NCBI GenBank assembly: GCA_965207885.1
Contig: OZ242311.1
Span: forward strand, 2,208,001-2,272,000
Source: Candidatus Latescibacterota bacterium
GTDB taxonomy: Bacteria > Latescibacterota > UBA2968
DNA length: 64,000 nt
Direction of reading: 5' to 3'
Below the pieces are notes generated by a model that was not told the origin of the DNA, did not search any database, and saw only the letters and a program-made list of their open reading frames with translations. Below are positions 1 through 64,000 of this stretch, one piece after another; within the stretch, counting starts at the first letter, position 1; each line of letters begins with the position of its first letter. The position numbers and the translations under genes were made by a program.

Positions 1-1327
1 TGATTTTGGCTTCTTCAAGATCCACGTTGACATTCTGCTTCTGGTAGATTTCTGCGAGGCATTCCCGTTCGTAAAAGGCGGTGTGAAAGTGCCCTTGAGT
101 GAATCCGCCCCGGGCATGGACGGCGTCGTAGAGTTCTCGGTAATCCTTGCAGAAGACGGTTTCCGGATGGTAGCGCGCTTGGAGTTTGGGGTCGTGGGCT
201 TCGGGTCGATCTTCGCAGAAGATGGGAGAAAGACCGTCCAGATCGGGAAAGAATCCGAGACGGTGACTGCCGTCGGGCGGTGTGGCGAATTCAATGGAGG
301 GAAGAGCAATAAATTCTCCGGGCAGTGTGAAGGAACGCCAGGCATCTATAAGCTGTTCCCAGACTTCGGCGATGCAGGCGCTATACGAAAAAAGCTGTCC
401 GCCCGAGAAGCTCAGATGGGCGATGTCTCTGGCCCAGATAAAATAGTCTGTCAGAGGGCGCTGGTTGAACAGCATGCCGTGGATATCACCCCAGTACAGA
501 GTTAAATCAGAGGGTGTAGTAGTGACTCGCGTGGGATTGCTCTGAGCGTTCAGCTTTCCACGCCTGGCAGAGACCTGGTCCCAGGGGGCCTTCGCAGAGA
601 GGTGGGTACGCGTGGTGTGGGAATTGTCCAGAAATACGCTGATGCTTTCCGCTGCAGTAGCAAGGGTGAGTTCGTCTTTAGAAAAGACGGGATTGCCGTA
701 TGTGTCGATGGGGGTGACCTGCGCTGCGATACGCCCTGTGCTCAGCGCGTGCGCTGTCACCCGGAGCGTTTCCACAGATCCGGGCGCAATGGTGAGGGGA
801 TTGCTCTTGAGAATGGAGAGGTCTGTATCTCTGGGCAAAAAAAAGTGATACTTACCTCCTGGATGATGAAAAGAAAGGACACCGTCCAGATCTTCGACAA
901 GCCAGAAGTGAAAGGCGTCAATGGCGTTCTGTGGGAGCAGAAACCCGTCCGGATGGGTGTGAAGCGCAATGGTGACGCGTTCTCCGGGTGCAACCCGACC
1001 TTTTTTGCACCTGATGTGAACGGCGTGGAGAAACTCGGGCGTCAACGGGTGCGTGTCAAAGGTGCGCACAACGCCGCCTCCCACAAGGGGGACGCCTTCC
1101 CAGTCCGTGTCTGGTGGGCCTGTGATCTCGATGCCGTCGTGGGGTTGAAATGCCTGATCCCTGTTGAGGTACTGGCGGATGTCGTAGAAGATCCACAGGT
1201 TTCCACCGGCCCGAAATCCGCCGTCCGGTGCCCGGTAGTGGAGCCGGAGATCCACGGGACAGCAGACCTGAAGCCTGCCGGCTGCGGTTGCCCAAAATCG
1301 GCTGTCGGGCATGTGAATGTCTCGCAT
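1..1327 (-). CDS. DUF3604/PHP-like metallohydrolase domain protein, partial (runs off window start)
   Basis: Manual translation from ATG 1327 (MRDIHMPDSRFW...) stays open to the window edge and contains LYWGDIHG and GHFH motifs. It is absent from the ORF track because no stop falls in the window. It starts just after the sulfatase stop. Confidence 0.7.
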   Translation of the reverse strand, partial: MRDIHMPDSRFWATAAGRLQVCCPVDLRLHYRAPDGGFRAGGNLWIFYDIRQYLNRDQAFQPHDGIEITGPPDTDWEGVPLVGGGVVRTFDTHPLTPEFLHAVHIRCKKGRVAPGERVTIALHTHPDGFLLPQNAIDAFHFWLVEDLDGVLSFHHPGGKYHFFLPRDTDLSILKSNPLTIAPGSVETLRVTAHALSTGRIAAQVTPIDTYGNPVFSKDELTLATAAESISVFLDNSHTTRTHLSAKAPWDQVSARRGKLNAQSNPTRVTTTPSDLTLYWGDIHGMLFNQRPLTDYFIWARDIAHLSFSGGQLFSYSACIAEVWEQLIDAWRSFTLPGEFIALPSIEFATPPDGSHRLGFFPDLDGLSPIFCEDRPEAHDPKLQARYHPETVFCKDYRELYDAVHARGGFTQGHFHTAFYERECLAEIYQKQNVNVDLEEAKI

Positions 1328-1328
1328 C

Positions 1329-2642
1329 TTACCTTTTTGAACTGTTATCGCGTTTTCGCTCATTGGCTATGTGTTCGAGCATGCGATGCACGCGGTCGAT
1401 TTGTTTAGAGGTAATATTTGTTGTTTCAAAGGGGTCGGAACCGATGTGAAAGAGTTGGGTTTCTTCCGGGGTTTGGCCTTCTTCGTAGATCAATTTCCAA
1501 TTGCCCATTCGCATGCCCAAAGACGATCCCCTGAAGTTCCAGAAGATAGACCGTTCTTCGGGTACGGTGATGTCGCCTGTGAGCAGGGGCCAGATGTCCT
1601 GACCATCCCATTGGGGGTCGCTGTTGGGCGTGTACCCGATGAGGTTGGTCAGGGTTGGCATCCAGTCGGTTATGTGCAGGGGGTGAAAGCATTTGCCGGG
1701 TTGGAGATGAAAAGGCCAATTGATCAGGGACGGCGTGCGTATGCCGCCTTCGTAGAGTTGAGATTTTTGACCTCGCAGGGGCAGGTTGCTGCCCAGGCGT
1801 GGCATTTCTTCGTGGCGTCCCGGATATTTATCCGTGTCGTGAAGGGGACCGGCAGGGATGGCGCCGTTGTCCGATGAGAAGATGATGATGGTGTTTTCGC
1901 GCTGGCATATACGGGCAAGGGTTTCGACGAGTTGACCGATGGCGTGATCCATCTGGCTGGCGTACGCGGCATAGGTCTTGAATGAGCGGTCTTTGTTGTC
2001 GTCGGGATCGTAGCGCCGGTCTGAATAGCGGTCTATCCAGTGCTGCGGTGCTTTTATCGGGGTGTGTACAGCGGTAAATGGGACATAGCAGAACCAGGGG
2101 CCTGTTTGTTCTTCGATCCATTGGATGGCTTCCCGAGCGATGAGGTCGGTGACGTGGCCGCGCTCTTCTACGAGTTCGCCATTGCGGTGCCAGGTGACGC
2201 TGAATGGCCCCGATTTGTAGCGATGGTTATACGGGTCAACGCCGCCGGCCAGGCTCCCATAAGCTGTATTGAAACCAAATTGGTTGGGGCCGTATTCGGG
2301 GGAGGATCCCAGATGCCATTTTCCAAAGAGGCCGGTTTCGTAGCCCGCATTGCGGAAGGATGAGGCGAGTGTTTCATATCCATCTGGGAGTACGGGGGCA
2401 TTGGATGGGACGGTGGCGTGGCGTCCAAAGCGACCGGGATGGCGGCCCGTCAGCAGACAGGTGCGGGTGGGGGTACACATGGGACAGACGTAGTGCTGGT
2501 CGAGTTCGATTCCCGTGGCTGCGAGGCGGTCGATATTGGGCGTGCGAATGTGTGAGCCGTGATAGCTGACGTCACCCCAGCCCATGTCGTCGGCGAGGAT
2601 GAAGAGGATGTTGGGTTTTTCAATTTTTCCGGATTTGGTCAT
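1329..2642 (-). CDS. Arylsulfatase (sulfatase S1 family, ARSB-like)
   Basis: PNILFILADDMGWGD, CTPTR (CxPxR formylglycine motif), LLTGR, GKWHLG, SDNG; start adjusted to MTKSG at 2642. Confidence 0.93.
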   Translation of the reverse strand: MTKSGKIEKPNILFILADDMGWGDVSYHGSHIRTPNIDRLAATGIELDQHYVCPMCTPTRTCLLTGRHPGRFGRHATVPSNAPVLPDGYETLASSFRNAGYETGLFGKWHLGSSPEYGPNQFGFNTAYGSLAGGVDPYNHRYKSGPFSVTWHRNGELVEERGHVTDLIAREAIQWIEEQTGPWFCYVPFTAVHTPIKAPQHWIDRYSDRRYDPDDNKDRSFKTYAAYASQMDHAIGQLVETLARICQRENTIIIFSSDNGAIPAGPLHDTDKYPGRHEEMPRLGSNLPLRGQKSQLYEGGIRTPSLINWPFHLQPGKCFHPLHITDWMPTLTNLIGYTPNSDPQWDGQDIWPLLTGDITVPEERSIFWNFRGSSLGMRMGNWKLIYEEGQTPEETQLFHIGSDPFETTNITSKQIDRVHRMLEHIANERKRDNSSKR

Positions 2643-2664
2643 GTCAGGTGTCCTGTTAAAAAGT

Positions 2665-3072
2665 CTATAAAATCCACTGTCTGATTTTACCGTTTTCCCT
2701 GTGTTTCGCATACCACAATAATAGGATTATGATTGCGACACCTATGCCATCCCATACCACATCGGTCCAGACGCCAGTGCGACTGGGTACAAAGGATTGA
2801 TGGTATTCGTCCAATATCGCATAGAGAATAGATATCAGGACGCTCCAAAATACACAGGAGGTAAATCGGTTCTTTGTCCATAGAGATCGGAAACACAAAT
2901 AGGTCAGAATAGCATATTCTGCTATGTGTGCGAATTCGCGCGCCGCATGGTGTATTCGTTCACTAAAAAAGAAAAATTTTTCTGTATTTCCGAACGATAA
3001 CAGGCCACTTGAACCAATAAAAATTAAGAGTAGCCAGACAAACAGGGCGATGCGCCAATGCGTTGTTGTCAT
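2665..3072 (-). CDS. VanZ family membrane protein
   Basis: REFAHIAEYAIL, YAILDEYHQSFVPSRTG...DVVWD; start at MTTTHW. Confidence 0.85.
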   Translation of the reverse strand: MTTTHWRIALFVWLLLIFIGSSGLLSFGNTEKFFFFSERIHHAAREFAHIAEYAILTYLCFRSLWTKNRFTSCVFWSVLISILYAILDEYHQSFVPSRTGVWTDVVWDGIGVAIIILLLWYAKHRENGKIRQWIL

Positions 3073-3085
3073 GAGTTTTTCCACC

Positions 3086-3826
3086 CTACTGTGCAGTTTT
3101 GAGGGCTTGTATCGCGTCGTCGGTGGCGTCAATAACATGGGCACCCGCGGGTACGATAAATTCAAACCATTTGTCTTTCAAATCTGGATTGATGGTCAAA
3201 TTGTGAAAGGTCTGCGTGATGATCTCATTGTTTTCGGCATCAAAAAAGCCAATCCGGCGCAACAAGCCATCTTCGGAATTGATGAGTAATTGTGCTTTGA
3301 CAGGGGGGGTAGGCAGTTGTGCGTGCAAGAGATTGACTTTGATCTTTGCTTCAAAGACGCGGTGGGAGCGTTCCTCAAATATTTCGTCTGCGGTGTAGCG
3401 AATGCTCGTCCATTCCAGACCTCTAAAGGGACGCAAAGGGTCGGCCTGGTCTGCATCGGCTTCGAGGTTGGTGATGCGATAGACACGCCCCAGGTTCACT
3501 TTGGAGACAATTTTTTCTTCGCGGTCATAAGTCCACATCAATCCGCCATCAGACAAACGTTGTGAAATAATTACTTGATCTTGCACGGTGTCGAGACGCA
3601 TCAGGTTGGGGCGCTTAAAGGTTGCGCTGGCATTGAGTGCCAGTTCTTGATCCATAACGCGAATGACGGTCGTTTGTTCGGCCTTGCAGGTGACGATTTC
3701 TCTGGCGTTTTTTTGGATTTCGACCATTATTTTATCGGTCTTACCATCTCCTGTTGACATTTTGTTTTCGTTTTCCGCGCTGACCTGGGCTGTGAGGATC
3801 AGCATTGCGATCACCCAGCGTTTCAT
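3086..3826 (-). CDS. LolA-like outer-membrane lipoprotein carrier/sorting protein
   Basis: Signal peptide, FKRPNLMRLD, SDGGLMWTYD, C-terminal FEFIVPAGAHVID; SD AAGGAG. Confidence 0.75.
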   Translation of the reverse strand: MKRWVIAMLILTAQVSAENENKMSTGDGKTDKIMVEIQKNAREIVTCKAEQTTVIRVMDQELALNASATFKRPNLMRLDTVQDQVIISQRLSDGGLMWTYDREEKIVSKVNLGRVYRITNLEADADQADPLRPFRGLEWTSIRYTADEIFEERSHRVFEAKIKVNLLHAQLPTPPVKAQLLINSEDGLLRRIGFFDAENNEIITQTFHNLTINPDLKDKWFEFIVPAGAHVIDATDDAIQALKTAQ

Positions 3827-3838
3827 GACTGGCTCCTT

Positions 3839-4435
3839 ATGAGAAATTTTATTCTTCGCGCTCGCAAAGGTCCCACCACACCCGATTTTTCACTGGATAA
3901 TCTGAGCCGGGTTGGACGATTGGAGATTGTGGCGCATTGTTTGGTCAATGCGCTTTTTTATTCTCAAAATATACGAACGAATACTGTTGTACATCTCGTC
4001 TTTGATGGGCCTTCGGACCCACCGAAAACCGTGCGCTTTGAAAGCGATCATCTGACCTATTTGGGTGGGTTTGATGAACGCACGCTGGCAGGGGCTGTAC
4101 AAAAAGCACTATCTGCTGGCAAGGGTTTGTCACTGGGCGAAGAGCGGCAGGTTGATGACGGCCTGTTTGTGGCAAAAAAGGGATTTGAACGCGCTGTGCA
4201 AGATCGCACAGAATCGCTCTATGTACTCGAGCGCCGAGGTGTTGACATTCGCACGGTGACATTTCCCCAGGATGTAACTTTTGTTTTTTCAGATCATCTC
4301 ACAATGCCAAAAAAAACGGCTAAGTATTTGCGCCGCCTCGGTGCCAAGCCGATTTGCGTAGGTCCCAGGATGTTGTTTGCCTCTCAGTGTATCGTGTTGC
4401 TACACAATGAGTTGGACCGACAGGATATTTGGTAA
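3839..4435 (+). CDS. trmY: tRNA (pseudouridine54-N1)-methyltransferase TrmY-like (SPOUT, DUF358)
   Basis: MRNFILRAR...FSLDNL...GRLEIVAHCLVNALFYSQNIR, GFDERTLA, FVFSDH, GPRMLFASQCIVLLHNELDR. Confidence 0.85.
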   Translation: MRNFILRARKGPTTPDFSLDNLSRVGRLEIVAHCLVNALFYSQNIRTNTVVHLVFDGPSDPPKTVRFESDHLTYLGGFDERTLAGAVQKALSAGKGLSLGEERQVDDGLFVAKKGFERAVQDRTESLYVLERRGVDIRTVTFPQDVTFVFSDHLTMPKKTAKYLRRLGAKPICVGPRMLFASQCIVLLHNELDRQDIW

Positions 4436-4441
4436 AGTGAT

Positions 4442-4939
4442 TTACTGGAAGAGTTTGAATGTCGCGCCGATGTGTCCGGAAAATCCGCTGACGACATCGT
4501 TTTGATCTTCGACAAATTTGATTCTGACAAATATCCCGAGTTTTTCACCTATTGGAAATTTATATCCCAATTCTCCACCTATAAAACGCTCAGAAACACC
4601 ATCGGATAACACAATTCCAATACTCGGTCCCAAAAATAGCTTGTGGGTTTCAAAATCGCGCATGCCAATCGCATAATTGAGACTCGTGCCCAGGGTCTGC
4701 ATCATCGGGCTGGCAAAACTTATGTCGTAAAACGGCGCAAATATGAATGGACCAGGCAGGTTGACATGGACAGAGGCGTGCAGGGCGATTCCACCAGCTG
4801 ATTCAAAACGCTGACGGACACTGTCATTCCACATAAAGCCCCCACCGAGATTTACGCCGTCGATAAATGCCGCATGGGCAGTGCCTATATTAGCAGACAA
4901 CACACATAGCGCGAGACAAAAACTTTTTAGAATCTTCAT
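4442..4939 (-). CDS. Small outer-membrane beta-barrel protein
   Basis: Signal peptide (AHA), alternating amphipathic strands, aromatic C-terminus. Confidence 0.6.
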   Translation of the reverse strand: MKILKSFCLALCVLSANIGTAHAAFIDGVNLGGGFMWNDSVRQRFESAGGIALHASVHVNLPGPFIFAPFYDISFASPMMQTLGTSLNYAIGMRDFETHKLFLGPSIGIVLSDGVSERFIGGELGYKFPIGEKLGIFVRIKFVEDQNDVVSGFSGHIGATFKLFQ

Positions 4940-4950
4940 AAACTCTCCTT

Positions 4951-6030
4951 TTAAAGATACCGTTCACTATCTGATCGCTCGCCCAATGCCGCGACCACAT
5001 CTTTTACGCGCTGAGAGCTATCGCGGGGCAAAATAAGCAGGGCATCGCCCGTATCGACTACGATTAAGTTCTCGACATCGACCAGCGCGATTACTTTTTT
5101 TTTGTTGCCATAAACTGTTGTGTTTTTTGCATTGAGCGATAGCACATTGCCACGCAGCACATTGCCATTTTCATCTGTGGGCAAGACATCTGTCAAAGCA
5201 CCCCACGCGCCGATATCGCTCCACTCAATATCTGCTTGTAGGGTCGCAATATCTGACGTGCGTTCGATAATCGCATGATCAATCGCGATGTTTTTCATCT
5301 GTGGATAGATTTCGGTAATGACGTCTGCTTCTCGTCCCTCTTTGGCAGCGGTGCCAATTTGTTCGAGCAGGGCATACATTTCGGGTTCAAATTTTGCAAA
5401 AAGATCCAGCATTGTTCTGGCTTTCCACACAAACATATTGCTATTCCACAGATATTGACCGCTCTCCAGATATGTTTTTGCAGCTTCCGCATCGGGTTTT
5501 TCTGTAAATGACTCTACGGCATAAACCGGCTCGTTGTTTATCTTTGCAATCACATCGCCTTTTTGTATATATCCAAAGCCAGTGTCTGCGCGCGTTGGTT
5601 TTACACCGAGTACAAACAGGGTCTCGGCGCGACCTTTCAGCGCGTCTTCCGCTACTTTGAGCAACCGACAAAATTCCTCTGGTTTGCCAATGTGATGATC
5701 AGAACCCAAACTCGCAATTGTACATCCGGGAAAACGAGCTTCCAACAAGGCGCACTCAAGCCCGACCGCAGGCCCTGTGTTGCGGAGTGCTGGTTCTACA
5801 ATCGCGTTTTCAGCAGATAATTCGGGCAATTGTTCTCGAATGCTATGCAATAATTTAACGCCGATAGATACATAAAGGTCATCTATTTTGGCCAGTGAAT
5901 TGAGGCGATCTACCGCCTCCTGCAACATTGTGCGTTCACCCGTCAAAGCGTGAAATTGTTTGGGCCTGTTCTTGCGACTCAAAGGCCATAGCCGCGTACC
6001 AACACCACCCGCGCGAATTACAAATTTCAT
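4951..6030 (-). CDS. manC: Mannose-1-phosphate guanylyltransferase
   Basis: AGGVGTRLWPLSRKNRPKQF, EPALRNTGPA, FTEKPD, WNSNMF, WSDIGAW. Confidence 0.92.
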   Translation of the reverse strand: MKFVIRAGGVGTRLWPLSRKNRPKQFHALTGERTMLQEAVDRLNSLAKIDDLYVSIGVKLLHSIREQLPELSAENAIVEPALRNTGPAVGLECALLEARFPGCTIASLGSDHHIGKPEEFCRLLKVAEDALKGRAETLFVLGVKPTRADTGFGYIQKGDVIAKINNEPVYAVESFTEKPDAEAAKTYLESGQYLWNSNMFVWKARTMLDLFAKFEPEMYALLEQIGTAAKEGREADVITEIYPQMKNIAIDHAIIERTSDIATLQADIEWSDIGAWGALTDVLPTDENGNVLRGNVLSLNAKNTTVYGNKKKVIALVDVENLIVVDTGDALLILPRDSSQRVKDVVAALGERSDSERYL

Positions 6031-6177
6031 ATCCCGTATCCAGCTATCACAACACCAGGAGTAATATCCCTTGCAAGAGGTCGCAACCGAAACCTTGCAG
6101 CAAAGGCCGTCTTTTTATATCTTTATTCAAATACGCGTGAAATATCCCTCAGGGGGATTGCTCCCCCGCAACAGGAG

Positions 6178-7236
6178 TTGACTGTTATGGCACTGACTGC
6201 CACTACTTTGGAAGAGACCTATCAACAGATGGCCGAGCGATTAGAGGGCATTGTCCCCGATATCGAATTGCGCTACAAAGCCGAATTGGCTTACGAAATC
6301 AATAAGCTAAAAAAAGAGCGCGGGGCCATTATCCTCGGGCATAATTACATGGAGCCAGCACTTTATCACTCTGTGCCAGATGTCGTGGGCGATTCGCTCG
6401 AGTTATCGCGTAAAGCCGCAGAAACCGACGCCGATCCCATTGTTTTTTGCGGCGTGCGCTTTATGGCCGAGACCGCAAAAATTCTCAATCCCGACAAAAC
6501 CGTGCTCTTACCTGCGCGCGTTGCGGGCTGTTCACTCGCCGCGAGCATTACCGCAGAAGATGTTCGCAATCTGCGCGAACAATATCCGGGCGTTCCCATT
6601 GTCACGTATATCAACACTTATGCCGATGTCAAAGCCGAATGCGATATTTGCTGTACATCGGGCAATGCCCACAAAGTCGTCGAATCGCTCGATTCGGATA
6701 CCGTGATCTTTTTGCCCGACGAATATTTAGCCGCCAATGTGGCGCAAGAGACCGATAAGCGCATTATTTTTCCCACAATAACGGGATTTTCCGATCCCAA
6801 ACCCGGTCTTGAATACGAAATGATCGGCTGGCATGGCAGGTGTGAGGTGCACGAGCAATTTACCGTTCAAGATATTGAAGATGTGCGCGTGCAGTTTCCA
6901 GATGTCGTTGTTCTCTCCCACCCGGAATGCAGTCCTGAAGTGGTCGCTGCGTCCGATTTTTCGGGCAGTACCTCTCGCATGGTCGATTATGTGCGCGAAA
7001 TGGATGCCGAGCGGTATTTGCTGCTCACAGAATGCAGCATGGGCGACAATATCGCAGCGGAAAACCCGGATAAAGAAATGGTTGGCCTGTGCAGCATTCG
7101 CTGTCCACATATGAACGAAATTACACTTGAAGATACGCTCAATGCACTCGAATATAACGAGCAAATCATCGAAGTGCCCGAAGATATCCGCGTGCGCGCA
7201 TTAAAGGCTGTGGAACGCATGCTGGAGATTGTATGA
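6178..7236 (+). CDS. nadA: Quinolinate synthase
   Basis: GHNY, VGDSLELS, FCGVRFMAETAKILNP, AGCSLA, CEVH, HPEC, CPHM. Confidence 0.97.
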   Translation: MTVMALTATTLEETYQQMAERLEGIVPDIELRYKAELAYEINKLKKERGAIILGHNYMEPALYHSVPDVVGDSLELSRKAAETDADPIVFCGVRFMAETAKILNPDKTVLLPARVAGCSLAASITAEDVRNLREQYPGVPIVTYINTYADVKAECDICCTSGNAHKVVESLDSDTVIFLPDEYLAANVAQETDKRIIFPTITGFSDPKPGLEYEMIGWHGRCEVHEQFTVQDIEDVRVQFPDVVVLSHPECSPEVVAASDFSGSTSRMVDYVREMDAERYLLLTECSMGDNIAAENPDKEMVGLCSIRCPHMNEITLEDTLNALEYNEQIIEVPEDIRVRALKAVERMLEIV

Positions 7237-7265
7237 TCGCTTTAAAAACACAGTTACGCGATACC

Positions 7266-7293
7266 AAAGGCCCGGTAGATTCCGGGCCTTTTT
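7266..7293. terminator. Intrinsic terminator after nadA
   Basis: AAAGGCCCGG-loop-CCGGGCCTTTTT. Confidence 0.85.
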
Positions 7294-7344
7294 GCATTTC
7301 GATATTGAGTATCAGACCTGTGTGTTTTTGGTCAATGTCCAATC

Positions 7345-8676
7345 TCACTCACCATCGTAAACTTCTGCTTGGAACAGATTGTTTTGAAAATCGAGGTACT
7401 GATCTTTTGTCATCTCTGGTTTGTAATTTGCAAGCACGGCTTTTGCCTCTGTAGCGCGGTCGTAAAGCAGATCTACTGCTATCATAGACAGTGATTTTGC
7501 CGGTTCTACATATCCCATCTCTTTATCGGAAATATGCCACTCGACGCTGTGTCCCGGTCCCGAAGCCCCCGACATATAGGGATGAATCGCGGGCATAATG
7601 CAGGATATATCGCCCATATCAGTTGAGCCGGTTCTGTGGCCAACTGTACAAAATTCATCTTCTCCAAAACGCGCTCTGGCATTTTTTCCATAGAGTGCCT
7701 GCAAATCCGCATTGTTTTTTAATGGCATATATCCCGGTAGTGTTTCTATTTCTACTGTTGCGCCAAGTGCCATTGCGCCGGCTCGAAGTGCGCGATCTAC
7801 TTTCATACTGGCATCGAGAATCGCTTCTGCGGTGCGTCCTCGAACATAAGTTTCCATACAAACTTCGTCGGGGATGACATTGACCAACTCTCCGCCTTTG
7901 GTGATGATGGGATGCACTCGAACAGAATCGTGATCCTGGAATGTTTCGCGCTGTGCATTGATGGCATTCAGTGCAATTTGAGCGGCATTCAGTGCATTGA
8001 TGCCCCGATGAGGTGCGCCTCCCGCATGCGCGGCTTTGCCCACAAACCGAATCATCTTTGCTACAAATCCGTTAGACGAGGCGGAAGCCGCGGCTTTGGT
8101 CAATGATTCATCGCTATGTGTATGAATCATAATCGCCATATCGATATCGTCAAAATGCCCGTGCTTGATCAATTCGGGTTTGCCACCCAGAAAGCTCAAT
8201 TTCCCAGATTTCACCAGATTCAAACGGTATTCAACCTCTACAAATTCCTCTGCGGGCACGGCGAAAAAGACGACTCTTCCCGCCAAATCATCAACTACGC
8301 GCGCATCTACCATGCCCATCATTGCGCCCATTAATCCCGCGATCTGTGCATTGTGACCACAAGCATGTGCCGCTCCCGTATCGAGATTGGCATTGGGATG
8401 TCCGGAAACCAGGAGCGAGTCGAGTTCGCCAATTAGTGCAACGGTTGGCCCCGGCTTACTTCCCTGCAACACGCCTTTTACACCTGTAATTGCCAGCTCG
8501 GTTTCACACGGTACGCCAAATTCGTCCATTGTTTGCGATACCAACTTTGCTGTCTCAAATTCTTTAAATCCCAACTCGGGATTTAACATAATGTGATCGC
8601 CAATGCGACAAATCTGATCTCGACGTCGATCAATGGCTTCACAAACGCGCTTCTTGAGTTCGGCTTTTGTGGGCAT
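7345..8676 (-). CDS. M20 family amidohydrolase/peptidase
   Basis: NPELGFKE, ELDSL, HACGHNAQ, PAEE, GKAAHAG, GSTDMGD. Confidence 0.9.
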   Translation of the reverse strand: MPTKAELKKRVCEAIDRRRDQICRIGDHIMLNPELGFKEFETAKLVSQTMDEFGVPCETELAITGVKGVLQGSKPGPTVALIGELDSLLVSGHPNANLDTGAAHACGHNAQIAGLMGAMMGMVDARVVDDLAGRVVFFAVPAEEFVEVEYRLNLVKSGKLSFLGGKPELIKHGHFDDIDMAIMIHTHSDESLTKAAASASSNGFVAKMIRFVGKAAHAGGAPHRGINALNAAQIALNAINAQRETFQDHDSVRVHPIITKGGELVNVIPDEVCMETYVRGRTAEAILDASMKVDRALRAGAMALGATVEIETLPGYMPLKNNADLQALYGKNARARFGEDEFCTVGHRTGSTDMGDISCIMPAIHPYMSGASGPGHSVEWHISDKEMGYVEPAKSLSMIAVDLLYDRATEAKAVLANYKPEMTKDQYLDFQNNLFQAEVYDGE

Positions 8677-8703
8677 AAATTCCTCCGATTATTTTTTATT
8701 TTT

Positions 8704-9747
8704 TTACCTGATTTTTAATAATAATATCAGCAAAAGAGGCGTTACAATGGCTTGTAAAAGTGTAAATCTGACCAGTACCTGTGTATTGGACCAGCCCCAT
8801 TTTTGACGGACGTGATCGTGCAGGGGATAACGCACTTGTTTGAAAATGCCGATTTTAAAAAAGCGCAATAAAGCGACTTTCAGAAGGCCTGTTGCGCCAT
8901 TGACCAGCACGACTCCGGCTACTACAATAATCAAAAACGGATTCCCACACGCCAGGACCAGCATGCCGAGTAATAAGCCCAGAGGGCGAGATCCGGCATC
9001 GCCCATCAACACGGCACTCGGATTGGCATTGTGCCATAAATAGCCCACCAGACAACCCGTCATGACAAAAGCCATTACCGCCCAATTGGCCGCCTCTTTG
9101 TAGTGCGGTACAAGTAGATATTGGGCGATATCCCTATGTCCTACAATAACGTACAGCGCGCCACCCAAAAAAATGAATGCCAGCATGCACAAACTGCCCG
9201 ATAGGCCATCCACACCGTCTGTGCAGTTTGTGGCGTTAATAGTCATCCACAACAAGCATGTAGCAATGGGGATATAAATCCAGGGTGGCACAATAACCGA
9301 CGTCTTAATTAGCGGTAGCCACACTTCGACTGCTGCCATCTGGCACACGACCATAGCACCTAAAATGGAGATGACCAGATCGAACAACCCCATGCGGTAT
9401 TCACTCCATTCATAGCGGTCATCGAAAAATCCCACCAGCATTGCCAGGAATAGGCATCCCAAAGCAGCCAGATATCGCGTTCCAAGTGGTACAAATAAAA
9501 ATCCGACAATAATAAAAACAGAAATGAAAATAACGCCTGCCCCTGCGGGCTTGCCCTTATTTTGTGCGGCGCCAACAGCGTGAGCACGCCCCTGGTCACG
9601 CGGTAATCGGTGCCACAATTTGGGTAAAATTCTCCAGGTTAACACGCAGGCGAGTGCGGTACCTGCACCAACCAAAAATAGATAAGAAGTGAAGAGGCGA
9701 AATGGCCCATAGATGTCCAACAATTGCTCACCCAGCCAGTAGAGCAC
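8704..9747 (-). CDS. mraY: MraY-like phospho-N-acetylmuramoyl-pentapeptide transferase (standalone paralog)
   Basis: GFFDD, NATNCTDGVDGL, HNANPSAVLMGDAGS, PLHDH...GWS; multiple TM helices. Confidence 0.8.
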   Translation of the reverse strand: MLYWLGEQLLDIYGPFRLFTSYLFLVGAGTALACVLTWRILPKLWHRLPRDQGRAHAVGAAQNKGKPAGAGVIFISVFIIVGFLFVPLGTRYLAALGCLFLAMLVGFFDDRYEWSEYRMGLFDLVISILGAMVVCQMAAVEVWLPLIKTSVIVPPWIYIPIATCLLWMTINATNCTDGVDGLSGSLCMLAFIFLGGALYVIVGHRDIAQYLLVPHYKEAANWAVMAFVMTGCLVGYLWHNANPSAVLMGDAGSRPLGLLLGMLVLACGNPFLIIVVAGVVLVNGATGLLKVALLRFFKIGIFKQVRYPLHDHVRQKWGWSNTQVLVRFTLLQAIVTPLLLILLLKIR

Positions 9748-9886
9748 AGCGCAAACTCCCGTGTGATATGATTTGAAAAATGAAACAAATCAGGACCAAT
9801 GTAAGGTCTCTATCATTAAAGGGCAAGTCTGAACTCATAGCCGATTCCTTTGTGGGCGGTCATTTACTTATTTTAAAAGAAAAACC

Positions 9887-9915
9887 TTGACGCGAAAACA
9901 CAGACTTTCTATTTT
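9887..9915 (+). promoter_or_regulatory. Sigma70-type promoter for the his leader
   Basis: TTGACG-17 nt-TATTTT; predicted start a few nt before leader ATG 9925. Confidence 0.6.
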
Positions 9916-9924
9916 GTAATTACT

Positions 9925-10074
9925 ATGAACGCATTGATCAACAACCCGGTTACTTTTACTAATCCAAACACAGTTTTGGCCGGGAATGCGTTTGCCCGTA
10001 CCGCTCAGCACCATACTCATCATGCTACGTCTGCGACTTTTTGCACGATGCGCTCGGCGGTGGATATGTCATAA
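9925..10074 (+). CDS. His-rich leader peptide (49 aa) of a ribosome-mediated attenuator
   Basis: MNALINNPVTFTNPNTVLAGNAFARTAQHHTHHATSATFCTMRSAVDMS*; HHTHH at 10009-10023; upstream of hisI operon. Confidence 0.8.
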   Translation: MNALINNPVTFTNPNTVLAGNAFARTAQHHTHHATSATFCTMRSAVDMS

Positions 10075-10130
10075 TAGTTGTCCAATGAAATGAACAAGCC
10101 CGCTGTCGAGAGACAGTGGGCTTTTTTTTT
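10053..10130 (+). promoter_or_regulatory. Attenuator antiterminator/terminator
   Basis: Terminator AAGCCCGCTGTC-GAGA-GACAGTGGGCTT plus T-run (10096-10130). Antiterminator CTCGGCGGTGG (10053-10063) pairs with CCGCTGTCGAG (10100-10110). Confidence 0.8.
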
Positions 10131-10142
10131 AGGAGAATGACC

Positions 10143-10865
10143 GTGACACACAATGACGATGCTTATGGACGCATGATGTGGGACTATCATCGCGGCATGC
10201 CCGCAGAGGAAATATCAGAACGAGAAGATGGATATATAACTTCCGGTACTTCCAGTGCTTATTTCAATCCACATAGCGACTGGCCCCTGCATCAACGGGA
10301 ATCGATGAATTATGTTCGTGGACGCGTTCTCGACATTGGTTGCGGTCCCGGGCGTCATGCCATCTACCTTCAGGAAGAAGGTTTTGATGTTTTGGGCATT
10401 GACACTTCTCCTCTTGCGATCAAGGTGGCGAAAGAACGCGGTCTTAAAAAAGCCAGGGTTTTGAGTGTAACACAAATTTCATCGCGGCTCGGTCAGTTTG
10501 ATACCCTGCTCATGATGGGCAATAATTTCGGTCTTTTTGGCAATCTGAAACGCGCCCGATGGCTTTTGCGAAAGATGCGTAATATGACATCTTCCGATGC
10601 GAGGATTATCGCTGAATCCGCAGATCCTTATAGCACGACGAGAAAAGCACATCTGGATTATCACAAATTGAATCGCGAGCGAGGCAAGTTCTCGTGTCAG
10701 CTCAAAATTCGCATTCGATATGAACACTATATCGGCGCTTGGTTTGAATACCTCAAAGTATCTCGAAAAGAGATGGCATTTATTCTCGAAGGCACTGGTT
10801 GGCAAATTTCGCGATTTATTCCGGAAACGGGGAGTGTTTATGTCGCGGTTATTGAGAAAAATTGA
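10143..10865 (+). CDS. Class I SAM-dependent methyltransferase
   Basis: [30 protein letters not shown]; SD AGGAG before GTG 10143 (ATG 10137 alternative). Confidence 0.88.
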
Positions 10866-10886
10866 AGGCAAGCGGAGGAAATAGTT

Positions 10887-11315
10887 ATGTCTATTGATTA
10901 TCAACTCGAAGAAGGGACGGATATCCATCTCGATTTTGAAAAGCTTCGAAAGGTTGCACAGGCCGATCATCCCGTCATTCCCGTTGCTGTGCAGGATGTG
11001 GATAGCAAAGCCGTTCTCTTGATCGGCTATGTCAATAAACAGGCGCTTGACTACGCGCTTGAACACCGCGTGGCAACATTCTGGAGTACATCGCGCAATG
11101 AACTCTGGATTAAAGGGGCTACGTCTGGCGATATGCTCGAACTGGTCGATGTGCGCATCAACTGCGAGCAAAATTCACTGCTTTATCTCGTGCGTCTCAA
11201 AGGCGATGGATCGTGTCATACGAAAGAAGATGGACGAGCGCGTTACGGCTGTTATTACCGCAGTATCGACAGTGGGAAATTGGTATTTGTAAACCCCAAA
11301 ACTATACCGGAGTAA
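10887..11315 (+). CDS. hisI: Phosphoribosyl-AMP cyclohydrolase
   Basis: IPVAVQD, FWSTSRNELWIKGATSG, NCEQNSLLY, SCH...CYYR. Confidence 0.92.
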   Translation: MSIDYQLEEGTDIHLDFEKLRKVAQADHPVIPVAVQDVDSKAVLLIGYVNKQALDYALEHRVATFWSTSRNELWIKGATSGDMLELVDVRINCEQNSLLYLVRLKGDGSCHTKEDGRARYGCYYRSIDSGKLVFVNPKTIPE

Positions 11316-11321
11316 TGAGTT

Positions 11322-11822
11322 ATGTCATTACAGGTTGTAAATCGAATCCACGCAGATCAATGGCGAATACTCAGGGATGTGCGTCTTCGCGCACTTGAAG
11401 AAGCGCCTTACGCTTTTAGTACAACCTTGGCAGAAGGCGAAAAAAGAACTAATAGAGACTGGCAGGATATGGCGAGGGACCATGCTACTCTGTCGGATCG
11501 CGCATATTTTATGGCTTATGTTGGGGATAATCCCTGTGGAATGGCGGGGTGTTATCGCAGGGCATCAGACGCAGTAGTGCTCACCGCGATGTGGGTCGCA
11601 CCCGAATTTAGGGGACAAAATATCGGTGAGCAGATTGTGGGCGCTGTCATAGAATGGGCGCGAGAGGGTGGAGCCACCCTGCTCGAAGCCTGGGTCAGTG
11701 AAGATAATCCTGCGCGATTTTTTTATCAAAAAATCGGGTTTGAAGAGACCCGTTTAACCGAACCGCTTCGCTCAGATTCCAAAATTCAGATCATTTTGAT
11801 CAGGCGCAATATTGCACCCTGA
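11322..11822 (+). CDS. GNAT family N-acetyltransferase
   Basis: RLRALEEAPYAF, MWVAPEFRGQNIG, ARFFYQKIGF. Confidence 0.9.
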   Translation: MSLQVVNRIHADQWRILRDVRLRALEEAPYAFSTTLAEGEKRTNRDWQDMARDHATLSDRAYFMAYVGDNPCGMAGCYRRASDAVVLTAMWVAPEFRGQNIGEQIVGAVIEWAREGGATLLEAWVSEDNPARFFYQKIGFEETRLTEPLRSDSKIQIILIRRNIAP

Positions 11823-11830
11823 AATCCGGG

Positions 11831-11859
11831 TTGATTCACAATCTACTCAATACTATATT
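11831..11859 (+). promoter_or_regulatory. Sigma70-type promoter for prs
   Basis: TTGATT-17 nt-TATATT. Confidence 0.55.
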
Positions 11860-11934
11860 GCTCACATGATAAATGGTGTACAAATGCGATTGATTAAGAT
11901 AAATCAGAGCACTCGACGACAGGAGGGAGAAAAC

Positions 11935-12909
11935 GTGGGTTACGATCTCAAAGTTTTTTCGGGTAATACCAATCGACCATTGGCCGAAGATATTTGCAAT
12001 ATTCTCGACACTCGGCTTGCCGAAGCCACTGTGAGCCGTTTTTCCGGCGGCGAAACACATGTGCAAATTGATGAAAACGTGCGCGGTTGCGATGTTTTTA
12101 TTGTTCAACCTATTTGTGAAAATGAAGAAGAAGGCATCTCGCCCAATGACGCCTTGATGGAACTGCTCATTTTGGTCGATGCTGCGCGACGCGCCTCTGC
12201 CCGACGCATCACGGCGGTTGTGCCCTATTATGGCTATGCACGGCAGGATCGCAAAGACCGCCCCCGCGTGCCTATCACAGCCAAACTGGTCGCCAATATG
12301 ATTTATACCGCTGGGGCGCGGCGGGTTTTAACCCTGGACTTGCACGCCAATCAGATCCAGGGGTTTTTTGACATACCCGTTGACCACCTCTATTCCATTA
12401 ACATTTTAGGTGAGTACTTCAGGCTGAAAAATCTCAAAAATCTCGTTGTTATCGCCCCCGATGTCGGCGGCATAAAAATGGCACGCGCGTATGCCGAACT
12501 GCTCGGTGCGTCGTTAGCTATTGTAGATAAACGCCGCTGGAGCGGTCAAAAAACCGAAGTCCTGAACGTTATTGGTGAGGTGAAAGACAAAAATATCGTC
12601 ATTGTTGATGACATTATCTCTACGGGGAGTTCCCTCATCGAAGCTGCCTCTGCACTCAAAGACAAAGGCGCGCGCGATATATGTGCCACCATTGTCCACC
12701 CGGTGCTGGCAGATCCCGCCGTTGAGCGCGTGCAAAATTCTGTGCTTACAGAGCTTGTCGTTTCCAATTCCATTCCCGTGCCCAAACGCGCCCAAAATGG
12801 CAAGATCAAAATTTTATCAGTCGCTCCCATTCTCGCCGAATCCATCCGCCGCATCAACAACGATGAATCCGTCAGCAATCTCTTTGCCAATGCGAGAGTT
12901 GAAGGGTGA
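11935..12909 (+). CDS. prs: Ribose-phosphate pyrophosphokinase
   Basis: ENVRGCDVF, PYYGYARQDRK, DLHANQIQGFFD, PDVGG, VDDIISTG; GTG start after AGGAGG. Confidence 0.96.
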   Translation: MGYDLKVFSGNTNRPLAEDICNILDTRLAEATVSRFSGGETHVQIDENVRGCDVFIVQPICENEEEGISPNDALMELLILVDAARRASARRITAVVPYYGYARQDRKDRPRVPITAKLVANMIYTAGARRVLTLDLHANQIQGFFDIPVDHLYSINILGEYFRLKNLKNLVVIAPDVGGIKMARAYAELLGASLAIVDKRRWSGQKTEVLNVIGEVKDKNIVIVDDIISTGSSLIEAASALKDKGARDICATIVHPVLADPAVERVQNSVLTELVVSNSIPVPKRAQNGKIKILSVAPILAESIRRINNDESVSNLFANARVEG

Positions 12910-12942
12910 AATGTACGCGCTGTAAAGGGGTTTGATTTATAT

Positions 12943-12985
12943 AATAAAAACCGACCTGATGATGAGGCCGGTTTTTATTTTTTTT
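12943..12985. terminator. Bidirectional terminator between prs and the convergent gene
   Basis: AATAAAAACCGACCT...AGGCCGGTTTTTATT with T/A tracts. Confidence 0.7.
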
Positions 12986-13013
12986 ACGTTACAGTTCTGC
13001 ACTGAAAACGGCG

Positions 13014-13550
13014 TCACGGTTTGCCGATGTTAAAGCCAATCCCCACGGCTGTGCGCAGGGCACTTGCGTCTTCTTGCTCGCCAATGACCCAGCGTACCTC
13101 AAACAAAATTTCCATTCTGCGGTTCAACAATTGTTTTTCCATGCCGACCAGAATAAAGTGAAGCGCAGCCTGGTATTCGTTTTGAAATTCGTTGATGATC
13201 AACCGCTCGCGCCGCACCCGGTTCACTCCCAATCCACCGCCCATATACGCATACGCGGTTCCCGATTTATGCGGCCACAAGTACTTTAGAAAAGCCCCAC
13301 CACCTCTTGCTTGAATCTCGGTACCGTCAAGATCAGATCCGCTGCCCGTTTCAGCACCTATCTCGAGGCGGAGATTGGGCGAAAAGACGGTTGCAATATC
13401 TGCTTGAAGCACAAAGAAATGCCGTGTGTCGTTTGCCTGTACAACGTCTAAACCAACCTTGGTTGCCAGATTGTAGAGCTTAAAACCGGCCTGGGCACTC
13501 GTTGTAAAAAAAATTAAGACCAAAAGTCCGACACCAGCAAAGACCCTCAT
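13014..13550 (-). CDS. Outer-membrane beta-barrel protein
   Basis: Signal peptide, AYAYMGGGLG strand, terminal GIGFNI. Confidence 0.6.
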   Translation of the reverse strand: MRVFAGVGLLVLIFFTTSAQAGFKLYNLATKVGLDVVQANDTRHFFVLQADIATVFSPNLRLEIGAETGSGSDLDGTEIQARGGGAFLKYLWPHKSGTAYAYMGGGLGVNRVRRERLIINEFQNEYQAALHFILVGMEKQLLNRRMEILFEVRWVIGEQEDASALRTAVGIGFNIGKP

Positions 13551-13594
13551 AATAAACTCCTGACAGCACTTTTTGACGGTGCCGGATAAATTTT

Positions 13595-13912
13595 CTATCT
13601 ACACGACGCCAGTGCTAATTGTTTGAGATAAGAATAGGTATAAATTCCCGTATCGTGTCCATCTGTCCACCGAATTTGGATGGCATAATTTCCGACTGGA
13701 ATGACATCCGACAGATCTGCCGATGGCGTTTGATCCACGGTAATCATCTGCAATTGCTCGTCTTGCTTTGTCCGTACGTCTTCACACAATGCACACGGGC
13801 AGGCTTTCCGCACGTCGGATAATCTCACGCGCAAAATTCCATCGTCTGCCCAATCCATTTCGAGCCATCCCCCTGCGCGGTCAACGCGAATACGTTTGGG
13901 TTTTTCTGCCAC
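13595..13912 (-). CDS. DUF971 / GBBH-like N-terminal domain protein
   Basis: RKACPCALC, VGNYAIQIRWTDGHDTGIYTYSYL. Confidence 0.9.
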   Translation of the reverse strand: MAEKPKRIRVDRAGGWLEMDWADDGILRVRLSDVRKACPCALCEDVRTKQDEQLQMITVDQTPSADLSDVIPVGNYAIQIRWTDGHDTGIYTYSYLKQLALASCR

Positions 13913-13922
13913 AACCAGCCCC

Positions 13923-14585
13923 CTAACGCTTCAACTGATGCCTTAATCCCAATTCCTGAAGCAAAATACCGTATTGCTCGCGCAGATCGTTTTGCAGAGC
14001 AAAGGCGCGGTTATAGGCGATTGCCGCATCTTCAAAAAAACCCTGGGCTGTCAGGGCACGCCCCATTAAAATATAATTGAGCGCGTAATGGGGCATGCGT
14101 TCTGTGGTCTCACTGGCCATGTCGAGTGCCTGCTCTAATTGTCCCGTTTTTAAGTAAATCCAGCCCAAACCCTGATAGGCTGCGATGACATCGGGATTCA
14201 GGGCAAGCCCCTGCTGATAATATTGCTCTGATAGAATTATATCGCCTATTCGCTGATATAAATATCCAAGCGTGACCAGAGCGCTTGCGTCAGTCGAGTC
14301 CTGGACAGCCAATAGCTGACAGGCGTCAATTGCGCGATCAAAATCTTCCATCCGCAAATAAGCTGATATGAGGAGGCGCAATGCTTGTGTGTGTGCGGAG
14401 TTTTTTTCCAAAATATCGCGCAAGGCGACAGCAGCAGCACCGGTATTGCCAGCTTCCAGCGAATCGACAACACTTTTCAATGCGGGGTCGAGAACCATCG
14501 ATTCACTGCTTTCAAACACCTCTTGAGCACTGGAAATCTCTGCACCCAAAAGCATAACGACGATTATTCCCAGTCGCAATATCAT
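13923..14585 (-). CDS. Secreted tetratricopeptide-repeat protein
   Basis: Signal peptide plus several TPR units (ALVTLGYLY, AYQGLGWIY, NYILMGRAL). Confidence 0.85.
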   Translation of the reverse strand: MILRLGIIVVMLLGAEISSAQEVFESSESMVLDPALKSVVDSLEAGNTGAAAVALRDILEKNSAHTQALRLLISAYLRMEDFDRAIDACQLLAVQDSTDASALVTLGYLYQRIGDIILSEQYYQQGLALNPDVIAAYQGLGWIYLKTGQLEQALDMASETTERMPHYALNYILMGRALTAQGFFEDAAIAYNRAFALQNDLREQYGILLQELGLRHQLKR

Positions 14586-14607
14586 ATATTTTTCCTGACA
14601 ATACCCT

Positions 14608-14901
14608 CTATAAATACAAGGGGCGTCCTGTGTAGGGCCATTGATCGGATGACTTTGGCAAACTCAGTCGAGTCGTCGAAGTTGCATCCCATACAAGGGG
14701 ATCGACTATGGGGTAATCAGTAGAGGCGTGTGGCAAAATTGCACGATGTAATCGCTGGCTTTGGCGTATAGAAAGGCCCGGCTCGTAAATTTCAATGGCC
14801 GGGCGATTGCACCACATCACAAGAACAAGGTCCGGATCAATCTCTATTCGCTGACAAATCAATTTGAGTATCAGATAAGCACCTGCCATAAATTTGGTCA
14901 T
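14608..14901 (-). CDS. Hypothetical protein
   Basis: 97-aa ORF with AAAGGA SD, co-oriented with neighbours; no motif recognised. Confidence 0.35.
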   Translation of the reverse strand: MTKFMAGAYLILKLICQRIEIDPDLVLVMWCNRPAIEIYEPGLSIRQSQRLHRAILPHASTDYPIVDPLVWDATSTTRLSLPKSSDQWPYTGRPLYL

Positions 14902-14931
14902 AGAGTCCTTTTCTATTTTTTGCTTTGATCG

Positions 14932-15819
14932 CTAACCGCTCTTGCTGCCAAACGCGGCGACAAAGAGGAGAAAGTCTGGAAAATCAATTGTCCCGCTGCT
15001 ATCCAGATCCATACTGGCATTAAAACCGTCATCAGATGAAGACTTGCCAAATTGTGCGACAAAGAGGAGAAAGTCTGGAAATTCAACTGTGCCGTTGCCA
15101 TCAAAATCACCAGTTAGCATAGTCGGTGGTGGTGGTGTTGGTGTTGGTGGTGTTGGTGGTGGTGGTGGTGTTGGTGGTGGTGGTGGTGTTGGTGTTGGTG
15201 GTCCCGTATCCTTCATTTTCGCGAAAGTAATTACGATCCTGATTGGATCATCTGGCGGTACGTGCTGAGAAAGTGCGCTCATAGCCAGGGGTCTTACAGC
15301 TTCGGATAATGACTGCAATAATTCATCTAACAGAAGCGGGCGTATAATATGCAGTGAATCCGCCGTAGCCGTGTACGTATAATTGAGCGGGTCTTCATTT
15401 TCGCGGGCTATGGTGAGTGCATGAGTATCGGACGCGACTGTGTAATTTCCTTCATATCGACTCGTATCGTGTACAGCGACCGTAAGCGGAACCAATAATA
15501 CCGCAGAGACATTGGTCAATGTTGTGTAGTCAGATTTGACACTGCCATCTGAACCAAAAGTTATTGTGCCGTTGATCTCACCTTCAACTGTAAGAGGCGA
15601 TACAGCCTGCACGAGCCCGGCTGGAACATAAGCATCCAGCCCGACCTTCTCAGCTACCCAGGAGCCGGCGATCTCGCCACCCTGAGGCTTGGGAGTTTCT
15701 GGTATCAGTCCCGCATCTGCCTGTCCAAATGTTATGAACGCCGTTATAAGTAAAACGCAACTTCTCAATACCTTAAACTGCCATTTTTTGACCGCGACGC
15801 CAAAATTTGATCCGTTCAT
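14932..15819 (-). CDS. Secreted protein with Pro/Thr linker and C-terminal dockerin-like EF-hand pair
   Basis: Signal-like N-terminus, PT-rich linker, GDFDGNGTVEFPDFLLFVAQFG / DLDSSGTIDFPDFLLFVAAFG; SD GGAGG. Confidence 0.8.
   Translation of the reverse strand: MNGSNFGVAVKKWQFKVLRSCVLLITAFITFGQADAGLIPETPKPQGGEIAGSWVAEKVGLDAYVPAGLVQAVSPLTVEGEINGTITFGSDGSVKSDYTTLTNVSAVLLVPLTVAVHDTSRYEGNYTVASDTHALTIARENEDPLNYTYTATADSLHIIRPLLLDELLQSLSEAVRPLAMSALSQHVPPDDPIRIVITFAKMKDTGPPTPTPPPPPTPPPPPTPPTPTPPPPTMLTGDFDGNGTVEFPDFLLFVAQFGKSSSDDGFNASMDLDSSGTIDFPDFLLFVAAFGSKSG
15125..15202. repeat. GGT/TGT-type trinucleotide low-complexity repeat encoding the Pro/Thr linker
   Basis: About 26 near-consecutive CCA/ACA codons on the minus strand. 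Confidence 0.9.
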
Positions 15820-15981
15820 ATCCCTCCTCCAGTGTTTATTCGGTTCTTCCAAAACACACGATCACTTTTCAATTTACGCAATTCGCGTGTCCTCTGCAAT
15901 ACTTAAACGCTTGTTGTCAAATCTTTCATCGCGTGCTATTTTGAAGTATTCTGCAAAATGATACCTGCGAAAGGAGTGTGT

Positions 15982-16926
15982 ATGCAATATCGAGTTCTCG
16001 TCGATGTCGATCTTCCCGATGAAATTCCAGAGATGATAAATAACCGTTGCGAACTCTACATTTTGGCGCACGACAATGTTTCAGATGATAAAGTCGCGTC
16101 TGCACAAGGGCTGCTCACTTACGGACACCCGATTATCGGTGGTGATTTTATGGATCGCATGCCCCATTTGAAGGTTATCAGCAATTTTGGTGTTGGTGTA
16201 GATCACATTGATCTCTCAGCAGCCAAACAGCGCGGGATTCCAGTGGGCAATACGCCCAATATGCTCGATGGCGCGACAGCCGATATGACTTTTGCAATGC
16301 TCATGGCCGCCGCCCGCAATATCGTTATTGGTGACCGCTTTGCTCGCAGTGCGGCGTTTACGCACTACGATCCACGCATTTTGATCGGTCACGAAATTCA
16401 CGGTACAACACTGGGTATTATTGGTATGGGCAATATCGGCAAGCAGGTCGCACGACGGGCAAAGGGATTTGACATGAATGTGCTTTATCACAACCGAAAG
16501 CCCGATCCCAAAGCCGAGGTCGAGTTGGGCGCGACTTATGTATCCCTCAACGATTTGCTCGAACAATCGGATTTTGTCACTTTGAATGTGCCGCTGACTG
16601 AGGAAACGCGAAATATGATTGGTCGAGATCAACTCAGGCGAATGAAAAGAACCGCCATACTGGTCAATCTGGCGCGAGGAGGTGTTATCGATCACGATGC
16701 ACTCGTAGAAGCTCTTGATAATAATTGGATCGCAGTTGCCGCGCTCGATGTGACCGAGCCAGAACCTCTTCCACGCGATCATCCCCTCCTGTCTATGGAC
16801 AATGTAGTTATAGTTCCCCACCTGGGCAGTGCCACACGCCAGACGCGTATAGCAATGGCCCAGCGCACGGTAGATAATCTTATAGCTGGACTCACGGATC
16901 AGCCATTGATTACTTATGTCGTGTAA
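15982..16926 (+). CDS. D-2-hydroxyacid dehydrogenase (glyoxylate/hydroxypyruvate reductase-like)
   Basis: GVGVDHID, GIIGMGNIG, NLARGGVID, LDVTEPEP, PHLGSAT. Confidence 0.93.
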   Translation: MQYRVLVDVDLPDEIPEMINNRCELYILAHDNVSDDKVASAQGLLTYGHPIIGGDFMDRMPHLKVISNFGVGVDHIDLSAAKQRGIPVGNTPNMLDGATADMTFAMLMAAARNIVIGDRFARSAAFTHYDPRILIGHEIHGTTLGIIGMGNIGKQVARRAKGFDMNVLYHNRKPDPKAEVELGATYVSLNDLLEQSDFVTLNVPLTEETRNMIGRDQLRRMKRTAILVNLARGGVIDHDALVEALDNNWIAVAALDVTEPEPLPRDHPLLSMDNVVIVPHLGSATRQTRIAMAQRTVDNLIAGLTDQPLITYVV

Positions 16927-16934
16927 GATAGGTG

Positions 16935-18284
16935 CTAAGCGCATTCAGCGCTCATTTTGTCACATCGTCTTCTCAGTCGTTTGAGTTGATTTGAGAATCT
17001 GTGATCTCCCGCGAGATTGAAGGATTCGTGGGGATCTTTGCAAAGGTCGTAAAGTTCCTCATAGACGGGCTGTTGCTCGTAGTAGCGAATGTATTTCCAG
17101 TGTTTTGTGCGTATGCCTTCGCTCTTGGGGATGTCGGCGCGGTGGAACCGGTGTTCGCAGAAGAACGCTTTTCGCCAGTCAACTTTCTTTTTTTCCAATA
17201 ATGGAACAAGAGATTTGCCCTGCATTTTGTCCGAAACGTTCAGATTCGCCAGTTCGAGGATGGTTGGCGCAATATCGATGTTTAGTGCCAATTCTTCGCG
17301 AATGAGACCTCGATTGTTTTCATCAGCCCGTGGATCGAGGATAATAAGGGGTATGCGGATCGACTGTTCGTTCAACTGCCAGCAGTCGCTGAGTCCGCGA
17401 TCCCCGTAGTACATCCCGTGGTCGGATGCAAAGATCACGACTGTGTTGTCGGATAATGACAGTTGATCCATGGTCCCGAGAATCCTGCCTATGTTCCGAT
17501 CCACACCGCTCACCATTCGGTACAGCCCTCGCATGTTTCTCTGGTAGTCCTCAGATGTCGCATAGCGTTTTTGCCATCGTACGCGACTTTCTGTTTCGCG
17601 CAAAAATTTTGGCAACTGTCGGAAAAAGTCGGGATGGGCGTTGAATGGTTCCGGTATCTGCGTCTCTGTGTAGAGGTGATCTTCAGTAGCGGGCCAGATG
17701 TAGCAGCGCGGATCATTGTCCTGCGCGTGCGGCGCATTGAAACTGATGGAGAGACAAAATGGCTGGCCGGGATGATCTGATTGATGCGTGCGCAAGAAGT
17801 TGATCGTTTTGTCCCCGGTGATGTCGGTCAGGTGGCGCACACTGCCATCGGGCTGTCTGATTTCATACCCTTCTTCGGTCCAGTGTTCGTAGTTGTCAAA
17901 TACGTCAAACATCTTTCCTACTGCATCCTCGTCCTGCAGAGAAGGGACGATTCCGTTGGTGGCTATGCCGAATTTGCCGATTAGCCCCGTGCGATAACCC
18001 GCCATTTTGAGGGCCGATGGGTAGGAAATGTCGGTGTATGCGCTTTGGAGGGGGGGAGTGAGGAAGGTGAATCGGTGGCGTCTTTCATAGGTGCCCGTGA
18101 GATAACTGGCCCGGCTTGCGGCGCAGATTGGACTTGTGCAGAACGCGTTTTCGAACCGCACACCGCTTGCGGCGAGCCGATCGATGTTTGGGGTTTTGAT
18201 GATTGGATTGCCAGCGCAGCCGAGCAGATCATTGCGCTGGTTGTCGGTCAGGAAAAAGAGGATGTTCGGGGGAGGTGCTTTCAC
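16935..18284 (-). CDS. Sulfatase (G6S-like subfamily)
   Basis: PNILFFLTD, CAASRAS (CxAxR), FNAPHAQD, ASDHG. Confidence 0.92.
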   Translation of the reverse strand: MKAPPPNILFFLTDNQRNDLLGCAGNPIIKTPNIDRLAASGVRFENAFCTSPICAASRASYLTGTYERRHRFTFLTPPLQSAYTDISYPSALKMAGYRTGLIGKFGIATNGIVPSLQDEDAVGKMFDVFDNYEHWTEEGYEIRQPDGSVRHLTDITGDKTINFLRTHQSDHPGQPFCLSISFNAPHAQDNDPRCYIWPATEDHLYTETQIPEPFNAHPDFFRQLPKFLRETESRVRWQKRYATSEDYQRNMRGLYRMVSGVDRNIGRILGTMDQLSLSDNTVVIFASDHGMYYGDRGLSDCWQLNEQSIRIPLIILDPRADENNRGLIREELALNIDIAPTILELANLNVSDKMQGKSLVPLLEKKKVDWRKAFFCEHRFHRADIPKSEGIRTKHWKYIRYYEQQPVYEELYDLCKDPHESFNLAGDHRFSNQLKRLRRRCDKMSAECA

Positions 18285-19351
18285 ATCTCATCCAATTCAA
18301 TGCGTTGACCGGTGTCATTTGACCTGTATGCCGCTTCAATGATTCTGGCGACTTTTAAGGCATCTTCTCCAGAGGTTGGGGCCGTACCTTTACCCGCAGT
18401 AGATCGAATAAAGTCATCCAAAAAAGCGATTCCATAAGTACCGCCATAAGCATCGACTTCGGGTAGCGTATAATCAAAGGTTCGCTGAGATGCCGTGTGC
18501 CAGCCTTCTGCAACGCTTTCGAGATACAATTCTGATGGACCGCCCGAAGGCGTCCAGAACACGCGGCCTTCGCTGCCGCGAAATCCCATATACGTGTCGT
18601 AATTCGGTCCCATATAACCCGCGCCACTTATTGATAGTTGATAACCGGCCTGCATGCTGCCCAGCGCGCCATTGGAAAACCGGAAGGATAGAGACGCCAC
18701 GTCTTCAACATCAATGTCTTCGCCGCTGAGCGTATCGACAATTGCAGAAACGGAGATGATGTCTGCGTCCATTACATAGCACAGCAGATCGATATAATGA
18801 CACCCCAACCACGATAAGATACCGCCGCCGGAGATTGACCGATCAAATAGCCAGTGTTTGGGATCGCGAAATTTTACCTGTGATGTGACCATCCGCGACT
18901 CACAAGATGTCACAGGACCTATTGCGCCGCCTTGCACGAGTCTTCGCGCTTCACAAGCGGTGGGGTGATAGCGATTCTGATACATGACGCCCAGTTGGAC
19001 ACCCGCTTTTGCCGCGCCATCCACGACCCGAGAAACAGTGGCAACCGAAGCACCGATGGGTTTTTCGCTGATGACATGGATACCTTGCTCGAATAAGCGC
19101 AGGCAAAGGTCTGGGTTCCGGTCGTTTTGGGCGCAAGCCACACCAAAGACTATATTTTCAGAGCCCAAAAGTACGCTGAGATCGGAATAAGTACCCGCGA
19201 CTTTATCTGTTGAATTAAAGCTGTTCAGCGCCGAGGGATCGGCGTCATACAGAATGATCTCATCTACGAGTGAAGAAGCATGCAGGGTTTTGAAATGGGC
19301 TTCTGAATGGGGGTGTGTCAGGCCAAATAAGCCAGCGCGAACGGGTTGCAT
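18281..19351 (-). CDS. Gfo/Idh/MocA oxidoreductase
   Basis: HVISEKP, GGGILSWLGCHYID. Confidence 0.9.
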   Translation of the reverse strand: MQPVRAGLFGLTHPHSEAHFKTLHASSLVDEIILYDADPSALNSFNSTDKVAGTYSDLSVLLGSENIVFGVACAQNDRNPDLCLRLFEQGIHVISEKPIGASVATVSRVVDGAAKAGVQLGVMYQNRYHPTACEARRLVQGGAIGPVTSCESRMVTSQVKFRDPKHWLFDRSISGGGILSWLGCHYIDLLCYVMDADIISVSAIVDTLSGEDIDVEDVASLSFRFSNGALGSMQAGYQLSISGAGYMGPNYDTYMGFRGSEGRVFWTPSGGPSELYLESVAEGWHTASQRTFDYTLPEVDAYGGTYGIAFLDDFIRSTAGKGTAPTSGEDALKVARIIEAAYRSNDTGQRIELDEM

Positions 19352-19373
19352 TAGATTATCCTCATGGATAGGG

Positions 19374-20183
19374 CTATAAATACGGCAGTACTTCGCGCTT
19401 GAGCGCGTTGAGATATGTCCATTCTTCGCCGGGATCCTGGAAGATCAATGTGTAATATCCCGAGAAATTGGCTTTGCGCGTCAAGTCCAAACAGGTCAGG
19501 AATTGGTCCCGCAACATGATCCCATCTTCGTAATCCGCTTTGGTGTGAATCGTATCTGCAAATGGCAACACCTCTGCGAGGTCGCCCAGCCTGTGTTCCC
19601 CTTTGAAGTTGCCAAAATCAGTACACAATCCAATTTTTCCATCGCATCTGTTCAAAATATCCAGTAGAGGGGCTGCGCGCTGGGTTAGTCGCTTGAAGTT
19701 CTCGGTCATGACACGTACGCCACAATCGCGTGCATAGTCCGACAATTGCAGGAGGTTTTGCGCGCTGAGTGCGATGGATTCCGCGCCTGGCTCTGCTTCG
19801 CCGGCGATTACGCGTACATTCTCCGCGCCACAGGTGGATGCGATGTCGATCCATCTTCGAATTTCCGCGAGGTCCTTTTCTCTTTGTTCGAGATCGGGAT
19901 GCGTAATATCCCAGGCGTCGATTAAAATGCTGTAAAGCGATACGCCGTGTCTGTCCAGTTCTGCGCGCAGGTCTGCGATAAACGCATCATCTGTTGTGGG
20001 GAAATGAAAATGGCAGATTTCCAAATGCCCGATGCCGTGTGATGCTATTTCGCGGGGGACATCGAGCAGTTTTATGCGCCCTCCATCGCCATTTCGGTTC
20101 ACAAATCCATCGGGCGTGCGATCGTACCACGACTTGCCCAAAGCGCGGTGTAAGCTCCAGGTGGAAATAGATAGTTCTGGCAT
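19374..20183 (-). CDS. Sugar phosphate isomerase/epimerase (xylose isomerase-like TIM barrel)
   Basis: MTENF, CTDFGNF, IHTK metal-binding motifs. Confidence 0.85.
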   Translation of the reverse strand: MPELSISTWSLHRALGKSWYDRTPDGFVNRNGDGGRIKLLDVPREIASHGIGHLEICHFHFPTTDDAFIADLRAELDRHGVSLYSILIDAWDITHPDLEQREKDLAEIRRWIDIASTCGAENVRVIAGEAEPGAESIALSAQNLLQLSDYARDCGVRVMTENFKRLTQRAAPLLDILNRCDGKIGLCTDFGNFKGEHRLGDLAEVLPFADTIHTKADYEDGIMLRDQFLTCLDLTRKANFSGYYTLIFQDPGEEWTYLNALKREVLPYL

Positions 20184-20230
20184 ATTACAACCTCCAGTGA
20201 TCGGTCGAAAAGAAGACTATTTCTCACATT

Positions 20231-21289
20231 TTACGTCTTACAGCCCACTTTTTCAGCCAACTGACAGATCGCCTGTGCAGCTTCGTCAACATCGGATTTG
20301 GAGATGCCGATGTGTGGGATCAATCTTATCAGGTGTGTGCCGATGACGCTTACGCGTATGCCGTATTCGGCGAGTAATCGGTCGCCAAAATCGCGGCCGG
20401 AAATGCCCAATTGAGCCACGTCAAAGCGCACCATGTTGGTCTCTACGCCTTCGACATTGATTCCAATTCCGGGTGCTTTTGCAATGCCTTTTGCCAGGCG
20501 TTTTGCATTGGCGTGATCTTCTGCCATCCGTTCGACGTTGTGTTCTAACGCGTAAATACCCGCAGCGGCAATGATGCCAGCCTGCCGCATGGCGCCTCCG
20601 ATACGCTGTTTCCACTGCCAGGCATTGAGAATAAAATCTGAAGGTCCCGCCAGCACAGCCCCCACAGGCGCGCCCAGGCCCTTGCTCAGATCGATCCACA
20701 GGGTGTCAAAAGACTCGGCGTACGCTTTTGGTGCAATGCCAGTTGCAACTGTTGCATTTAGCAGTCGTGCGCCATCCATGTGCGTTAAAGCACCTTTTTC
20801 GTGCGCAATATCGCATACTGCGCGTATCTGTTCGAGGGACCATATACGTCCCCCCGGCATATTTGTGGTCTGTTCGGCACAGACGAGGCGGAAGGGCGGT
20901 CTGTATCGCGTTGACGGTACCATAACCTCTGCCATTTGCTCGGGTGTAAACATGCCATTTTTCCCATCAATGGGATACAGTGTTGCGCGAGCGAGCACCG
21001 CTGCGCCACCGGCTTCTGATATGAGCGGGTGTGCGGTGCGATCCACCAAAATGAGATCTCCTGCGCGGCAGTGAACCGCATAAGAAATCTGGTTGCACAT
21101 CGTTCCCGATGGCAAAAAAAGGGCCGCCTCTTTGCCCAGCATCTCGGCGACCATATCCTGTAGGGCATTCACCGACGGGTCTTCGCCCTTTTGCTCATCA
21201 CCCACTTCTGCCCGACACATAAACTCGCGCATCGCTTGCGTTGGCACGGTGGATGTATCGCTGTAAAGATCAATTTTAATGTCAGTCAT
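20231..21289 (-). CDS. ltaE: Low-specificity L-threonine aldolase
   Basis: [37 protein letters not shown]. Confidence 0.92.
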
Positions 21290-22249
21290 TTATCTGCTTT
21301 CTCCTGGGCCAGATTTGAAAAGATTCAGAAACCGATCTTCGTAAAATGGATAGAGGTTCCAACGGTCGAGTTCTGCTTTGAGTTCATTGGCTTTTTTGTG
21401 AAACTGATCATTTTTTTTCACTTCGCGAAACATCTTTTCAATGCGTTCCATAACGGACTGCGGCACTTTATCCTCTTCGATCTTTCCGCCTGGAAATTCG
21501 TTTTCTGGAATATCGTCCATGTGGGAAAATGTCTTTTGGATCTGCATCTCAATATCTTCCATTGTGCCTTCCATCTTTTCGGCAGCGTCGTCAATTTCCG
21601 ACATATCGACCGAAAAATTTAACAAATGTGCCAAAGCCAGCACAATCTCTTTTGAAGCTTTGGGGTTTGGGATGGGTGCTGCGTATTGCGGCATGGTTCC
21701 CAAAAAACAGGCTGCATTGAGATCGCGTTTTTGAGCAAAGCCCAGCAATAGACCATTAAGCCCTGAGACCATCCCCTCTTTCAAGATCTCCACACCATGT
21801 GATGCCAGTAAATCTCGAAATTCAGTGTTGTTCGCCACTCCCAGCACCTGTGCATCTTCTTTGTGACTGGACTGTGTGAGATAGGCCGCTCCTGTGAGAA
21901 CGGTATCGATGCCGACCCGTTGTCCCACATCCAGAATTTTGTCCAATAATTCATCGCCGGGTACTCCGCCTATTTGCGCTTCACTTTGAAAAATAATCAA
22001 ATCGTGTTCTTCCACTGCATAAAATACATGGGCAGGCGGATCGGGAAAGGTCGCGAGCCCATCTTCTACGATCATGGCTTCGGGCGTGAAGTGGGATTGC
22101 ATGTCTATTTCTGCAAATGCGACGGCATCGAGTTTGCGCCGGATATAGTCAATCGCACCAATTCCTACACTGCCCATACCGGGCCATCCGGCAAGTAATA
22201 CGGATGCCTGAAAGGAACGGGGCAATTCTTTCAATACGTTTAGTTTCAT
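21290..22249 (-). CDS. PAC2 (proteasome assembly chaperone) family protein
   Basis: LAGWPGMGSVG, VSGLNGLLLG, PNPKAS, VDMSEID; C-terminal YEDRFLNLF extension. Confidence 0.85.
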   Translation of the reverse strand: MKLNVLKELPRSFQASVLLAGWPGMGSVGIGAIDYIRRKLDAVAFAEIDMQSHFTPEAMIVEDGLATFPDPPAHVFYAVEEHDLIIFQSEAQIGGVPGDELLDKILDVGQRVGIDTVLTGAAYLTQSSHKEDAQVLGVANNTEFRDLLASHGVEILKEGMVSGLNGLLLGFAQKRDLNAACFLGTMPQYAAPIPNPKASKEIVLALAHLLNFSVDMSEIDDAAEKMEGTMEDIEMQIQKTFSHMDDIPENEFPGGKIEEDKVPQSVMERIEKMFREVKKNDQFHKKANELKAELDRWNLYPFYEDRFLNLFKSGPGESR

Positions 22250-22320
22250 TTTGTGACCTTTCCACAGGGGACAGAGCGTTTTAGAAATAATATCAAATTA
22301 CAGACCTGGACACAACCATG

Positions 22321-23412
22321 TCAATGCCCAGAGTGCCATTTCTCGAGCGGATGAGAACGATCGGGGTTTGGAAAAACAACGCGCTGTCCAGAAATTTGGG
22401 ATGCGTACGCTCCGTGAATCATTTCCAATGCCCAACGTGCATCTCGATCACTGGAAATGGGTGCGCGGTCGCGTTCTATGGCGTCAATCAGGTCGATAAT
22501 GGCGCGATAATTTCCCGTCTCCTGCAAGTGATCACCCGCAAGGTCGAGCGCCTGCCACTCACGACCACCTCTCCAGGGTGCCCACAGTCCATCTTCGTAA
22601 ATGGATATTGCTTCTGCTCCTCCGCTTATGGCTATCCGTCCAGATTCTCCGACCAGCACCAGCCCATAGCCCTGTCCTTTTCCCGATTGATTGGCCCGCG
22701 AGACAAATGAGCCATCCACGCCATCGCCAAAGGAAAACAGGCTGACCACGCCATCGCCCGCAATCGCGCCAATTGGCTCTGTGGCTTCTCGCACATCCTC
22801 GGGCGCAATTTCGCGGTCTCCAACTGTTACGCGCGCTGTCATCCACAGGGGATCACCACCCAAAAAGCGCATCATGTTGAAGAGATGTGTTCCCAAGACC
22901 AGCATGTCTTCGCCGCCTCCCCGATGGTCTTGTTTGCCATACCCATGCATGGATAGGAGCTTTCCAATTTGATTTTCCCGTATTAAATCGCGCACTTGAT
23001 GTAATTGCCTGAGGTAAACAGCCTGATGCGCTACGGCAATTTTGCGGTTGTGCTGTTCGGCGGCAGCCACGATGCGGTCTGCGGTCGCGAGGTCTCCTGC
23101 AAGTGGTTTTTCCGCATAGACATGGCAACCAGCTTCGATACACGCCACGATCATTTCTTCGTGACAATCGACCCACCGGGGACACACGCTGACAATATCG
23201 AGGTCTTCTTTCGCCAGCATGTCGCGATAGTCCGCATACCCTCGCTGTGCTCCGGCATCTGCGATAGCCTTTTCCCGTCCGGCAGTATTCGGATCGGACA
23301 CAGCAATCATATCCACGCAGTCGTTTTTTTGGTAGGGCACATGCAGGCCATGTCCAAAATTGCCCTGTCCGGTCCGACCGATAGCACCGGCGCGATAGCG
23401 TTTTTCTGCCAT
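22321..23412 (-). CDS. Gfo/Idh/MocA oxidoreductase
   Basis: HVYAEKP, GGGEDMLVLGTH. Confidence 0.9.
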   Translation of the reverse strand: MAEKRYRAGAIGRTGQGNFGHGLHVPYQKNDCVDMIAVSDPNTAGREKAIADAGAQRGYADYRDMLAKEDLDIVSVCPRWVDCHEEMIVACIEAGCHVYAEKPLAGDLATADRIVAAAEQHNRKIAVAHQAVYLRQLHQVRDLIRENQIGKLLSMHGYGKQDHRGGGEDMLVLGTHLFNMMRFLGGDPLWMTARVTVGDREIAPEDVREATEPIGAIAGDGVVSLFSFGDGVDGSFVSRANQSGKGQGYGLVLVGESGRIAISGGAEAISIYEDGLWAPWRGGREWQALDLAGDHLQETGNYRAIIDLIDAIERDRAPISSDRDARWALEMIHGAYASQISGQRVVFPNPDRSHPLEKWHSGH

Positions 23413-23424
23413 TGTGACTCCTTA

Positions 23425-24465
23425 TTAGGGTAAAAACACGACTCCTAACGCGCTATTGGGATTTTGAATCAACTCCTCACATGCTTCAGGTGCGTCATCC
23501 AATGCAACCCGATGGGTGATGAGGGGAGCTACTTTTAAGTGTCCGGAATCCATGAAGCGCAAGCATTCTTCTAAATTTCGCCTCGTTGTCCATTGCATAA
23601 AAACGGGGGGATAATCCGCACCGTGTTCCCATTCCTCGTCGTGATAGCCCGGTCCTGTGCGTGCGGCACTGCGGACATCCAGATTGCCCAGTGCGGATGC
23701 AAAACCGTGTTCAATTCGGGCACCGCCCACAATGACAATGCGCCCCATCAAGTGCGTGTCGGGTGCTTTTTTGATCATTTTGCTAAGCGTGATAAAAGCT
23801 GGCGTGCCATCGCCACCAAAGGCAATTACACCGCCATCGATACCATAACCGCGCGTAAAAGTACGGGATACTTCTACCGGGTCTTCCTCTGTGATATTGA
23901 CCCCGCGCAGCAAGCCACAGGTAGCGGCTTTTTTAAGACGCATGGGCAATTGGTCCAGGCCCATTACATAACATCCCGAAATGCGTGCCCACTGACAGGT
24001 AAATTGTCCCACAAGTCCCAGACCTGCCACGGCAATGTGTTCGCTGAGTTGGAATGCGCCGCGCCGCACGGCATTTAAGGCGGTTGCAACCAGATGAATA
24101 GACGAGGCGTCTTCATCGCTGACGCCATCGGGAATGGGTACTGCCATATTGCGCGGCACACAGGCATGGGTCGCATGTTGGGCATATCCGCCTCCCATAC
24201 AGGCCACGCGCGTCCCAAGCGGTATGTCTTCACACCCCGCGCCTTGCGCCACGACCACGCCAGCATTGGAATATCCAAACGGGCGCGGTGCGGCATCCGA
24301 CGGGTTTTCTCGCCGCCTTTTCACCCCACCCAGCTCTGTGCCGGGACTGACCATGCTCGCCGTGACTTCTATTTGGACCTGGCCTGGCTTTGGGTCTGCA
24401 ACCGGTTCTTCGATGACCGAAATTCCGCCTTGACCGTCAATTGCCGCTACTTTTCGCATTGCCAT
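23425..24465 (-). CDS. MDR-family (zinc-binding-type) dehydrogenase
   Basis: VSPGTE, FGYSNAG, GLGLVG, ITHRV. Confidence 0.88.
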   Translation of the reverse strand: MAMRKVAAIDGQGGISVIEEPVADPKPGQVQIEVTASMVSPGTELGGVKRRRENPSDAAPRPFGYSNAGVVVAQGAGCEDIPLGTRVACMGGGYAQHATHACVPRNMAVPIPDGVSDEDASSIHLVATALNAVRRGAFQLSEHIAVAGLGLVGQFTCQWARISGCYVMGLDQLPMRLKKAATCGLLRGVNITEEDPVEVSRTFTRGYGIDGGVIAFGGDGTPAFITLSKMIKKAPDTHLMGRIVIVGGARIEHGFASALGNLDVRSAARTGPGYHDEEWEHGADYPPVFMQWTTRRNLEECLRFMDSGHLKVAPLITHRVALDDAPEACEELIQNPNSALGVVFLP

Positions 24466-24473
24466 TAGTGTCC

Positions 24474-25265
24474 TCACATTGCCACAATTTGTTTCATGCG
24501 TTTTGCCATCTCAATTTGCACGTCTCGATCGCCACCTACTTCGTGGATGACATATCGGTCATAGCCAATATTCCGCAATCCTTTCATGACTTCTGCCCAA
24601 TCCGTATCCCCATCCATCAGCGGTACGAAATTGCGTTGCTGACGAACAAAGTCCTTAAAATGTACCCGCTTAATGCGGTGTTGAAGCCCGCGAATCCAGT
24701 GCTCTGGATAGCCGTAAAACATCATATTGGCTGTGTCGAGATAAATTCCGACCCAATCGTTGCCCACGGCATCGACAAACTCGCGTGCTTCTTTCGGGTT
24801 GAGCAAAAATTTATTCCACACATTCTCTATGCCAACTGCAACGCCTTTTTCCTCGGCATAAGGGGCGATTTCTTTCATCGAGACCAGAAAATCATCCCAG
24901 GCGTCTTCATAGGTACCATCAACCGGGAGTTGACCTGGATGGAGTAAGACCGCGTCGGTTTCGACCAGATGCGCCACGTCAATGGCGCGGCGCAAGCTCT
25001 TCATGCCGGCTTCGCGCTCTGCCGGGTCTCGGCTGAGGAAGTTGCCCCGGTCATCATATCTGGCAATCGCACTGCTGATTTCAATGCCCGCGTTATCACA
25101 CCGTTTTTTGACACCGCGCACCTCATCGTCACTCATATCGACATTTGGATCACCTTCTGGTGAAAATACCAGTTCGAGTGCCTCGTAACCCGCATCACGG
25201 CACAATTGCAATGTTTCATCCAGTGTCAGTTTGCCCAGGATAATTTGTGTCACACCTATTTTCAT
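24474..25265 (-). CDS. Sugar phosphate isomerase/epimerase (L-ribulose-5P 3-epimerase-like)
   Basis: IENVWNKFL, DTAN, HFKD, IHE. Confidence 0.88.
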   Translation of the reverse strand: MKIGVTQIILGKLTLDETLQLCRDAGYEALELVFSPEGDPNVDMSDDEVRGVKKRCDNAGIEISSAIARYDDRGNFLSRDPAEREAGMKSLRRAIDVAHLVETDAVLLHPGQLPVDGTYEDAWDDFLVSMKEIAPYAEEKGVAVGIENVWNKFLLNPKEAREFVDAVGNDWVGIYLDTANMMFYGYPEHWIRGLQHRIKRVHFKDFVRQQRNFVPLMDGDTDWAEVMKGLRNIGYDRYVIHEVGGDRDVQIEMAKRMKQIVAM

Positions 25266-26959
25266 CGCGTGTCTCCACTAGATTGGGTTGTGTGTTTCGG
25301 AGTATTTTCGCTTCTCTTTTCCAATTCTTCGGCAATTTCGTCCATCAGGACAGCCAGTTGCAGGATATTGTCGCTCGTGACTGAGCCAAGAAATACACCT
25401 GTGTCTCCATCTGTGATTGGGATTACGGACAACGAATGATCCGTCATGCGCTTGAGCACGTCTTCAATTGGCTCATCGGGCTGAGCCTGCGGCAAATCTG
25501 TGCGCAACACAGTGCTCAGGCGCAGGTTTGCCCGCAAACGCGAGGACATTGCCTGCAGGCGGGGAAGCGAGACGATTCCTACAACCTCGCCGCGATCAAC
25601 CACGAGATAATCCCGTTGATTTGGCACGGGCCAGTCATTGATAAAATCCTCTGCCGAGAGCGCAGAATTGGGATATGTGCGCGTGCTGTCCATGACGTGG
25701 TTGACAGTAATATCCTGCATTGCGCGGCGGGCATAAGAAACCGGTATGGCGGTGGGTAGCTTGGCGCGATGCGTTTTTTTGGCTCCGGTAATTGCCAGGT
25801 CAATGGCTTGCGGCATCAGCACAATATAGCCGAACATCATAAGCACGAATAGCGAGAAGACATCCTTACCGATCACGCCGCTCTCGAAGAGAACGAGGAG
25901 GAGCGCGATCTCCGCCACGCCCTTTGCCATTAGTCCCGTGGCCTGGGCAAGGGGATTATCCAGACGTGCCACATAAGTGCCGATGAAGGCACCGGCGAAT
26001 TTGCCTAACGATGGGAATACGACCAATGCGACGATGGTCGCGATTGGCAGGGTCGTAAAGGACAGGTCCAGATGCAGGCCAGCCGAGGCAAAGAAGAGCG
26101 GGACAAACAAGCCCTCTGCTGCGCTTCGCAGGCCGGGCATAACGTCTGCATGCACTTGACGGGGCAGACCCGATAGGGCAGCGCCAAAAAGCAGTGCGCC
26201 AATGGAGCCGTGCAGGTGGATTTTTTCGGCACCTACCACCATCAAGAAAAGTCCACCAATTAGCAGTCCAAACGACAGTTCGGGTACATTCAAAATGCGC
26301 TGCAAGAAGACAATTGCATGTGGCAGAACCCTCGCCGATAGGAACCACACCAATATTGCGAAACCCGCTATTTGCATCAGCAGAATAATTACGCTGGCAA
26401 CACTCAGTTCGTATTCATGCGCGCCAATTTCGCTGATGGAGAACCCGACCACGAGCAGGGCGATCACTTCGGCGATAATTACGGTGGTGAATATTTCGAG
26501 GCCGATGGGTTCTTTAAAATGTCCTTTGTCGGCGAACACCTTTGCAACAAGACCCAGACTGGACAGCGACAAGATGCCAGCCAGAGCCAGCCCCTCTGTG
26601 AAACCGAGATTAAGGGAGAATTCCCCGATTTCGAAGAGGCTGGATGTGAAGGCGATGGAGATGAGCAGTGAGATGAGCACAGACACAATCGCTGCGACAA
26701 AAAACCGCCCGCGAATAGTCGCTACAAAACTCGGTATATCAATCTCGTCAAGGCCAACCAGAAAAAAGAAGACAAAGATACCGATACCCAGGAAGGTTTG
26801 CAGTTCGCTCGTTAGTTCAATTATATTTAAGACGGGACCAAGCAGGGTGCCGGTTATGGTATAGGCGACGATTGAATTTAAGCCAAAACGCTTAAAAACG
26901 CCCTCGAAGATCTTACCTAAGACGATAAGCAGACCGAGGGGTAGTAAGGCGTCAATCAT
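25262..26959 (-). CDS. Cation:proton antiporter (CPA2) with C-terminal CBS domains
   Basis: Many TM helices, FVPLFFASAGL, KFAG; CBS pair (LVVDRGEVVGIVS, IPITDGDTGVFLGSVT). Confidence 0.88.
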   Translation of the reverse strand: MIDALLPLGLLIVLGKIFEGVFKRFGLNSIVAYTITGTLLGPVLNIIELTSELQTFLGIGIFVFFFLVGLDEIDIPSFVATIRGRFFVAAIVSVLISLLISIAFTSSLFEIGEFSLNLGFTEGLALAGILSLSSLGLVAKVFADKGHFKEPIGLEIFTTVIIAEVIALLVVGFSISEIGAHEYELSVASVIILLMQIAGFAILVWFLSARVLPHAIVFLQRILNVPELSFGLLIGGLFLMVVGAEKIHLHGSIGALLFGAALSGLPRQVHADVMPGLRSAAEGLFVPLFFASAGLHLDLSFTTLPIATIVALVVFPSLGKFAGAFIGTYVARLDNPLAQATGLMAKGVAEIALLLVLFESGVIGKDVFSLFVLMMFGYIVLMPQAIDLAITGAKKTHRAKLPTAIPVSYARRAMQDITVNHVMDSTRTYPNSALSAEDFINDWPVPNQRDYLVVDRGEVVGIVSLPRLQAMSSRLRANLRLSTVLRTDLPQAQPDEPIEDVLKRMTDHSLSVIPITDGDTGVFLGSVTSDNILQLAVLMDEIAEELEKRSENTPKHTTQSSGDTR

Positions 26960-27097
26960 AGGTAGGGTCTCATCAATTGTTGGAGATTTAACCAGTCAAG
27001 GTGGGGTGAATTATACGCGTATTTGATATGAAAAATAAACCGACCCCCAAAAAAAGCAAGCCTTTCTCACGCCCTTTGCCCAGCGTTTATATAATGC

Positions 27098-27126
27098 TTG
27101 ACAAGGTGCGATTTTTTCCCTATCAC
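27098..27126 (+). promoter_or_regulatory. Sigma70-type promoter
   Basis: TTGACA-17 nt-TATCAC upstream of the SBP gene. Confidence 0.5.
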
Positions 27127-27192
27127 ATCGCTTTGTTCATGCTGTTCGCAAACCGTCATCACATACAACACAGTAACTCTGGAGATTGCGCT

Positions 27193-28503
27193 ATGAGGCA
27201 CACATGTATTCTATTTGGCCTGATATTTCTCGTTGTGGGCTGTAAACCCGCTGAGTCGCCGACACCTGTGGAGCGCGCTATAACAATATGGTGGGCGCAG
27301 TGGGATCCCGCGGATGGGCTTCAGGAATTGGGCGATAAATTCGAACAGGAAACGGGTATTGCCGTTAAAGTCCACCAGATTCCCTGGCCGTCTTATCAGG
27401 ATCAGGTCTTTCTCAATTTTGGGAATAATAAAACGGATTTTGACATTGTAATTGGCGATAGTCAGTGGATTGGACGAGGCGCAACGCGCGGTCTTTACGT
27501 CGATCTGACCGACTGGTTGCCCACGGCAATTGATATAGACAAAATTCATCCCCGCGCCGCGCGTTATTTGTGCGAATATCCGCCCGGTGGTGGCAAATTC
27601 TACGCCGCGCCATGCGAGACCGATGCCATCGGATTTGTCTATCGCAAAGACTGGTTTGAAGACCCTGCCGAGCAAGCGCCATTCAAAGAAAAATATGGGC
27701 GGGATCTGACGATTCCCGACAATTGGGATGAATTCCGCGATCTGGCTGAATTTTTCCATCGTCCAGATCAAAAACAATACGGCTGTGCTTTGCTCACCGG
27801 CCGAGGGTATGATTCGATGACGATGGGCTTTCAGATGTTTATGTGGGGTTTTGGAGGCTCGTGGGGTGAGTTTGGCGACTTTGCGGTGAATGGGTATGTC
27901 AATAAACCGGAAGTGGCAGAAGCCCTTGCGTATCTGAAGGAGTTGTTACAATACGGTCCCAATGGCGCGACCAATTTCGACTATGGCAAAACCTTCGAGG
28001 CCTTTATCAATGGTTCGACGGCTATGAGCATGAATTATTTCGCCTTTTATCCCGGTATTGTGAAACAGATGGGGGACAAGGCGGGGTTTTTCATGGTGCC
28101 CAAAGCCGGCGACAAGCGCGTGGTGAGTCTGGGGGGACAGGGGTTCAGTATTTCGACCAAAACGTCCGCAGAGCAACAAGAACTGGCCAAGCAATTCATC
28201 GCGTGGTTCTTGCAAACGGATATTCAAAAAGAATGGATTACCAAAGACGCCGGATTTACCGCCAATACGGATATTCTCAATAGCGATGAATTTCGAAATG
28301 CATCGCCGTATAACCGCGCTTTTGCAGAATCGCTCGATTATCTCCAGGACTTTTGGAATGCGCCTGTTTACAACGAGTTGCTCGCGGTCTCACAGCGTTA
28401 TTTGGGCGAAGCGATTGACGGGGTTACGCCCGCGCAGGAAGCCCTTGACAAAATCGCTGCTGAACACGAGCAGATTTTCAAAGATGCCGGTTTGTTGAAG
28501 TAA
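27193..28503 (+). CDS. Sugar ABC transporter substrate-binding lipoprotein
   Basis: Lipobox VVGC, FEQETGIAV, VYRKDWF, PDNWDEF; SD GGAG. Confidence 0.9.
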   Translation: MRHTCILFGLIFLVVGCKPAESPTPVERAITIWWAQWDPADGLQELGDKFEQETGIAVKVHQIPWPSYQDQVFLNFGNNKTDFDIVIGDSQWIGRGATRGLYVDLTDWLPTAIDIDKIHPRAARYLCEYPPGGGKFYAAPCETDAIGFVYRKDWFEDPAEQAPFKEKYGRDLTIPDNWDEFRDLAEFFHRPDQKQYGCALLTGRGYDSMTMGFQMFMWGFGGSWGEFGDFAVNGYVNKPEVAEALAYLKELLQYGPNGATNFDYGKTFEAFINGSTAMSMNYFAFYPGIVKQMGDKAGFFMVPKAGDKRVVSLGGQGFSISTKTSAEQQELAKQFIAWFLQTDIQKEWITKDAGFTANTDILNSDEFRNASPYNRAFAESLDYLQDFWNAPVYNELLAVSQRYLGEAIDGVTPAQEALDKIAAEHEQIFKDAGLLK

Positions 28504-28532
28504 TCATAACTCAAAAAGGAAAGTACAACTCT

Positions 28533-29567
28533 ATGTCCTCTTTTAAAACGCCAGAAGACATCAAAGTGGGTGTTATAGGCTATGGCGGCGCATTCAATAT
28601 GGGCCGCCAGCATCTCACGTTTATGAAAAAGGCGGGTATGACGCCTGTTGCGGTTGCAGAACTCGACGAAACGCGCTTGAAAGTCGCGCGCGAAGAATTT
28701 CCCGGTATCGAGACCTATACATCTGTGTCTGATATGCTGGAAAAATCCGGTGTCAATCTCGTTGTGATCATCACCCCGCACAATACCCATGCCGATCTGG
28801 CATTGCAATGTCTGCGCGCGGGGCGCCACGTTATCAGCGAAAAGCCACTGGCGATTACGACTGAGGAATGCGATGCGATGATCCGCGAAGCCGAAAAGCA
28901 AAACCTCCTTCTTTCCACCTATCACAACCGCCATTGGGATGGGTGTATCCTGAAAGCTCTTGAACAAATTCACCAGCGCAAGGTTATTGGGGAGGTCTAT
29001 CGCATTGAAGCCCACATGGGAGGATACAATCGACCGGGCGACTGGTGGCGCAGTAGCAAGAGCATTTCTGGGGGGATCCTCTACGATTGGGGTGTTCACC
29101 TTCTCGAATATTCGCTCCAAATTCTGCAATCGGATATTGTGGAGGTTACCGGGTTCGCGCACACCGGTTTCTGGGCTGATGAGACCCGCTGGCAGGACGA
29201 TACCAATGAAGATGAGGCCACAGCTATTGTGCGTTTCAAAAACGGAACGTGGATCAATCTCACGATGTCGAGTATCGCATCTGCACCCCGCAAGGGCTGG
29301 CTCGAGATTACCGGTACGGCCGGTACTTATATTTTTGATGGTGGGACGTACGAAATTTTACAGATAAAAGATGGAGAAAAGATTGTCTCCTCTGGCAAAA
29401 ATCCCAGCCATCAATACGATAAATACTACGATAATATTGCCGCACATCTCTCGACGGGTGAAGACCTGATTATCACGCCCGAATGGTCTCGCCGCCCCAT
29501 TCACATCCTGGACCTTGCCTGTAAAAGCGCAGCGATGGGGCAGGCGCTCAAGGCGAAGTACGCATAG
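28533..29567 (+). CDS. Gfo/Idh/MocA oxidoreductase
   Basis: GVIGYGG, HVISEKP, HNRHWD, GGILYDWGVH. Confidence 0.92.
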   Translation: MSSFKTPEDIKVGVIGYGGAFNMGRQHLTFMKKAGMTPVAVAELDETRLKVAREEFPGIETYTSVSDMLEKSGVNLVVIITPHNTHADLALQCLRAGRHVISEKPLAITTEECDAMIREAEKQNLLLSTYHNRHWDGCILKALEQIHQRKVIGEVYRIEAHMGGYNRPGDWWRSSKSISGGILYDWGVHLLEYSLQILQSDIVEVTGFAHTGFWADETRWQDDTNEDEATAIVRFKNGTWINLTMSSIASAPRKGWLEITGTAGTYIFDGGTYEILQIKDGEKIVSSGKNPSHQYDKYYDNIAAHLSTGEDLIITPEWSRRPIHILDLACKSAAMGQALKAKYA

Positions 29568-29585
29568 GTGTTGGCAAATACACAG

Positions 29586-29625
29586 AAAAAGCGACCAATG
29601 TCTCTCGACAAAGGCCGCTTTTTTT
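29586..29625. terminator. Bidirectional-type terminator next to the transposon target site
   Basis: AAAAAGCGACC...GGCCGCTTTTTTT. Confidence 0.65.
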
Positions 29626-29636
29626 ATTTTAATTTT

Positions 29637-29701
29637 GGCAATTAGCTTTATAAAGCCTTCCTTGTAACTGATTTTCCCGTAATGTGTTACAAGAATATAT
29701 A
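29637..29701 (+). repeat. Left imperfect terminal inverted repeat
   Basis: Ungapped hand alignment with the reverse complement of 38474-38538: about 39/65 identical, 10 of the first 13. Confidence 0.7.
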
Positions 29702-29870
29702 CTGAAAGATAGTCAGAAACAAGCTTGATTGTTAGTTGGTTGTAGGCTTATCCACGTAAGCCTGAATTCGCTACCCGAAATTCAATCAAAATATAGCCAG
29801 GAATGGCTTTGGACTGGCAATGAAGAAGGGCACGCTCTTGTGGAACGTGCCCTCTCGACCAACCTGTATT

Positions 29871-29945
29871 TTACAGGTCGATCCGTATAGCTATGACGAT
29901 CTTCCAGACTCGGATAGCCATTGCGACAATGATTGTACGTCTCAT
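29871..29945 (-). CDS. 24-aa hydrophobic/basic peptide, candidate type I toxin
   Basis: MRRTIIVAMAIRVWKIVIAIRIDL*; SD AAGGAG; own promoter; SD-sequestering 5' UTR stem. Confidence 0.6.
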   Translation of the reverse strand: MRRTIIVAMAIRVWKIVIAIRIDL

Positions 29946-30034
29946 TGCCAGTTCTCCTTTTCTCCCTCGCGGGATTCGGAGTGATAAACAACAACTGGCT
30001 ATTATGTAATCTCAGAGCTATTATATCTGATTCA

Positions 30035-30063
30035 AATATACATAGGTTTGTGAGGCTTGACAA
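30035..30063 (-). promoter_or_regulatory. Sigma70-type promoter for the 24-aa peptide
   Basis: TTGTCA-17 nt-TATATT on the minus strand. Confidence 0.6.
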
Positions 30064-30080
30064 GCAATCAAAATAGGGCA

Positions 30081-30359
30081 TCATCTCCTTTCACGATGAT
30101 CTTTGCCCATCTTGTATGCTGTTGCTACTGATATTAACCACACGATAGTCCAGATTACATTGTCTTCGCCAAACACATCACATAACGCACCAAATATATC
30201 TAGATAAAACCAAAAGAACACGCTTATATGAGTCACAACATTCCATAGAATTTTCTTTGCTCTTTTCGACGGGTCTGAAGCAAAAACAAGTATTGCACTG
30301 AGAAAGAAAAGTGGCAGATTTATAGAAAACAATATGATAAGTATTTCACTCGTATCCAT
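30081..30359 (-). CDS. Small membrane protein (about 3 TM)
   Basis: Three hydrophobic segments; SD AAGGA. Confidence 0.65.
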   Translation of the reverse strand: MDTSEILIILFSINLPLFFLSAILVFASDPSKRAKKILWNVVTHISVFFWFYLDIFGALCDVFGEDNVIWTIVWLISVATAYKMGKDHRERR

Positions 30360-30408
30360 AAATAAAGTCCTTACTAAATACCCAAACGTTCTTCACAAGT
30401 CAATCGGT

Positions 30409-31218
30409 TTAATCGTTCCCCCATCCGTGATACGAAAGATGCTTATATACAACGTCTGCCCATACTTCAAAATGAGCCGCTTTCTGATACTGATATAAAT
30501 TGGGCGGTCTCGTATGTGGATGATAAGTGTTTAGCCAAATAATCTCCATCTCTCCAACCGTTATTAGATAAACATAGCACTCATCTACGCAGGTTTCAAG
30601 TCTCTCTGCTGATCCGTAGCAGTCCTGCTCGCCATTGTAAATTCCACTTTCAACGACTGCTTGTGCCATTCTACCTTGCGTTACAAGTATATCAGGAGAC
30701 AAGATTTCAATTTCTTTAGGTAGAAACTTCCTGCAATTATTAAACATCGTTATTGATGCCATTGCGTTTCCCTTGTTATTCTGACAGCACTTTGCACTGT
30801 TGGTATGTGCGAAGTAAGAACCAACTTTCTTGAATTGCAGGCTTGGTCGAAATCTCCTTAGAAGCATCCAAGCAAGTATATGTGTTTCTTGCCAATGATC
30901 GCCTTTTGGTAGCGATAACGGATCATCTCCTACAACTTCAATGTTGTCTATCACAGTTAATGCCCTTTTGTATGGGTCTTTGTCTGCTGACCCAGGATCG
31001 AGGGAGACAAATAAGACTCTCGGTAATTTATTCTTGATATAATCCGCTCCAATAGTTGGTTCAGTTGGTCCTACAAAGTCAGGATTCCCGCCTTTGCATT
31101 CTTTACAATGGACACAGTTGAACCTATTGGCAGATATACCTTTTGATTCATAATAAAATCTTAGTCTCCTAATCATTCTATCACAAAACCATTGTCTTAT
31201 TCTATCTACATTGTTCAT
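30409..31218 (-). CDS. Uracil-DNA glycosylase superfamily protein
   Basis: VLFVSLDPG, HTNSAKCC, NCRKFLPKEIEILSPDILVTQG, TYHP; N-terminal Cys cluster; start MNNVD after AGGAG. Confidence 0.7.
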   Translation of the reverse strand: MNNVDRIRQWFCDRMIRRLRFYYESKGISANRFNCVHCKECKGGNPDFVGPTEPTIGADYIKNKLPRVLFVSLDPGSADKDPYKRALTVIDNIEVVGDDPLSLPKGDHWQETHILAWMLLRRFRPSLQFKKVGSYFAHTNSAKCCQNNKGNAMASITMFNNCRKFLPKEIEILSPDILVTQGRMAQAVVESGIYNGEQDCYGSAERLETCVDECYVYLITVGEMEIIWLNTYHPHTRPPNLYQYQKAAHFEVWADVVYKHLSYHGWGND

Positions 31219-31228
31219 CTTGATGCTC

Positions 31229-31756
31229 CTATCTGTGAAGTTTCCAAACATAGTCAGTCGAGAATGTCCAACCAAACGATTGAGGATTGCTTGACAACCT
31301 GTAATAATTCCAGAGTATCCTTGCCGCTTCATCAGTGACAGTATTCAAATGTTGCTTGAACAAATACGTCCTCGTCTCATTAGAAGGAATTGTATCCGTA
31401 ATAGCAACATTAAAAGACTTCAATCCTCGACTGCTAAAAGTTGCTGGTTCATCCATTTCTACACTCAATCTGGCAAGGATAAGTCTCAACGGTTCCCTAC
31501 CCGTTTTGACTACACAACGAATTAGAAGGAATTGCAAATTGTTTCTGTCCAATCCACCAGCGGTAACGTAACCGTGTATAAGCGCGTTAGGGCGGTCTTT
31601 CTCATATACCCGAAAAGCGTCACGGGATATAACTGTATCGCGCTTAGACGCCTTAACTTGCGCCCCTTCAGCGTATAGCACGTTGTTGTGTCGGACTTGA
31701 GCAAAGGCATTGCTCGACAACAATAGCAACAAGCCTGACAATGCTAAAACTTTCAT
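31229..31756 (-). CDS. Secreted hypothetical protein
   Basis: Signal peptide MKVLALSGLLLLLSSNAFA; SD GAGGAG. Confidence 0.7.
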   Translation of the reverse strand: MKVLALSGLLLLLSSNAFAQVRHNNVLYAEGAQVKASKRDTVISRDAFRVYEKDRPNALIHGYVTAGGLDRNNLQFLLIRCVVKTGREPLRLILARLSVEMDEPATFSSRGLKSFNVAITDTIPSNETRTYLFKQHLNTVTDEAARILWNYYRLSSNPQSFGWTFSTDYVWKLHR

Positions 31757-31760
31757 TTAA

Positions 31761-32297
31761 TTACTCCTCTATGAAGTGTATCCCTTCTAACGACCAAGTA
31801 CCAGTATCCGTATTGTGATCGAATGCAACACTTACGTCTATATCCATTTCGGCACCTACTCCGATTTCAACATAGGTAATAGGGTATCTAATGAGGACTC
31901 GACATATAAACGCATTGCCTTTCCTTGAAACTGCTGTTGTTCTACTGCTCCCACTCCAAGCAGGCCAGTAGCTCGGAAAGTCTGTTAATCGACGATTTAT
32001 ACCTGCTAAACGTCTATAAACAACAGGTCTTGACATTTTCATAAGTTTATCAAGTTCACTATTCGAGAATTCTCGGTTGACAAGATCGACCCTTATTTTC
32101 TCGATTGAATCACGTCTCGCATCTCCTGTCGGTCTAAATTCTACCTTGTTGTCGTCACGACCATTCCAACACATCGAATATACTGCACATCCTAAGACGA
32201 AGAGGATGATACTCTTACCGAAACATCCGATTCCTTCAGATTCGGTTTCAGTCGTATTTTCATTCTTGTTCTCAGTATTCTCAGATTGATTGCTCAT
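31761..32297 (-). CDS. Hypothetical single-TM membrane protein
   Basis: Start MSNQS after AAGGAG; one hydrophobic segment. Confidence 0.65.
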   Translation of the reverse strand: MSNQSENTENKNENTTETESEGIGCFGKSIILFVLGCAVYSMCWNGRDDNKVEFRPTGDARRDSIEKIRVDLVNREFSNSELDKLMKMSRPVVYRRLAGINRRLTDFPSYWPAWSGSSRTTAVSRKGNAFICRVLIRYPITYVEIGVGAEMDIDVSVAFDHNTDTGTWSLEGIHFIEE

Positions 32298-32406
32298 TGG
32301 ATTACTCCTTAAAATGCTTGACTTGATTGATTCCATTGCATATCGTAACGAACAAGGACGGTATTCCAATTTCTCGGAACACCGTCCCTGCGACTTAGTT
32401 CGTTCC

Positions 32407-32970
32407 TTAGCTCATTGAGAATTCATACAATGGTATGAGCTTATCAAACTCGCTAAGAATGTTCTGGACGCCTAACGGATTAGCTGGCTCTTTATTCAGA
32501 TTGAAGAATGATATAAAGTTGCCATCCTCGATCCATTCGTCATTGATGATAGGATCGCCAGCTTTGACGATTATATCTTGCCTCGGTTTAGTCAATCCTA
32601 AGCGGTAGTTCTCAAATCCGCTACTGAACCGTTCAACGAATTGATTAAACCTTACGATCCTCGGTCGCATTCGACCCAATATGCTACGACCTCGCACAGT
32701 ATCGAGAGAGAATGCAAGACCGTACTCGATATAGTTACCGTCTCTCTGGTCGAGAAATTGAACGTTAAACTGGCATTCGTCACGTCCGCCCCAATGATAG
32801 GCGTAATCCTTCTCCTGATTTTCGTGACGATCAAATTGAAAGATTCCAGAACCAGCTTGACAGCCTAAGCCTCTCAAATGTTTTCGAGTGCGTTGGAGTT
32901 GGGCTATTCGATAGCCATACCAAGCATCGTGATCGAGGGCTTCCGCAACTTCAGAAATATGATTGTACAA
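32407..32970 (-). CDS. Hypothetical protein (HWGGR..QFN...YGLAFSL domain)
   Basis: Globular ORF; TTG start after AAGGA; the motif recalls N-terminal domains of nuclease-fused proteins (unverified). Confidence 0.6.
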   Translation of the reverse strand: MYNHISEVAEALDHDAWYGYRIAQLQRTRKHLRGLGCQAGSGIFQFDRHENQEKDYAYHWGGRDECQFNVQFLDQRDGNYIEYGLAFSLDTVRGRSILGRMRPRIVRFNQFVERFSSGFENYRLGLTKPRQDIIVKAGDPIINDEWIEDGNFISFFNLNKEPANPLGVQNILSEFDKLIPLYEFSMS

Positions 32971-33290
32971 GGTAAATTCCTTTCTTTCGTTCCCAACGTT
33001 TGAAAGGTTACGATACGGAGTGATCAGCACAATCGCTCCGTATCATTTATAAATAGAAAACGCATTTCTATAACTGGTTGTTTCTATGCCACTTACGCCA
33101 AAAATCAAGGTGTCGGGCATTTGTCAACGACCACAGTATAGTAATGCGGATGTCCTGCTTATTCGCCAGTCAAGGGAGCTACCCTCAACTTGTCTCCATT
33201 GGCTATTTTATTTAGCAGATACCCGACAAGACGGGTACTGTGCATCGTTGACGCTATAAATATACTCTATTACTTATTAGGTCACTGGAG

Positions 33291-34142
33291 TTACCCCGTT
33301 TTAGTGGATAGTGTAGAACTTTCAACCCCGTCACCTTTTGCCATCAGTTTTTCATAGGTGATGGGCGATTGGTACCTGATCGCAGAGTGTCTGCGGTGTG
33401 GGTTATACCACCCTTCAATATACTCGAAGATAGACAGTTTGGCCTGATTATGATTGGGGAAGCTATGCCGGTCTATCAACTCGCATTCAAGGGTAGCAAA
33501 GAAGCTTTCACACAAGGCATTGTCAAAGCAATCGCCAACCGATCCGACAGAGGGTTTGACCCCCATTCTTGCACAGCGTTGACCAAAGGCATAAGAGGTA
33601 TATTGAGCGCCTTGATCTGAATGATGGATGACCCCATCTGGTCGTCGGTTCCAAAGTGCCATATCCAAGGCATCTAAGACCAGTTGGGTCTTCAGATGCG
33701 AGGCCATTGCCCAACCAACTACGCGTCTGGAGAAGGCGTCGAGAACAACAGAGAGATACAAAAAGCCAGACCAGGTTTTTATGTAGGTAATATCAGCGAC
33801 CCACAGCTTGTTGGGCTTATCAACCCTAAAGTCTCGCTTAACCAGATCAGGGGCTTTCTCGTCTGTGATAGACCGGTATGTAGTCAGGATACCTTTTCTT
33901 CGGCTCACACCACATATATTGGCTTGTCGCATCAGTCTTGCGACCCGTTTCTTGCTGATGTGGACACCTACTTCGCGCAGATCCTGAAAGATACGCGGTG
34001 CGCCATAGGTTCCATTAGAACGCTGATGAAAGGTGCTTATTTGTTCTGTTAACTTTTCATCGTCCTTTGCCCGTTTAGATAAAGGTCTATTACACCAGGC
34101 ATAATACCCACTGGTGGAGACACCCAGCACGCGGCATAGCAT
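33291..34142 (-). CDS. IS3 transposase OrfB (integrase core; expressed by -1 frameshift)
   Basis: WVADITY, HHSDQG, CFDNALCESFF, YNPHRRHS. Confidence 0.93.
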   Translation of the reverse strand: MLCRVLGVSTSGYYAWCNRPLSKRAKDDEKLTEQISTFHQRSNGTYGAPRIFQDLREVGVHISKKRVARLMRQANICGVSRRKGILTTYRSITDEKAPDLVKRDFRVDKPNKLWVADITYIKTWSGFLYLSVVLDAFSRRVVGWAMASHLKTQLVLDALDMALWNRRPDGVIHHSDQGAQYTSYAFGQRCARMGVKPSVGSVGDCFDNALCESFFATLECELIDRHSFPNHNQAKLSIFEYIEGWYNPHRRHSAIRYQSPITYEKLMAKGDGVESSTLSTKTG

Positions 34143-34171
34143 GGTGATCGGATGGATGGCCTGATGCGCCT

Positions 34172-34483
34172 TTATGTATCTGAAGATTTTGGGGGTATCG
34201 CATCGGTCTCCGCTGCGAACCAGGCCGCGGCTTTTGCAAGGATCTCACGCTCTTGACGCAAGCGTTTATTTTCTTTGCGAAGCCGCTGAAGTTCTTCTCG
34301 CTCACGACTGGTCAACCCATCGTCCCGACGGCCTTCATCGCGGTCTGCTTGACGCACCCAGGCACTGATCGTCTGAGCGGTCGGCTCAAACTCTTTGGCC
34401 AAATCGCTGGCACTACGGCCTGATCTGACCAGCGCGACCATTTGCTGGCGAAATGCTGATGGATATGATCTTTTTCTTCCCAT
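34172..34483 (-). CDS. IS3 transposase OrfA
   Basis: HTH plus leucine zipper (ELQRLRKENKRLRQEREILAKAAAWFA); slippery C-CCA-AAA near the 3' end leads into OrfB frame KIFRYIKAHQAIHPITMLC. Confidence 0.92.
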   Translation of the reverse strand: MGRKRSYPSAFRQQMVALVRSGRSASDLAKEFEPTAQTISAWVRQADRDEGRRDDGLTSREREELQRLRKENKRLRQEREILAKAAAWFAAETDAIPPKSSDT

Positions 34484-34593
34484 TGCGGACTCCTTTCTCT
34501 GAAAGAGATAAGTTGTCCACTAAAACGGGTCAAGTCCACACAACATCTTTTCCTCCTTTGCTCTAATTCAACTTAACAATTCCTTGTAACGGG

Positions 34594-35511
34594 CTAATCC
34601 TTTTCCTGTTGTTCTCGCTCATATCCCCAATTCGGCATCAACTCATAAGCAGTCAAACTATGACACAAGAAATTGTAAAAGACTCTATCTCTGTTGTAAA
34701 ATCTGTGATTGTATTTGTAACAGTATTCAGCCAGATAGTACGGAGCGTTGTCCTCGCTATAATGATGATGAGTTCCTTTCAGAGCTTTCTTCATAAGTCT
34801 CCAAAATCCCTCAATCGTGTTAGTGTGAATACCGTTTGTAAATCCCTTATCTTTTCTCGTCATTATCCTATGATTGACAATTTCATTGACTCTACTATAA
34901 GATTTGAAATTATCAGTGATAAGAGTTGACCCTTTAGGATTGATTGATTCCTCTATGAAACGTCTAATCGTCCGACCTGAAACATCGCTGACAATCCGCG
35001 TAGCAACCCGACCTTCTCTTTCAACAATGCCAAGTAGCTTGAGTTTGTTAGCTCCTCGACCTTGTTTAGTTTCCTTGCCTATCTTAATATCAAGATACGT
35101 TTCGTCAGCTTCGAGTATGCCAGACAACTTTTTAAATTCCAGAGACCAGTATTCCTCTTTAAGAAATTCCTGCCGTATTCTCATCTGGATGCTATACGCT
35201 GCCCTCTGTGTTATTCCAAGATGCTCTGCCATTTCGTTACTTGACAAACTGCTCCTCGATATTAACATTTGACGTATAGCCTCGAACCACAATTCTAAAG
35301 GATAACCTGTCCCTGCAAACAACGTTCCAGAAAGAACATTGAAACTACTCCCGCAATTATAGCAATTCCAACGTCCTATGAGATTGTTCTCCCGTTTTCG
35401 AGAAACGTTGAAATGACCGCAATGAGGACAGTATTCTACTTCTTTATAGCGAATGTCCTCAAGATACTTGATATAGTCGGCTTGTTCGTTAAGACCTTTA
35501 ATTCGTTTCAT
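34594..35511 (-). CDS. IS1595-family DDE transposase
   Basis: Zn ribbon CPHC...CYNC, HTH, EADETY, TDNFKSY, HTNTIEGFWRLMK, YLAEYCYKYNHR. Confidence 0.92.
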   Translation of the reverse strand: MKRIKGLNEQADYIKYLEDIRYKEVEYCPHCGHFNVSRKRENNLIGRWNCYNCGSSFNVLSGTLFAGTGYPLELWFEAIRQMLISRSSLSSNEMAEHLGITQRAAYSIQMRIRQEFLKEEYWSLEFKKLSGILEADETYLDIKIGKETKQGRGANKLKLLGIVEREGRVATRIVSDVSGRTIRRFIEESINPKGSTLITDNFKSYSRVNEIVNHRIMTRKDKGFTNGIHTNTIEGFWRLMKKALKGTHHHYSEDNAPYYLAEYCYKYNHRFYNRDRVFYNFLCHSLTAYELMPNWGYEREQQEKD

Positions 35512-35751
35512 TGCGCTAAACCTTTCAGATAGTGGAATGGATTAAAGCCAGGTTGGGAGGCGAGTGCCGTCGCCTCCCTTCCGTTTCCAGTTCCGTTTCA
35601 ATAGGGTAAGCCCACAAAAGGGCAAAATTCAGTTAGAATTTGCAAACTTAATTAACAAAATACTAATTTATTCGTCATATATCCCTAATCCGTATTATTC
35701 TATAAGCAGTAACAATTATCATTTTAGCGACCTTTAAGGAGGTGATTGTCT

Positions 35752-35895
35752 GTGTCAGATAGTAAACGTCCAACACCAGCCGAGCAAGAAATTGAAAAGA
35801 AACTCAATCCAGATTCTCAGAAATCTGAAGAACGTTCCGAGATTAGCGAAGCTAAGAAATTGATCGACAAGGAGATCGAATCAGATAAAAAGTAG
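35752..35895 (+). CDS. 47-aa highly charged small protein
   Basis: Perfect SD TAAGGAGGTGA; MSDSKRPTPAEQEIEKKLNPDSQKSEERSEISEAKKLIDKEIESDKK*. Confidence 0.6.
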   Translation: MSDSKRPTPAEQEIEKKLNPDSQKSEERSEISEAKKLIDKEIESDKK

Positions 35896-35897
35896 AA

Positions 35898-35939
35898 AAG
35901 GACAAGGTCATATAACACGTAGGTTTTGACCTTGTCCTT
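35898..35939. terminator. Strong hairpin after the 47-aa ORF
   Basis: AAGGACAAGGTCA...TGACCTTGTCCTT (13-bp stem). Confidence 0.55.
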
Positions 35940-35983
35940 GATAAATTTAGACACTTTGAACACTTTGGCAAGGATAAATTGAC

Positions 35984-36190
35984 GTGGATAAACCAGTATA
36001 TAAATTCTTTACCGTTACCCCTTTTGACCAAAAGCGTCCTGAAGATGTATTAAATGAGTATTACGAGGAAGGGTATAGAGTTGATACGATGACCACAAAT
36101 CGTCACGTATATCCAGAGGGCACTGATCTTGCAACTCATCCTATCGTATTTCACTATCACATAGTTATGAAGCTCAAAGATTCAGACTAA
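35984..36190 (+). CDS. Small hypothetical protein (DUF4177-like)
   Basis: YKF...EDVLNEYYEEGYRV pattern; SD AAGGA. Confidence 0.55.
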   Translation: MDKPVYKFFTVTPFDQKRPEDVLNEYYEEGYRVDTMTTNRHVYPEGTDLATHPIVFHYHIVMKLKDSD

Positions 36191-36197
36191 TAAAACG

Positions 36198-36485
36198 TCA
36201 TAGCTGATCTTCCTGTTTTGGCTGATACCTCTTGATGATATGATGCTCGATGTGATCCAGTTCTATCTCTACACCTTCACTGTCTTGGTTCTGTGTCTTT
36301 TCAGTCGCTCGTCGTGCGCTCATTGCCAATGCAACACACCAGCCGATGAGTGTCCAGCCCAATAAGAAGTTTATCCAGAAGATACCAACGACGTTATGAC
36401 ATCCACGAACCAGTGCGATGATGAAGGGCACAAAGTAGATTGCCAAAGTGGCAAGGCTGACCCATACATCTAATTCACCTTCCAT
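36198..36485 (-). CDS. Superinfection immunity protein (T4 Imm-like)
   Basis: IYFVPFIIA..R..HN...IFWINFLLGWTLIGWCVAL signature. Confidence 0.88.
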   Translation of the reverse strand: MEGELDVWVSLATLAIYFVPFIIALVRGCHNVVGIFWINFLLGWTLIGWCVALAMSARRATEKTQNQDSEGVEIELDHIEHHIIKRYQPKQEDQL

Positions 36486-36495
36486 CGCAAACCTC

Positions 36496-36690
36496 TTATT
36501 TGGAGTCGTTTAGCCATCCACGTTTTCTATCTGCAATACACGCGGCAAGCGATATGATTAAAATAATTTGATCTTTCGTAAAATCTGAATCCATCAATTT
36601 TTGTTTGAAAGAGTGCGATCCTATGTGAACACTTGGAGAACCGAATGTCTCAAGAATTTTTACAATTTCTTCAACTTGTTCTCGATTCAT
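36496..36690 (-). CDS. Small hypothetical protein (paralog A)
   Basis: SD AAGG; shares L.DS.F.K.Q....I..A..IA with 36794-37000. Confidence 0.6.
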   Translation of the reverse strand: MNREQVEEIVKILETFGSPSVHIGSHSFKQKLMDSDFTKDQIILIISLAACIADRKRGWLNDSK

Positions 36691-36793
36691 TTTAATTCGC
36701 CTTTCTCCGTTGAGTAGGTTAGTTGTTTTGATCTGGTTTTCTTATGCCAATTATATCTGAAACTACGTGCCGTGTCAATGCCCTTTTATTAGT

Positions 36794-37000
36794 TCAGCGA
36801 TTCCCGTTCCCATATTCTTTGTTAAGTAAAACAAGAGACCGTGCGATGTGTTCAGCTATCACAATAACTCCCATTGCCTGTTCCTTGCTAAATTTGGAAT
36901 CCTCCAGAAACTCTCTGATTTCCCATATATACTGAGGTGGGATATTTGTAAATTTTTCCTCGACAAATCCTGTCACGTAATCAAGTTCTTGTTTTGTCAT
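36794..37000 (-). CDS. Small hypothetical protein (paralog B)
   Basis: SD AAGGAGGT; paralog of 36496-36690. Confidence 0.65.
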   Translation of the reverse strand: MTKQELDYVTGFVEEKFTNIPPQYIWEIREFLEDSKFSKEQAMGVIVIAEHIARSLVLLNKEYGNGNR

Positions 37001-37178
37001 TACCTACCTCCTTCTTGTAGCGTTTCCATCTTCGCTTTTTATCCCACTTTGCAAATGCTTCGAGTCTCTCATCTTCAGTCTCATCTGGTAGAACGAGACA
37101 ACCCAAAGACCAACAAATAATCAATAACATCATTACGCAAAAGATAAAGCCCATAAGATACAGCCAGAATGTAAACAT
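36981..37178 (-). CDS. Small single-TM protein with basic C-terminus
   Basis: SD GAGGAG; hydrophobic N-terminus. Confidence 0.55.
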   Translation of the reverse strand: MFTFWLYLMGFIFCVMMLLIICWSLGCLVLPDETEDERLEAFAKWDKKRRWKRYKKEVGNDKTRT

Positions 37179-37372
37179 CTACAACAATCTCCTCTTTAAT
37201 AAGACGGTCGATATAAGTTTATTAACCATTTGTATCACTTAAACTTATATACTCGGTAGTTGCAGTCAATTATTTCTAATTGCAGGCTTGCGCCTTCGTG
37301 CAAGCGAGGTTGTTTAGTCACGGAGGCATATAATGGCTGAGGACAAATGTAGGGCTTGGATTGCTGATTGTG

Positions 37373-37564
37373 TTACTGTCCGATCTTCTCAAGTAGAGAT
37401 TCCGCAAGAGATCGTGCTTGATTATCGTCAAGCGGCAAGAAAAAACCATCTTCTGGAAAAGAACGAGGCTTATTTATACTGGCCGAAGAAACGTGAATAA
37501 AGATATTTCCAGATTCATCATCTACAACATTTATTGTTACTTTAAATCGTTGATACTCTTTCAT
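37373..37564 (-). CDS. Small hypothetical protein
   Basis: Start MKEYQ after AAAGGA; overlaps an antisense ORF at 37333-37500. Confidence 0.45.
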   Translation of the reverse strand: MKEYQRFKVTINVVDDESGNIFIHVSSASINKPRSFPEDGFFLPLDDNQARSLAESLLEKIGQ

Positions 37565-37708
37565 TCTAAATCCTTTCTTTGAACAACCTCGCATCGCAAT
37601 ATATCCCTCCAATTATCGTTGTCAATAAATTTGTTCTTGACATTCTCCGTTATCTCCTATAAACTCGAAATTCACATTAATTTCAACTAATTTATAGGAG
37701 AATAACTT

Positions 37709-38380
37709 TTGAATAAAACAATCCTTGCAGAGTTTAATAGATTGGAGAAACAAGCTAAAGAGGTCATTGCTTCTAAATATACATATAGAAGTCCTCATAG
37801 TAGTCGGGAAGGAACGGATCACGTTAATTATACTCTGTTTAATTTGTTTACATCGTCTCTCTTATCTTTTATAGACAAGTTCTACGGATCAACTCACATA
37901 TACTACTCTGAAGTTAAAGCAAGGTCGTCTGATTCTTACTCGAATGCAGAGATAAATGTCGGCATTCTTAAAACTATTAGAGAAGAATTTGAGTCAGGAT
38001 TCTTTACGTTAGACCTCAGAAGTTTAATCGCTGAGGAGATATTTTCAGATTACTTAGAAATGTCGGAGCATCTACTTAAGAAGGGTTACAAAGATGCCGC
38101 TGCTGTGATAATCGGCAGTTCCTTAGAAAGTCATCTACGTCAGCTATGTGTTGCTAACGAAATGTCTCTGACAGATGATAGAGATAGAATCAAGACTGCT
38201 GGCAGACTCAATGATGAATTACATAGAAACGAAGTTTATGGTGGACTTTATCATAAGCAGTTATTGGGCTGGTTAGAGATACGCAACAATGCCGCTCACG
38301 GTCATTATGACAAGTATAATAGAGATCAAGTCTCACTGATGTTGCAAGGCGTCACCAACTTTATTTCCAGTAACCAGTAA
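37709..38380 (+). CDS. HEPN/DUF4145-like protein
   Basis: AAAVIIGSSLESHLR helix and RNNAAH (Rx4H) motif; SD AGGAG. Confidence 0.8.
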   Translation: MNKTILAEFNRLEKQAKEVIASKYTYRSPHSSREGTDHVNYTLFNLFTSSLLSFIDKFYGSTHIYYSEVKARSSDSYSNAEINVGILKTIREEFESGFFTLDLRSLIAEEIFSDYLEMSEHLLKKGYKDAAAVIIGSSLESHLRQLCVANEMSLTDDRDRIKTAGRLNDELHRNEVYGGLYHKQLLGWLEIRNNAAHGHYDKYNRDQVSLMLQGVTNFISSNQ

Positions 38381-38473
38381 ATTCCCTCCAAATTCAGTTT
38401 TTCACTCAAAAGCCTCACAAGTCTATCCCTACCGATTACAGGCTTTCTAAGCCTGTCACTGGATAACCTAAAA

Positions 38474-38538
38474 TCTATGTTCTTACAATCTATTGCTACA
38501 CAATGGATTAGAAAGAAAGCCCCTCAAGGCTTATTTCC
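38474..38538 (-). repeat. Right imperfect terminal inverted repeat
   Basis: Reverse complement GGAAATAAGCCTTGAGGGGCTTTCTTTCTAATCCATT aligns without gaps to the left end. Confidence 0.7.
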
Positions 38539-38547
38539 TTAATTTTT

Positions 38548-39270
38548 TTAAATACCAATCCGCTTTGGAAAGACAGTTACCCCCCAATTCACATACTGGT
38601 CTCGCTCCTCAGGCGTCTCGGCGCTCATGCCCACTCTCACTTGTGTGTCTTTTACCTGATCGAGTACGTGTTTTACGCAGTCTTCCACCGTCCGATATGG
38701 AAATTGGGGATGCGCCTCAATGCTGAACATCAGATCGTTTGGTCCAAAGTTCAATACATCTACTCCTGGTTTAGCTAACTGTGCAGCATTGATTACTGCT
38801 TCAACAGATTCAATCTGAATTGCCAACCACCCATACGTATTCCACCAGGGAGCGTATTCCAACCGATCTGGCCGCTCGTCCAGTCCCACCCTATGTATGC
38901 CACCCCAACTGCGTTTTCCCATCTGGGGATAATAAAAGGCGTTTACGGCTTCATCTACAATTGCCTCGCTTTCTACTTCAGGTACCATAATCCCCGAAGG
39001 TCCCAAATCGAGATAATTGCCGATCAGATAGGCGTGGAGGGTGTGCTTAATCCGAATCTGAACGGGCAAATTCAATTCCCGGGCCATTATGCAGAAAGCC
39101 ACCAGGTGGGCTTCGTTAAAAGGCCCGTGTTGTGCATCTACATTTAGATAGTCACATTCGTGTTGTGCCAGAATATCAGTTAGTTCTCCCTTTTCAATAT
39201 CCATTGGCACGCCAATAGAATTTATTATTTCACCATTCCGAATCCGCTGTTTTAGAGTTTTTTGCGACAT
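38548..39270 (-). CDS. HpcH/HpaI aldolase family protein
   Basis: VDAQHGP, LDLGPSGIMVP, IQIES, FGPNDL. Confidence 0.88.
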   Translation of the reverse strand: MSQKTLKQRIRNGEIINSIGVPMDIEKGELTDILAQHECDYLNVDAQHGPFNEAHLVAFCIMARELNLPVQIRIKHTLHAYLIGNYLDLGPSGIMVPEVESEAIVDEAVNAFYYPQMGKRSWGGIHRVGLDERPDRLEYAPWWNTYGWLAIQIESVEAVINAAQLAKPGVDVLNFGPNDLMFSIEAHPQFPYRTVEDCVKHVLDQVKDTQVRVGMSAETPEERDQYVNWGVTVFPKRIGI

Positions 39271-39284
39271 TATACACCTCTTGT

Positions 39285-40388
39285 TCAGTCCAGACTGTAG
39301 AGTTCCCGGGCATTTTCTGCCATAATTTGTTTTTTGACTTCTCGATCCGATACATTGCTCAGTGCCTGGTCGGGCGAATCAAAATCCCAGTGCGGATAAT
39401 CGGTTGCAAACATCAGTTTGTCGTCCATGTCCATGTGCGCCAGCATCTGCTCGAAATACGCCGGGTCTGAAGGCTCTTCTACCGGCTGTGTGGTCAGATA
39501 GAAATGATCCCGGATATATTCCGAGGGCAAGCGCTTTAAATAGGGCACTTCCATCTTGAGTTTTCGGTACCAGTTATCCATCCGCCACATCAAAGGTGCC
39601 ACCCACCCAAAGCCGCCTTCGATCAGAACGATTTTTAAGTCGGGAAATCGTTCGAATACGCCTTCGTACACATAGCTCGTTACCTGCGCCTGAAATGCCA
39701 TGGGCATCCCGCCGTGATCCTGAATATAATGCGCGGCCTTGCCCGCGCCCGTAATTGGGCCAATACCCGTGCCGCCAAAGTGAATGCCGATGGGGAGGTC
39801 GTAGTCAACGGCTGCTTCGTAAATTTTCCAGTATTTACGGCGGCCCAGTGGCTCCATTGTGCGGGCCATGAACATCAATTGTACAAATCCCGGGTGATCG
39901 CCCAGGCGTTCAATTTCAGCGACGGCGAGATCGGCGTCTTCATACGCGACAGTCAGGGATGCACGCAATCGCTCATCTTTTTCCAGCCATTCGGCTATTT
40001 GCCATTCATTTACCGCCTGTGCAATTGCCGCTCCGTATTCCAGGTTTTGCTGTCCCCCAGCAGGCGATAGCGGGTTCAATATGCCGTAGTCCATTTCCCA
40101 AGTATCCAGCAATTGTTCCTGCATAAAACCCAGATGTGATCCCGGTGGTCCTTCGGGGGGAAACGCATCATTTCGTGCGGCAAAGGGCACGGCTCTCGGA
40201 CAATTGGACCCGGATCGTCTGCGCCCTGCAATGCTCAGATGGTAATCTTTCCAAGCGCTGGGCATATAATCTACCCAGACCTCAGTGGCGGGAGATTGAT
40301 AGCCATCTACATTGTGAATATCGCAATCGATTACCGATAGCTTTTCTCTCTTTTTGACCTCTGGCTCTTCTAAAATAGTCATCGCCAT
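39285..40388 (-). CDS. Amidohydrolase_2 family protein
   Basis: IDCDIH, GIHFGG, LIEGG, FATDYPHWDFD. Confidence 0.92.
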   Translation of the reverse strand: MAMTILEEPEVKKREKLSVIDCDIHNVDGYQSPATEVWVDYMPSAWKDYHLSIAGRRRSGSNCPRAVPFAARNDAFPPEGPPGSHLGFMQEQLLDTWEMDYGILNPLSPAGGQQNLEYGAAIAQAVNEWQIAEWLEKDERLRASLTVAYEDADLAVAEIERLGDHPGFVQLMFMARTMEPLGRRKYWKIYEAAVDYDLPIGIHFGGTGIGPITGAGKAAHYIQDHGGMPMAFQAQVTSYVYEGVFERFPDLKIVLIEGGFGWVAPLMWRMDNWYRKLKMEVPYLKRLPSEYIRDHFYLTTQPVEEPSDPAYFEQMLAHMDMDDKLMFATDYPHWDFDSPDQALSNVSDREVKKQIMAENARELYSLD

Positions 40389-40400
40389 AGCGGTATCTCC

Positions 40401-41495
40401 TCACAATTTGTAAAACGCTCGTGCATTTTCTCTCAAAACTTTTTCCAGTAGCGAATCGGATAGCCCTTTTGGAATGGCATCATCCGGTCCGTCAAAATGC
40501 CAGTGCGGATAATCGGTCGAAAACATCAGTATTTCATCCGAGTCCAGTTGTCCAATCATTTGCAAAAGGTGTTCGGAATTTATGGGCGTATCCATCGGTT
40601 GTAGCGTCATTCGAATGTGTTCTCGCACGTAATCCGATGGGGGGCGCACAACCCAGGGGGTGTCTCGGCGCAGGCCTTTCCACTCTTTGTCCATGCGCCA
40701 CATCCATGCGGGCATCCAGCCGAATCCACTTTCGATTAATACCACCCGTAATTCGGGAAACCGCGCAAACGCGCCTTCGGAGATTAAGCTCAGGACTTGT
40801 GCCTGAAAAATCTGCGCCATATCGGCACATTCTTCAATATAGGTCGAAGGCCAGCCCACGGGTGTGGGGGGAAGCGATGAAGCACCGCCAAAATGAATGC
40901 CAATTGCCAGGTCGTGATTTACTGCAGCCGCGTACATCGGATTGTATTCGCTTTTTCCATATAGAGAATAGGAGCGAACAGGGAGTATTACCTGTACGAA
41001 GCCGGGATGATCGCCAAAGCGTTCAATTTCTCGCGCGGCGAGGATGGGATTCTGGCTGGGTACGACCAATGAAGCGCGGAGACGCGCGTCTTTCTCCAGC
41101 CAGTGATCAATCTGCCACTGGTTGACCGCTGTTGCAAGCGATGCTGCGAGGTCTTCGTTGTGTACGCTTTGCACCCAATAGCCACAGGTCAAAATCCCCA
41201 CTTCCACGTCCCAGGGATCGAGTACCTGTTTTTGCGTCAGTCCCAGGTCGGAGCCCGGGGGACCATTTGTGGGTCGAGTACCTTGCCGCGCAGATGTGGG
41301 CGCGCCACCCGGATAATCATTCGCGCCGGGGCCTCGAAAATGGGATTCGCGAATATACGCGACCCAGTGGTCTTCCAGATATGGAACAAGGGTTTCCAGG
41401 GAGGCAAACGCATTGTGAATGTCGCAATCGATAACGGGACGGCCAAGGCCTGTAAAATCAGCGGGCATATTCTTTTCTTTTTGGAATGTGATCAT
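40401..41495 (-). CDS. Amidohydrolase_2 family protein (paralog)
   Basis: IDCDIH, GIHFGG, LIESG, FSTDYPHWHFD. Confidence 0.92.
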   Translation of the reverse strand: MITFQKEKNMPADFTGLGRPVIDCDIHNAFASLETLVPYLEDHWVAYIRESHFRGPGANDYPGGAPTSARQGTRPTNGPPGSDLGLTQKQVLDPWDVEVGILTCGYWVQSVHNEDLAASLATAVNQWQIDHWLEKDARLRASLVVPSQNPILAAREIERFGDHPGFVQVILPVRSYSLYGKSEYNPMYAAAVNHDLAIGIHFGGASSLPPTPVGWPSTYIEECADMAQIFQAQVLSLISEGAFARFPELRVVLIESGFGWMPAWMWRMDKEWKGLRRDTPWVVRPPSDYVREHIRMTLQPMDTPINSEHLLQMIGQLDSDEILMFSTDYPHWHFDGPDDAIPKGLSDSLLEKVLRENARAFYKL

Positions 41496-43132
41496 TGCGA
41501 GACGCCGCCGTGTGCGTCAAAAAAATCGAAAATAGACGGTAGAGTTGTGAACCATATTGTGTTGTGCGTATCGTCGGGATATTCGGTATAGGTGAAATTT
41601 GTCATATACTTTGCCAACAGTTTTGCGGTGCGTCGAGCGGGTTCTGCCAGCGCGACCATGTCCTTTGCTCCTTGCGAAAATAGCACGGGAAGATCGGCAT
41701 GCGGTTTGACGTGTCTCGATCTTACCCAACGCCCACTGGCCGCGATTGGCGCGATGGCGGCAAATTTTTCGGCATGCCTCAATCCCAGAATCCAGGTGCC
41801 ACCTCCGCCCATCGAATGACCGGTGAGGTACACGCGCTCTGGATCGATATTGTAGATGGACAATACGCGATCCAATACATCCATGACATCTTGCCCGCCA
41901 ATTCTGCGATACCCAGTAAAAGGCCCGCGTCCACTCGGCGCGACAAATAAATATCCGCGTTCTTGTGATAGATGCTTGCACAGGTTCTCTGTTTCGCCTC
42001 TTCTGCGCCGGTCCAACCAGGTGTTTTCGCTGCCAGAAGCACCGTGAAGGCCAATGATCAGCGGCCATGATCGATCCGGCGTATATCCCTCTGGCACAAA
42101 TATGCGGTAGGGTACGAGTTGGCTGTCAACTGCTGATTGATACGCGAGGTGAAAGTCGCCAGTGCTTTTCTTCAGGGGGTCTTCTCCTGCCAAAAGTGCC
42201 GAAGATAGGGTTTCGGCGAGGTCGATGTCCGCCGGTATGTTAATCGCGCCGCGCCATGTCAATCCCCTGCCGCTTCTGCGGTATTTCATGACCATAGGTT
42301 GCGCTGTTCGCCTGAGATCTCCCACGTATTTGGCGTGCATTTCCTCGAGATGCGCGACGATATATTCGATTGTTTCGATAGCTGCCCGCTGGGACGCACC
42401 ACGGGACGCGATATTCTCGCCATGCAAGGTTTTTAGCCGCGTTTGCAAAATTTTCAAGCGTGAAGACATTGTGTCTGTGTGCAAAAAAGCTCTTGTGACT
42501 CTCAGCAGAAGTTTGCCCGCTGGATCGCGCAATTCATATCGCACACCTGCGCGTCCTTCGGGCAAACCCGTTGTTGATAGGGCACTATCGAAAGCGCGGA
42601 CAGACGAAATTGGTAGTGTGCGCTCGTCAACCACACCCTTCGTTCCCCGCAGCGATAGCCGCGCCGTATATTCGCCTGAAAGCGGATGTCCCAGGCTAAA
42701 GAGGGGTTTCAGTTGTACGTGAAGCGTGTCGTCCGTGTTCGTGATGGTGCGATTTAATACCAGGTTGTAGCTTGCGGCGAGTTCTGTACCTTCGCCAGAG
42801 CTACTGTCTCGCGTCATTGCCATAAATCTTATAAACAGGCGGTAGGCGCGATAGTTGTCTTTTTTTTCGAAAGCTGCAAAGGCTGTATCCGATAGTGCTT
42901 GGAGATTGGGTGGTATGCCCTCATCTGTTGCTTTCAGGCGGTTCAATGTAGAACGCGCGACCACTGTAAATGCGCGGGCATCTTCCCAGGCGATATCGCC
43001 GAGTTGTTCGCCTTCGAGCAGTGTGATAGGATGCTGAGCATAGCCTCTCACACAGGATCCTATTATGCAGAATAGGAATATGCCGCATATTGAGGTGTAC
43101 TTAAAAAGAAGATGGGGGAAAGAGATGGACAT
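41492..43132 (-). CDS. Secreted alpha/beta hydrolase (esterase/peptidase S9-like)
   Basis: PLIIGLHG, TGHSMGG nucleophile elbow, QGAKD, terminal His. Confidence 0.82.
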   Translation of the reverse strand: MSISFPHLLFKYTSICGIFLFCIIGSCVRGYAQHPITLLEGEQLGDIAWEDARAFTVVARSTLNRLKATDEGIPPNLQALSDTAFAAFEKKDNYRAYRLFIRFMAMTRDSSSGEGTELAASYNLVLNRTITNTDDTLHVQLKPLFSLGHPLSGEYTARLSLRGTKGVVDERTLPISSVRAFDSALSTTGLPEGRAGVRYELRDPAGKLLLRVTRAFLHTDTMSSRLKILQTRLKTLHGENIASRGASQRAAIETIEYIVAHLEEMHAKYVGDLRRTAQPMVMKYRRSGRGLTWRGAINIPADIDLAETLSSALLAGEDPLKKSTGDFHLAYQSAVDSQLVPYRIFVPEGYTPDRSWPLIIGLHGASGSENTWLDRRRRGETENLCKHLSQERGYLFVAPSGRGPFTGYRRIGGQDVMDVLDRVLSIYNIDPERVYLTGHSMGGGGTWILGLRHAEKFAAIAPIAASGRWVRSRHVKPHADLPVLFSQGAKDMVALAEPARRTAKLLAKYMTNFTYTEYPDDTHNTIWFTTLPSIFDFFDAHGGVSQ

Positions 43133-43292
43133 AAGTGTCTCCTTTTTATAAATCAACACGAGTCATTCGACAAAATAAGTTGCCATTGGGAAAAAAGCAA
43201 GGCTAAGGAACAATTCCGACTTGTGCGATGCAGAATCCCACTTTATCATGGTCTGATACTACTATTGTCAATCTTATGCAAAGGATGCAATC

Positions 43293-44822
43293 ATGACTTC
43301 TACTCTTCGCAAATCCATTGTCGCCCTGCTGTTATTGCTTCCATGTCCCGTCCTCGCAGATGTTTCGCTGCCTGCAATTTTCTCAGATAATATGGTGTTG
43401 CAGCGACAAATTGCAATATCCGTGTGGGGAAATGCCGATGCCAATGAAGAGATTACCATTGAGTTAGATACCCAGCGCGTGACGATCACAGCAGATGCAG
43501 GGGGCACATGGCAGATTCACCTGAGTCCTATGGATGCGGGAGGCCCGTATCAACTCACCGTGCGCGGCAAGAATGTCATCACTTTTAACAATGTGATGGT
43601 GGGGGAGGTCTGGATTTGCTCGGGGCAATCCAATATGGCCTGGTCCGTCAGGCGTTCTCAAAATGCGGAGGATGAGATCAAAGCGGCGGATTATCCCAAT
43701 ATCAGGCTTTTTACGGTCAAACGCAGTGCCACTCAAAGGCCCGCGAAAGATGTTGAGGGCACCTGGAGTGTATGCGATACGAGTAGTGTCAGCAATTTTT
43801 CTGCGGTGGCTTATTATTTTGGGCGCCACCTGCACAAATCTTTGAATGTGCCCATTGGTCTTATCAATACATCCTGGGGTGGTACACCGGCTGAGGCCTG
43901 GACTTCATTGCCCGCACTTCAAGTCATACCGGAGTATGCGCCGCTGGGCAAACGCTGGGCAGAACATATCGCCGCTTATCCAGAAGCACAGAAGATATTC
44001 CAAACCAGAATCGCTGTATGGCGTGCAAATACCGATAGCTTGCGCGCTTTGGGGCAACGCCGCCCGCGAGCACCGCGCGGTCCAAATCATCCCCATCGCC
44101 CGTCTGTGCTCTACAATGGGATGATCGCACCTCTCGTTCCCTATGGCATTCGCGGTGCGATATGGTATCAGGGGGAATCAAACGCTGGTCGTGCGTATCA
44201 ATATCGCGCGTTGTTTCCGGCGATGATTCAGAACTGGCGTTCGAGTTGGGGGCAGGGCGCATTTCCATTTTTCTTTGTACAGCTTGCCAATTTTAGACAG
44301 GTAAAGGAAAATCCAGAGGAGAGTGCCTGGGCTGAATTGCGCGAGGCGCAATTGATGGCACTTTCATTGCCAAATACGGGTATGGCTGTGGCGATTGATA
44401 TTGGAGAGGCAGACGATATTCACCCGAGGAATAAACAGGATGTTGGCTTGCGTCTGGCTCTGGGGGCAGAAGCTACGGTCTATGGTCTGGATCAACCGCA
44501 TTCTGGTCCCATTTATCGGTCTATGACGGTTGAAGAAGACAAAATTCGCCTGCGATTTGATCACGCGTATGGCGGCTTAAAAGCAAAGGGCAATATGCTC
44601 AAGGGTTTTGCAATTGCCGGTCAAGATAGCAAATTTGTCTGGGCAGAGGCAAAGATTGATGGCGACGATGTGCTGGTCTGGAGCAAAGATGTGCAGCAAC
44701 CCGTTGCTGTCAGATACGCCTGGGCAGATAATCCAGTTTGCAATTTGTACAATGGAGCAGATTTGCCAGCATCGCCTTTTCGCACAGATGACTGGCGCGG
44801 TATCACCGCTGATCGGCAGTGA
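43293..44822 (+). CDS. Sialate O-acetylesterase
   Basis: FSDNMVLQR, GEVWICSGQSNM, WGGT, WYQGESN, DIHP. Confidence 0.93.
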   Translation: MTSTLRKSIVALLLLLPCPVLADVSLPAIFSDNMVLQRQIAISVWGNADANEEITIELDTQRVTITADAGGTWQIHLSPMDAGGPYQLTVRGKNVITFNNVMVGEVWICSGQSNMAWSVRRSQNAEDEIKAADYPNIRLFTVKRSATQRPAKDVEGTWSVCDTSSVSNFSAVAYYFGRHLHKSLNVPIGLINTSWGGTPAEAWTSLPALQVIPEYAPLGKRWAEHIAAYPEAQKIFQTRIAVWRANTDSLRALGQRRPRAPRGPNHPHRPSVLYNGMIAPLVPYGIRGAIWYQGESNAGRAYQYRALFPAMIQNWRSSWGQGAFPFFFVQLANFRQVKENPEESAWAELREAQLMALSLPNTGMAVAIDIGEADDIHPRNKQDVGLRLALGAEATVYGLDQPHSGPIYRSMTVEEDKIRLRFDHAYGGLKAKGNMLKGFAIAGQDSKFVWAEAKIDGDDVLVWSKDVQQPVAVRYAWADNPVCNLYNGADLPASPFRTDDWRGITADRQ

Positions 44823-44846
44823 GTCCCACCTTCACAGGAGATTCCA

Positions 44847-45881
44847 ATGTCCGCTATGAAAGCAGCACTTTACAAGGGTATCCGCGAAATTGAATGGCAA
44901 GATGTTGAATATACGCCCCCAGCACCGGATTATATTACTCTGCAAACGAGGAGTTCTGGTATCTGCGGTAGCGATCTGCACAATTATTTTGGCGAGTGGA
45001 AACCTTCACTCGAACGCGCCGCGGGACACGAGTTGTGTGGCACGGTTGCCGAAGTTGGCGAGGGCGTTACGGGCATTGAGGTAGGGGATCTCGTCACTGC
45101 CGAATGTTTTTCGCATTGCGGTACATGTCACTATTGTGTTACAGGTCGCTACAACCACTGCGCCAATCGCAAGTGGTTTTCGGGCGAATCGCACGGTGGT
45201 TTTGCCGAATACACAACCGCACACAAAAATAGTGTCTTCAAATTGCCCAATATGACTTTTGAACAGGGTGCGCTTGTAGAACCCCTCGCTGTCGCGCATC
45301 GCGCACTCGCGCAGGCAAAAGCGTCTTATCAGGATCGGGTTGCCGTGATCGGTGGGGGAACAATTGGTCAACTCTGTCTGGCAGTTGCCAAAGCTATCGG
45401 TGTGCGCGAAACGCTGATTACCGCCAAATATCCGCAGCAGGCCGACCTCGCGCGTGACCTGGGTGCGGATCACATCGTCGATATCACAACGACCGATGTG
45501 AAGGATGTGGTTAATGACCTCACCGATGGCATGGGGTATGACGCCGTTATCGAAACTGTGGGTACCGCGCAGAACTTCGATGATTCTATCGCTATATCGC
45601 GCCGCCATGCCATGATCGTTCTCGTGGCCGGTTACTTCAAGCCCCTCGAGGTTGACTTGCGCTCAATTGTCTGGTCCGAAGTCAATATCACAGGCTCTAA
45701 TTGCTACGGTTTCAGCGGCATGCGTACCGATTTTGATGTCGCTATTGACCTTATTACTTCTGGGCGCGTGCAAGCTACAAAACTCGTCACCCACCGCTAT
45801 CCCTTTGCCGATATCGCCGAAGCTTTTCACACCGCCGCTGACAAAAAGTCCGGCTGTGTCAAAGTGCATCTCGTAAAATAA
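44847..45881 (+). CDS. Zn-dependent alcohol/sugar-alcohol dehydrogenase
   Basis: GICGSD, GHE, CGTCHYC...C, GGGTIG. Confidence 0.93.
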   Translation: MSAMKAALYKGIREIEWQDVEYTPPAPDYITLQTRSSGICGSDLHNYFGEWKPSLERAAGHELCGTVAEVGEGVTGIEVGDLVTAECFSHCGTCHYCVTGRYNHCANRKWFSGESHGGFAEYTTAHKNSVFKLPNMTFEQGALVEPLAVAHRALAQAKASYQDRVAVIGGGTIGQLCLAVAKAIGVRETLITAKYPQQADLARDLGADHIVDITTTDVKDVVNDLTDGMGYDAVIETVGTAQNFDDSIAISRRHAMIVLVAGYFKPLEVDLRSIVWSEVNITGSNCYGFSGMRTDFDVAIDLITSGRVQATKLVTHRYPFADIAEAFHTAADKKSGCVKVHLVK

Positions 45882-45894
45882 AAAGGTTTGTGCT

Positions 45895-47097
45895 ATGGGT
45901 ATTCGTCTCGGTATTGTCGGCGTAGGGGCATTTGCACAGGGCTTTATTCCCCTGTTCAATGCACATCCAGATGTAGATCAGGTCGTTCTGTGCGATCTGG
46001 ATGAAGAAAAACGCCAGAGTAACGCCGAAAAACACGGGATTGTGCAGACGGCGCCTTCTCTCGATGATCTGTGTGATACCGATGTTGATGCTATCGCGCT
46101 TTTTACCCAGAACTGGTTGCATGGGCCACAGGCAACTCAAGCACTTCGCGCGGGTAAACACGTCTATTCAGCTGTGCCACCGGGCATGGCACTCGACGAA
46201 ATTCGCGCGATTGCCGAAGCTGTCTGCGAGACGGGCAATATCTATATGCTCGGTGAAACGAGTTACTATTATCCGGCAGTGATTTACTGTCGGCAGCGAT
46301 TCCGCGAGGGCGCGTTTGGCGATATTGTGTACGCCGAGGCCGAATATTATCACGACTGGGATCACGGTCTGTACGCTGTTGCAAAGTGGCGCGGAGGGAA
46401 AAATTGGCGCGAAACCGCTGGCAAACCCCCTATGTTTTATCCCACCCATTCGACGAGTCAGATTCTCTCTATCACGGGCACGCGTATGACCCACGTTTCA
46501 TGCCAGGGTTTCACAGATCGCCACGAGGATAGAATCTATAAATCAAATAAGTGGAATAATCCTTTCAGCAATGAGTCTGCGCTGTTCAAACTGTCCGATG
46601 GCAGCACCGCGCGCATCAATGAATTTCGCCGTGTTGGACATCCGGGGACGGTGCGTATGACGATGTTTGGCACACAGGGCAGCTTTGAACACAATGCCTC
46701 GGGTGCCGTCTGGCTCACAAAAGATCGGTCTGAACGCGAATCTCTCGACGCGCAACTCACCTGTCGCGTAGCGGTAAGACGCGTTGAGGGCGATATGGAC
46801 AAGGTTACCGCAGACGATGGGACGCATCACACAGTTGCTCCCGTTCATCCCGTTCACCGCTTGCCCGATGCGTTTAGAGGTTTGCCCAATGGTCACAATG
46901 GCTCACATCAGTTTCTGGTTGACGATTTTGTTCGCGCCTGTGTCTCGGACAAGACGCCGCCGAACAATATTTACGAAGCTGCGCGCTATATGATCCCGGG
47001 CCTCATTGCCCACGAATCGGCCCTTAAGGGCGGTGAATTGCTCGAGATTCCCGATTTGGGCGATCCGCCCACGGGTAATCGTCTGGAAATCGATTGA
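45895..47097 (+). CDS. Gfo/Idh/MocA oxidoreductase
   Basis: GIVGVG, GKHVYSAVP, YPTHS. Confidence 0.88.
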   Translation: MGIRLGIVGVGAFAQGFIPLFNAHPDVDQVVLCDLDEEKRQSNAEKHGIVQTAPSLDDLCDTDVDAIALFTQNWLHGPQATQALRAGKHVYSAVPPGMALDEIRAIAEAVCETGNIYMLGETSYYYPAVIYCRQRFREGAFGDIVYAEAEYYHDWDHGLYAVAKWRGGKNWRETAGKPPMFYPTHSTSQILSITGTRMTHVSCQGFTDRHEDRIYKSNKWNNPFSNESALFKLSDGSTARINEFRRVGHPGTVRMTMFGTQGSFEHNASGAVWLTKDRSERESLDAQLTCRVAVRRVEGDMDKVTADDGTHHTVAPVHPVHRLPDAFRGLPNGHNGSHQFLVDDFVRACVSDKTPPNNIYEAARYMIPGLIAHESALKGGELLEIPDLGDPPTGNRLEID

Positions 47098-47137
47098 TCA
47101 GTTGTGGGGAGAGTAGAATTCATCCATAAACAGGGAG

Positions 47138-47881
47138 TTGACCATGTCTTATTTTTCTAATGAAGAAAAAGCCTTTTTTAAAAAAAATGGCTATGTTGTC
47201 AAACCCGACCTGATTGCATCAGACCTGCTCAAAAATGCGCGGGATGCCGTGTGGGAATATATCGAGGCGGATCGCGATGATCCTCAGACATGGATCAACG
47301 CGGGGCCAAAAGGCAATCTGCCGTGTAGCGACCATCCCGCAGTCGCGGCTATGAGGACAGATACACCGCTTTACGATATGGCCGAAGAACTCGCGGGTAA
47401 GGGGCGTCTTCGTTCGCCTGGAAATGGGCTGTGTAAAATGATTTACCCGAGCGGGCATACGGACTGGCAGCCGCCGCGAGGGCATCTGGACGGGTATCTC
47501 ATCGAGGGTGTAGCGGATACTTTCACCGTTGCTGTGACTATTAATATCAGCGATGTTTTGCCCCGTGGCGGCGGTTTTACTACATGGGCGGGAGCGCACC
47601 TCAAGGTTGCCAGATATTTCCAGGCGCATGCCCTGACTAATTTGAGCGGTCTCAAAGCCCCGGGTTTTCTGCATCCCGATACGCGCTATGAACACGCCGC
47701 ACCTGCGGGAACGGTCTGCTTCTGGCACCACTATATGTTGCACACGGCCAGCATGAATTGTCGGACAGATATCCGCATGGCGATTGTCAATCGCTTTGCT
47801 TTCAAGAACCTGAGCGATATCCTGTTCGACCTGCCCTTCGATCTGTGGGACCACTGGGAAGGCTTGCGCGATATCAACTGA
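47138..47881 (+). CDS. Phytanoyl-CoA dioxygenase-like 2OG-Fe(II) oxygenase
   Basis: FKKNGYVV, HLD, GGGFTTW, AGTVCFWHHYMLH, IR. Confidence 0.85.
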   Translation: MTMSYFSNEEKAFFKKNGYVVKPDLIASDLLKNARDAVWEYIEADRDDPQTWINAGPKGNLPCSDHPAVAAMRTDTPLYDMAEELAGKGRLRSPGNGLCKMIYPSGHTDWQPPRGHLDGYLIEGVADTFTVAVTINISDVLPRGGGFTTWAGAHLKVARYFQAHALTNLSGLKAPGFLHPDTRYEHAAPAGTVCFWHHYMLHTASMNCRTDIRMAIVNRFAFKNLSDILFDLPFDLWDHWEGLRDIN

Positions 47882-47893
47882 AAGGATGCCGTT

Positions 47894-48865
47894 ATGGCAC
47901 GAATGAAACGACTTGAAAAGCTCGATGGCTTCGCCAATGTGCAGATGGTCGAAGTCGAACAGCCAGAACCCGGTCCCGATCAGATGCTGATTGAGGTCAA
48001 GCGCAGCCTGATTAGCAGGGGGTCGGAGCTATTTTGGCGATACGTCCGGGAAGAGGCGGTAAGTCCTGAGATGATGGGGTATTCCGACTCGGGTGAGGTC
48101 GTGGGCGTGGGGGCCAACATCCAGGATTTCGCAGTGGGACAGCGCGTCATGGCGAACACCCCGCACGCTCAGTACGTCATTGCCGGCGAAACCGAGAGAT
48201 CCCGGCGCGCTTTCCCCCTTCCGGAAGAACTCAGCTATGAGACCGCGACCTTTCTCCCTCTCGCGACCAGTTCTGTGATGTGGATGCGCTCTTCGCCAAT
48301 AGAACCCGGGCAGACCGTTGTCGTGCTCGGTCAGGGGATCGTAGGTGCCCTGTGCGCTCAGGTCGTCTGGGAACGCGATCCCGGATGTGTAATCGTCGTC
48401 GATGCACAGCCTCTCCGATGCGATATCGCGCGGAAACTGGGGCACGAAAATGTGATCAATGTCTCCCAGACCGACTCCGTGGCAGCGGTCAAGGAACTCA
48501 CAGATGGCAAGGGTGCCGACCTCGTCGTCGAGTGCGTCGGGGGCTACGCTGGTATCCAGTCCTTCGAACAAGCTCAGAAGATGCTCGCATCCAGGGGAAC
48601 AATTCATCTCATCGCGAAGTATCAAGGTGCTCCATTGCCTCTGGAAGGGGACGCCTTTATGAATAAGCAGATCATCGCGGGCATCCGCATCGATACACCC
48701 AGAGAGGCGTGTATGCGGGATGCAGCCCAGATGCTGATCGACGGACGGGTCAAAGTCGCCGAACTGATCACCCACAGACTCCCATGGGAACAAACTCCGG
48801 ATGCGTATCACCTGCTCTATCACAAGCCGGACGAAGCACTCGGCGTCATTCTGGAGTGGGATTGA
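47894..48865 (+). CDS. MDR-family dehydrogenase
   Basis: ISRGSE, MGYS, LGQGIVG, ITHR. Confidence 0.88.
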   Translation: MARMKRLEKLDGFANVQMVEVEQPEPGPDQMLIEVKRSLISRGSELFWRYVREEAVSPEMMGYSDSGEVVGVGANIQDFAVGQRVMANTPHAQYVIAGETERSRRAFPLPEELSYETATFLPLATSSVMWMRSSPIEPGQTVVVLGQGIVGALCAQVVWERDPGCVIVVDAQPLRCDIARKLGHENVINVSQTDSVAAVKELTDGKGADLVVECVGGYAGIQSFEQAQKMLASRGTIHLIAKYQGAPLPLEGDAFMNKQIIAGIRIDTPREACMRDAAQMLIDGRVKVAELITHRLPWEQTPDAYHLLYHKPDEALGVILEWD

Positions 48866-48893
48866 TCTGATTTTGAGCAGGACAGGAGACGCT

Positions 48894-50090
48894 ATGAAGA
48901 AACTTCGATTGGCTGTTGTGGGTTGCGGTGCTTATGAAAGTTCCCGTGCTCGCGGATATATCGCGACGATGGTCAAGTTGACCGGTCTCTACGATTTGTG
49001 CGCGATCTGTGATCATAGCGAGCAGTCGTTACAGGTTGTTGGCGAGCGTTTTGGCGTTGACGCGCGATATACCGATTTTGAAGCGATGCTCGATGGGGAA
49101 AAGCCAGATGTGGTTTTTATTCTTGTCCCCACAGATGGACAGGCGGTCATGGCTTTGGCGGCTGTTGAGCGCGGCTGTCATATTATCACGGAGATTCCCT
49201 ATGCCCACACGCTGGCGATTGGCGATGCAATTGATCGGGCATGTCGAGATAGAGGCGTTGTTTGGGAGGTCGCTGAAAATGTCTGGCTCTGGCCTCAGGA
49301 ACAATTAAAGCAAAAGATCGTTAGAAAAGGACTGCTTGGAAAACTGACACATGCGCGTCTGTGGTACACGTCTGGTAGCTATCACGGGATCAACGGGGTT
49401 AGAATGATCCTCGACAAGGCCGCGACCCGTGCCCTGGGCTATGCACAATCGGTAGAAGTGTTGCCATATAGCAATTATGGTGGGGTGGAGGAAATGACCC
49501 GATGGTGGGAGAGTGCTGTTGTGGAGTTCGAGGATGATGTGGTCTGTTTATACGAGATGTCACCAGCGGGTGCGCGTGGGAACTTCTGGGATATCGAAGG
49601 GGTGAAGGGGCATCTTTCGGGCAATGAACTGGTGCTTTATGGAGGCGGTGAACGCGCATCTTATCCGATTCGAGAGATGTTTGAGGAGATTGATGGCGAG
49701 CAGATTCTCTCGTCTGTTCGCGTGGATACCGATCCACCGGTTGTCTGGGAGAATCCATTCAAGTACCAGAAGGTTTCCCATACGGACGATGTGGCTAAAG
49801 CCGCGATTCTCAATAGCCTTTACAGGGCAGTGACAGAGGGATCAGAACCGCAGTACAGTCCTGCAAATGCCCGCAGGGATCTGGAGATCTGGATTGCGAT
49901 TCGCGAAAGCGCGAATAGGGGTAGTGTCTGGGTTGATCTTCCGCTGACGGAAGAGACAGATCTCGAGTGTCGCTTTGAAGCCGAATTTGTTCGGCAGTAC
50001 GGGGGGCATCCCATCACAGACCGCAAGCGTCTGTTAAATGCGCCTTTCCAACGTCTCAGTCCGTTGTGGACGGTGGCGGGTTGGTTGTGA
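48894..50090 (+). CDS. Gfo/Idh/MocA oxidoreductase
   Basis: AVVGCG, HIITEIP, AEN; SD AGGAG. Confidence 0.85.
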   Translation: MKKLRLAVVGCGAYESSRARGYIATMVKLTGLYDLCAICDHSEQSLQVVGERFGVDARYTDFEAMLDGEKPDVVFILVPTDGQAVMALAAVERGCHIITEIPYAHTLAIGDAIDRACRDRGVVWEVAENVWLWPQEQLKQKIVRKGLLGKLTHARLWYTSGSYHGINGVRMILDKAATRALGYAQSVEVLPYSNYGGVEEMTRWWESAVVEFEDDVVCLYEMSPAGARGNFWDIEGVKGHLSGNELVLYGGGERASYPIREMFEEIDGEQILSSVRVDTDPPVVWENPFKYQKVSHTDDVAKAAILNSLYRAVTEGSEPQYSPANARRDLEIWIAIRESANRGSVWVDLPLTEETDLECRFEAEFVRQYGGHPITDRKRLLNAPFQRLSPLWTVAGWL

Positions 50091-50115
50091 TGTGCACTAC
50101 TCAGATTGGAGAGAT

Positions 50116-50784
50116 ATGATGCGTTTTTTTATGATGTTCTTGTCGATGGTTATTGTTTCAGCTCAAACTGTGCAAGCGCAACCGGCAGATGTGAAAAGTC
50201 ATGTTGCTGCGCTTAAAGGCAAGACGTTCTGGATCAAAATCGATTTTGTAGAGGTGAATGACGGGATTCGAGGTATTGATGCGGCAAATGTTTTTGAGAA
50301 TGGGGAAGTTTCATACCGCGCCACAATAGGCGGTTTTCGCCAGTCTCAGTCTCAGTCTGCAGAGGATTTTGCCGAGGAAGTCAGGAATATCATTATACGA
50401 GATGAGCTTTCGGGGTGGAGCGTGCGGGTGATCCAAAGGGGCGCGAAAGTTCAAATCCGAAAAGCTGAGGCAAGGGAGAAAGAGGTCTATATTGAACTCG
50501 ACAGACTGTCAGGTGCTCGCCATGCCGTTCGTCTCAAGGTCAATAGGGATGAGTACACGATTCCCGAAGTTGAACGTCTTTTCAATATCGCCTTTGCTGC
50601 AAGCGAAGCGGAATTAGAAGGTGCAGAGGATACCGTTTTGCTCAAAATGAATATGTCCATTGAAGAAGTGATCGCCCTGAAAGGCAAACCCAAAACGCGC
50701 GTTGACCTCGGCTCCAAAACCGTTCTCACTTATGACGACTTGAAACTGATATTCAAAGATGGGAAATTGGTTGATGCGGAGTAA
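50116..50784 (+). CDS. Secreted hypothetical protein
   Basis: Signal peptide; C-terminal MSIEEVIALKGKP...FKDGKLVD (BamE/SmpA-like). Confidence 0.7.
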   Translation: MMRFFMMFLSMVIVSAQTVQAQPADVKSHVAALKGKTFWIKIDFVEVNDGIRGIDAANVFENGEVSYRATIGGFRQSQSQSAEDFAEEVRNIIIRDELSGWSVRVIQRGAKVQIRKAEAREKEVYIELDRLSGARHAVRLKVNRDEYTIPEVERLFNIAFAASEAELEGAEDTVLLKMNMSIEEVIALKGKPKTRVDLGSKTVLTYDDLKLIFKDGKLVDAE

Positions 50785-50814
50785 AGCATCGGATCGTTGG
50801 ATTGAGATCGGAGA

Positions 50815-51693
50815 TTGGTCGTGGATGAAAATTATAGAAATCTCTTTGAGAAAATCGCACATCGCTATGGTGGAGTAGATTTAGAAGGTTTGGAGAAGGT
50901 TCTTTGTCCAATTCTCATCCCCATCCATTCTTTAGATAAAACTATCGTTAAGTTACCAGGACAATCCCATTACCGTGCGACTTTCACAGTAAAGATACAG
51001 GATGAATGGAAAGAATTAATGCAAATAGGCCGAACGGGCAAATTCATTCCGGAAGGACATCTCAAAGGTAATGCTTGGCGGGAAATTGCTAAAGGACGGA
51101 TACTTGAGATAAAGAATAATAGAGAGACTGCTGAGGGTGAAATTTATACAGGAGGATCGAAAGGCAAACTAATCGAAGCCCTTGACATATTAACCATCAA
51201 CGACTATTTGGAAATAGACCAATATGGTGCAGCACCTAAAGTCTTGAGCGGATTGGTAGAGTATTCTTTGTCACGCATTGCTGTCGCCAGTGGATATAAT
51301 GTGCGTCGCATGCCAGAGGACATGGCAAAACACCTGGGACAATACTATAATTACGATTTTGAATTTGAACGATATGGCGTAATAAAAAAAGTGGAAGTAA
51401 AATCCCTCTGGGGGACAAATACAGATTTCGCTCGTCTCATTCACAGCACAGGAAAAGATTATCCTACAAGCAGTTGTAAATACGCGACTCAGGATATATT
51501 CGCAGTAAGCCTATTTTTGAGAACAGGCAATATAAGAGATTTTGCTTTTGCGAGATCTGTACCCAGCTATGAAAAACCTTATGGATTGCCGCCAGCATCT
51601 GGATATCCAGAACATGTGAACCAGAATCCCAGATGCGAGATTGGAGATGGCGTCTGGTTTGGCACGATTGACGAAGTCTGGCATTTGGATTAA
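50815..51693 (+). CDS. Putative PD-(D/E)XK restriction endonuclease
   Basis: GLVE helix ... YDFEF...VEVKS catalytic pattern; convergent with and overlapping an N6-MTase. Confidence 0.65.
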   Translation: MVVDENYRNLFEKIAHRYGGVDLEGLEKVLCPILIPIHSLDKTIVKLPGQSHYRATFTVKIQDEWKELMQIGRTGKFIPEGHLKGNAWREIAKGRILEIKNNRETAEGEIYTGGSKGKLIEALDILTINDYLEIDQYGAAPKVLSGLVEYSLSRIAVASGYNVRRMPEDMAKHLGQYYNYDFEFERYGVIKKVEVKSLWGTNTDFARLIHSTGKDYPTSSCKYATQDIFAVSLFLRTGNIRDFAFARSVPSYEKPYGLPPASGYPEHVNQNPRCEIGDGVWFGTIDEVWHLD

Positions 51694-53948
51694 GCGATCT
51701 TTTCTTTCCACGTAGCAATTCGTTTCTGAATTTTGTCCTGAAATTCTGTGCGGAGTGTCTCCAGTTCTGATTCGGCCTGGACGATAGTTTGCGCCTGTGT
51801 CGCAAGGTTTTTTAGATCCTTTTTCGCAATGGGAAGAAGGATGTCAAGTAAACAGGATTCATCGATAGCCGGATATGCAATACCGATATTATTTCTAAGC
51901 ACTTGTTGGCACACGAAGTCAGTCCTTAGAATCTGTGCCAATACTAAAGAATCTATACCCTTTGGCCGAAGAACTGCAAATCCCGTCGTGCAAATTGCTC
52001 CTTCTTGTTCCTCTGTGACTCGTGCAACAGTTCTTCTTTCAGGTCTAACTGTAGAAAAAAGAATATCTCCAGCGTGTACAACTTTTCTCGCTCTGCTTGG
52101 AGCCTTCGAGCACTTTAATCTCTTGCCTGTTGCTTTGCACATTTCTGCATTGACATCGGATATTTCTATATATAAGAAACTACCATTGCCCGATCTTCTT
52201 GGATCACTTCGCTCCGTTGAGAGTTCAGATACATCTGAGAGGAATACATGGGAATTGGAACGATTGACGAGGATCTCTTCAATTTCGGGTGGCAAGGTCG
52301 CATGGTAATTTGCATCCCACCGTTCTTTTTGTTCTACTGCTTTGACAAAACGTCCGCGTCCATTTTTTTGAGTTTGCCTTGTGCGGTCCTCTAAAATTCG
52401 AGGAAGATCACTTTCGCCATTGAATACTTTTTTTCTTTGAGATTCTCGTGTGCTGACAGAATAACCGATATTATTACAAATAGCAAAAAAAGTCGGTGTT
52501 GCACTTGATTTTTTATTTTTTCGTTTTCTCAAATGGATAATAGAGGTTTTTGTGTTCGTGCCCGCGGCCCCAAAAGTAACATTTGGCAAAGAAATTATAC
52601 TTTTAATCTCTATTTGATCGGCGATATTTTTTCTCAGTGTTTCATATAAACCTTTATTGGTAAGAATACTGTCGGGTACAATAGCCAGCAATTGTCCACC
52701 GGGAATTAACCAATCCAAATAGCGTTCGACAAAAAGCAGTTCTGAATCGAGTTTGCGCGGTATATGATTTGACCATTTGTTGGCAATTTGAAAGCCAGCC
52801 AAGTCATCCCCTTTGAATTCCGCTCCAAATGGCGGGTTGGTTAGAATGAGTCCTGCTTGTCCCTCTAAAAATGCCAGTTCTTTAGCATCGTCTCCAAATC
52901 TGACCAGCGCATTGGCGAGGAAAAGTCTGGTAGCTGGAAGGGTGAACATAGCCATGTTTGTCAATGCCAATTTAATCATGCGCTCGCTTTTATCAATGCC
53001 AACCAGGACGTCATGCACCATATTGGATAACCATTTTCGAGTTGTTCGCTCGTCATTTTTTGAGGCAACTTCATGGTGAAGAAATCTCAAAACCTCTGTT
53101 AAGAAAGAACCAACGCCACACGATGGGTCGAGAATAAAGCCAAATTCCCGGCATCGTTCAGGGTGGGTCAAGATTCTCAATTCTTTTTCGGACATTTCTT
53201 GAATCGCGAGTTTAACCATAAAATTCACAACTTCTGTGGGCGTCAGATATTGCCCAAGTTGCTTTTCATCAACAAAAGAATCTGATAAAAATCGGCCAAA
53301 TACATCGTTTAGAAAATCAACGCCTTTGATTCCACTGATGTCGAACGACTCAGATTCAGAAGAGAGCGTCTCGAAACATTGAAGTATCTCAAGAATCAGG
53401 TCTTCTTCACTCTCTTTGATTTTTAGTTCATAATCGGTCTCCTGCAACTCGTGTCCAATTGACATGGGCAAATACGCCTCGTAAATCTCCTTCACGAAAG
53501 TTTTTAAAGCCTTCGCCATACTCATTCCAGGAAAATTCTCTCTCATACTCTTTTGAGATATTCCGCCACAGCCTTTTCCAATAGCCATTACATGAACAAA
53601 TAAGAGCTTAGACAACTCCTCTACCGCTTCATTTCTCGATGACATCCTGCCCCGTCTGTGGAGTATTTCTCTTAACTCACGCAAAGTGGTGTCCATCGCC
53701 TCACGAATGTCGATCTCCTGCTTAAAAAGCGGCCACTGAATGTCTGGCTCTCGCGTCAACATCGCGGAAGATGTGCTCCGTTTATAAATTTGGCGAAGTT
53801 CACCTTCGATGAGTGGCCTTGGTTTGCTTTTTTTGTTTTGCCATCGATTAATGGTAGAGGTAGAGACGCCGAGTTCCCTTCCCAAGGATTCAATGCTATA
53901 GTGATATAGTGTCGTGAGTTCGTGAATCATTTTTGAAATTGATTTCAT
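51690..53948 (-). CDS. N6-adenine DNA methyltransferase with N-terminal XRE HTH and C-terminal HsdS-like TRD
   Basis: LGRELGVSTSTINRW (HTH); GQYLTP, LDPSCGVGSFL, NPPF; APSRARK..GDILFSTVRP..CTTGFAVL..YPAI (TRD). Confidence 0.88.
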   Translation of the reverse strand: MKSISKMIHELTTLYHYSIESLGRELGVSTSTINRWQNKKSKPRPLIEGELRQIYKRSTSSAMLTREPDIQWPLFKQEIDIREAMDTTLRELREILHRRGRMSSRNEAVEELSKLLFVHVMAIGKGCGGISQKSMRENFPGMSMAKALKTFVKEIYEAYLPMSIGHELQETDYELKIKESEEDLILEILQCFETLSSESESFDISGIKGVDFLNDVFGRFLSDSFVDEKQLGQYLTPTEVVNFMVKLAIQEMSEKELRILTHPERCREFGFILDPSCGVGSFLTEVLRFLHHEVASKNDERTTRKWLSNMVHDVLVGIDKSERMIKLALTNMAMFTLPATRLFLANALVRFGDDAKELAFLEGQAGLILTNPPFGAEFKGDDLAGFQIANKWSNHIPRKLDSELLFVERYLDWLIPGGQLLAIVPDSILTNKGLYETLRKNIADQIEIKSIISLPNVTFGAAGTNTKTSIIHLRKRKNKKSSATPTFFAICNNIGYSVSTRESQRKKVFNGESDLPRILEDRTRQTQKNGRGRFVKAVEQKERWDANYHATLPPEIEEILVNRSNSHVFLSDVSELSTERSDPRRSGNGSFLYIEISDVNAEMCKATGKRLKCSKAPSRARKVVHAGDILFSTVRPERRTVARVTEEQEGAICTTGFAVLRPKGIDSLVLAQILRTDFVCQQVLRNNIGIAYPAIDESCLLDILLPIAKKDLKNLATQAQTIVQAESELETLRTEFQDKIQKRIATWKEKIA

Positions 53949-53986
53949 TGTTTGACCCCTCAGAATCGAGAATTTGTATCTACTAA

Positions 53987-54052
53987 GTGAACATTACAAT
54001 TATACATACTGTGAACAAAAATGCAATGCAAAAATTTTACACGGCGTGTAAA
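53987..54052 (-). promoter_or_regulatory. MTase promoter with candidate operators
   Basis: TTGCAT-16-TATAAT (54026-53999); GTGAACA repeats at 53987 and 54011; palindrome TTTACAC-GGC-GTGTAAA at 54036-54052. Confidence 0.55.
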
Positions 54053-54302
54053 TATTAATCTCCAATGCAGTTAGATATCCACCATTTTTTTCCGTCACGC
54101 TTATCATTTTCTGTTTGATACAGGTTGCGTTCATCTTATCTTTCACCTGAAGTTTTTGCTCGCCATTTGGATTTCTATTCTTAAATCTCGGAGGATAATA
54201 TGGAAAATTTGTCTCTGATTAGATAAATTACAGGGTTTTAACAATAATGGAGCGAAAACAGATTGAATAGCGTGAAGTGCAAAAAAATAAGGAGGAATAG
54301 AT

Positions 54303-54572
54303 ATGGTGGCACCTAATAGTGTAACACAAGCTCTTCCCGTAATAAAAAGGATATGGCTTCCATTGCTGAACTTGGTGGGAGAAAAAAATGAATTTCGAAT
54401 CATAATAACATCTCCAGACTATATTGAATTCCGGCTTTTATGGGGGCTTATTAGCTATGAAAAAGGCGAAAAACGAGAATTTGTTATACGAGGAACAGAG
54501 GGCTATGTTACGTCCATAATTTCGTCATTATCATCACAGGGATTGGATGTAAACAAGGCTCTTTTGAAGTGA
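54303..54572 (+). CDS. Small hypothetical protein
   Basis: Strong SD AAGGAGG; followed by a terminator. Confidence 0.6.
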   Translation: MVAPNSVTQALPVIKRIWLPLLNLVGEKNEFRIIITSPDYIEFRLLWGLISYEKGEKREFVIRGTEGYVTSIISSLSSQGLDVNKALLK

Positions 54573-54601
54573 ATCCCATATCTGAAGAACTGAAGTATAC
54601 C

Positions 54602-54630
54602 AAGGCCCTGCAACGAGTTGGGGGGCCTTT
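54602..54630 (+). terminator. Intrinsic terminator
   Basis: AAGGCCC...GGGCCTTT. Confidence 0.55.
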
Positions 54631-54696
54631 ATCTTGTCATCTGACTCTAATTGGGGTATCTTTTCAATGATTTACTCATCATCACACTAAAATAGG

Positions 54697-55584
54697 ATGA
54701 ACTCCATGCCATCTCCCACAACAACTGATCTTCCGGTTCCAAATTCCTGGGACGAATTCGAAGACATCTGCGTTGATCTTCTCAAGTGTCTGTGGTGTGA
54801 TCCTTACATCACGCGAAATGGACGATCTGGACAAAGGCAACACGGTGTTGATATATATGGCAAGCCTGTCCATTTAGAGGGGCACGGCAGTGGAATCGCC
54901 GCTGCACAGTGCAAGCGCGTTGAGGAGCTAACCAAAGGAGATATAAGGAAAGAAATCGAACAAGCTACTAAATTTGCCCCAAAACTTGAGGAATACTTGA
55001 TTCTTACGACGCTGAAACGCGACGCAAGCCTGCAAAAGTACGTACGGACTCAAGATTGGCCGATCAATCGTGTCGAAATCCGGTTTTGGGAAGATTTGTC
55101 ACTACAACTTTCTGAGTTCGATGAACTCCTTCAGAAACATTTTTCGGGATGGTTCCAAATAAGGACCTCGAAAGAATATCTGATTCAAATACTTTCTAAG
55201 GCTGACCCCGAAGATTTTGAATATTCTGAAGACGATTTAATTTGTCAGTATTTGTATAAGGCCGACGTTGGTATTCGACTTGTAATGGATCTATCTGAAG
55301 AAATATCATTTGAGGAGCCTTGGGTTTCGAAATTTCACGATCCAGAGGGCTACAAACAAAAAGTGTATTTGGAGTACAACGGTACACCAATTGAAACATT
55401 TCGGTTTGTCGCTGTTGATGGTGCTCGCTACTATATTCCCTATCCCAAGGCTGCTAACGACCTTCGCATCTCACCGTTTCAGTATCGTCTTGCCTGTATT
55501 CTGAATCAGCAACCTGTTGGATATGGAATTGACCACGGTTTAAAAGTGGCGGGTATCACGATTGATAACGAACCTGCAACTTAA
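54697..55584 (+). CDS. Mrr/Cap4-like restriction endonuclease domain protein
   Basis: WDEFEDIC...GRSGQRQHGVDIYG...AQCKR (D-QxK nuclease motif); C-terminal domain not recognised. Confidence 0.75.
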   Translation: MNSMPSPTTTDLPVPNSWDEFEDICVDLLKCLWCDPYITRNGRSGQRQHGVDIYGKPVHLEGHGSGIAAAQCKRVEELTKGDIRKEIEQATKFAPKLEEYLILTTLKRDASLQKYVRTQDWPINRVEIRFWEDLSLQLSEFDELLQKHFSGWFQIRTSKEYLIQILSKADPEDFEYSEDDLICQYLYKADVGIRLVMDLSEEISFEEPWVSKFHDPEGYKQKVYLEYNGTPIETFRFVAVDGARYYIPYPKAANDLRISPFQYRLACILNQQPVGYGIDHGLKVAGITIDNEPAT

Positions 55585-55620
55585 TAAGGAAATTCAGACA
55601 CAAAATTCAAAGGACTGAGA

Positions 55621-55962
55621 ATGGTACTCAATCTCAAAGAAGCTGGCAGCAAGCTCCAGGAATTGGTTCAATCTCTCAGATCTTCTAACGAGGCGTGTGA
55701 AGTTAGAAATGAAGCTGGGCAGATGGTGGCAGTTGTGTTGCCTGTAGAACGCTATCGACTCTATCAGCAACAGTGGGAAAAGGATTTCGTTGCGGTTGAC
55801 CAAATCCGGGATAAGATGAGGGACAATGATCCCGATTACGTCGAGACACAGATCGTGTCTGACTCCGATTCCGTGACGTCGTCACCTTTGCGTGGCAAGG
55901 TCATTGAATATTTGGATCCAACAGAGCCGGTCGCTATAGAGGGCTGGAAACTTTTGAAGTGA
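55621..55962 (+). CDS. Phd/YefM-type antitoxin (possibly chimeric)
   Basis: LNLKEAGSKLQELV...VAVVLPVERY; C-terminal LRGKVIEYLDPTEPV...W. Confidence 0.7.
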   Translation: MVLNLKEAGSKLQELVQSLRSSNEACEVRNEAGQMVAVVLPVERYRLYQQQWEKDFVAVDQIRDKMRDNDPDYVETQIVSDSDSVTSSPLRGKVIEYLDPTEPVAIEGWKLLK

Positions 55963-56039
55963 TTATTCTGAATACTCACCTGTGGATTTGGCTGGTCGAA
56001 TGTGTGAATTCTTCGGAACGGGAGTATGCCAAAGGTTAG
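55959..56039 (+). pseudogene. Truncated PIN/VapC toxin remnant
   Basis: GTGA-coupled to the antitoxin; MIILNTHLWIWLV resembles a PIN N-terminus (usually LDTH); stops after 26 aa inside hicA. Confidence 0.65.
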
Positions 56040-56226
56040 AGACGCTATCCGATTGATCCAGAGGGACGGGTGGAGGCTGGTAAGGACGCGAGGGAGTCAC
56101 CGTCAATACCATCATCCCGATAAGCCCGGGACAGTAACTATTCCGGGTCATCCGGGAGATGATGTGGCACCGGGTACCTGGCTGAATATCCTGAGACAAG
56201 CCGGACTAAGGGAGAGAAACCAATGA
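56026..56226 (+). CDS. hicA: HicA family mRNA interferase toxin
   Basis: DGWRLVRTRGSHRQYHHPDKPGTVTIPGH...GTWLNILRQAGL. Confidence 0.93.
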   Translation: MPKVRDAIRLIQRDGWRLVRTRGSHRQYHHPDKPGTVTIPGHPGDDVAPGTWLNILRQAGLRERNQ

Positions 56227-56543
56227 AGCTAAAATATACGGTGGTCTATGAACGCACGCCGAACAACTACTCAGCCTATTCGCCTGATTTGCCGGGCTGC
56301 ATAAGCACTGGGGAAACCTGGAAGGAGATTCAGGAAAACATGCAGGAGGCGATCACCTTTCACATTGAGAGTCTGATGGAATACGGCGACCCGGTTCCCC
56401 AACCGCAGATGTCAATTGAGGAGGCAATGGCTTTCCATTGCAAAGCCCTCAAAGAGTACAAGGATCCGATTCCTCAACTGGAGACCACAGTGGGCATAGC
56501 TGAGGTTGAAGTCAAGCCATCACAGGCGGCAAGGGCAAGTTAA
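56223..56543 (+). CDS. hicB: HicB family antitoxin
   Basis: YSAYSPDLPGCISTGET...EAITFHIESL...PVPQP. Confidence 0.92.
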   Translation: MKLKYTVVYERTPNNYSAYSPDLPGCISTGETWKEIQENMQEAITFHIESLMEYGDPVPQPQMSIEEAMAFHCKALKEYKDPIPQLETTVGIAEVEVKPSQAARAS

Positions 56544-56627
56544 TATGACTGAACTTCGGTTAGCACCGGAGTGACGGCGTGCTATGCGTGCGGCAGGTTC
56601 AATGATTTATATCTCTCCTATCTGACC

Positions 56628-57410
56628 CTAAACATTTTCCAGCACGTCTCTCATCGCTTTGCCTTCTTCGCGGAACCATTGCATTAAGATGCTCACATCG
56701 GTTCCCACGCAAAAGTGTTTTACGCCCATGTCCAAATATCGCTTCGCGCCTCTGGCATCTCCGAGTTCTGCCCGGGGCGCAATGCCCATTTTAAGCGATG
56801 TTTCGATCACGTATTTTTCCGCTTCTTGTACTTTTTCCCTATCATAGCCCGTGTTCAGAGAATAATCCCCTGGCCCGAATTGTATCATATCTAAGCCCGG
56901 CACGGAGAGCAGTGCTTCCAAATTTTCGACCGCTTCCTTCTTTTCGATCATGATCGCGACAACGGAATCGCGGCACGACTGAATAAATTCAGCCCCTCCT
57001 GTATCCACACCAAACCGCACGTACCGGCGCATATTTACTCCGTGATGTCCGCCATCTTCTGGCGTGTCAGGACGTACGGCTGCCACACAGGCTGCCACAT
57101 CTTCTACTGTGCGCACGTCGGCGAATAAAACATTTTGGATACCCGCGCCTATGGCGCGGTTTGCAATATGTCCACGCGGGTCTTCCTCGACCTTGATCAT
57201 TGCCGACATATCGTCGAATAGATCGATAGCCCGCCCGATATTATCCATGGTGTGTAAATCATAAGGGGCGTATTCCGATACGTATTCGATGTAGTCAAAT
57301 TGTCCTGAATATCCCACCATTTCAAATACCGATGGCCACGGGCTGTGTACGTGGGTTCCCAAACTGGGTTGATCGGCATCGAGCAGTTCTCTCAGCTTAT
57401 TTCGTCGCAT
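56628..57410 (-). CDS. HpcH/HpaI aldolase family protein
   Basis: IMIEKKEAVENLEALL, FGPGDYS, VGTD; SD AAGGAGG. Confidence 0.88.
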   Translation of the reverse strand: MRRNKLRELLDADQPSLGTHVHSPWPSVFEMVGYSGQFDYIEYVSEYAPYDLHTMDNIGRAIDLFDDMSAMIKVEEDPRGHIANRAIGAGIQNVLFADVRTVEDVAACVAAVRPDTPEDGGHHGVNMRRYVRFGVDTGGAEFIQSCRDSVVAIMIEKKEAVENLEALLSVPGLDMIQFGPGDYSLNTGYDREKVQEAEKYVIETSLKMGIAPRAELGDARGAKRYLDMGVKHFCVGTDVSILMQWFREEGKAMRDVLENV

Positions 57411-57694
57411 GTTTCCTCCTTGAAAGTATTGTTGCACATGGTAGCGCAGTTCATTTTCTATCAATACACAAAAATAGTGAAAAAATCCAGTGGTCTTCTC
57501 TGCGCCCGCATCCAGATCCAGACAATTTTGGGTTGCCTCTTGAACAAGATGAAGTTATACTATTAGCAAGGGTTATAGAATTTATTTTTTCGGGAAATAT
57601 TTAAGATAAATTGTTGAAAAACATCGTCTTGTTATTCTGGCGATAGGGACAGAGCAAGCGCAACCAATGAGGTATTTCAGCAAAGGGGGAAATA

Positions 57695-59083
57695 ATGTCG
57701 AACACCGATATTGCGTTAATGGCCCACCTGATGCGTCGAGCGGGGTTTGGGGCCACGAGAACAGAATTGGAGGACTATGCCGAAAGGGGCTATGAAAACG
57801 TCGTGGAAGATCTGGTCGAGCCGGAGCGCTGTGATCCGGTTGATGAGGATATTTTGAATCGTTATTTTGGCAGTTTTGAAGCGGGATATGTGGAGAAATG
57901 GATGTATCGAATGATCCGCAGCAAGCGCCCACTCGAAGAAAAGATGGCTCTTTTCTGGCATCACGTATTCGCCACCGGGCTTGGAAAAAATCAGCATATC
58001 CTCGCCTCTGCCCGCCAGATCGATACCTTCCGGCGCGTGGGGCTTTCAAATATGCGGGAAATTCTGCTCGAGCTATCCAAAGATCCGGCTATGATCTTCT
58101 GGCTGGATAACAATGAAAACCGCAAGGGCGAGCCTAATGAGAACTACGGCAGGGAGCTGTTGGAACTCTTCTCGATGGGTGTTGGCAATTACACAGAAGA
58201 CGATATTAAGAATTGTGCCCGCGCCTTTACGGGATGGACATTTGCGCAGCCACCGCCCCTGTATCCGCAAGGCTTTTACGATGCGAATTTCGTTTTCCTC
58301 GAAGAAGACCACGATGATGGCGAGAAGACGTTTTTGGGGCATACGGGCAATTTCAATGGCGAGGATATTATCGACATTATTGTCGAACAACCCGCTTGTG
58401 CCAAGTTCATATCCAGGCATCTCTACAACTTTTTTGTCGCAGACGAGCCACAGGTCCCATCCTGGCATGTGACCCCGCCACAGGATCCCGATGCGATTGA
58501 AACCCTGTCAAACGCTTTTTTGGAGTCGAAAGGCGATATGCGCCACATCCTGAGAACGCTCTTTAACTCCGACTTCTTCAAGGACGCGCGAGGGAAAAAG
58601 GTGAAAAGCCCTACAGAACTCGTCACGGGCATCCTGAAGCTGATCGGCACTTATCAACGTCCCGATCCGGGTATGGGAAGATATTCGGGTGCTACCACGT
58701 TAATGGGGCAGAAATTGCTGGATCCTCCGACTGTGGAAGGCTGGCACACTGGTAGGGAATGGATTGATGGCGGCACACTGACCGAGCGCGTGAATTTCGC
58801 CGTTCGCGAGGTAAGTGATGCGTCCAGGCCTGGCATACGTGGAATCATTGATCGGCTCAAAGCCGAGGGGCGGGCACTCGCTCCTGATGAGTTCGTGGAG
58901 AAATGTCAGGATCTCGCAGGTCCTATGACCGTGAGTGATACGACCCGCGAATCTTTGAGCAAATTTGCGGAATCAGGTGGCGATCTCGATCTATCCGCGG
59001 ACAACGGATCTGAGGAGAGTACTGATCGCGTGATACAGATGCTGCAACTCATTGTCGCTTCGAGAGAATATCAATTTGCGTAG
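57695..59083 (+). CDS. DUF1800 domain protein
   Basis: AHLMRRAGFG, LEEKMALFWHHVF, PNENYGRELLELFSMG, PPTVEGW. Confidence 0.92.
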   Translation: MSNTDIALMAHLMRRAGFGATRTELEDYAERGYENVVEDLVEPERCDPVDEDILNRYFGSFEAGYVEKWMYRMIRSKRPLEEKMALFWHHVFATGLGKNQHILASARQIDTFRRVGLSNMREILLELSKDPAMIFWLDNNENRKGEPNENYGRELLELFSMGVGNYTEDDIKNCARAFTGWTFAQPPPLYPQGFYDANFVFLEEDHDDGEKTFLGHTGNFNGEDIIDIIVEQPACAKFISRHLYNFFVADEPQVPSWHVTPPQDPDAIETLSNAFLESKGDMRHILRTLFNSDFFKDARGKKVKSPTELVTGILKLIGTYQRPDPGMGRYSGATTLMGQKLLDPPTVEGWHTGREWIDGGTLTERVNFAVREVSDASRPGIRGIIDRLKAEGRALAPDEFVEKCQDLAGPMTVSDTTRESLSKFAESGGDLDLSADNGSEESTDRVIQMLQLIVASREYQFA

Positions 59084-59104
59084 CGCACGGAAAGGAGGAA
59101 TAAA

Positions 59105-60241
59105 ATGGCTTCTAAAGACCCAATCCTCGTCATTGTTGAGTTGAAGGGCGGCAATGACTTCATGAATACTATTATCCCTTATACCAACGGCATATACCAC
59201 GATTGCCGACCCATTGTGGGGCTTCGTCAGGATGAGGTTTTGCCTATGAACGACACTCTGGCCTGGCATCCCAATACGGTGCCCCTGAAGGAGATGTTTG
59301 AGCAGGGTGATGTGGCGATTGTGCAGGGTATCGGGTATCCCGACTCGAGCCGATCGCATTTCAGGGCTATGGATGTCTGGCACACCTGTGAACCCATAGA
59401 TATCGGCACTGAAGGCTGGCTGGGCAGAGTGGTTCGGGATCTGGATCCGAGGGGGGAAAATGTCCTGACGGGCATTAACTTCGGAAAAGGACTTTCTCGA
59501 GCGTTGGCCGTTTCTGGCGTTCCCGTGACATCTGTTGACGATCTCGACAATTACGGATTGATGACCAGCATCAAAGAAGACCCAAAGCGAATGCAGGCTA
59601 TTGAGATATTCAAGACTATGTACGAACCCGCGATTGGCACGGGTGTGGTGATGGATTATCTTTCGCAGACGGGTCTGGATGTCATCAGAGGTTCCGATGA
59701 GTTGAAGAAGGCTCCGGCAATGTATCAGTCCGACGTGGAGTACGGAAGCAATTCGATTGCGAAGGCACTGAGGGATGTCGCGCGCGTTCACCTTGCCGGT
59801 CTCGGCACAAGGATCTTTTACACACAGCACGGGGGCTATGACCACCATGCAAATGAAATGCCGTCACATCCCAAGTTGCTGACGGAGTTGTCGGAAGCAA
59901 TCCGCGATTTCTTCCGGGATTTGCGACACCACAATGCTTCTGAAGAGATAGTTATGCTCGTTTTCTCAGAGTTTGGACGACGTATGAGGGATAACGCCAG
60001 TGGCACTGACCACGGTACAGGTGGTGGTGCATTTATCATCGGTGATGGTGTGAATGGCGGGTTATACGCAGAATATCCCTCTCTTGATCCCTCTCGATGG
60101 GCCAACGGCGAAGACCTTGAGCATACAATTGACTTCCGCGGCATATACGCAACGCTCCTGGAGCAATGGATGGGAATGGATGCCACTCCGATTGTGGATG
60201 GGACATTTGAACAGATCCAGCCTTTCAAAGAGGCCGTGTGA
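59105..60241 (+). CDS. DUF1501 domain protein
   Basis: GGNDFMN, RSHFR, GGYDHH, SEFGRR, GTDHG, DFR. Confidence 0.92.
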   Translation: MASKDPILVIVELKGGNDFMNTIIPYTNGIYHDCRPIVGLRQDEVLPMNDTLAWHPNTVPLKEMFEQGDVAIVQGIGYPDSSRSHFRAMDVWHTCEPIDIGTEGWLGRVVRDLDPRGENVLTGINFGKGLSRALAVSGVPVTSVDDLDNYGLMTSIKEDPKRMQAIEIFKTMYEPAIGTGVVMDYLSQTGLDVIRGSDELKKAPAMYQSDVEYGSNSIAKALRDVARVHLAGLGTRIFYTQHGGYDHHANEMPSHPKLLTELSEAIRDFFRDLRHHNASEEIVMLVFSEFGRRMRDNASGTDHGTGGGAFIIGDGVNGGLYAEYPSLDPSRWANGEDLEHTIDFRGIYATLLEQWMGMDATPIVDGTFEQIQPFKEAV

Positions 60242-60254
60242 TCATGAAAGGACA

Positions 60255-60346
60255 AACACGAATCAACGAATCAGCGAATCAACGGCGGAGTTTGTAACAA
60301 CTTTGGGTGGTGGGGCAGGGTTCGTCTATTCGTCTATTCGTTGTGT
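60255..60346. repeat. Inverted pair of 8-bp tandem arrays
   Basis: (RCGAATCA)x3 at 60258-60281 facing (TTCGTCTA)x2-TTCGTTG at 60321-60343. Confidence 0.75.
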
Positions 60347-60369
60347 ACTTTGAAAAAGGGAGGTGAATC

Positions 60370-61365
60370 ATGGGCAGACCTTATGGCCTGTTGCGGGCAG
60401 GGTTTCCATTTTACAAGACTCTGGGTATGAGGCGGCTGACGAATTTTCCGATTGATATTGCCCTGGGCGAGGAAGGCTGTCTCTACATATTGTGTCGGAA
60501 TAGAGATGCATCGACGATTAGAAAATACCATATTGATGACAAAGATCTGGGTACCGTTGGCCGTGGGCTTACGTGGGCGGTTGCAATTATTGCCGATAGC
60601 GAGGAGAATCTCTATGTCTCCGACGAGGCCAAGCATTGTATTTTGTCCTTTGACAAAGATGGCAAAGAGTTGGAGAAATGGGGTGAGTACGGCGACGGAG
60701 ATGGACAACTGAACGGTCCGGCGGGTATCGCCTTCGATGCAGAAGAGAATATCTATGTTGCTGACAGCCTGAACCACAGAGTCCAGAAGTTTACCAAAGA
60801 TGGTGAATTTATCTCAAAATGGGGCGGGTTTGGCGATGGGGAGGGCGAGTTTAACATGCCCTGGGGACTTACAGTGGATGAACTGGGCGATGTTTATGCC
60901 GCAGATTGGCGAAATGACAGAATTCAGAAGTTCACTGCTGACGGAGAGTTTATCTTCGCGTTTGGGAAGTCGGGTGACGGAAATGGGGAGCTAAATAGGC
61001 CGACCGGTGTGGCCGTAGATGAGCATGGCGATATTTATGTTTCGGACTCGGGAAATGATCGGGTACAATTGTTCAATTCCGAGTCGAGGTACGTGCAAAA
61101 ATTCCTGGGGGATGCAACCCTGTCAACGGTCGCAATTGAATATATGATGACAAATGCCGGTCCAAATCGCCTGAGGGATATGGCAGACCTCGAGCCGCAA
61201 AAGTACTTTCGACGTCCGGGAGGGGTAGCTGTCAATGGAGATGGACTGATGTTTGTAGCGGACAATGGATCCTATCGGGTGCAGGTCTATCAGAAGCAGG
61301 CCGTCCCGCTTACAGAAGAGCAATTTTCCGAGCCGAGACGGTCGCCTACGCTTCACCAGGAATAG
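60370..61365 (+). CDS. NHL-repeat beta-propeller protein
   Basis: Repeated GxGDGxFNxPxGIAxD...YVADxxNxRVQKF. Confidence 0.92.
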   Translation: MGRPYGLLRAGFPFYKTLGMRRLTNFPIDIALGEEGCLYILCRNRDASTIRKYHIDDKDLGTVGRGLTWAVAIIADSEENLYVSDEAKHCILSFDKDGKELEKWGEYGDGDGQLNGPAGIAFDAEENIYVADSLNHRVQKFTKDGEFISKWGGFGDGEGEFNMPWGLTVDELGDVYAADWRNDRIQKFTADGEFIFAFGKSGDGNGELNRPTGVAVDEHGDIYVSDSGNDRVQLFNSESRYVQKFLGDATLSTVAIEYMMTNAGPNRLRDMADLEPQKYFRRPGGVAVNGDGLMFVADNGSYRVQVYQKQAVPLTEEQFSEPRRSPTLHQE

Positions 61366-61386
61366 GCTGAACGCGTCGAATACGGA

Positions 61387-61416
61387 GGCCCTCAGTTTTC
61401 GCTGAGGGCCATTTTT
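61387..61416 (+). terminator. Intrinsic terminator
   Basis: GGCCCTCAG-loop-CTGAGGGCC-ATTTTT. Confidence 0.75.
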
Positions 61417-61434
61417 CATGACTTCTTACCCTGT

Positions 61435-63411
61435 GTGCAAACAATGAGCAATCCTTTACAAGCACACCATTTGTCGGCGAGAGAGCGAGAGTCGTCGGTG
61501 CGCCCGGGCGCTATTATCCTGGGGGTAGTGCTCACATTTTGCATCAACGGCTTCGACCCTGTCTCCCGTTACTTGATCCACTCTTCCTCATTCACACACA
61601 GCCAAATGCCCTTTGCCTTGCTGGTAGGGCTTCTGCTTCTGGGCTATCTCTACAATCCCCTCGTTCGAAGGCGGTTTCCCCGCTTCGCTTTGACGCGGCG
61701 GGATATGGCTGCCGTGCTCGCCATTGGATTTCTCGGCACAACAGTACCCACTCTGGCCCAGAGATTTGTAGCCGTTATTTCGGCTCCGGATTACTACGCT
61801 TCTCCAGAAAATGAATGGCCTACCTACACACTGCCCAACCTGCAGCGCTGGTTGTTCCCCAGCAATGCCGGAGATGGCGTTGGGATGTTCTATCGCGGGC
61901 TGGTTCCCGGTACGCCTTTGCCCTGGGAGATATGGGTTGGTCCGCTCTTCTGGTGGTTCAGTCTGCTCATCGCGATCATGCTGGCCTGTTTTTGTCTCTC
62001 AGTCATTTTGCGAAAACAGTGGTCGGAAAGCGAGCGTTTGGCATTTCCCTTTGTCGAGCTTTCACTGATGCTGGTAGAGAATCCCGGTCCCAGACGAAAT
62101 CTGCCCCAATTTTTTGGCCTGCCCCTTTTCTGGATCGGGTTTGCAATTCCGGCAATCATGCTTTTTTGGAATACAGCAGGCCACTTCTTTCCAGGCCTTC
62201 CCACATTCGCATTTCTCAATATTAGAACACTGCTCCCCATCGGACGTGGATTTATGCCTTTCTTTCTCCAGTTCGATTTCTACGTCATTTGTTTCGCCTA
62301 TTTCACTACCCTGGAAATTCTCCTGTCGATGTGGTTTTTCCACATTTTGGGCATGTTGCAGGCAGGCATTTCCAACCGTATCGGGTTTGGTCCAAGAGGC
62401 TATGGTTCGGGGGTGATCTCTCAGAACAATTACGGCCTGATGGTTTTTGTACTGTGGAGCCTCTGGATCGCACGCGGGCACATCCGCAATGTCTGGCGCA
62501 AAGCAATTGGAAAAGACCCCGAGGTAGATGATTCGACCGAATTGCTCTCCTATCGCACAGCAACCTTCGGTTTCATCCTTGCCAGCCTTTTCATTTTTTT
62601 TTGGCTCTGCAAAACCCAGATGAATCCGGGGGTGGCCGCGGCATTTATGTTTTTTTCTTTGATTCTCTATTTGGGGATGGCCAAGATCGTGGCGCTCAGC
62701 GGGTTGGTGTCTTTACGGGGGTCAGGACCTACCGGACCCGTCAAAGGATTGATCGGTATCTGGAATATGGATGATACGACGATTGCGGCTCTGAACCAGA
62801 TGGGTACGCTTTACGGCAACGCAAAGGGATTTGCCATGCCAGGTGCGGCCAATGCCGCCAGATCAGGCGACCACACCGATCCTCAAAGGCGCCGACTGGG
62901 TGGCGCAATTCTCATTGGCGGAATCCTCTCAATCCTCGCCTTTGTGATCACCACCCTTATTCTGGGTTATTACGGGCAGGGAGCTGAGAATTTTGGAGAC
63001 TACAGTTATACGCGAGGCAACCGGGCCTTTTTCAATTATACTGTTTCGGATATCAAAGGGCGTCCAGATGCAGAACGACAATGGTGGGACCTGGGCTTCG
63101 GAACCTTTGGAGCGGCGATGACCCTGCTGTTGATTTTTCTGAACCAGCGGTTTCCCTGGTGGCCTCTGCACCCGGTGGGATTTACAGTTTCCCTCCAGTA
63201 TCCCACCCGCGCGTCCTTTTTTTCGGTATTTATCGCCTGGCTGATGAAAATAATTGTGCTCAAAGTCGGCGGTATTGAGCTTTTTAACCGCTCTCGTGTT
63301 TTTATTTTTGGCGTCCTCATGGGCTATACGCTGGGTGTTCTGGTTTCTTTTGTTCTGGATATTTTCTTTTTTATGGGCCAGGGCCACCGCATGCATACAC
63401 CACCGCTGTAA
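61435..63411 (+). CDS. Polytopic membrane protein, DUF6785/DUF6784 type (putative transporter)
   Basis: LRKQWSESERLAFP, LWIARGHI, RFPWWPLHPVGF, AWLMK...GG. Confidence 0.78.
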   Translation: MQTMSNPLQAHHLSARERESSVRPGAIILGVVLTFCINGFDPVSRYLIHSSSFTHSQMPFALLVGLLLLGYLYNPLVRRRFPRFALTRRDMAAVLAIGFLGTTVPTLAQRFVAVISAPDYYASPENEWPTYTLPNLQRWLFPSNAGDGVGMFYRGLVPGTPLPWEIWVGPLFWWFSLLIAIMLACFCLSVILRKQWSESERLAFPFVELSLMLVENPGPRRNLPQFFGLPLFWIGFAIPAIMLFWNTAGHFFPGLPTFAFLNIRTLLPIGRGFMPFFLQFDFYVICFAYFTTLEILLSMWFFHILGMLQAGISNRIGFGPRGYGSGVISQNNYGLMVFVLWSLWIARGHIRNVWRKAIGKDPEVDDSTELLSYRTATFGFILASLFIFFWLCKTQMNPGVAAAFMFFSLILYLGMAKIVALSGLVSLRGSGPTGPVKGLIGIWNMDDTTIAALNQMGTLYGNAKGFAMPGAANAARSGDHTDPQRRRLGGAILIGGILSILAFVITTLILGYYGQGAENFGDYSYTRGNRAFFNYTVSDIKGRPDAERQWWDLGFGTFGAAMTLLLIFLNQRFPWWPLHPVGFTVSLQYPTRASFFSVFIAWLMKIIVLKVGGIELFNRSRVFIFGVLMGYTLGVLVSFVLDIFFFMGQGHRMHTPPL

Positions 63412-63419
63412 TAACAAGC

Positions 63420-64000
63420 CTATGTCGATCTTTGATCCAGTTTGACGCGATCGTACGAATCGGGGTCATTTCGGACAATATCGAGCAACTGATCAACATA
63501 CGCGCGAATTTGGAACAGGCGACACGAGGCGTCCCCAATCTTACCGGTCTCTAAAATGCCCGAACGATCCCAGACTTCACCGAGTCGGATCCGATCGAGC
63601 CAGATGAATTCGGCATCGGGGTTCTCTTTCAGGCGATCATTCCAGAACATCACTTCTACGACGTGGATATACGTGGATGAGTGGTAGTCAACGCCGAGCA
63701 TCAGGATTTTGCCGTTCTGTTCGTAGGCTCGGATCATGGGGGAATTTGTACCATACGTTTTGCCCCAGGGCGGACGGTCCCAGGGAGATGCCAGGCCTTC
63801 CCCTGATAGATGATCTGCAATGAAATTTTTAGCGCCTTGTCCGCGTGCTGCCACGGAGTGGGAGTAGTGGTCGGATCTGTGTGTCCCTGGCATCAATCTG
63901 AAATACTCGGTCAACCAGCCGACTGAAGAATCTGTTTTTTCAACGTCCCAGGACCCCGCTCGTTGCTCTCGATCGCCGGTCAGATTGAACGATGGCATCA
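63420..64000 (-). CDS. AAC(3)-family N-acetyltransferase, partial (5' end outside window)
   Basis: MPSFN, VGWLTEYFR, RSDHYSHSVAARG, ILMLGV..SSTYIHVVE. Confidence 0.82.
   Translation of the reverse strand, partial: MPSFNLTGDREQRAGSWDVEKTDSSVGWLTEYFRLMPGTHRSDHYSHSVAARGQGAKNFIADHLSGEGLASPWDRPPWGKTYGTNSPMIRAYEQNGKILMLGVDYHSSTYIHVVEVMFWNDRLKENPDAEFIWLDRIRLGEVWDRSGILETGKIGDASCRLFQIRAYVDQLLDIVRNDPDSYDRVKLDQRST

Follow-up and report, generated by a model that had tools for sequence, protein, structure and literature searches.

The window analysed here, 64,000 nucleotides from the genome of a Candidatus Latescibacterota bacterium, contains an AT-rich island of 8.9 kb between two convergent genes, which raises the question of whether the island is one mobile element with cargo or a region assembled around a short insertion sequence. 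The initial annotation favoured a single cargo-laden transposon of the IS1595 family, a reading now upheld by a target-site duplication (TSD), terminal inverted repeats (IRs), an exact empty site and the family of the transposase. The stretch 29637-38538 is very probably a single transporter IS (tIS) of this family, in which one imperfect IR pair encloses a single DDE transposase gene, some 14 passenger ORFs and a structured RNA.

Boundaries, target-site duplication and empty site

The features that delimit the element are:

28533-29567, + strand: GFO/IDH/MocA gene, left flank
29629..29636, no strand: left TSD copy, TTAATTTT, 8 bp (read from the sequence; junction contigs)
29637..29726, + strand: left terminal IR, transposase-distal end, starting GGCAATTAGC (two palindromes; fold z = -2.8)
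38449..38538, - strand: right terminal IR, on the upstream side of the transposase, starting GGAAATAAGC (IR alignment)
38539..38546, no strand: right TSD copy, TTAATTTT, 8 bp (read from the sequence; junction contigs)
38548-39270, - strand: HpcH/HpaI aldolase gene, right flank, convergent

The identical 8-bp sequences first noticed on both flanks are thus in place, and the coordinates agree with an insertion flanked on the left by the GFO/IDH/MocA terminator and on the right by the stop codon of the convergent aldolase; the right TSD copy stops one base short of that codon. The right end, read inward, begins with GGAAATAAGC, the reverse complement of 38529-38538. An ungapped alignment of the two ends yields 54 identities over 90 columns, 39 of them within the first 65, which equals the number earlier counted by hand. 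When the left end was slid over 17,624 positions on both island strands, 90-mers shared a mean of 23.8 identities (sd 4.2) and the runner-up 45, while the true right end was the best of all positions and lies about 7 sd above this null. The first nine bases of both IRs fit the terminal motif of 36 related elements (see below), and a third copy of the 65-nt end, starting at the same base, is present elsewhere in the genome (49 of 63 positions identical, nhmmer E 4.7e-16). The first palindrome of the right IR forms a terminator-like hairpin whichever strand is read.

The predicted empty site, carrying a single TTAATTTT, was found in public contigs from runs X7 (depth 71) and X10 (depth 6.6), which join 29628 to 38539 with eight letters common to both sides. 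A TSD at the outer ends and an empty site joined at these positions indicate movement of the whole unit, as is characteristic of a tIS. The island is absent in nine of 11 congeners, in which the flanks are at most 70 nt apart.

Other insertions are seen at or beside the same intergenic site in two congeners, one of about 0.9 kb (L009) and one in which the right flank is not encountered within 1.5 kb (L012), which suggests a permissive spot.

Insertions recurring at or near one site, and a T-rich target, in which short repeats arise more readily than in DNA of average composition, could also be expected of an island built by an integrase, by homologous recombination or by gradual accretion around a short IS1595 element, the 8-mers and the similarity of the ends then being due to chance. 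Such an origin is extremely improbable, as it is already contradicted by the empty-site joints with their eight common letters, by the degree of end similarity, and by the family terminal motif at ends of which a third copy has the same first base. Also, in accordance with the initial annotation, a scan of 18 proteins that covered the 16 island ORFs brought up neither an integrase nor a recombinase, with a nested IS3 accounting for the sole rve domain, and no short-IS IR adjoins the transposase.

An IS1595-family transposase

The transposase gene assigned to the middle of the island is located as follows:

34594-35511, - strand: IS1595-family DDE transposase, 305 aa, with N-terminal zinc ribbon (Pfam, NCBIfam)

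Its assignment to the IS1595 type holds, with matches to PF12762 (97.8 bits, 8.3e-28; cut-off 27), to the zinc ribbon PF12760 (26.4 bits; cut-off 25.4) and to NCBIfam NF033547 (143.4 bits; cut-off 75). Across 11 homologues, the zinc-ribbon cysteines C28, C31, C50 and C53 (CxxC...CxxC) are invariant, as are D136, D200 and K241, while E234 is nearly so, the latter four being recognized by conservation only. The catalytic set of D, D and E followed by K is named 'DDEK'. The ORF is intact and retains all conserved catalytic and zinc-binding residues. The DDE domain, the zinc ribbon, the D/D/E/K residues, the terminal IRs and the 8-bp AT-rich TSD together place the element in the IS1595 family, and the 14 non-transposase ORFs and one RNA between 29637 and 38538 qualify as the passengers of a tIS. 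The second transposase inside the island belongs to a separately bounded IS3, without which the element measures 7.65 kb, close to the roughly 7.6 kb first proposed; the earlier figure of about 15 passengers is adjusted to about 14 ORFs and one RNA.

The transposase, with its zinc ribbon and DDE domain, would bind both ends, which begin with [C/G]G[C/G]AAT[T/A]AG and carry sub-terminal palindromes. It would then have inserted the whole 7.65-kb unit into the AT-rich TTAATTTT site, duplicating 8 bp. Afterwards a 1253-bp IS3, active in this genome, inserted itself into the stretch that leads from the transposase gene to the cargo.

The nested IS3 and the question of present mobility

The inserted IS comprises:

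33286..34538, - strand: nested IS3-family IS, 1253 bp, a later insertion (IRs, NF033516, copies)
34172-34483: IS3 orfA
33291-34142: IS3 orfB

The IS3 has terminal IRs of 39 nt, matches NF033516 (334 bits) and is represented by ten identical copies in this genome. It is a separate, later event: the G020 homologue of the element is colinear across the IS3 site, and an X7 contig joins 33282 to 34539 with three letters in common, which represents the IS3-free form.

With a single copy of the tIS in this genome and an identity of no more than 60% between its 90-nt ends, its present-day mobility is putative. It may even be a fossil, inserted by transposition and now immobile because its ends have drifted apart, transcription is broken by the IS3 and no second copy exists. 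We consider this possible, if somewhat doubtful. The single copy, the 60% identity of the ends and the IS3 that splits the transposase gene from the cargo are in its favour, but the transposase ORF and its conserved residues are intact, the TSD is perfect (8/8) and the IS3 sits in non-coding DNA. Moreover, run X7, in which an empty locus predominates, contains contigs of an approximately 94% identical element that lacks the IS3.

Related elements and the origin of the right arm

The search for relatives recommended in the initial annotation revealed homologous elements with different 8-bp TSDs and variable cargo. Two congeners carry elements of 5.7 kb (G020) and 4.3 kb (G013) with homologous transposases and common, shuffled cargo. 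The G020 element (5726 bp) has IRs of 28 nt (96%) starting with GGCAATTAGC, a transposase 67% identical to that of the window and, in unchanged order, homologues of both ORF207 and ORF175; it is without a clean TSD (TTAGAAAA vs TAAAAAAT, 5/8). The 4320-bp element of G013 is bounded by an 8/8 TSD and by IRs matching at 19 of 20 positions, and its cargo includes the RNA termed R1, a UDG-fold gene and an ORF175 homologue. Among 80 more distant loci, 36 show a perfect AT-rich 8/8 TSD and IRs identical in at least 16 of 20 positions. Their TSDs, 34 of them distinct, average 83% AT compared to 46% in the loci, and their IRs start with [C/G]G[C/G]AAT (CGGAATAAG, CGCAATTAG, CGCAATAAG or GGCAATCAT). 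As these 36 elements, spanning 1.4-8.0 kb, make clear, and with the passenger-carrying tIS being an already described category, the suggestion that the element is of an undescribed kind finds no support. Short ISs in which a homologous transposase has IRs of its own, earlier named as evidence that would count against a single large transposon, occur solely among distant homologues (40-45% identity), and the elements of these, mostly 1.6-2.8 kb, are cargo-bearing.

The transposase of the window element starts 3027 nt from the nearer end; for 29 of the 36 related elements this distance is 88-134 nt. The right arm was therefore probably acquired later. According to a two-step history, a shorter ancestor extended from 29637 to about 36000 and, as in G020, had its transposase-proximal IR some 0.4 kb ahead of the gene. 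It would subsequently have gained the 2.5-kb right arm, including the IR at 38538, for instance through fusion with a cassette that had no transposase or through recruitment of a surrogate end, and the outer ends would have served in the last transposition. This history is a real possibility that falls short of being probable. It agrees not only with the distances above but also with the position of the G020 IR 420 nt upstream of its transposase, with a window-G020 homology that extends from the transposase start across the small ORF and hairpin as far as the IR of G020, and with the solo end of the same type elsewhere in the genome, which implies that spare ends are available. On the other hand, the window aligns only weakly with the transposase-proximal IR of G020, so that a vestigial IR is not demonstrated, and no internal IR rises above chance. 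A position matrix of the distant relatives' IRs found none of its type above chance beside the window's transposase, although it also missed the element's own ends, which are not among its best matches in the window and have only their first nine or so bases in common with the distant clade. A two-step origin would alter the history alone: with the TSD at its outer ends, the present unit is a single tIS in either case.

Passenger genes

The left arm is a single gene row consisting of the R1 leader, ORF207, ORF202, ORF175, a UDG-fold protein and two small ORFs:

33069..33250, - strand: structured leader RNA R1, with five helices over 181 model positions (model R1, 132 bits)
32407..33030, - strand: ORF207, first gene behind the RNA leader, DUF1054/YktB-like fold (homologues, structure match)
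31761..32369, - strand: ORF202 (ORF list)
31229..31756, - strand: ORF175, signal-peptide-like N-terminus (homologues)
30409..31218, - strand: UDG-superfamily protein, 269 aa, nearest the iron-sulfur family-4/UdgX type (PF03167, fold)
30081..30359, - strand: hydrophobic ORF of 92 aa, a probable membrane protein (translation)
29782..30084, - strand: ORF of 100 aa, last in the row, uncertain as a real gene (ORF list)

ORF207, the true start of which is probably at 32970 (187 aa), is 53% identical to ORF187 of G020 and has just 11 homologues of 178-235 aa each. Its best VIA-align matches are 2a8e (Z 9.2) and 3mqz (Z 8.7), and the atlas lead is TIGR02453-like (0.94). ORF175 is the passenger common to all three related elements (39% identity to the G020 ORF, 49% to the G013 ORF) and received no family or atlas assignment, while ORF202 and the ORFs of 100 and 92 aa gave no family match. 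The UDG-fold protein exceeds the PF03167 cut-off of 24.3 with 26 bits, and most of its 47 homologues also contain this domain. Its AF2 model (pLDDT 91) has 4zbx as the best Foldseek match (E 4.9e-7), the same structure retrieved by a profile search against the PDB (3.8e-7), and a 29% identical homologue is encoded in the G013 element.

In the right arm, small genes accompany those for a HEPN protein and a protein with a superinfection-immunity domain:

35746..35895, + strand: small 49-aa ORF, reading away from the transposase and followed by a hairpin
35984..36190, + strand: ORF of 68 aa (ORF list)
36198..36485, - strand: superinfection-immunity-domain membrane protein, 95 aa (PF14373, Imm_superinfect, 57.9 bits)
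36496..36690, - strand: 64-aa ORF preceded by a promoter-like site (36778-36750) that fits the consensus perfectly
36794..37000, - strand: ORF of 68 aa (ORF list)
36981..37178, - strand: ORF of 65 aa, hydrophobic N-terminus (ORF list)
37373..37612, - strand: ORF of 79 aa, start uncertain (ORF list)
37709..38380, + strand: HEPN-family protein, 223 aa, R-x4-H motif (homologues, translation)

The 49-aa ORF and its ribosome-binding site are partly conserved in the G020 element, and the 68-aa ORF at 35984..36190 has no family match. The Imm_superinfect protein matches phrog_1039 (6.5e-20), and a 37.5% identical domain is found in a 2.3-kb sister element of the same genome. The HEPN ORF has no direct Pfam match at E<=0.01; it has 232 homologues, and PF18735 (RiboL-PSP HEPN) is present in 24 of the 120 listed.

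The phage/defence character attributed to the passengers is supported only in part: three of the 14 ORFs have defence-related homology, to Imm_superinfect, to RiboL-PSP HEPN (via homologues) and to the UDG fold, the other 11 have no assignable function, and no PADLOC match is convincing. PADLOC 2.0.0, a 2023 release that precedes later systems, returned no match for 13 cargo ORFs out of 14 and two for the HEPN ORF, to unrelated models (E 1.8e-3 and 3.6e-3). Judged by homology, the UDG-fold, HEPN and Imm proteins may protect the host or the element against phages.

A structured RNA heads the cargo operon

R1 has a conserved secondary structure backed by strong covariation. In an alignment of 36 copies, 93.6% of cells are paired vs 30-42% when the structure is slid, double changes occur in 14 of 31 pairs, and none of 500 shuffles reached the observed values, although fitting the alignment to the model favours the structure. 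Nothing was found in Rfam at E<=1 for window positions 29000-39500 or for five loci with other copies. Nine copies are present in this genome, seven of them within IS1595- or IS1-type cargo elements.

R1 resembles riboswitches and other cis-regulatory leaders in its length of about 180 nt, in a closing helix around a multi-helix junction, in strongly conserved unpaired stretches, and in its position directly upstream of same-strand ORFs. In several copies a hairpin is visible that overlaps the 3' strand of helix 1, the closing helix, and is followed by a U-run, a putative expression platform in competition with that helix. It differs from such leaders in matching no Rfam family and in that the genes downstream of its copies have no common metabolic or gene-function theme. 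R1 would control the cargo row; a leader bound by a protein or a gene for a small RNA is just as conceivable as a riboswitch.

Comparison with known systems

Passenger-carrying groups of the IS1595 family were reportedly first described by Siguier, Gagnevin and Chandler in 2009, in connection with ISfinder. These groups are named ISNwi1+, ISPna2+ and ISNha5. The size of the window element is presumably within the range of ISNha5-type members, and its terminal motif GGnAAT[T/A]A resembles, we assume, that of the ISNwi1 group. Like the tIS of this family, the element has a single zinc-ribbon DDE transposase, one IR pair, an 8-bp AT-rich TSD and passengers inside the IRs. It differs in that no IS1595 transposase among 72,556 plasmid records exceeds 33% identity to its own, its ends are similar over 65-90 nt with two palindromes, and cargo, headed by a structured RNA, is located on both sides of the transposase. 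According to a 2021 preprint, passenger-carrying tIS are restricted to the IS1595 and IS66 families.

Variable cargo that includes defence-type genes and differs between relatives is also a trait of the Tn7-like transposons with defence cargo reported by Benler et al. (2021, mBio). Those transposons move by wholly different machinery, TnsABC and a targeting module, whereas the window element has a single DDE transposase, lacks attachment-site targeting and is much smaller, its defence role being putative. As regards the UDG-fold passenger, its closest solved structures are a family-4 UDG and UdgX. In being a divergent protein of this fold borne on AT-rich mobile DNA, it may be likened to Brig1 and Brig2, UDG-family anti-phage DNA glycosylases reportedly presented in a 2024 Nature paper. 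According to a preprint (10.1101/2025.10.29.685425), 41% of Brig2-like genes lie at most 20 kb from mobile-element genes or near known defence systems.

The element is, in conclusion, a new instance of the already reported passenger-carrying IS1595 'transporter IS' kind. A more speculative and rather unlikely extension is that R1 is an uncatalogued riboswitch-like leader serving as a portable 'expression head' for any cargo of the IS1595- and IS1-type transposons of this lineage. The window element would then be one mobile, signal-controlled cargo platform, the UDG-fold glycosylase, HEPN nuclease and superinfection-immunity cargo of which would act in phage defence and may have spread among co-resident bacteria of different phyla.

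Boundaries of the island and its transposase

The 8.9-kb AT-rich island (window positions 29637-38538) is very probably a single cargo-laden transposon of the IS1595 family. The 8-mer TTAATTTT is present twice, at 29629-29636 and 38539-38546, and the element ends just inside both copies, reading GGCAATTAGC on the left and, on the opposite strand, GGAAATAAGC on the right. The structural call of the initial annotation, based on these ends and the 8-bp duplication, is borne out to the base, and its hand count of about 39 identities over 65 columns is matched exactly by the computed ungapped alignment (39/65), which rises to 54/90 and gains none thereafter (54/100). With the left end slid over 17,624 island positions (both strands), the 90-base null has a mean of 23.8 (sd 4.2), and the right end is the top non-self match with 54 identities, the runner-up reaching 45. 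The GC content is about 0.50 in the flanks versus 0.32-0.45 within the island, the IS3 excepted. No integrase or other recombinase was identified among the island ORFs scanned, and ARAGORN finds no tRNA in the island.

Main features of the island and its flanks
Left flank: GFO/IDH/MocA oxidoreductase gene, then a terminator
Left arm, minus strand, in order: R1 RNA (33069-33250), ORF207, ORF202, ORF175, UDG-superfamily protein, two small ORFs
33286-34538: nested IS3-family element with 39-nt terminal inverted repeats (IRs)
34594-35511, minus strand: transposase ORF, 305 aa, IS1595 family
Right arm: two small plus-strand ORFs, superinfection-immunity-domain (Imm) protein, four small ORFs, 223-aa R-x4-H protein
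Right flank: convergent HpcH/HpaI aldolase gene, its stop codon beginning one base past the right 8-mer

The transposase matches the IS1595 DDE domain (PF12762, 97.8 bits) and a zinc ribbon (PF12760, 26.4 bits), and scores 143.4 bits against the NCBIfam IS1595 model (cut-off 75). The four cysteines of the zinc ribbon do not vary across 11 homologues, nor do D136, D200 and K241, and E234 hardly varies. The closest transposase in 72,556 plasmid records is 33% identical and annotated as an IS1595 family transposase, placing the clade of the element at a distance (at most 33% identity) from any on plasmids of cultured organisms.

The empty site and the nested IS3

The left flank was searched against 41 related genomes and 11 congeneric loci (L005-L015) were fetched. 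The island is absent in nine of these, the oxidoreductase terminator being followed within 70 nt by the stop codon of the aldolase. At locus L009 (genome G008) about 0.9 kb of other DNA occupies the same intergenic site, and at L012 (genome G015) the right flank is not inside the 1.5 kb fetched; judging from these two loci, insertions may recur at this spot, which separates the oxidoreductase terminator from the aldolase gene. The spacer differs among the congeners because they are other species (about 90% identity). Decisive evidence for the empty site expected in the initial annotation, with a single TTAATTTT, comes from two contigs, one at depth 71 in public sequencing run X7 and one at depth 6.6 in X10, in which position 29628 is joined straight to 38539 with 8 letters fitting either side. 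The evidence from four public runs consists of contigs, not reads. Runs X1-X4 contain the whole stretch and may represent the source sample, and are therefore not independent; the gaps that X5 leaves in the cover of the stretch are not interpreted.

In run X7 the flanks have a depth of 300-580, versus 4-8 for contigs that resemble the island (about 94% identity to the element). One such low-depth contig has 83 nt at 31182-31266, the junction of ORF175 and the UDG gene, swapped for 474 other letters. Together with an IS3-less form in the same run, this indicates that a variant of the element circulates in another sample. The IS3-less contig joins 33282 to 34539 with three letters shared, and the related element of genome G020 is colinear across the IS3 site, so the IS3 is a later arrival. 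Since ten identical 1253-bp copies of it are present in the genome, it is active now or was until very recently.

Related ends and elements in the same genome and phylum

The genome (6.23 Mb, one contig) encodes two further IS1595-type transposases, 40% and 29% identical, and holds no second copy of the element or its cargo. The 65-nt end occurs a third time at G000:C1:4102136-4102204 (locus L046, 17136-17205), with the same first base and 49/63 positions identical to the left end. It adjoins tRNA-Leu(taa) at the edge of a 36.4-kb strain-specific insertion (4065813-4102204) absent from four congeners. The best candidate for a partner (34/65, G000:C1:4099633) falls within an ORF and was judged a chance match; as no partner was found, the third end is taken as solo. 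A nucleotidyltransferase/HEPN pair and an HNH nuclease gene lie beside it. Two hairpins can be folded in all three end copies (29645-29693, 38482-38537 and L046 17149-17205; DNA fold z about -3), the first of the right end being a terminator-like site on both strands.

In 25 of 168 sampled genomes of the phylum the transposase has a match at E<=1e-30. The nearest (67% identity) belongs to a 5726-bp element in G020. The 28-nt IRs (96%) of this element begin GGCAATTAGC, its homologues of ORF207 (53%) and ORF175 (39%) follow one another as they do in the window, and a separate IS3/IS481-type gene is nested in it. The 8-mers flanking it agree at only 5/8 positions, and on the left it borders another IS that has 18 matches in G020. 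The G020 IR region aligns weakly with window 35.9-36.1 kb and so does not establish a vestigial internal IR there. The element in genome G013 (4320 bp) has a transposase 45% identical by BLASTP, a perfect duplication (8/8) and IRs matching at 19/20 positions, and its cargo includes R1, a gene of the UDG fold (29%) and a homologue of ORF175 (49%). One ORF is common to the G013 and G020 elements (77%) and absent from the window. As the three elements share differing subsets of cargo, the cargo is modular and shuffled among sister elements, of which the island offers a natural example.

A cargo-rich clade across several phyla

A search with the window's transposase alone gave no relatives, and an alignment of the 11 homologues was needed; with one genome per species this retrieved 574 relatives, of which the best 80 loci were examined. 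These derive from genome records of Latescibacterota, Poribacteria, Chloroflexota, Rhodobacteraceae/Amylibacter (Alphaproteobacteria), Acidobacteriota and other metagenome-assembled genomes. A script that accepted only perfect 8-bp duplications and IRs agreeing at 16/20 bases or more found bounded elements at 36 of the 80 loci, the remaining 44 including copies without a perfect duplication. Thirty of the bounded elements measure 1408-2809 bp and the others 3665, 3901, 4320, 4701, 7096 and 7964 bp, the last probably being compound, as it contains two IS1595 transposase genes and an IS3 gene. The window's element is thus near the top of the size range of its clade, not another kind. Elements with different duplications and variable cargo, which the initial annotation proposed to look for, exist among these relatives: their duplications comprise 34 distinct 8-mers with 83% A+T, versus 46% across the loci. 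The IRs start CGGAATAAG, CGCAATTAG, CGCAATAAG or GGCAATCAT, the same pattern as at the two ends in the window. A position matrix built from the IRs of the distant relatives picks out neither the window's ends nor any internal IR, its top score in the island (5.3, at 37284) being within chance.

Cargo ORFs were found in the bounded elements, indicating that nearly every member of the clade carries cargo. Of 80 ORFs listed, 55 were scanned against Pfam (those left out being mostly shorter than 100 aa or near-duplicates of scanned ones), and nine of the 55 are N6/N4 DNA methylases, four with an Mrr-type nuclease domain and two (one overlapping) with an inactive-REase-type domain. The other scanned ORFs include a metallopeptidase-like protein and DUF6575, while most of the 55 have no Pfam family. 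A methylase, several times fused to an Mrr-type or inactive-REase-type domain, is the main cargo at L177, L140, L163, L117, L155, L124, L153, L174 and L158 (Chloroflexota, Alphaproteobacteria, Latescibacterota and other records).

The suggestion that the element is undescribed does not hold for its kind, which was already on record in 2009 (the concept of passenger-carrying IS1595 elements being credited to Siguier, Gagnevin and Chandler 2009); the island is a well-documented example. The single paper found on IS1595 alongside defense systems and cargo, a review of Acinetobacter mobile elements that mentions IS1595 and defense systems once each, does not seem to treat IS1595 elements with defence cargo. 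Part of what the element adds is a remote cargo-rich clade across several phyla, with cargo that is often a methylase/Mrr-type fusion.

Cargo proteins and phage defence

The phage/defence character ascribed to the cargo in the initial annotation is only partly earned: the Imm protein, the HEPN-family protein and the UDG-fold gene speak for it, whereas PADLOC gives no convincing match in the island cargo. The Imm protein matches PF14373 (57.9 bits) and phrog_1039, PHROGs otherwise giving nothing in the cargo. The 223-aa protein has an R-x4-H motif, and the RiboL-PSP HEPN family is named in 24 of the 120 homologues listed. No NCBIfam match was obtained for ORF175, ORF202, ORF207, HEPN or Imm. 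The UDG-superfamily protein (269 aa, 47 homologues, model pLDDT 91) has its best structural matches in the family-4 UDG 4zbx (E 4.9e-7) and UdgX. By analogy, a role of this gene in defence is plausible, since the UDG-family proteins Brig1 and Brig2 are described (10.1101/2025.10.29.685425) as anti-phage enzymes often located near mobile-element genes. For the island cargo taken together, a function in phage defence seems rather unlikely.

ORF207 probably starts at 32970, giving 187 aa, and has 11 homologues in 5.8 billion proteins. Its AF2 model (pLDDT 73.6) has no Foldseek match in the PDB at E<=1e-3, and the best VIA-align hits are two DUF1054-type structures without known function (Z 9.2 and 8.7), in agreement with the lead from the protein-family atlas. 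The N-terminus of ORF175 is signal-peptide-like, and the atlas gives no match of at least 0.9 for this protein.

A structured RNA at the head of the cargo

The most interesting by-product of the analysis is the structured RNA R1, which heads the cargo. Downstream of the transposase, a segment of some 180 nt retains 74-84% DNA identity across elements with transposases 40-67% identical, and a consensus from eight copies contains five helices with compensatory changes in 12/31 pairs. In an alignment of 36 copies, fitted to the model and so favouring the structure, 93.6% of cells are paired, versus 30-42% with slid partners; both sides change in 14/31 pairs, and values this high do not arise in any of 500 shuffles. 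The model (181 positions) finds nine copies in the window's genome, and among 151 genomes sampled from the phylum, 61 carry R1 (18/19 of the same genus), with 1-13 copies each. No Rfam match at E<=1 was obtained for window 29000-39500 or for five loci with other copies, and with filters off three Poribacteria loci and one Latescibacterota locus give no real match (a single one of 8.9 bits).

R1 copies and further cargo elements in the genome (G000:C1 unless stated)
Window 33069-33250, minus strand: R1
4766349-4766530, 356005-356185, 2467666-2467847 and 667282-667457: R1
304994, 631106, 2368385 and 2611327: R1
354793-357131: IS1595-type cargo element, 2339 bp, duplication GATGATTC, IR 15/20, R1 copy, Imm_superinfect-like gene
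665788-670727: IS1595-type cargo element, 4940 bp, duplication GACAGTTA, IR 29/30, R1 copy
304523-307290 and three others (L049): 2768-bp element in four identical copies, IRs of about 26 nt

Seven of the nine copies are inside IS1595- or IS1-type cargo elements, namely the window's, the 2339-bp, the 4940-bp and the four 2768-bp elements. The last carries an IS1-like transposase (NF033558, 74.6 bits, under the NCBIfam cut-off) as well as R1 and a 210-aa ORF that looks secreted; here cargo is carried by an IS from a second family, with the R1 leader in common. By coordinates, R1 also adjoins IS1595-type transposase genes in five related genomes (G083, G030, G098, G101 and G097). The same-strand ORFs downstream are diverse: the ORF207 family, UDG-fold, Imm-like and WD40 proteins, a secreted repeat protein family, a CPBP protease and an SNase-like nuclease. 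R1 is read as a candidate cis-acting leader, which would supply captured cargo with a ready-made control region, and this uncatalogued family constitutes a concrete, testable candidate for a new class of regulatory RNA.
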